Source: Candidatus Helarchaeota ASGARD archaeon Hel_GB_B (lineage in GTDB: Archaea > Asgardarchaeota > Lokiarchaeia > Helarchaeales > HEL-GB-B). Taken from it: a stretch of DNA of 16,696 nt. Below, piece by piece: positions 1 through 16,696 of the stretch. Position 1 is the first letter of the stretch; each line of letters begins with the position of its first letter. The notes below the pieces were generated by a model. The model had not been told where the DNA came from. It ran no database searches and worked only from the letters and a program-made list of their open reading frames with translations. The translations under genes and the position numbers were made by a program. The stretch lies in the NCBI GenBank assembly GCA_005191425.1, contig SUPR01000076.1, positions 1 to 16,696 on the forward strand, in the 5' to 3' direction.

Positions 1-2
1 AT

Positions 3-467
3 TTTATACCCCAAGAAGGGACTGCTAAATCACTTTTTCCAATACGCCGCATCGCTGCAGAAGGACGTAAATTTGGCGTTGGACTATGTGTTGTTAGCCA
101 AAGACCTGGTAAAGTCCATTCCGATGTTCTGAGCCAGTGTAATTCTCAAATTATTTTAAAAATAATTAACCCCCGCGATCAAAGTCAAATTGAAAACTCA
201 AATGAAGCGATTAGCTCTGATTTATTGGACGATCTGCCCAGCTTAAACAATGGAGAAGCTGTAATTACTGGTCCATCTATTATAATCCCTTCAATTGCAA
301 AAATTTACAAATTTAAAGGTGAACTTGGTGGAGATGATATTAATATACTAAAGGAATGGCAAAATGATGAAAAAATTGAAAATAAAAGCGGTCTTGACGA
401 GATAAATATGGACGAAGTTCAAGATTATACTTCCAATGCAAATCTGATTCGCGGTAAAAAGTGGTAA
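3..467 (+). CDS. herA: HerA ATPase/DNA translocase, C-terminal part (5'-truncated by the window edge)
   Basis: The frame of ORF 225..467 is open from base 3 and reads FIPQEGTAKSLFPIRRIAAEGRKFGVGLCVVSQRPGKVHSDVLSQCNSQIILKIINPRDQ...LPSLNNGEAVITG. EGRKFG, SQRP and LSQCN are HerA/FtsK-family signatures. It lies directly upstream of mre11-rad50, the usual archaeal context. Confidence 0.93.
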   Translation, partial: FIPQEGTAKSLFPIRRIAAEGRKFGVGLCVVSQRPGKVHSDVLSQCNSQIILKIINPRDQSQIENSNEAISSDLLDDLPSLNNGEAVITGPSIIIPSIAKIYKFKGELGGDDINILKEWQNDEKIENKSGLDEINMDEVQDYTSNANLIRGKKW

Positions 468-469
468 TT

Positions 470-1894
470 ATGGTTAAATGGTGCCATTTGTCTGACGTTC
501 ATTTGGGATATAAACAATATAATTTAATTGAGCGATACGAAGACTTCATCGATGCGTTTAATACGTGCATTGAATTAATTATTGAAAAACACCCTGACTT
601 CGTAATATTACCAGGGGATCTGTTTGAACACTTTAATCCTAAGCCTGCCACTCTTAGAAAATGTATAGTAATCTTGGAAAAATTAAAATTAAAAAACATC
701 CCAATTTTTGTATCAAGAGGAAACCACGATGTTTCTACTTCCAAATTTAAAAGATATGGCGGCGATGTTCTTGATTTATTACAAGATCTTTCTTTAATAA
801 ATTATATTAAAGACGATGTAGTAATTGTAAAAAAAGAGGGCAAAGAAATCGCACTAATCGCTGCTCTTGGCTATTACGGTAAAAAAAGTAGTCAAATGCT
901 AAGTTTGTTGTTAGAAAAGCATAAAACTATATTGTCAAGAAATGATTTACCAAAAATCTTAATGTTGCACGCTTTTTTAGAAGATATGATTACAAAAGGT
1001 GGAGAAGATTTAAAGATATATACATTAAATAGACTAAACTTTGATTATATAGCAATAGGACATTACCATTTACAATGGCCGAATAATTATAAAGCCCCTG
1101 GTAATAAAATCTTTTGTAGTGGAGCTACTGAACATAGAAGTTCACTCGAATGGAAACAAAGTACAAGAGGATTCTATTATGTTGAATGCGATAAAATCAA
1201 TAATTCTTTTAACATTACCCCTGAATTTATAGAATATAATGTGCGTCCTAAAAAAAGGATTGTTCTGGATTTAGGTAATATTTCAAAAGAAAAAGCAATA
1301 GAAAAAATATCCTCTGTTATTGCCCAAAACGATATTCCTGATATTTTATTAAGTATTGTCGTTAAAGGCTCACTTAAAAGTGGCGAAATTAAATTAATAG
1401 ACACTAATTCTCTCAAAAAAATTGCTAAAAATGCTCTAAGACTGGACATTATAACTGATTTTACTGATTCTTCAACAATAATATCCAGTAATGAAGATGA
1501 TATACGTGAAACGATGAGTGAAATTTTTAAAAAAATATTCAACATAAATTCAAACGATATACCAACGATGGTATCTCTTGTTGAAGAAATTATTAATAAT
1601 GTTGAAAATAAAGAATTTCAAGATAATTCACTTAAAATGATTAAATATTTTGAAAGAAACATGAAAACTAGTTTAGAAAAATTAATTTCACACGAAAAAA
1701 AAATCTCTAGTAATATCCTCATTGAAAAAATCAATAAAAATTCAAATATAAAAAATACTAAACCAATATCACTTGATAAAAATGAAAATTCTAAAAAATC
1801 TAAACAAGATGATGAAAAAAAATTGAAACCTAAAAGAAATAAAATTAAAAAAGAAAAATTAAAAGAACTAGGAATTAAAAGGTACTTAAAATGA
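470..1894 (+). CDS. mre11: Mre11 (SbcD-like) DNA double-strand break repair nuclease
   Basis: Calcineurin-like phosphoesterase motifs SDVHLG, GDLFE, GNHD, MLH and GHYH are all present, and the gene sits between herA and rad50. ATG at 470, two bases after the herA stop, is preferred over GTG at 461, which would overlap herA. It ends in a Lys-rich tail. Confidence 0.95.
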   Translation: MVKWCHLSDVHLGYKQYNLIERYEDFIDAFNTCIELIIEKHPDFVILPGDLFEHFNPKPATLRKCIVILEKLKLKNIPIFVSRGNHDVSTSKFKRYGGDVLDLLQDLSLINYIKDDVVIVKKEGKEIALIAALGYYGKKSSQMLSLLLEKHKTILSRNDLPKILMLHAFLEDMITKGGEDLKIYTLNRLNFDYIAIGHYHLQWPNNYKAPGNKIFCSGATEHRSSLEWKQSTRGFYYVECDKINNSFNITPEFIEYNVRPKKRIVLDLGNISKEKAIEKISSVIAQNDIPDILLSIVVKGSLKSGEIKLIDTNSLKKIAKNALRLDIITDFTDSSTIISSNEDDIRETMSEIFKKIFNINSNDIPTMVSLVEEIINNVENKEFQDNSLKMIKYFERNMKTSLEKLISHEKKISSNILIEKINKNSNIKNTKPISLDKNENSKKSKQDDEKKLKPKRNKIKKEKLKELGIKRYLK

Positions 1895-4683
1895 TATTAA
1901 ACTATTTATTTTTAAAAAATTTTAGGTCTTATTCTGAAGCAACTATTAATTTTATTGATGGTTATAATGTTATATTGGGCCAAAACGGTTCTGGAAAAAC
2001 TAATATCCTTCTGGGCATCGGTTTTGCGCTTTTTGGGTCAGTAAAAAAGGACGGTAAAGAAGTTAAATTAAAAGACCTTGTCAGACGAGGAGAAAAAAAA
2101 TGCGCAGTTGCTCTTGAATTTACTGTTTCCAGAATTACTTATAGAGTTGAGCGTACAATTGACTTAAATAAAAATAAAACAACAGCTAAACTTTATAAAA
2201 ATGACGCTTTTGTTAGTGAGAATTCAAAAACAGTTACCTCTGATATCGAATCAATACTAAAATTTAACAAATTGACATTTGAAAATATTGTTTATATCGG
2301 ACAAGGAGAAATTCCTAAAATTGCCTCTCAAGAGCCCAATAAAAGAAAAAAAATTTTTGATAAATTATTAGGGTTATCTGCTTATGAATGGGCGCATGAA
2401 AATTTAAAAGACGTTAAAAAGACTATTAAAAATGAATTAGAAGTAAAAAATGAAAAATATAAATTTTATCAAGAACATCTTAAAGAATTACCATTAAAAA
2501 AAGAGCAATTAAAGAATAATACTGACGAACTTAAAGAATTAATTGAGGAGAAAGAGCAATTAAAAGAAAAATATGAAAATAAAAAGAAAGAATTGGACGA
2601 TTTAGAGGAGATAAAAAAGAAATTAGACATAATTTCTAGAGATCTAAGTAATTATGAAACTAACTTAATCAAATTACATTCTCAATTGATTAAAAAAGGA
2701 GAATTTGTTGAAAAAAAACTGAATCGACCAATCGAACTTGATGAACAATATATTAGAAATATAGAGCAATCATTAATAGATAAAGAGCGATCTATTAAGC
2801 AAGACATAATTATTATTCAAGCTGCAATTGATTTTCAAAAGGAATTAGAATTTAATCTACAAAAAAATGAGAGTGATCTTAAAAAATATTTGAATAAGTC
2901 CAAAGATTTAAATAATTACATTGAAAATAAAATTAATTTATCTCTACAAGAATTACCTGCTCTTAATAATATTCCAGAAGATCAGTGGGAGTTATTTATT
3001 GCTCAAGAATTAAGTAATCTGAATTCTCAATCATCTTCCTTAGCCAAAAAAAAGGAGGAAATAATTAAAAAAGAAAAAGAATTGAAAATGAAAAAAGAAG
3101 GTCTTTCAAAATATGAAAATAAATTAGGTGATATTGAAAAAAAGTACGAAACTAAAAGACTTGAAATTGGTAAAATTGATACTAATTGGGAAACATTAAT
3201 CAAAAATTACTCAATCAATGATTTACAGGCTAGTGTTGGTAAATTAAATGAAGACATTGAATTGCATAATAAAAAGATAAATGAATTAAATACTGATTTT
3301 AATATTAAAAATAGTAAACTTCTTGAAATTCAAAATGATATCAATAATATTGAAAAATTAAAACAAGATGCTCAGTGTCCTGTATGTAAACAGATGGTTT
3401 CTGGGCAATATAAGGAGCTTATCCTTCAACAATTAAAAAAAACTCTCGAAACATTAGAATCCGAAATGGAAGAATTAAAAGTTGTAATTAATAATGAAAA
3501 ATCTATTCTAAATGAATTAAATAATACTCTTCAAAATAAAATGACATTAATTGACAAGCTACAAAAAATTTTTATGTTAAATAAAGAACTGGAACATTTT
3601 TCAGATGAAATAAATGATGTTAAGAATGAAATTAATAGTTTAAAGGAAGACATTTCTAAAATTTATATTGAAAATCCTTCTGAATATTACGACAAAGAGA
3701 TAAATAAAACACAAGAACATATTAACAGGGTAAAAAATATTGAAAGTGATATTAAAATCTTATCAGAAAAACGGAAGGAATTGGGTGCTTTAAAGCTAGA
3801 AATTGAAAAATTAAATGAAGATAGGAAATCTATCGAAGAAAAGTTCGATAAATCAAAATTAGACCAAGATTTAAATAAACGTTCATTATTAGATGAAGAA
3901 TTAAACGATATTACTTTAGTTAAACAAAGTTTAACAAATATACTCGAAATTATTAAAGATGAAAACGAGATTGAAGTAGTTTTGAATGAAAGAAAAAAAG
4001 AATACAAATCTTTAAATGAGAAATTTGATCAAAAATTATATAGTGCCCTGAATATTGAAGTAAAAGAATTATCTAAAAATTATAATGAGAAAACTGGAGC
4101 TATAATCCAAATAAAAGAAAAAATTATCCCGAACATAAATCGCGAAATCAATAAATTATTAAAAGAGAAAGAGGAACTCGAGAAAATAAATGAAGATCTT
4201 TATCATTTAAAAAGGCAACTTAACTTAGTCGAAATAATTAGACAATTTTTCCGTGAAATACCACAAATTCTTATACAGCAGCGCACAAGAAAAATTAGCG
4301 AAAAAGCCACTGAATTATTAAAATTAATTTTACCCTCAACCGAATTTGATAAAATTGTAGTTGAAAAAAATTATGATTTAAAGGTCTATAGATTTGGGAA
4401 TGCTGAAGATATCTCACAATTGAGTAGTGGAGAACAAATTGTAGTATGCCTAGCTATTAGATTAGCAATTTCTGATATTTTAGCTGGGCGGGAACTAATT
4501 ATGCTGGACGAACCAACTGCAAATTTAGATTCTGAAAATATTAAGCATTTAGTCGATATTTTTTACCAATTTAGGCCCTCTACTCAAATGATTACTATAA
4601 CTCATGACTCTGAATTTGAAAAAATTGCAGATAACCTTCTAAATGTTGAAAAGAAAAACGGACTTGAATCAGAAATTTATTAA
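1891..4683 (+). CDS. rad50: Rad50 SMC-like ATPase
   Basis: Walker A GQNGSGKTN, Q-loop YIGQGEI, long coiled coil, central zinc hook CPVC (codons 496-499, nt 3376-3387), signature LSSGEQ, Walker B/D-loop IMLDEPTANLD and H-loop ITHD. ATGA overlap with mre11 at 1891-1894. Confidence 0.96.
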   Translation: MILNYLFLKNFRSYSEATINFIDGYNVILGQNGSGKTNILLGIGFALFGSVKKDGKEVKLKDLVRRGEKKCAVALEFTVSRITYRVERTIDLNKNKTTAKLYKNDAFVSENSKTVTSDIESILKFNKLTFENIVYIGQGEIPKIASQEPNKRKKIFDKLLGLSAYEWAHENLKDVKKTIKNELEVKNEKYKFYQEHLKELPLKKEQLKNNTDELKELIEEKEQLKEKYENKKKELDDLEEIKKKLDIISRDLSNYETNLIKLHSQLIKKGEFVEKKLNRPIELDEQYIRNIEQSLIDKERSIKQDIIIIQAAIDFQKELEFNLQKNESDLKKYLNKSKDLNNYIENKINLSLQELPALNNIPEDQWELFIAQELSNLNSQSSSLAKKKEEIIKKEKELKMKKEGLSKYENKLGDIEKKYETKRLEIGKIDTNWETLIKNYSINDLQASVGKLNEDIELHNKKINELNTDFNIKNSKLLEIQNDINNIEKLKQDAQCPVCKQMVSGQYKELILQQLKKTLETLESEMEELKVVINNEKSILNELNNTLQNKMTLIDKLQKIFMLNKELEHFSDEINDVKNEINSLKEDISKIYIENPSEYYDKEINKTQEHINRVKNIESDIKILSEKRKELGALKLEIEKLNEDRKSIEEKFDKSKLDQDLNKRSLLDEELNDITLVKQSLTNILEIIKDENEIEVVLNERKKEYKSLNEKFDQKLYSALNIEVKELSKNYNEKTGAIIQIKEKIIPNINREINKLLKEKEELEKINEDLYHLKRQLNLVEIIRQFFREIPQILIQQRTRKISEKATELLKLILPSTEFDKIVVEKNYDLKVYRFGNAEDISQLSSGEQIVVCLAIRLAISDILAGRELIMLDEPTANLDSENIKHLVDIFYQFRPSTQMITITHDSEFEKIADNLLNVEKKNGLESEIY

Positions 4684-4700
4684 TGTATTTTTTTTCTCCT
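4684..4700 (+). terminator. Putative archaeal oligo-T terminator of the herA-mre11-rad50 operon
   Basis: T8 run at 4688-4695, immediately after the rad50 stop, within a pyrimidine-rich stretch. No experimental support. Confidence 0.45.
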
Positions 4701-4816
4701 TGTTATTAGGACCATTATTTCTTAATTTGGATCCGTTTTTTTCGTTATTAAATCTGGATATTTCTTAAAATTAAGATTAAATACTTTTAAATTTTTATTA
4801 TTTTACCGATTTTAAA

Positions 4817-7800
4817 TTATCTTATTTTTATTGTAGGATCGCCAAAAAAGATAAAAGAAAAACAAGTTGGATCAAAAAATTTTGATTTGTCTAGCATTTT
4901 CAAAGAATCGTTATATAATTCTAACCTGGATTCTAATAATAATTCACCAATTGTTTTATCGATTTGTTGTAAATTTTTATAAATATAGGTAGCAAATTTT
5001 CTTGCACTCTCGTCCATAATTTCCCACAAAGTTCCAATAAAGCAATTAGCTCCAGATTTAATAAATTGAGCAGCTAGCCCTTCTATTCCTGACCCTGCTT
5101 TTTGTATTTGCCCTGTAATACAAGCTGATGTAAATACTAGAGGATAACCTTCAATTAGACCTTTTTCTTTCACATATTTTTCTAAATCTTCTTGAAACAA
5201 AAATTCAGGCTCTCCTTCTTCTGGAGTTGATAGTATTAGACAGCTTTTATTATCAATAAAATGCCCATGTCCAGAAAAATGTATTATTTTTAGAGGTGTC
5301 TTAAAAATATTGAAAAGCCACTCTTTATCAATTTGTTCATCGATCTTTGCAATAATTTTATCACCAAAAATCCTCTGTATCTGATTTTTTAATATTTTAG
5401 CTTCTTTAATCGCTCCTTCTAACTTATATTCTCCTTCATATTTCGGAGCTATTATTACTACTTTCTCTCCCAATTTTGAAACCATTCTACGAAGCATATT
5501 AAAGGTTAGCATTACACTTGTATCAGAAATATCTGTTGAACATACTCTTCCTATACTTTTTAGAATACATAATGGCATTTTTGTATCATTATTTGAATAA
5601 CTATATAATTCAAAAGGAATTGGGATTCTACTTATTATAATGATATTTTGAGAATTTTCTAGCCCATTTTGAATTGAATTTGGCAATATTTCTCTAATAG
5701 ATTCACCAATTTTAATAATATCTTCTTGAGTAATTGAATTTTCTGAAGTAAATCTCAAAGAACTAAGCATATTTAAGATCGTGTGCTCTTTAATTGCTAA
5801 TTTTTCATCTTCTTTTATTATCCATATCATTGCAGGTTTATTTGCACCATAATTACTTGCCAAAGTTAAAAAGCTATAATCATTTTCAGAAAAAGAAGTT
5901 AAAATACTATTATTAACTAAATTCTTCTCTCCATATCCTGGGTATACCCGTTGTAAATATTCTGATCCTGTATAATTTTGAAAATCTTCAACAATTTTGG
6001 ACTTAAAAATATTATTAATTTTTATAATATGCTCAAAGTTGTCCATTGAATCAAAAATTTTAATCTTAGTTGTTGCTTTTCTTGGAATTTTAATTCCTTC
6101 AAAATTTCCAATTGCCCATATCTGATTTGCATTCAATAATATCTTTTTTGAGTTTTCAGAAGATAACTCGTCTTTAATTATAATACCTGACTGTGTATAT
6201 TTTATTAATGGTAATAATGAAAAAGCTATGACTGGGTCTTCAACGAGATATACATTATCATATTCATGGTCATAGACTTTTTTATTTAACAGTCCCATTT
6301 CACTTATAAATCGATTATATTCTATATATTTAATTGTAATTGCTGATTCAGAACTGGTTTTATATGTTTTACTCAATTTTTTATTAATATAATTCAATTC
6401 ATCTTCAATTATTCTCATTTTATTATAATATTCCTTATTAGAAGTGTAAATTATTATGTTACTCTTATTTTCATTCTCTTCATTTCCTGATAGTGAAGAC
6501 ATTAAATATATTAAATTCATTAATTCCTCTTTGCATTCTTCTACTGAATAGTCCATCATAAATTCTCCAAATATCAAAATTTGGTTTAATAACCCTGGAA
6601 ATTCGTTGCCAATTTCTTTTAAAAACCCTGAATAAATGTCCTTGTTTGATTTCCTTAAGAATTTTTCAGATATTTTTCCTTTATCTAAAAATAAAATTGG
6701 CGTATAATCAAAATTTAAAAAATTTGGATACCAATTTTGTTTGTACTTTAATTTATTAATGTATAAACATGAACTCAAGCAATATTTCCAGTTTGTTGGA
6801 TCTGTAAAAATAAATACACCCGAAAAAGTAGGATTTACATTACAATATAATGTAAAATTTATATTATGACCAAATCCCATATAGTCCAATTCTTCTTTAC
6901 TCTTAATTTTACTTCTTGGATTCTTCTTACCGACCAATCTTTTTATTAACTTGAATTTTAATTTGGTAGTTTTGTCATCTTTTTCTACATCAAAAGGAGA
7001 AAAATTAATGCGGAGGACCACATCATCTTGAATAATTAATGTTGCATTTTCTTGAACTTCCACAATACCTTGCGTTTCAATAACAAAAACATAATCTTTA
7101 TCTTGCATTTTTTGAGGTAATATAGAAAAAACATCTCTAGCGAATGGGTCTCCTTTCATTATTTGCGGTTTTTCTATTTTAAAATTTAATTTCAAGTCCT
7201 CTTCATAAATTCGCTCAATTATTGGATTTATCGACATAAATGTAAGTCCCGTTCTAAAAAAGCGCATTTCAGGATATGCTTTCTGTTCTTTAATTTCAAG
7301 ATTTGGTAAAAAATATAACTTAAATGAAACTGATCTGTTATAGTCATTATTTGTAAATTTTATGTTTTCTCCATCCAAATACAATGTTGACCCACTGAAA
7401 GTTAATTTATTGTTTCCTTCTATATGACAGACTTTCCTTTTCCATTTATTTGCCCAAAATTTTGCCTTGGGAAAATCAAAATGCTCTAACTCTTGGATTT
7501 TCTTTATTAAATTCTTATTAGCTTCTGTTGCTTCTTGTTGTGAAATTGTACCTTTATTTAAATAGTACGAAAATTCCCCTAAAAGATACCTAAACGGTAT
7601 TCGTTCCTCAACTTTTAAAAATGCTTTATCACCTAATTTTCTACTTACTTCTTCTTGCTTTTTGCAGTATTCTATTAATTCTTGATATAATTTTATTTTT
7701 TCATCAATTATTATTACTTTTTTTGGAATTTGTTCCCATAATAACATGATTAATTGGTCATAGATATGTTCCAATAATTTTAGATTATCCGAATCTTTAA

Positions 7801-8077
7801 AATAATCATATGCCTTCATAATAGCATTATATGCCTTGTTTTTCAGGTCAAATTGAATATCTCTAAATTTGTATCTATTAACTTTTTCTGCAAGAATTGA
7901 CAAACCCAATGAATATAAAAAGTAACCAATTGATTGTATTTTTTCGTCCTCTATATTATCTAATTCTTCAAAAATTTTAAATTTTGATTCAATTTCCTCT
8001 GTAAATTTTTTGTTGTCCAAATTATAATAACTCTCTAATAATTGCAAAATAGCGTCTTTAATTGTTTCCGTTTCCAA
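4817..8077 (-). CDS. Large (1086 aa) protein with a C-terminal CHAT (caspase HetF-associated, clan CD) cysteine protease domain and intact His/Cys dyad
   Basis: C-terminal CHAT motifs: IPIPFELY, IIHFSGHG (His937, nt 5267-5269), PLVFTSAC (Cys986, nt 5120-5122), GLAAQFIKSGANCFIGTLWEIMDESA and FIFFGDP. The N-terminal ~210 aa look helical and ~220-410 look beta-rich, by eye. The TTG start is supported by GGAGGT 8 nt upstream. Confidence 0.88.
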   Translation of the reverse strand: METETIKDAILQLLESYYNLDNKKFTEEIESKFKIFEELDNIEDEKIQSIGYFLYSLGLSILAEKVNRYKFRDIQFDLKNKAYNAIMKAYDYFKDSDNLKLLEHIYDQLIMLLWEQIPKKVIIIDEKIKLYQELIEYCKKQEEVSRKLGDKAFLKVEERIPFRYLLGEFSYYLNKGTISQQEATEANKNLIKKIQELEHFDFPKAKFWANKWKRKVCHIEGNNKLTFSGSTLYLDGENIKFTNNDYNRSVSFKLYFLPNLEIKEQKAYPEMRFFRTGLTFMSINPIIERIYEEDLKLNFKIEKPQIMKGDPFARDVFSILPQKMQDKDYVFVIETQGIVEVQENATLIIQDDVVLRINFSPFDVEKDDKTTKLKFKLIKRLVGKKNPRSKIKSKEELDYMGFGHNINFTLYCNVNPTFSGVFIFTDPTNWKYCLSSCLYINKLKYKQNWYPNFLNFDYTPILFLDKGKISEKFLRKSNKDIYSGFLKEIGNEFPGLLNQILIFGEFMMDYSVEECKEELMNLIYLMSSLSGNEENENKSNIIIYTSNKEYYNKMRIIEDELNYINKKLSKTYKTSSESAITIKYIEYNRFISEMGLLNKKVYDHEYDNVYLVEDPVIAFSLLPLIKYTQSGIIIKDELSSENSKKILLNANQIWAIGNFEGIKIPRKATTKIKIFDSMDNFEHIIKINNIFKSKIVEDFQNYTGSEYLQRVYPGYGEKNLVNNSILTSFSENDYSFLTLASNYGANKPAMIWIIKEDEKLAIKEHTILNMLSSLRFTSENSITQEDIIKIGESIREILPNSIQNGLENSQNIIIISRIPIPFELYSYSNNDTKMPLCILKSIGRVCSTDISDTSVMLTFNMLRRMVSKLGEKVVIIAPKYEGEYKLEGAIKEAKILKNQIQRIFGDKIIAKIDEQIDKEWLFNIFKTPLKIIHFSGHGHFIDNKSCLILSTPEEGEPEFLFQEDLEKYVKEKGLIEGYPLVFTSACITGQIQKAGSGIEGLAAQFIKSGANCFIGTLWEIMDESARKFATYIYKNLQQIDKTIGELLLESRLELYNDSLKMLDKSKFFDPTCFSFIFFGDPTIKIR

Positions 8078-8079
8078 TT

Positions 8080-9870
8080 TTATTGACCTCCAATTTTAGA
8101 TTTTTCATCACCAAATAATGAAAAACTAAACCAAGAATATTTCATTCCCCAATTATATTCAAATATTTGTTTTCTCGTTAAGTTTAAAGCTTTTGAGATG
8201 GGCTCTCCTTTTAGGAGTAGCTTTTGAAATAATAATATAAACTCAAGAAAATCCTCTTTACTTAAGGTAATAAAATTAGTAAGAAAATTACAATTACTCT
8301 TCAATATAGGAATTGCATTATAAAATGAATGTTCTAAATATTCTATTTTTTGATTTTGAATTATATTTCCCATTATAAATAATCTAGGGAATGATTTCGC
8401 TGATTTATAAATATTTGAAAGTAATATTTCAGATCTACCCCATTTTAATTTTATTTCAGGTATTTCTTCTGCAAATTTCTTAAAATTTCCAAGATAGACT
8501 ACTATATCATAATCTTTATCTAAGATTTGGTCGATTTCACTATGCCCTCCTTCACTTAAAATAGAAATATTACACTTATTGTTATTTAATTTCTTAATTT
8601 TATTTTTAATTTCATTATCTTTTGTTCTATAAATAAATAATATACTAATATTTTTTCCTTTATTAATCGTAGAAATATTTTCCGGATAAATACTATTTTC
8701 TTCAACAAACTTTCGAATTAAATAATCTTTTAAACAAATAAATTGTCTATTATTAAAAATTAGCTCAAAAGGAAACTTAATATTCTTAAAATCATTTTGT
8801 ATGATTACATTTTGGTCAGTTACTAATCTATTTCTATAATTTATTTTACTACCCATTAAATATTTCAGCAAATATTCTCCCAATTTTCTTAAACCGTCAA
8901 AATACTTAACTTTTAATTTTTCATCAATGTTTTTTGATTTCCTCACATTATTTAAAACCTGAATGTAATCTTGTACTTTTTTTCCCATGTTTTTAATAAT
9001 TGTGCTCGAAACTTTTATACTGTCTTTTTCTGGACGTAATGCAAACATGGGATCATATGTTATTTTTAAACTTTGACCGGAAGAAACATATTTTAATTTA
9101 AAATTCGTATCAAAAGATAATTTGTAATTATCTAAATTAATATTTTTATCTTTTATTTCCTCCAAGATCTTTTGTAAATGTCTGGCATCATTATACATCT
9201 CATCATTAGCAAAAACTACATAAATTTCATGATTTTTTTCAAGAAGTTTATTTGCTTTTTTAACAATGTCCAATAGGTCCGTTTTTTTAAATAGATATTG
9301 ATCTAATTGTTCTCCAAATCCATGCATCCTTGTATATATTATTCCCTCTTTGTTGTAATTAATAGGATCTGAAAATGAAATGTCAATACTATGTCCAATA
9401 TTAAATGTATTTAAAGTCTCTATTAATTTAGGTAGAACATTTTTATCTCTCCAATTAAATCCTCTAAACTCCCAAAATAAATTAACATCGTTTAATTTAA
9501 CTGAATTAAAAAAATCATTAAAATTCTTAAAAAAAGTATCATTAAATTCCTGAAAATAATGCGTTTCCATTAGTAATTTATTACTTTTCAAATTTTGCAT
9601 CAAATTTCTAATTTTCTCAAAAGTTTCCAGCGCCTCTTCTCTTAAATTTGAATATAAAAATTGATATTTATGCGTAATAAACCTGTTCATTTTTATAACA
9701 AATTCAAAATCGCTAGATTTACTAGATAATTTATTTAATTTAGTTAATTCATCTTTTGAAATAAATCGATAGAATGTATTAGCTAATTCTACAAACTGGA
9801 AATATTTAGGATATTCAGAAATTTGAACGCGTGTAACTTTTGGAAAATAAGTACAACTAATTTTAATCAT
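8080..9870 (-). CDS. DUF72 (YecE-like TIM barrel) fused to a catalytically dead CHAT-like domain, 596 aa
   Basis: Residues 1-238 carry DUF72 motifs in order: FVELANTFY, FEFVIK...ITH, FWEFRG, IYTRMHG, YVVFAND-MYNDA. Residues ~325-592 carry CHAT scaffold motifs: LRKLGEYLLKYLM, FPFELIFNNRQFICL, GEPISKALNLTRK and WFSFSLFGD. The dyad positions read VVYLGNF and PRLFIMGN. Confidence 0.8.
   Translation of the reverse strand: MIKISCTYFPKVTRVQISEYPKYFQFVELANTFYRFISKDELTKLNKLSSKSSDFEFVIKMNRFITHKYQFLYSNLREEALETFEKIRNLMQNLKSNKLLMETHYFQEFNDTFFKNFNDFFNSVKLNDVNLFWEFRGFNWRDKNVLPKLIETLNTFNIGHSIDISFSDPINYNKEGIIYTRMHGFGEQLDQYLFKKTDLLDIVKKANKLLEKNHEIYVVFANDEMYNDARHLQKILEEIKDKNINLDNYKLSFDTNFKLKYVSSGQSLKITYDPMFALRPEKDSIKVSSTIIKNMGKKVQDYIQVLNNVRKSKNIDEKLKVKYFDGLRKLGEYLLKYLMGSKINYRNRLVTDQNVIIQNDFKNIKFPFELIFNNRQFICLKDYLIRKFVEENSIYPENISTINKGKNISILFIYRTKDNEIKNKIKKLNNNKCNISILSEGGHSEIDQILDKDYDIVVYLGNFKKFAEEIPEIKLKWGRSEILLSNIYKSAKSFPRLFIMGNIIQNQKIEYLEHSFYNAIPILKSNCNFLTNFITLSKEDFLEFILLFQKLLLKGEPISKALNLTRKQIFEYNWGMKYSWFSFSLFGDEKSKIGGQ
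8086..8091 (-). promoter_or_regulatory. Shine-Dalgarno site (GGAGGT) for the CHAT gene, embedded in the last codons of the upstream gene
   Basis: The minus strand reads GGAGGT-CAATAAAA-TTG, with TTG at 8077. Confidence 0.75.
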
Positions 9871-9910
9871 TTAAAATCCACTGATAATTTAATTCTTTTA
9901 AAAAAAAACT

Positions 9911-9930
9911 AGAAAATCTTATATAAATTT
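9911..9930. promoter_or_regulatory. Candidate TATA box in the 124-bp divergent intergenic region
   Basis: TTATATAA at 9919-9926 reads as TTTATATA on the minus strand, about 50 nt upstream of the DUF72-CHAT start and about 70 nt upstream of the MBL start. The AT-rich background makes this weak. Confidence 0.35.
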
Positions 9931-9994
9931 AATCCTACCTTTTATTTTTAAAAAACAAAAAAAAATTAAAGGGAAATAAAATCTATTTTAACAT

Positions 9995-10678
9995 ATGAAA
10001 TTGGAAATTTCAATTATATATGATAATACCTCAATAACTGGATTTAAACATGGATGGGGCTTTTCTACACTTATTAAAGTTCAATATGACAGTGAAACAA
10101 AAAATATCTTGTTTGATACTGGAGCAAATAAAGAAATACTTTTCTATAATATGGAAAAACTAAAAATCAACCCGAAGAATATTGATATAATTGTTCTTTC
10201 CCATCCACATTTTGACCATGCAGGTGGGCTACCTTATATTTTAAAAATTAAAGATGACGTTGATGTTTATTTACCAAAATTTATAGGTCCTCTTGATAGA
10301 ACTGAAATCTATTCATATGGGAGTAATAGAACTAAATTCATTGATGTTGAGGGTATTGTTGAAATTACCGACAATGTTAAGTGCGTATGTACAAAAGAAA
10401 TTTTCGAACAATTTCTTATGGTGCATCTTTCTAAAGGGCTATTCATAATATCTGGTTGCGCTCACCCCGGATTAGGTAGAATAATCGATTTTACTAAAAA
10501 CTATGGTAAAATATTTGGTGTAATGGGCGGTTTTCATGGCTTTGCGAAACTTGAAAAGTTAAAGGATATAGATTTTATAGCTCCATGTCATTGCACAAGT
10601 CAAACCGATGCGATAAAAAGACTCTATCAAGATAAGGTCCATGATTGTGGTGCAGGTAAGCAATATGAATTAATATAA
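9995..10678 (+). CDS. Metallo-beta-lactamase-fold hydrolase, COG1237 type (family often annotated as a methanopterin-pathway synthase)
   Basis: HGWGFS, ILFDTG, SHPHFDHAGG (HxHxDH), SGCAHPG, GGFH and PCHCT match this archaeal MBL subfamily. The substrate cannot be assigned from sequence. Confidence 0.85.
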   Translation: MKLEISIIYDNTSITGFKHGWGFSTLIKVQYDSETKNILFDTGANKEILFYNMEKLKINPKNIDIIVLSHPHFDHAGGLPYILKIKDDVDVYLPKFIGPLDRTEIYSYGSNRTKFIDVEGIVEITDNVKCVCTKEIFEQFLMVHLSKGLFIISGCAHPGLGRIIDFTKNYGKIFGVMGGFHGFAKLEKLKDIDFIAPCHCTSQTDAIKRLYQDKVHDCGAGKQYELI

Positions 10679-10788
10679 TAAAAAAGAATTGATATAAATT
10701 TAAATATTCATAAATTAATGATAATTTAATAAATAAATTAACTACACTTTACAAGATTTTTTAAAAAATTATGGTTTTGAGTGTATAT

Positions 10789-10813
10789 TGCTAATTTATG
10801 CTAATTTATGCTA
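10789..10813. repeat. 10-bp tandem repeat (TGCTAATTTA x2.5) overlapping the acyl-CoA ligase stop codon
   Basis: The sequence reads tgctaattta tgctaattta tgcta at 10789-10813. Confidence 0.85.
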
Positions 10814-12422
10814 CTTGACGTTCTTTTCCTTCCCAATATTTCTTGCGTAATTCGCGTTTTAAAATTTTTCCTTGTGCACTTTTAGGTAATGTCCTTTTAA
10901 AAGTTATACTTTTAGGCGCTTTATATCTCGCAATCTGATCTTTTACATGGTCTATTAATTCTTCTGCAGTGACATTGACACCTTTTTTATATCCTTTTTT
11001 CAAAACAACAATTGCGTGTACTGCTTCTCCCCATCGTTCATCCGGAATCCCAATAACTGCACATTCTAATACAGCGGGATGGGTTTGTAATGCATCTTCT
11101 ACTTCCTTTGTATAAATGTTTTCTCCGCCGGAAATTATCATATCTTTCCTTCTATCAACGACAAATAAATATCCTTCTTCATCTAAATATCCCATATCTC
11201 CTGTATATACCCAGCCATTTCTTTTAGTTTCTTTTGTTTTTTCCGGTTTATTCCAATATTCGATAATTCTAGTATCGGTTTTTGCTACAATTTCTCCAAT
11301 TTGTCCAGGCGGTAATTCATTACCTTTTTCATCAATTATTTTTATGATTACATTCACAAGTGGTTTACCTGCAGACCTTAAAAGATATTCGTACTTAGGG
11401 TCTGATATTGCTTTTTTATGGTCGTTGGCATCAAGAATTGTTAAAGCTGGCCCTGTTTCTGTCTGACCAAATAATTGACCAAATACTGCATTAGGAAATA
11501 ATTCCATTGATTTCTTTAAGACTGTAGGAGAAATTGGTGAAGCTCCATACACTATTCCCCTAATATTTAAGAAATATTTTTTATAATTTTTTATTTCTGG
11601 CGAATTAATTAAAAAATTTAACATAGTAGGTACAGCACTAAACCCTGTAATCCCTTGATTTTTTATTGTTTCAAAAATATTATGTACTACAAATCTACGA
11701 TGTAAATATACTTCAATATTTAATTGAGCAAGGGTTAATAATCCCAGTGTGGCAGCAGTATGAAATAATGGCATGCCAGGAATTAATGTCTTATCGTCTG
11801 GGTTAAAACTCCCGGTACCTAAACTTGATGCCGCTACTAATATTGGATTTCCAGCCACTCCTCTATGTGCCATTACGACTCCTTTTGGAAAGCCTGTTGT
11901 ACCGCCTGTATATTGAATAAACGCAGGTTCTGTATCTTTTAAATTAAAATTTGGTGGTTCATCACTTGGATAATCATATAATGAATCAAATAAAATTTGT
12001 TTGTCCCCAATTTCTCCGCTATCGGAAACACAGATCCAATTCTTTATTGATTTATTTTTTTCTCTAAAATAATTTATATAATTATTAAATCCTTCCCCAA
12101 AAATAAGTGTGTTTGGCGTACAATCATTTAACATATAAATTAATTCGTTCTTATTTGACATATAATTTAATGGGACACATAAAGCTCCTATTTTTGGGAT
12201 TGCAAAAAATGAAATTACCAGTTGATCACAATTTTCCAAAATCAATGCAACTCGCGTACCTTTTTTAACATTTAAGTCTAATAATGCATTTGAAATCGAG
12301 TTTACTCTATTATTTAATAACTTCCATGTATAATCTCTCCCTTCAAAATGAAGCCACATCTTCTTTGGATACATTATAGCATTTCTTAAAACTATATCGC
12401 CTATTAAGACCACTTCTATCAC
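10806..12422 (-). CDS. fadD: Long-chain fatty acid--CoA ligase / acyl-CoA synthetase (ANL superfamily)
   Basis: P-loop YTGGTTGFPKG, FGQTE, YTGDMGYLDEEGYLFVVDRRKDMIISGGENIY and terminal KSAQGKILKR. GTG start at 12422; the exact start and the substrate are uncertain. Confidence 0.9.
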   Translation of the reverse strand: MIEVVLIGDIVLRNAIMYPKKMWLHFEGRDYTWKLLNNRVNSISNALLDLNVKKGTRVALILENCDQLVISFFAIPKIGALCVPLNYMSNKNELIYMLNDCTPNTLIFGEGFNNYINYFREKNKSIKNWICVSDSGEIGDKQILFDSLYDYPSDEPPNFNLKDTEPAFIQYTGGTTGFPKGVVMAHRGVAGNPILVAASSLGTGSFNPDDKTLIPGMPLFHTAATLGLLTLAQLNIEVYLHRRFVVHNIFETIKNQGITGFSAVPTMLNFLINSPEIKNYKKYFLNIRGIVYGASPISPTVLKKSMELFPNAVFGQLFGQTETGPALTILDANDHKKAISDPKYEYLLRSAGKPLVNVIIKIIDEKGNELPPGQIGEIVAKTDTRIIEYWNKPEKTKETKRNGWVYTGDMGYLDEEGYLFVVDRRKDMIISGGENIYTKEVEDALQTHPAVLECAVIGIPDERWGEAVHAIVVLKKGYKKGVNVTAEELIDHVKDQIARYKAPKSITFKRTLPKSAQGKILKRELRKKYWEGKERQVA

Positions 12423-12610
12423 ATTCCTTCTTTTATTAAATTTTAAGGTTTGCCTTAAAAATATTTATGGTCTTTTTCCCTTTAAATTATTATATTATTT
12501 GAATTATTAACTTAAGTTTTGAATTTTATTATATTACTTTTTTATCAATTTACTGATCTTTACTTTTAAATTTAACTCCAATGTTTTATTGATCTTTTTA
12601 AAATATAAAT

Positions 12611-12961
12611 CTATAGGGTTTCTTTTTCGAGTCCAGCATGTACCTTATCTCACCAAAATCGCCTTGTAAATTTAAGTGCCAGATAAATTCTATCATGGTA
12701 TATTCCAAGTTCATATGTTGTAGATTCTTTTGTGAAGAAGAATCAAAAAACAAAATGGAATGTATCTTTATAATCTTGATTAAGTTTTGATTGTTTTTAA
12801 GACGAGTTGGATTTGTATATAATACTTTATGATTCTATAGCCTCATCAAAATAACATAAAAAAACTTGATAAAAAGATTCTACATTTTTTAATGGAATTT
12901 CTCTCCCCATATCTTCCTCAGTTCCAGTTTCGGTATCACTTTCGAAAAAGTATTCTACCAT
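12611..12961 (-). pseudogene. Decayed gene of unknown family, downstream of the CBS pseudogene
   Basis: GAGGT (12974-12970) lies 8 nt before ATG 12961. The frame reads MVEYFFESDTETGTEEDMGREIPLKNVESFYQVFLCYFDEAIES*SIIYKSNSS*KQSKLNQDYKDTFHFVF*FFFTKESTTYELGIYHDRIYLALKFTRRFW*DKVHAGLEKETL*. Stops are at 12829, 12799, 12745, 12652 and 12613. The 3' end is uncertain and may extend to ~12535. Confidence 0.55.
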
Positions 12962-12969
12962 ATAATTTT

Positions 12970-12974
12970 ACCTC
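12970..12974 (-). promoter_or_regulatory. Shine-Dalgarno site (GAGGT) of the second decayed gene
   Basis: The minus strand reads TAA-ATAAT-GAGGT-AAAATTAT-ATG between the CBS pseudogene stop and ATG 12961. Confidence 0.6.
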
Positions 12975-12979
12975 ATTAT

Positions 12980-13434
12980 TTAAGAAAATGTTGTATCATA
13001 CGCTCGAGAGTATCTCTTTACTCTCTCCATAAATTTTTCATGAATTAATTCTATAATTTTTTCATCTGATGTAAATGCAATTCTTTTAACCGGAGATTTA
13101 CTAAACTCGTCTCTCAAATCTTCAATACTGGTAAATAGCTTATCCCCATCTATTGAAATGATTTTTTCACTATAATGTTCTCCGTTTTATAACCATATAT
13201 TTTTTTATTACCATCCAGAACTAATTTCCAAATAATTTTGTCAGGTATCACTCCCACTATTTTTCCCTACTCTCTTTTAATACAAAAGACCGTATCTACC
13301 CAGTTTTCCACCATCTTTTAAGCAACTTTTGGTATTGAATCATAACTATAACAACAAATGATGCGAGAACTCATGATATCTTTAATTATAGTAAGAGAAA
13401 CAGGCTTAGCTCCAGTCAAAACTTTTACATTCAT
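12980..13434 (-). pseudogene. CBS-domain pair protein pseudogene
   Basis: Manual translation gives MNVKVLTGAKPVSLTIIKDIMSSRIICCYSYDSIPKVA*KMVENWVDTVFCIKRE*GKIVGVIPDKIIWKLVLDGNKKIYGYKTENIIVKK, a frameshift in an A6 run at 13167-13162, then IISIDGDKLFTSIEDLRDEFSKSPVKRIAFTSDEKIIELIHEKFMERVKRYSRAYDTTFS*. IKDIMS...KMVEN...GKIVGVI is a CBS pattern. In-frame stops are TAA 13320 and TAG 13269. The 455-nt span is one base short of a multiple of 3. Confidence 0.82.
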
Positions 13435-14075
13435 TCTTTCTTTAGAGTATTCTATCGTTTCTTTAAATTTTTCTATGATTCTTATTTTAAAATCGAATTA
13501 ATATAAAAAACAAAACTTAAATCTTTCTGGTAATTTATGTGAATTTCTCAAATATATGATTTTCTTTTAAAATATTTGAGACAATGATTAATATAGATTA
13601 AATTAAAATAAATCATCTGCATCAGGTTATATATAATAAAAAAATAGTCTATCTGTAAATAATATAATTTAAAATGTTAAGTTTTTATTTTTATATTAAT
13701 TTTAAATAAAAATATTCAATACTATATATTTATTCAAGGAAAAAATTTTGTTTTTTCATATTTTTATTAATTTTTTCCTTTAAAATGAGAGAAAAGGATA
13801 CGTGTGATTTGTTTTTAAACATTGAAAATCTTGATAAGAAAAATTGATAATTCTTAATTATAGCGAAAATATTCATATTTAGGAATATATCCTTCTCTAT
13901 TACTATTTAAGAGAATTTTACTAAAATTAATATAATGAACATTTTTAAATAATTACTATACCATTTGATTAAAAACTGAGATCTTAATAACTCACATCAA
14001 ATAATTATAATTTTAATAAATAACCTTTATTATAAATTCAAACTACTTTCTACTTCTCTTTCACTAACCAACAAG

Positions 14076-14142
14076 AAACCTTGTCAAAAAGAAGGTTTTG
14101 ACAAAAATTATAGTCATTAAGCCAGAACGAAAATTTGTCAAA
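14076..14142. promoter_or_regulatory. Operator-like inverted repeat upstream of the 14229/14886 genes
   Basis: Perfect 9-bp inverted repeat TTGTCAAAA (14081-14089), 6-nt spacer, TTTTGACAA (14096-14104). An overlapping second one is AAACCTT (14076-14082) / AAGGTTT (14092-14098). An extra half-site TTGTCAAA lies at 14135-14142. Confidence 0.55.
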
Positions 14143-14228
14143 TTATATTTATTCTAGGAAATATCAATATTAATTAGAAATATTTTAAAAATGAAAAAAA
14201 ATAATGAAAAAAATAGAGATGTAATAAA

Positions 14229-14849
14229 ATGGATGTATTAGATTTAGAGCCCATAAATGAAAAAAAAGTCTTTTTATTTTTGTTAGTAAAAGAAAAAACT
14301 GGGATCTTTAATACTGAAGCGATAAATCTACTGGATTTATTTAGAGAAAACAAATTTGATCTAATAACTAGCGATTTAGATACAGAAAACAAATTTAATA
14401 TGAAAATTACAAAGTATTTAGACAATTTTGAAATGCATGTTTTTAAAGTGGGTATTCCTGAAAATGCTAATGGTTATTTAAAGGAAGAATTAGATCGAAA
14501 AAAGTGCCTTATGAAAGAATTAGCTGATGTATATGAAATATTAGAAGATAAAAAATCTTTTAAAGCTCAAAATATCAAAGTTTGGATAGATCTACTTAAA
14601 GATGATATTGAAAAAGAAGAATATGAATTGGATTTCAAAATCAGACCTCAATGGATCATGAAAAAATTCCTAGATTTTATTCGAAAAACTGATCAAGCTG
14701 TAATAAAACTCTTACATTTTACATCAGAAGGATTATTTGATGAGTTGAAGAATCTTGGGAAAGAAATGAACATGACCGTTTATGCTTTTGAAATTATGGA
14801 GCCTGAGATTTCAAAAAAATGGGTTTTATATCCGAAATGCATGAAATAG
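14229..14849 (+). CDS. Hypothetical protein, stand-alone paralog of the N-terminal domain of the downstream Mtd fusion
   Basis: It aligns by eye along its length with residues 1-218 of 14886..16580: MDVLDLEPINEKK / MEVLELEPLKEKK; VGIPENANGYL / VDISQNALDYI; WIDLLKDDIEKEEYELDFKIRPQWIMKK / WRDYLKRSYDEEEQDIRLRVREAWMFMK; FDELKNLGKEM / FNGLSNLADEL. Confidence 0.8.
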   Translation: MDVLDLEPINEKKVFLFLLVKEKTGIFNTEAINLLDLFRENKFDLITSDLDTENKFNMKITKYLDNFEMHVFKVGIPENANGYLKEELDRKKCLMKELADVYEILEDKKSFKAQNIKVWIDLLKDDIEKEEYELDFKIRPQWIMKKFLDFIRKTDQAVIKLLHFTSEGLFDELKNLGKEMNMTVYAFEIMEPEISKKWVLYPKCMK

Positions 14850-14870
14850 GCTTTTAATTTATTATATTTT

Positions 14871-14876
14871 AGGAGG
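14871..14876 (+). promoter_or_regulatory. Shine-Dalgarno site (AGGAGG) for the Mtd fusion gene
   Basis: AGGAGG lies 9 nt upstream of ATG 14886, supporting this start and therefore the N-terminal extension. Confidence 0.75.
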
Positions 14877-14885
14877 TTTTAAAAA

Positions 14886-16580
14886 ATGGAAGTATTAGAA
14901 CTTGAACCTTTAAAGGAAAAAAAATTAAAATTGTTTTTGGTAGAATACGAATATCCAATAAATTTCTATATGGATCAAAAAAAATACAACGAGAGAGAAT
15001 TTCTTAATTTAAAATTCATCTCGCGGAACTATGTTGATTTTATAGAAAGTCTAATCAAAGAAAATCATCCTGCATTTATAGTTGAAGAGGGTGGGATGCG
15101 CACTAAAGACGAATTTTTATATGACAACCATCTAATTGAATTGTATAAGAAATATGAATTACCCTTCGACATGGTTGATATCTCCCAAAATGCTCTTGAT
15201 TACATAAATGATACAATGCAAGATAAAAAGAATCTACTCGACGCTATTGAAAGTGAGTTGGCCAAATTAGTTATAAATAAAGATTTATCGAAAAGTAATG
15301 AGTTATATATACAAAAATTGATGATGTGGAGAGATTATCTAAAGAGATCTTATGATGAAGAAGAGCAAGATATTCGGCTCAGAGTAAGAGAAGCCTGGAT
15401 GTTCATGAAGATATTAAAGATGGCCGAGAAATTTGAAGCAAAGAAAATAAATGCCATGTTTCTATGTGATAAAAGACATTTTAATGGTCTCTCAAATCTT
15501 GCAGATGAATTGGGAGTAAATATTGTAAAAATAGAAATAAATAAGATCGTAAAAAATGTGAATCCATCAGGTGAAAATTTAGAAATTATTGATTTAATTA
15601 ATAAAGCAGACCTTGATATAGTTCCAATCAAAGTAAAAGCGGTTGATAAATCTGAAAAAATTCTTTACTTCTTTGATACAGATGAATATGCATCCCCGTT
15701 TGATATAAATATGGCATATGATGCTGGCTTCGATGTGGTTGTTCCTTTTAACAATATGACGGCGGATAAAGTCCAAAAACTCGTGCAAGATGCAATTTTT
15801 TCCAGAAAACCAAAATCGCCGACTGCGTTTTTTATTGGAGGATCAAATGTTAAAGAAGGAGAAAAAATCGCAAAAAAAGTTCTGAAATCATTCGTCCCTG
15901 GCTTTGAAACCCCAGTTATCATAGATCCAAGGGGTTCTCATACAACCGCATCTGCACTGGTTGCAAAAACTGAACAACTTGCCGCTGAGTTAGGTATTAA
16001 TAGTCTTGAAGGCAAAAAGGTGGTAGTTTTGGGTACCGGTCCAGTTGGACAATTGACATCTATTCTAGCCGCCAAACTTCGGGCTAAAGTATATTTGGTC
16101 GAAACTTGGGATGGAGCTACTGAGGAATATGTGAAAAATCTTGCAGATGAATTAACAGATAAAGCCGGCGAGAATGCCACCAAAATAACCGGGGTATATG
16201 CGACAAATGATGAAAGTAAATTTGAAATTTTGAAAGATGCAAATATAGTTTGGTCTGTTGCAGCAGCTGGTATCCAGATAGTATCTAAGGAACTGGCTGA
16301 GAAATTATCTCCAAATACTATAGTCGCAGATATCAATGCGGTCCCTCCAATGGGAATTGAAGGGATGAAACCTAATACAGATAAAAAAGAAATTTATCCT
16401 GGTGTATTTGGTATTGGACCATTATCCATTGGTAGAATAAAATATACAACCGAAAATAAGATACTTGCAAAAGCTGCAAAATCCAAGGGCAAGAAAATTT
16501 TCGATTACAATAAAGCATTCGAGATTGCAAGAAGTCTTTTAGGTTTAGAATATAAGAAAATAATGGTGGAAATTAAATAA
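14886..16580 (+). CDS. mtdB: NAD(P)-dependent methylene-tetrahydromethanopterin dehydrogenase (MtdA/MtdB family) with a ~250-aa N-terminal extra domain
   Basis: From residue 258: KILYFFDTDEYASPFDINMAYDAGF, VQDAIFSR, FIGG, DPRGSHTTASA, Rossmann motif VVVLGTGPVG, ADINAVPPMGIEG and GIGPLSIGRIKY, all characteristic of MtdA/B. This is not the F420-dependent Mtd of methanogens. MtdA versus MtdB cannot be resolved by eye. Confidence 0.88.
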   Translation: MEVLELEPLKEKKLKLFLVEYEYPINFYMDQKKYNEREFLNLKFISRNYVDFIESLIKENHPAFIVEEGGMRTKDEFLYDNHLIELYKKYELPFDMVDISQNALDYINDTMQDKKNLLDAIESELAKLVINKDLSKSNELYIQKLMMWRDYLKRSYDEEEQDIRLRVREAWMFMKILKMAEKFEAKKINAMFLCDKRHFNGLSNLADELGVNIVKIEINKIVKNVNPSGENLEIIDLINKADLDIVPIKVKAVDKSEKILYFFDTDEYASPFDINMAYDAGFDVVVPFNNMTADKVQKLVQDAIFSRKPKSPTAFFIGGSNVKEGEKIAKKVLKSFVPGFETPVIIDPRGSHTTASALVAKTEQLAAELGINSLEGKKVVVLGTGPVGQLTSILAAKLRAKVYLVETWDGATEEYVKNLADELTDKAGENATKITGVYATNDESKFEILKDANIVWSVAAAGIQIVSKELAEKLSPNTIVADINAVPPMGIEGMKPNTDKKEIYPGVFGIGPLSIGRIKYTTENKILAKAAKSKGKKIFDYNKAFEIARSLLGLEYKKIMVEIK

Positions 16581-16600
16581 TCATTTTCTAATTGAAACCA

Positions 16601-16624
16601 TAATCTTTTTTTTTTCGTTTTTTT
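16601..16624 (+). terminator. Putative oligo-T terminator after the Mtd fusion gene
   Basis: T10 at 16606-16615 and T7 at 16618-16624, about 25 nt after the stop. Confidence 0.5.
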
Positions 16625-16696
16625 ACCACTTATTTATAAAAATTTATAAACTGCAGGGGCGGTCTTTTTCTACAAAAACAATATTTTTATGTCTTT

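Follow-up and report, generated by a model that had tools for sequence, protein, structure and literature searches.

What could be the function of two adjacent genes, the products of which both end in a CHAT fold, if one of these folds carries a catalytic dyad and the other does not? This question is raised by the contig SUPR01000076.1 of the uncultured Candidatus Helarchaeota archaeon Hel_GB_B, analysed here as a window of 16,696 nucleotides. CHAT proteases are relatives of caspases and separase.

Organization of the gene pair

Two co-oriented open reading frames of the minus strand were recognized by sequence reading: gene A (8080..9870, minus strand, ATG start), encoding a DUF72-pseudoCHAT protein of 596 aa, and gene B (4817..8077, minus strand, TTG start), encoding a protein of 1086 aa in which TPR-like, beta-sandwich and alpha/beta parts precede a CHAT protease. 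The stop codon TAA of gene A (8082-8080) is followed, after 2 nt, by the TTG of gene B at 8077. The ribosome-binding site of gene B, GGAGG (8087..8091, minus strand), lies within the last codons of gene A, 9 nt ahead of the TTG, which confirms the original prediction of two genes 2 nt apart with the second ribosome-binding site inside the first gene. The motif TTTATATAA at 9919..9927 of the minus strand, ~50 nt 5' of the ATG of gene A, is a putative archaeal TATA-like box for this gene, judging from the sequence reading. The pair had been regarded as a candidate new system, and no earlier description of it was found in PADLOC, Pfam architectures or the literature consulted. The tightly coupled unit of genes A and B has not been described so far.

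The DUF72 barrel of gene A

The N-terminal part of the gene A protein, residues ~1-240 (9151..9870, minus strand), is a DUF72 TIM-barrel domain, as had been predicted. Residues 16-233 match Pfam DUF72 (PF01904) with E 2e-23 and 84 bits against a cut-off of 25.3, a family profile matches PDB entries 1vpq/1vpy with E 7e-4, and the model of residues 1-238 gives Z 16.7 with the DUF72 structure 1vpq (VIA). The same barrel model gives Z 12.9 with EndoIV and 12.5 with UVDE (VIA). The polar residues invariant in the family are E28, N31, K60, H67, H104, E134, R136, D163, R181 and H183; eight of them, E28, N31, K60, H67, E134, R136, R181 and H183, correspond to conserved positions of canonical DUF72 proteins. 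Similar to the stand-alone DUF72 proteins (E. coli YecE, TM1631/1vpq and EF0366/1vpy), which share the TIM barrel at Z 16-17, gene A has residues of the motifs E..N.TFY, K....TH, E.R..W and R.HG. The stand-alone proteins differ in the presence of GWSY..W and in that the barrel of gene A is joined to a pseudo-protease. In the alignment, the fused copy has lost the N-terminal GWSY motif, so that it may be an enzyme or a binding module, or neither of the two.

Full-length homologues of gene A, 47-61% identical, were found only in MAGs of the Helarchaeales type, and the DUF72 domain is most closely related to a Helarchaeales-specific DUF72 paralogue of 320 aa. DUF72 is a widespread domain of unassigned function, enriched in the vicinity of the damage-response genes polB2 and SRAP (PMC11791011).

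The dead CHAT domain of gene A

Residues ~300-596 of gene A (8083..8973, minus strand) form a catalytically dead CHAT domain, recognized by distant matches, fold and hhalign. The C-terminal part was unmatched in the Pfam search of the gene A protein, and two of the seven family members match Pfam CHAT weakly (E 0.007). When this part alone was searched against 1.84 billion proteins with phmmer, 19 distant matches were obtained (E 4e-9 to 1e-3), all 19 being Pfam CHAT proteins aligned over the CHAT domain; some of these distant relatives match Peptidase_C50 weakly. In a low-confidence AF2 model, residues 403-586 superimpose on the CHAT domain of SAVED-CHAT 8tl0_B with Z 12.1 and rmsd 3.0 over 156 residues, and the domain gives Z 11.8 with the CHAT of DdvA 8rw5 (VIA). 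Local pLDDT is 65-78 over residues ~390-586; the AF2 models of both A and B are of low confidence overall (pLDDT 55-56).

The dead CHAT of gene A and the live CHAT of gene B are aligned by hhalign with E 5e-5 and a probability of 67% over 100 columns, and no significant similarity between them was detected by BLASTP. The position of the catalytic His is occupied by N462 (codon 8485..8487, minus strand), G461-N462 being aligned with G936-H937 of gene B; across the family this residue is N, T or A. The position of the catalytic Cys is occupied by N502 (codon 8365..8367, minus strand), which hhalign pairs with C986; neither G501 nor N502 varies within the family. Asn at both dyad positions was thus recovered as predicted, that at the Cys position with hhalign, while the MAFFT alignment, shifted by two residues, places Ile504 at the Cys position, and neither alignment has a Cys there. 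The CHAT domain of gene A, lacking the His/Cys dyad, is therefore a pseudo-protease and not an active member. Mean column identity is 71% in the DUF72 domain, 64% in the dead CHAT and 76% in the live CHAT, and 70 columns of the dead CHAT are invariant among 6 sequences. Despite the loss of the dyad, the dead domain is kept under strong purifying selection.

Its closest relative outside the family is the dead CHAT of the protein P0015 (E 4e-9), where it is fused to a live CHAT; the same fusion is found in L046 of another Asgard genome. A TIR-domain gene adjoins the gene of this closest relative.

The CHAT protease of gene B

Gene B begins with a TPR-like helical domain, residues 1-215 (7433..8077, minus strand; AF2 pLDDT 75-93), with Z 11-12 for NASP/LGN TPR domains and 10.6 for the Csx29 TPR 7xsr_C, these being generic helical-repeat matches (VIA). 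It is followed by a beta-supersandwich domain, residues ~216-415 (6833..7432, minus strand; strands of moderate pLDDT in the AF2 model), which gives Z ~12 with GH38 C-terminal and mutarotase-like sandwiches (VIA), and by a middle alpha/beta region, residues ~416-790 (5708..6832, minus strand; AF2 pLDDT <50), in which no Pfam match and, by hhalign, neither internal repeats nor CHAT similarity were detected.

The active CHAT protease domain comprises residues ~791-1086 (4820..5707, minus strand). Pfam CHAT (PF12770, clan CD) is matched by residues 884-1058 (E 1e-20; 74.4 bits, cut-off 24) and Peptidase_C25 by residues 871-1084 (E 4e-13). All seven gene B homologues (54-68% identical) match Pfam CHAT. 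The predicted dyad is present: H937 in the FSGHG motif (codon 5267..5269, minus strand) and C986 in the TSAC motif (codon 5120..5122, minus strand) are invariant in the 7 homologues and fall on the dyad positions of other CHAT proteins. H937/C986 of gene B form the sole working protease centre of the pair. The CHAT fold expected at the end of both proteins is thus established by Pfam for gene B and by distant CHAT matches and structure superposition for gene A, and searches with Pfam, phmmer and hhalign uphold the DUF72 and CHAT assignments of the two proteins. The host genome encodes 8 CHAT proteins.

Linkage, distribution and loss

Absence of linkage in related genomes would have spoken against a joint function. 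The survey covered the window, L001, L002/L003/L006, L004, L005 and the fragment L007, i.e., about six lineages of Helarchaeales. In every contig with readable upstream DNA, the DUF72-pseudoCHAT gene is located directly upstream of the gene B homologue, and neither family was seen without the other wherever flanking DNA was readable. The gap between the genes is at most 2 nt, or the genes overlap, in all lineages compared, and GGAGG in the last codons of gene A is kept in all six related lineages. This adjacency spans three unrelated neighbourhoods. In G004, a genome of the same genus, one deletion of ~4.6 kb removed both genes, residues 1-71 of gene A now abutting residues ~1017-1086 of gene B. 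Throughout the related genomes, genes A and B show strict linkage and translational coupling. It is very unlikely that they are merely co-transcribed and functionally independent, with the dead CHAT serving as a scaffold for another partner; against this, the genes have remained strictly adjacent, with the coupling site conserved, while their context changed three times, they were lost jointly, and neither family was seen alone where flanks were readable.

The module is rare: among 400 Asgard species genomes, one has it. No match was found in plasmid or phage records, and no family of PADLOC-DB 2.0 matched A or B at E<=1; a known anti-phage defence system was rejected, since no model of this database matched. 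The synteny suggests vertical descent of the module rather than mobility. An abortive-infection type of antiviral or conflict system, in which an infection cue activates the CHAT protease and host or viral proteins are degraded, is possible but on the whole doubtful. It would agree with the patchy distribution and clean loss in G004, with the TIR-domain gene beside the closest dead-domain relative, with the 8 CHAT proteins of the host and with the role of CHAT proteases as typical effectors in prokaryotic immunity. Against it stand the lack of PADLOC, plasmid and phage matches, the apparent vertical descent, and the neighbourhoods themselves, none of the four being a defence island and all containing housekeeping genes.

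Genomic context

In the window and in L001, the gene pair abuts the Rad50 end of the NurA-HerA-Mre11-Rad50 operon, while the pair of L004 lies beside the NurA end, with divergent transcription across a 248-bp spacer. The pairs of L002 and L005 and the decayed copy of G004 are located among unrelated housekeeping genes, those of L002 and L005 at a distance from all repair genes. The adjacency to the operon in two arrangements, together with the UvdE/EndoIV-like fold of the DUF72 domain, suggests a link to DNA damage, which is circumstantial; the recurrence of the pair beside NurA-HerA-Mre11-Rad50 makes this link directly testable.

The module could, accordingly, be an accessory of double-strand-break or DNA-adduct repair acting with NurA-HerA-Mre11-Rad50, the DUF72 domain recognizing damaged or protein-blocked DNA and the protease removing or processing proteins there. 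The retention of the pair beside the operon in both arrangements and the UvdE-like barrel, from a family enriched near polB2 and SRAP (PMC11791011), are in favour of this role. It is nevertheless unlikely, given the copies among housekeeping genes and the fact that SRAP was not found in this 94%-complete genome; adjacency can also survive nearby rearrangements without selection. Moreover, the NurA-HerA-Mre11-Rad50 operon is generally kept by archaea, and the module is absent from 399 of the 400 Asgard species genomes.

Comparison with known CHAT systems

Partner-regulated CHAT proteases, for instance Csx29, have the same TPR-then-CHAT order as gene B (PMC9729208). Csx29 of the type III-E CRISPR system Craspase has, like gene B, an N-terminal TPR-like domain and a C-terminal CHAT with the His/Cys dyad, and in both cases the protease is presumed to be under the control of a co-encoded partner. 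The gene A model also matches Csx29 8eex_B with E 1e-5 (Foldseek). However, gene B has an additional beta-sandwich and an alpha/beta region of ~370 residues, the partner of Csx29 is an RNA-guided effector and that of gene B a DUF72-pseudoCHAT protein, and Cas7-11, crRNA, Csx30 and Csx31 of Craspase are all missing at the A-B locus. Type III-E Craspase was rejected, as no Cas7-11 or Csx30/Csx31 genes were found in the window or in four related neighbourhoods.

SAVED-CHAT (type III-B/CBASS-like, 8tl0) is a ligand-activated CHAT protease, the CHAT domain of which is the best structural match of the C-terminal domain of gene A, although the matched domain of gene A lacks the catalytic residues. 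The SAVED domain and the cyclic-oligonucleotide synthase are absent from the A-B module, and this system was likewise rejected, no Pfam SAVED match having been found in A or B.

Active and inactive CHAT domains are paired, as in A-B, in the tandem proteins P0015/L046 of other Asgard genomes, DdvA-type proteins and giant double TPR-CHAT proteins. In these proteins, both domains belong to one polypeptide, and in P0015 they are recent duplicates (66 bits between them), whereas those of A and B are very divergent and encoded by separate coupled genes; the dead CHAT of gene A, unlike those of the tandem proteins, is fused to DUF72. Regulation of a live clan-CD domain by a dead one is known from cFLIP/caspase-8 and from separase, with its pseudo-protease domain (SD) and catalytic domain (CD). 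With these systems A-B is comparable by analogy only, no homology closer than clan level being evident; in Pfam, A and B have no Peptidase_C50 match at E<=1 and no Peptidase_C14 match.

Known CHAT systems cleave a co-encoded effector, which is Csx30 in the case of Craspase and PCaspase in that of the SAVED-CHAT cascade (10.1101/2023.06.23.546230, PMC9729208). By this precedent, gene A might be a substrate or pro-effector: gene B, activated via its own TPR or beta-sandwich sensors, would cut it at residues ~240-330, freeing or activating a DUF72 enzyme, possibly a nuclease, and the dead CHAT would be an inhibitory pro-domain or a handle presenting A to the protease. The full set of metal-ligand-like polar residues and the EndoIV/UVDE-like fold are as expected of an active enzyme, the inter-domain region (residues ~240-330) is of low confidence in the AF2 model and may be flexible, and the neighbourhood has no other conserved candidate substrate. 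Cleavage of gene A is, however, improbable: no cleavage motif was identifiable, and the linker, with predicted strands, helices and conserved residues, fits poorly to a simple disordered tether. Information flows such as this one fit the evidence as well as the originally predicted relay from DUF72 through the dead CHAT to the protease.

Proposed function

The A-B operon may represent, with a probability of roughly one half, a two-subunit regulated cytoplasmic caspase-like protease, in which the dead CHAT tethers or regulates the live one and couples it to a DUF72 ligand. Gene B supplies the protease centre, located behind a TPR-like domain and a beta-sandwich. The dead CHAT of gene A would be a docking or regulatory piece that either restrains the protease of gene B or switches it on, so that its activity would be tied to the ligand or substrate of the DUF72 barrel. 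This ligand would most likely be a nucleic-acid structure or lesion, because the closest folds are those of endonuclease IV and UvdE. As output, proteins encoded elsewhere in the genome would be cleaved; the original prediction had noted that no substrate gene was evident, and none is conserved beside the pair in the neighbourhoods compared.

The linkage, the coupling site, the joint loss in G004, the conservation of the dead domain and the DUF72 signature residues are points in favour of a two-subunit protease, as are the precedent of a dead and a live CHAT within one protein (P0015, L046), the TPR-then-CHAT order of gene B and the fold scores of the DUF72 barrel. Points against it are the remote similarity of the two CHAT domains, the low-confidence AF2 models, the unassigned function of DUF72, the missing GWSY motif of the fused copy and the lack of a conserved neighbouring substrate gene. 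Since the dead and live domains are only remotely similar, a symmetric heterodimer of the caspase type is not implied.

A more specific version of the two-subunit protease can be envisaged, although it is quite unlikely as a whole: DUF72 would read damaged or protein-blocked DNA at or near Mre11-Rad50 substrates, and the dead CHAT would license the live protease, clearing DNA-bound proteins or triggering damage-induced arrest or death. If true, such a switch responding to DNA lesions or ends would be the first biochemical role for DUF72 (YecE), a family of bacteria and archaea, and would provide, in the archaeal lineage closest to eukaryotes, a case of a caspase-like protease activated by damage.

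Significance

Several prokaryotic immune systems described in recent years employ CHAT proteases as triggered effectors. The A-B version is found so far only in Asgard archaea, and its layout hints at a regulated protease switch. The co-encoded partner of its protease is neither a CRISPR effector nor a nucleotide sensor but a DUF72 barrel with a conserved dead protease domain. Demonstration of control of gene B by the dead domain would add a prokaryotic pseudo-protease regulator acting as a separate protein to a principle known from cFLIP/caspase-8 and, within one protein, from separase. The ligand of DUF72 in the A-B module would give a first handle on the function of this very widespread domain with solved structures.

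Organization of the Locus

Genes A and B are minus-strand ORFs: gene A (8080-9870; 596 aa, ATG start) encodes a DUF72 barrel fused to a catalytically dead CHAT domain (pseudoCHAT), and gene B (4817-8077; 1086 aa, TTG start) encodes a large protease with a live CHAT domain. The TAA stop codon of gene A occupies 8082-8080 and the TTG of gene B follows two bases on; the sequence GGAGG at 8091-8087, within the final codons of gene A, precedes this TTG by nine bases. The arrangement of the original prediction, namely, two co-oriented genes 2 nt apart with the ribosome-binding site of the second inside the first, was thus recovered. The window is AT-rich (G+C 23-36%), and its strand skew agrees with the gene orientations. 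Plus-strand genes for HerA (partial), Mre11 and Rad50 are convergent with gene B, while a small metallo-beta-lactamase gene is divergent from gene A. No Rfam matches were found in the window.

HerA and Mre11 overlap by 7 bases (461-467) and Mre11 and Rad50 by 4 bases (1891-1894), as would be expected if the repair operon is translationally coupled. In the related contig L001, an additional 174-aa ORF, missing in the window, lies between the CHAT gene and Rad50. The 1.8-kb region 12423-14228 contains no ORF of more than 78 codons in any frame; its G+C falls to 0.20, and it shows a coding-like strand skew and just weak AT-rich repeats. It matches nothing in Rfam, nor does it resemble the related loci; a gene in decay and an extended non-coding region are both conceivable. 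The adjacent plus-strand ORFs 14229-14849 and 14886-16580 begin with near-alike N-termini, MDVLDLEPINEKK and MEVLELEPLKEKK, and this similarity suggests that the longer, dehydrogenase-like protein has had its N-terminal domain duplicated in tandem.

The Active CHAT Protease

Pfam analysis of gene B assigned residues 884-1058 to CHAT (E 1e-20) and residues 871-1084 to Peptidase_C25 (E 4e-13). The predicted catalytic dyad is located in the motifs FSGH(937)G and TSAC(986); H937 and C986, the residues originally proposed, are invariant in seven homologues and line up with the dyad of unrelated CHAT proteins. By these sequence features, gene B is a true member of the CHAT family.

The AF2 model of gene B (mean pLDDT 54.5) is usable only for the TPR-like and beta-sandwich domains; for the CHAT domain and residues 416-790, it carries no confidence. 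Residues 1-215 form a confidently predicted helical N-terminal domain similar to TPR domains (Z 11-12), including the TPR of Csx29 (Z 10.6), and residues from about 216 to 415 are predicted as a beta-sandwich resembling sandwiches of the GH38/mutarotase type (Z about 12). Both folds are generic, so these matches describe architecture only. Residues 416-790, for which the prediction is alpha/beta at low confidence, have no Pfam match, and hhalign revealed neither an internal repeat nor likeness to the CHAT domain in residues 465-790. One AlphaFold DB cluster (1114 aa) aligns with gene B from the sandwich through the CHAT domain (E 3e-9), and the overall layout of gene B may therefore also be present outside the A-B family. 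Residues 1-780 yielded no usable match in an ESM Atlas feature search.

The DUF72 Domain of Gene A

Residues 16-233 of gene A match DUF72 (Pfam, E 2e-23), as was proposed initially. A profile built from five full-length members of the gene A family finds the DUF72 structures 1vpq and 1vpy (E 7e-4), on which the gene A model superposes with Z 16-17. The next-best folds for the modelled barrel are xylose-isomerase-like and include endonuclease IV (Z 12.9) and UV-damage endonuclease (Z 12.5). The full-length AF2 model, calculated from a 7-row alignment (mean pLDDT 55.9), is usable for the DUF72 barrel and part of the pseudoCHAT domain.

Alignment with canonical DUF72 proteins from the window genome and its relatives showed that the fused domain retains the motifs E..N.TFY, K....TH, E.R..W and R.HG (residues E28, N31, K60, H67, E134, R136, R181 and H183); the N-terminal motif GWSY..W is missing. 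The closest relative of the fused domain is a Helarchaeales DUF72 paralogue of 320 aa. The window genome also contains tandem stand-alone DUF72 genes on another contig (L016 256-2256; G000:C76). The first is a canonical gene of 285 aa with the motif RWHG; the second, a Helarchaeales-specific form of 317 aa, has RIFG replacing R.HG and a C-terminal extension of about 90 residues, and this form is the nearest kin of the fused domain.

DUF72 genes are reported to be enriched near the damage-response genes polB2 and SRAP (PMC11791011). A SRAP-linked hypothesis gained no support: Pfam SRAP was not found in the 94%-complete window genome.

The Dead CHAT Domain of Gene A

The C-terminal half of gene A has no Pfam match. 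A search with residues 250-596 alone against 1.84 billion representative proteins gave 19 distant matches beyond the family (E from 4e-9 to 1e-3, about 25% identity), all of them Pfam CHAT proteins aligned over their own CHAT domains. Residues 403-586 of the predicted model fit the CHAT domain of SAVED-CHAT (8tl0_B) with Z 12.1 and rmsd 3.0 over 156 residues, and DdvA (8rw5) with Z 11.8; the Foldseek matches of this model also include Csx29.

The His position is occupied by N462 in gene A and by T or A in the homologues, while the preceding Gly is invariant. The Cys position corresponds to N502, invariant in the family, according to hhalign; MAFFT sets it two residues on, at Ile504, and neither alignment places a nucleophile there. 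Accordingly, the C-terminal half of gene A is a CHAT fold lacking the catalytic dyad, and the sole working protease centre of the pair is shown to be that of gene B. The dead domain has 70 invariant columns and a mean column identity of 64%, against 71% for the DUF72 half; this conservation marks it, at the sequence level, as a pseudo-protease kept by the family rather than a remnant in decay. When the dead domain was compared directly with the live CHAT domain of gene B by BLASTP, nothing significant emerged (E 0.25), and kinship of the two is visible only via profiles and intermediate sequences.

Linkage, Genomic Context and Loss of the Pair

Gene A has very few full-length relatives, with two among 5.8 billion clustered proteins; further ones were read from loci reached through homologues of gene B, which has six relatives with 54-68% identity. 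The survey of related contigs bore out the linkage of the two genes: wherever the DNA upstream of the CHAT gene could be read, the DUF72-pseudoCHAT gene immediately precedes it, namely, in L001, L004, L005, the fragment L007, and L002, L003 and L006, which represent one lineage. In all of them, the genes are separated by no more than 2 nt or overlap, and GGAGG is present in the final codons of gene A. In L002 and L006, the TTG start assigned to the CHAT gene (L002 11769, L006 1709) is upstream of a conserved AAGGAGGAG motif; translation probably begins a few codons further downstream, and the 17-nt overlap in this lineage is therefore likely a gene-calling artefact.

The neighbourhoods differ among lineages while genes A and B stay together, and the two thus move as one unit. 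In both the window and L001, the pair adjoins the Rad50 end of the NurA-HerA-Mre11-Rad50 operon; in L004, it adjoins the NurA end with divergent transcription; and in L002 and L005, it is flanked by a CoA-ligase-type gene on one side and an amino-acid permease / Roc GTPase on the other. The position next to a double-strand-break repair operon in two different arrangements suggests a role linked to DNA damage, but two lineages have the pair elsewhere, SRAP is absent and the module is rare.

A decayed copy was found in genome G004, of the same genus as the window genome (L021 1501-1957, corresponding to G004:C8:11945-12401), among genes for AIM24, an RNase J-like beta-CASP protein, a WD40 protein and a proteasome subunit. 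An ORF of 71 aa corresponds to residues 1-72 of gene A (50% identity) and is overlapped by an ORF of 92 aa corresponding to residues ~1017-1085 of gene B (51% identity). The first 71 codons of gene A thus abut the last ~70 codons of gene B, which points to a single deletion of ~4.6 kb that removed the central parts of genes A and B alike. The G004 assembly, 93% complete, yielded no intact copy.

Among 400 Asgard species genomes, a true member was present in the window genome only. A word-indexed search with the DUF72 half alone returned nothing, related-locus searches of genome contigs and of metagenome contigs yielded no further relatives, and the dead domain had no match in plasmid and phage collections. 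DNA of the window occurs repeatedly in metagenomes of hydrothermal vents and marine sediments, across several studies; no RNA run is among those listed as containing it. A role in defence is likewise suggested: the module is patchily distributed and was cleanly lost from a genome of the same genus, and CHAT proteases typically serve in prokaryotic immunity; against it are the housekeeping neighbourhoods and the result that no PADLOC model matched gene A or gene B.

Other Live and Dead CHAT Proteins in Asgard Archaea

The nearest kin of the dead domain of gene A outside the family is P0015, a protein of 794 aa from another Asgard assembly (L044 6001-8385) with an orthologue in genome G212. It contains a live CHAT domain (motifs SGHS and NMCE) and, C-terminal to it, a dead one (CGNA and NAEE), as does the protein encoded at L046 1483-3822 in another Asgard genome; in the dead domains of these proteins, His is replaced by Asn, and Cys by Glu or Ser. 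Comparison of genes A and B with P0015 gave 47 bits between the dead domains and 28 bits between the live ones, while the two domains of P0015 are closer to each other (66 bits). Its sequence is for this reason read as an independent duplication, not the ancestor of the A-B pair, and shows that the live/dead CHAT combination recurs in Asgard archaea, in P0015 within one protein. The P0015 gene adjoins a gene for a TIR-domain protein; the P0015/L046 type together with the TIR gene appears to be a candidate for a distinct conflict system of the TIR-plus-caspase-like type. A related Helarchaeales genome encodes a 541-aa protein (L047 769-2394; G003:C125) that joins an N-terminal part, Macro-like by eye, to a CHAT domain whose motifs, AGHA and NACE, suggest that it is active.

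Proposed Mechanism and Relation to Known Systems

All observations of the original prediction were confirmed, and its interpretation as a two-component caspase-like system is in part supported. The proteins of genes A and B may form a complex in which the dead CHAT domain would serve as a docking or regulatory element, coupling protease activity to whatever DUF72 binds; we place the probability of this reading at about one half. It is based on the single protease centre in gene B, the conserved dead copy and the DUF72 domain with intact signature in gene A, the adjacency and translational coupling of the genes, and their joint loss. The ligand of DUF72 is probably a nucleic-acid structure, because the barrel is close to UvdE and EndoIV. 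Complex prediction with the CHAT alignment of gene B and the pseudoCHAT alignment of gene A scored 0.00, the mark of the tool being 0.32, and makes no call either way. Events could equally run in the opposite order, a rival to which we give a low probability: the TPR and beta-sandwich domains of gene B would activate it, and the protease would cut gene A to release a DUF72 enzyme.

With the dead CHAT domain as a regulator of gene B, the pair would be most similar in function to the partner-regulated CHAT proteases, Csx29 in Craspase and SAVED-CHAT, and also to pseudo-protease/protease pairs such as cFLIP/caspase-8 and the SD/CD domains of separase. The pair is not a member of these CHAT systems: unlike Craspase, it is without Cas7-11 or Csx30, and unlike SAVED-CHAT, it is without a SAVED domain. 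The module has no match to the C50 profile of separase. A literature search of partial coverage found no paper on a DUF72-CHAT fusion or the A-B pair, in line with the initial view that the architecture was not recognized from any described system. The module is rare yet cleanly defined and is conserved as a unit in Asgard archaea, where it offers a route to the function of DUF72.

Follow-up and report, generated by a model that had tools for sequence, protein, structure and literature searches.

A conserved fusion of a DUF72 barrel and a dyad-less CHAT domain is encoded next to a CHAT protease gene in Asgard archaea

One half of separase is caspase-like and non-catalytic, and the other is catalytic. 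In this active protease (Peptidase C50; PDB 5FC2, 7NJ1, 9HMA) both halves reside in a single chain. In Csx29, the TPR-CHAT protein of type III-E CRISPR (Craspase; PDB 7Y9X, 8EEX, 8D9F), a CHAT protease is combined with a nucleic-acid-sensing partner; Csx29 keeps its His-Cys dyad, has TPR and binds Cas7-11. Both of these CHAT proteases, whose structures are known, function as monomers and contain an internal pseudo-dimer (PMC11506125). Caspase folds devoid of the His/Cys dyad and nevertheless conserved are found in the C14 branch: cFLIP(L) regulates its active paralogue (PMC7586951), and bacterial pseudo-orthocaspases have Tyr/Ser where His/Cys would be expected (PMC6426788).

DUF72 proteins, on the other side, are known as stand-alone, single-domain TIM barrels of family PF01904, for example, TM1631, EF0366 and YecE from E. 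coli (PDB 1VPQ, 1VPY, 1ZTV), which carry an N-terminal SGW.Y..WKG motif. The family is widespread. Of 14 control genomes, 9 have a member, among them E. coli, B. subtilis and Sulfolobus, and a canonical single-domain DUF72 protein (open frames of 248–336 aa) is encoded by 30 of the 31 related Asgard genomes. Our literature searches found no experimentally assigned function of DUF72. A computational prediction makes TM1631 an endonuclease for DNA lesions (PMC3828134), and the DUF72 fold has been described as close to UV-damage endonuclease (UVDE-like), with DUF72 genes enriched near polB2 (PMC11791011). A fusion of DUF72 to a CHAT domain was found in no paper by these searches.

Here we describe such a fusion, P0001, encoded in a stretch of 16.7 kb with about 25% G+C, the whole of which was analysed and is called the window. 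The source genome has 3.5 Mb and is 94% complete, the closest homologues are annotated as metagenome-assembled genomes (MAGs) of Candidatus Helarchaeota and Promethearchaeota (Asgard archaea), and the DNA of the window occurs in hydrothermal-vent and marine-sediment metagenomes. Past P0001 follow a metallo-beta-lactamase-fold gene, an AMP-binding enzyme, 1.8 kb free of open reading frames and two Mtd-related genes. The fusion gene, its domains and its neighbours are as follows.

3–4683, plus strand: HerA fragment, Mre11-like phosphoesterase and Rad50/SbcC.
4817–8077, minus strand: partner gene P0002, 1086 aa, with a C-terminal active-type CHAT/Peptidase_C25 domain (PF12770, E 1.3e-20; PF01364, E 3.9e-13).
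8080–9870, minus strand: fusion gene P0001, DUF72-pseudoCHAT, 596 aa, stop codon included (open reading frame list and translation; orthologues).
9163–9870, minus strand: DUF72 TIM-barrel domain, residues 1–236 (PF01904, VIA fold match, conserved residues).
9115–9162, minus strand: variable inter-domain linker, residues 237–252 (lower pLDDT, poor conservation in the family alignment).
8083–9114, minus strand: CHAT (caspase-fold) domain without the dyad, residues 253–596 (hhalign and VIA; without a Pfam match).

Translation of 8080–9870 on the minus strand gives an intact open reading frame of 596 codons, and the family comprises seven full-length orthologues of 592–607 aa, which all keep the same architecture, and three fragments, with identities of 41–61%. 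The AlphaFold2 model of P0001 has a mean pLDDT of 81.7 and a pTM of 0.74; most of the C-terminal half exceeds 90, and the linker drops to 63–65 at residues 231–250. The sequence-only reading had proposed a DUF72 and a CHAT domain within one frame, and both domain identities are right, far above chance, by Pfam, phmmer, hhalign and fold comparison. Neither P0001 nor P0002 has a PADLOC or an NCBIfam match, whole P0001 compared with the PDB sequences by phmmer gave nothing at E 1, and the ESM Atlas, searched by features and by shape, contained only CHAT clusters with other partner domains and none with DUF72; since the Atlas is restricted to clusters of at least 50 members, the missing cluster does not prove absence.

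The DUF72 assignment is straightforward. PF01904 matches residues 16–233 with 84 bits (cut-off 25.3, E 2.1e-23) and covers profile positions 10–215 of 217. In the model, residues 1–236 superimpose on the DUF72 crystal structures 1ZTV, 1VPY and 1VPQ with VIA Z scores of 15.2, 15.0 and 14.1 (rmsd 3.3–3.4 Å over 220–224 residues), and the next TIM barrels score lower (Z 12.5). Nine polar residues had been listed beforehand as retained. In an alignment of the fusion family and eight Asgard DUF72 proteins, some canonical and some divergent, seven of the nine held up: E28, K60, H67, E134, R136 and R181 are invariant and H183 is nearly so (at least 90%). The remaining two did not, as D163 is invariant within the fusion family only and the column of N222 has Asn in two members of this family and Thr in six. 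T66 and W140, which had not been listed, are likewise kept. By motif position, the pocket residues may correspond to Glu42, Lys72, His79, Glu143, Arg145 and Arg191 in the site that was predicted for TM1631 (PMC3828134). The DUF72 part of P0001 is thus a divergent TIM barrel that keeps the conserved polar pocket of the family.

The divergence is considerable. All members of the fusion family have a deletion of about 12 residues, which removes the SGW.Y..WKG motif of the stand-alone proteins (G-x-S-G-W-x-Y-x-x-W-K-G, after strand 1), and identity to canonical DUF72 proteins is 22–28%. The source genome also codes for a canonical DUF72 protein (202 bits) and, adjacent to it, for a divergent paralogue of 317 aa, which is the closest stand-alone relative of the fusion DUF72 half (27–28% identity); short stand-alone relatives were not detected by a word-index search and were found instead by the genome search. 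Given the lost motif and a score of 84 bits as compared to about 200 for the canonical copy, the activity of the fused barrel may differ from that of the family or may be lost.

The C-terminal half is less easily recognised. Pfam identifies the DUF72 domain and is blank for residues 240–596, with no CHAT (PF12770) match even at E 10, and BLASTP against the C-terminus of the neighbouring protein P0002 retrieves only a 15-residue FSF..FGD tail (E 0.27). More sensitive comparisons agree with each other. When 1.8 billion representatives were searched exhaustively with phmmer, the matches were fragments of the family and 18 distant sequences (E 9e-9 to 9e-4, about 300 residues aligned), and all 18 carry Pfam CHAT over the aligned stretch. 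The family profile aligned by hhalign with a profile of 20 CHAT domains gives a probability of 99.87% (E 1.1e-31, 311 columns). In the model, residues 253–590 match the CHAT domain of Csx29 over its full extent (residues 420–750) with a VIA Z score of 22.6 (rmsd 3.4 Å, 295 residues), the best structural match of this half, followed by separase (Z about 21 over about 300 residues), DdvA (18), gingipain (16.7) and caspase-6 (12.2). Residues 253–596 are clearly a CHAT domain, and the caspase-fold match on which the earlier proposal had been made to depend was found by profile as well as by structure.

This domain lacks both catalytic residues. The two sites are encoded at:

8485–8487, minus strand: codon AAT for Asn462, which aligns with the catalytic His (motif YD..-Y-x-G-[H]; MAFFT, hhalign and family column).
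8359–8367, minus strand: codons Asn502-Ile503-Ile504, in place of the CHAT N-A-C (MAFFT and hhalign; Ile504 is the likeliest equivalent of Cys).

MAFFT and hhalign both place Asn462 opposite the catalytic His, as had been proposed from the sequence of the two neighbouring genes. The family motif reads Y-D-I-x-x-Y-x-G-N/T/A as compared to Y-D-x-I-H-x-x-G-H in active CHAT domains, and the eight family sequences that cover the site have N, N, T, T, T, A, T and T in the His column. Concerning the Cys, its loss stands and the residue assigned to it probably has to be shifted by two. The sequence-only reading had named Asn502 on the basis of an ungapped alignment, which does not allow for the residue that the neighbouring protein is missing behind the conserved Pro and for the additional one, Gly501, of the family. 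Both alignment methods pair Asn502 with the conserved Asn of N-A-C and put Ile504 opposite the catalytic Cys, and the strand in the model of P0001 ends at residue 503; the Cys equivalent is therefore most likely Ile504 rather than Asn502. In nine family sequences position 504 is I, L, I, I, L, Y, I, I and L and N502 is invariant, and as no family member has a Cys at 502–504, the loss does not depend on this choice. In the 20 active CHAT domains compared the His and Cys columns are invariant.

The nine sequences stem from independent MAGs and metagenomes and none of them, close homologues included, keeps the dyad, so that its loss is an old trait of the family and not specific for one strain. 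The family has preserved its scaffold motifs, namely YD..Y.G, P..F..GN, NFLTNF (an invariant strand, residues 528–533) and W.SF.LFGD. The best explanation for these alignments is that the C-terminal half would be unable to act as a cysteine protease and that its dyad was lost long ago.

The gene itself is maintained. For the closest pair, the window and locus L001, the NG86 method gives dN/dS values of 0.26/1.49, i.e. about 0.17, for the DUF72 half and 0.28/0.95, i.e. about 0.29, for the CHAT half; more distant pairs yield 0.14–0.20, with 0.19–0.20 for the CHAT half where dS is computable, and all these values are rough as dS is close to saturation. Judged from these substitution ratios, both halves are under purifying selection. 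In addition, contigs from three other sequencing runs extend across the junction of the two domains and across the dyad codons; one base differs, and indels are absent. The proposal that the fold was retained while catalysis was lost, and that the gene is not decaying, is borne out by the seven full-length orthologues, the ratios below 1 and the indel-free independent contigs; homologues that lack His and Cys and still show dN/dS well below 1, which had been named as a check, are what we observe, the dyad being absent family-wide at ratios of about 0.2–0.3. P0001 therefore fits the pattern of the pseudo-proteases, in which the fold is kept, the catalytic residues are gone and the gene is maintained by selection. 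It resembles the pseudo-caspases in that it has a caspase fold without the dyad and is conserved. It differs from them in that they belong to the C14 branch and not to CHAT and that none is fused to DUF72; in addition, pairing with an active paralogue has been shown for cFLIP, whereas here we observe adjacency of the genes.

The adjacent gene P0002 retains what P0001 has lost. The corresponding features are:

4820–5770, minus strand: CHAT protease domain of P0002, residues 770–1086 approximately, with His937 (5267–5269) and Cys986 (5120–5122).
8086–8091, minus strand: GGAGGT, a Shine-Dalgarno-like element within the final codons of P0001, 8 nt ahead of the TTG start of P0002.

H937 and C986 are invariant in the orthologues of P0002 and fall into the dyad columns of the 20 CHAT domains. 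Its N-terminal 760 residues have no significant match in Pfam, and an AlphaFold2 model built from three sequences reaches a pLDDT of 48. A search with the part of P0002 outside the CHAT domain retrieved six orthologues of 778–1088 aa, each with the fusion gene directly upstream. In total, nine of nine loci with enough sequence (the window, L001, L002/L003, L004, L034, L035, L036, L037 and L038) have a P0002 orthologue that is directly preceded, on the same strand, by the fusion gene; the partner there is a CHAT protease of 1082–1088 aa with the intact dyad, and the loci are all Asgard wherever the source names a taxon. The spacing ranges from a gap of 2 nt to an overlap of 32 nt, and in six of six junctions compared the fusion gene has a GGAGG within its final codons, 7–10 nt before the downstream start; the conserved Gly-Gly at the C-terminus of the fusion protein results from this embedded element. 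The trees of the fusion and of the partner agree in that the window pairs with L001.

The surroundings of the pair are variable. At least three different neighbourhoods are found: the pair of the window and that of L001 are convergent with Rad50-Mre11, the pair of L034 is divergent from NurA-HerA-Mre11, and in L002, L035 and L036 the pair is flanked by a CoA ligase on one side and an amino-acid permease on the other. Thus, the pair abuts the NurA-HerA-Mre11-Rad50 cluster in three loci, on different sides, and the clade of L002, L035 and L036 has no link to the Mre11/Rad50 cluster. Both genes were not found in the genome G126 of the same genus (93% complete), and a search of the other 399 genomes of the phylum did not detect the fusion in any of them. 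Constant pairing, differing neighbourhoods and joint absence from G126 argue that the two genes form one accessory module.

When compared with the described systems, the locus shares single aspects with each of them. The concept of Craspase is similar, i.e. a CHAT protease together with a nucleic-acid-sensing partner; however, P0001 has DUF72 instead of TPR, lacks the dyad that Csx29 keeps and is only 8–10% identical to it, and Cas domains or cas genes were found neither in the window nor in the neighbourhoods of L001, L002 and L034–L036. In separase both halves are part of one chain, whereas here a whole dead CHAT domain is placed on a polypeptide separate from the live one. From the stand-alone DUF72 proteins, with which it has the PF01904 match, the barrel and the pocket residues in common, P0001 differs by its fusion to CHAT and by the lost motif. 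The pseudo-CHAT theme itself is not new; the new part is the DUF72 fusion and its Asgard setting.

A dead and a live CHAT domain also occur together in P0009 (locus L033, 794 aa), a precedent within one chain: its first CHAT domain keeps the dyad and its second is dead, with G-N for G-H and N-A-E for N-A-C. P0009 differs from the fusion pair in having both CHAT domains in one polypeptide and no DUF72; its gene adjoins genes for a TIR_2 protein and a DEAD helicase. The second domain is the best distant sequence match of our family (E 9e-9). As it is sister to an active CHAT domain in the maximum-likelihood tree, the dyad was lost there independently. The same tree gives 100/100 support and a long stem to the clade of the pseudo-CHAT domains and likewise to that of the partner domains, and the two are not sisters. 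An origin of the dead domain as a recent tandem duplicate of the CHAT domain of the partner is therefore unsupported.

Taken together, we suggest that P0001 is a pseudoprotease which serves as a non-catalytic subunit and couples the DUF72 barrel to the live protease P0002, a role that we infer from the pairing of the genes and to which we assign a probability of about 0.5. Both proteins would be made from one transcript with coupled translation, and P0001 would then presumably associate with P0002. The dead CHAT domain could be a docking or regulatory module, a use that has parallels in pseudo-caspases and in the pseudo-protease halves of separase and Csx29, and the DUF72 barrel may be the sensing or enzymatic head, which by analogy would probably be aimed at damaged or unusual nucleic acid. 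We likewise infer any direction of control between P0001 and P0002 and a DNA-related role of the DUF72 half. Given that separase and Csx29 are monomers with an internal pseudo-dimer, heterodimerisation in the style of caspase-8/cFLIP is not the default expectation. Further observations count against the subunit reading, namely that the pseudo-CHAT clade is not sister to the clade of its partner, that the DUF72 half has lost the SGW.Y..WKG motif and that one clade lacks the link to Mre11/Rad50. A complex prediction for the pseudo-CHAT domain and the CHAT domain of P0002, run without controls, returned a score of 0.00 and "no answer" and carries no weight in either direction.

Instead of being a subunit, P0001 could be the substrate of P0002. 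Cleavage in the linker (residues 237–252) would release or activate the DUF72 enzyme, and the dead CHAT domain would be a decoy or a docking handle, comparable to Csx30 that is cut by Csx29 and to PCaspase that is activated by SAVED-CHAT. The strict operon pairing fits equally to this explanation, as does the poorly conserved linker of lower confidence between two well-folded domains, and cleavage of a co-encoded protein by a CHAT protease is documented (PMC10028731; bioRxiv 10.1101/2023.06.23.546230). Nevertheless, the linker has no conserved candidate cleavage motif across the family, and a domain of 340 residues under purifying selection would be a costly docking handle. We thus consider cleavage of P0001 by its neighbour unlikely.

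An equally low probability is given to the possibility that the dead CHAT domain only oligomerises or scaffolds the DUF72 enzyme and that P0002 shares its regulation without any interaction. The conserved pocket residues of DUF72 would be expected in this case, and with eight CHAT genes in the source genome CHAT folds appear to be common building blocks in this lineage. However, nine of nine pairings across neighbourhoods, reading frames that overlap or are spaced by 2 nt and the embedded ribosome-binding site are typical of subunits of one complex, and neither gene was found in the sister genome G126.

That the C-terminal half is still a hydrolase through non-canonical residues is very improbable. 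N502 (in 9 of 9 sequences) and Q505 (in 8 of 9) are indeed conserved at the former active-site strand, but no conserved Cys, Ser, Thr or His is present at or beside either dyad position, and the only invariant Cys of this half, C379, belongs to the F.CLK scaffold motif that is common to active CHAT domains. An artefact or decaying gene, be it a chimeric assembly, read-through of two genes or a pseudogene, is hardly tenable as the same architecture is seen in seven full-length orthologues from independent assemblies, the junction and the dyad codons are indel-free in contigs of three other runs and dN/dS is well below 1.

Returning to the proposed non-catalytic subunit, a far more specific version can be imagined, which we regard as speculative and rather improbable. 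The pair would be an Asgard-specific protease switch triggered by nucleic acid, in which DUF72 senses damaged or foreign DNA, the dead CHAT domain passes on the signal and the separase-like P0002 is released, tied to break repair by NurA-HerA-Mre11-Rad50. If true, this would be the first function of a DUF72 protein and a counterpart of Craspase that works independently of CRISPR, in the archaea most closely related to eukaryotes.

The value of the locus is limited by its narrow distribution of nine loci. Within this limit, it is a further, archaeal example of dead and live caspase folds that occur as a pair, a recurring theme, and its Asgard setting matters as separase-like proteases in these organisms bear on the origin of eukaryotic machinery. 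For DUF72, a widely distributed family without an assigned function, a conserved fusion that is locked to a protease gene gives a concrete and testable partner.

At the junction between the DUF72-pseudoCHAT fusion gene and the CHAT protease gene downstream of it, the motif GGAGG encodes the Gly-Gly conserved at the C-terminus of the fusion protein (window 8083-8091); the same holds at the equivalent junctions in L001, L002 and L034-L036. This GGAGG at the end of the fusion gene also serves the downstream protease gene as its ribosome-binding site. A translation signal seems here to constrain what the C-terminus of the fusion protein can be.

At three loci, the window, L034 and L001, the pair is adjoined by a HerA-Mre11-Rad50 break-repair cluster, whose side and orientation relative to the pair vary among the three. 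No such cluster is found beside the pair in the clade of L002, L035 and L036.

Window 3-4683, + strand: break-repair cluster adjoining the pair
L034 1-3928: break-repair cluster including NurA, adjoining the pair
L001 13631-17800: break-repair cluster adjoining the pair

In L002 and L035, which belong to one clade, the second gene downstream of the pair is a typical Asgard 'eukaryotic signature' gene.

L002 14512-15546 and L035 9754-10773: Arf/Ras/Roc-type small GTPase fused to a Roadblock/LC7 domain

Elsewhere in the window, a 1.8 kb AT-rich stretch (12423-14228, G+C ~20-27%) has no open reading frame longer than 51 aa. Neither tRNAs nor Rfam families at gathering score were found in it, and tblastx against the related loci gave no similarity; the stretch may represent a gene that has decayed, or else an extended regulatory region. 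It is followed by a 206-aa open reading frame (14229-14849) without Pfam or NCBIfam match, which lies upstream of the following gene.

Window 14886-16580, + strand: gene of a 564-aa protein with a match to Mpt_N, the methylene-tetrahydromethanopterin dehydrogenase N-terminal domain

This match starts at residue 271, preceded by ~270 residues without an assigned domain.

The best distant sequence match of the pseudo-CHAT half is the second, dead domain of a protein with two CHAT domains.

L033 6001-8385: P0009, 794 aa, a live CHAT domain and, C-terminal to it, a dead one

In its dead domain G-H is replaced by G-N and N-A-C by N-A-E. The gene neighbours encode a TIR_2 protein and a DEAD/ResIII helicase, and these surroundings look like a conflict or defence island.

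The genome holding the window also carries two stand-alone DUF72 genes in tandem (contig C76:385-2385), one coding for a canonical protein of 285 aa and the other for a divergent one of 317 aa, extended at its C-terminus by ~70 residues; the divergent type (316-330 aa) is found again in the related genomes G123-G128. Pfam CHAT matches occur in eight genes on eight contigs of the same genome, with open frames ranging from 287 to 1092 aa; for a single Asgard genome this is a considerable expansion of caspase-like proteases.
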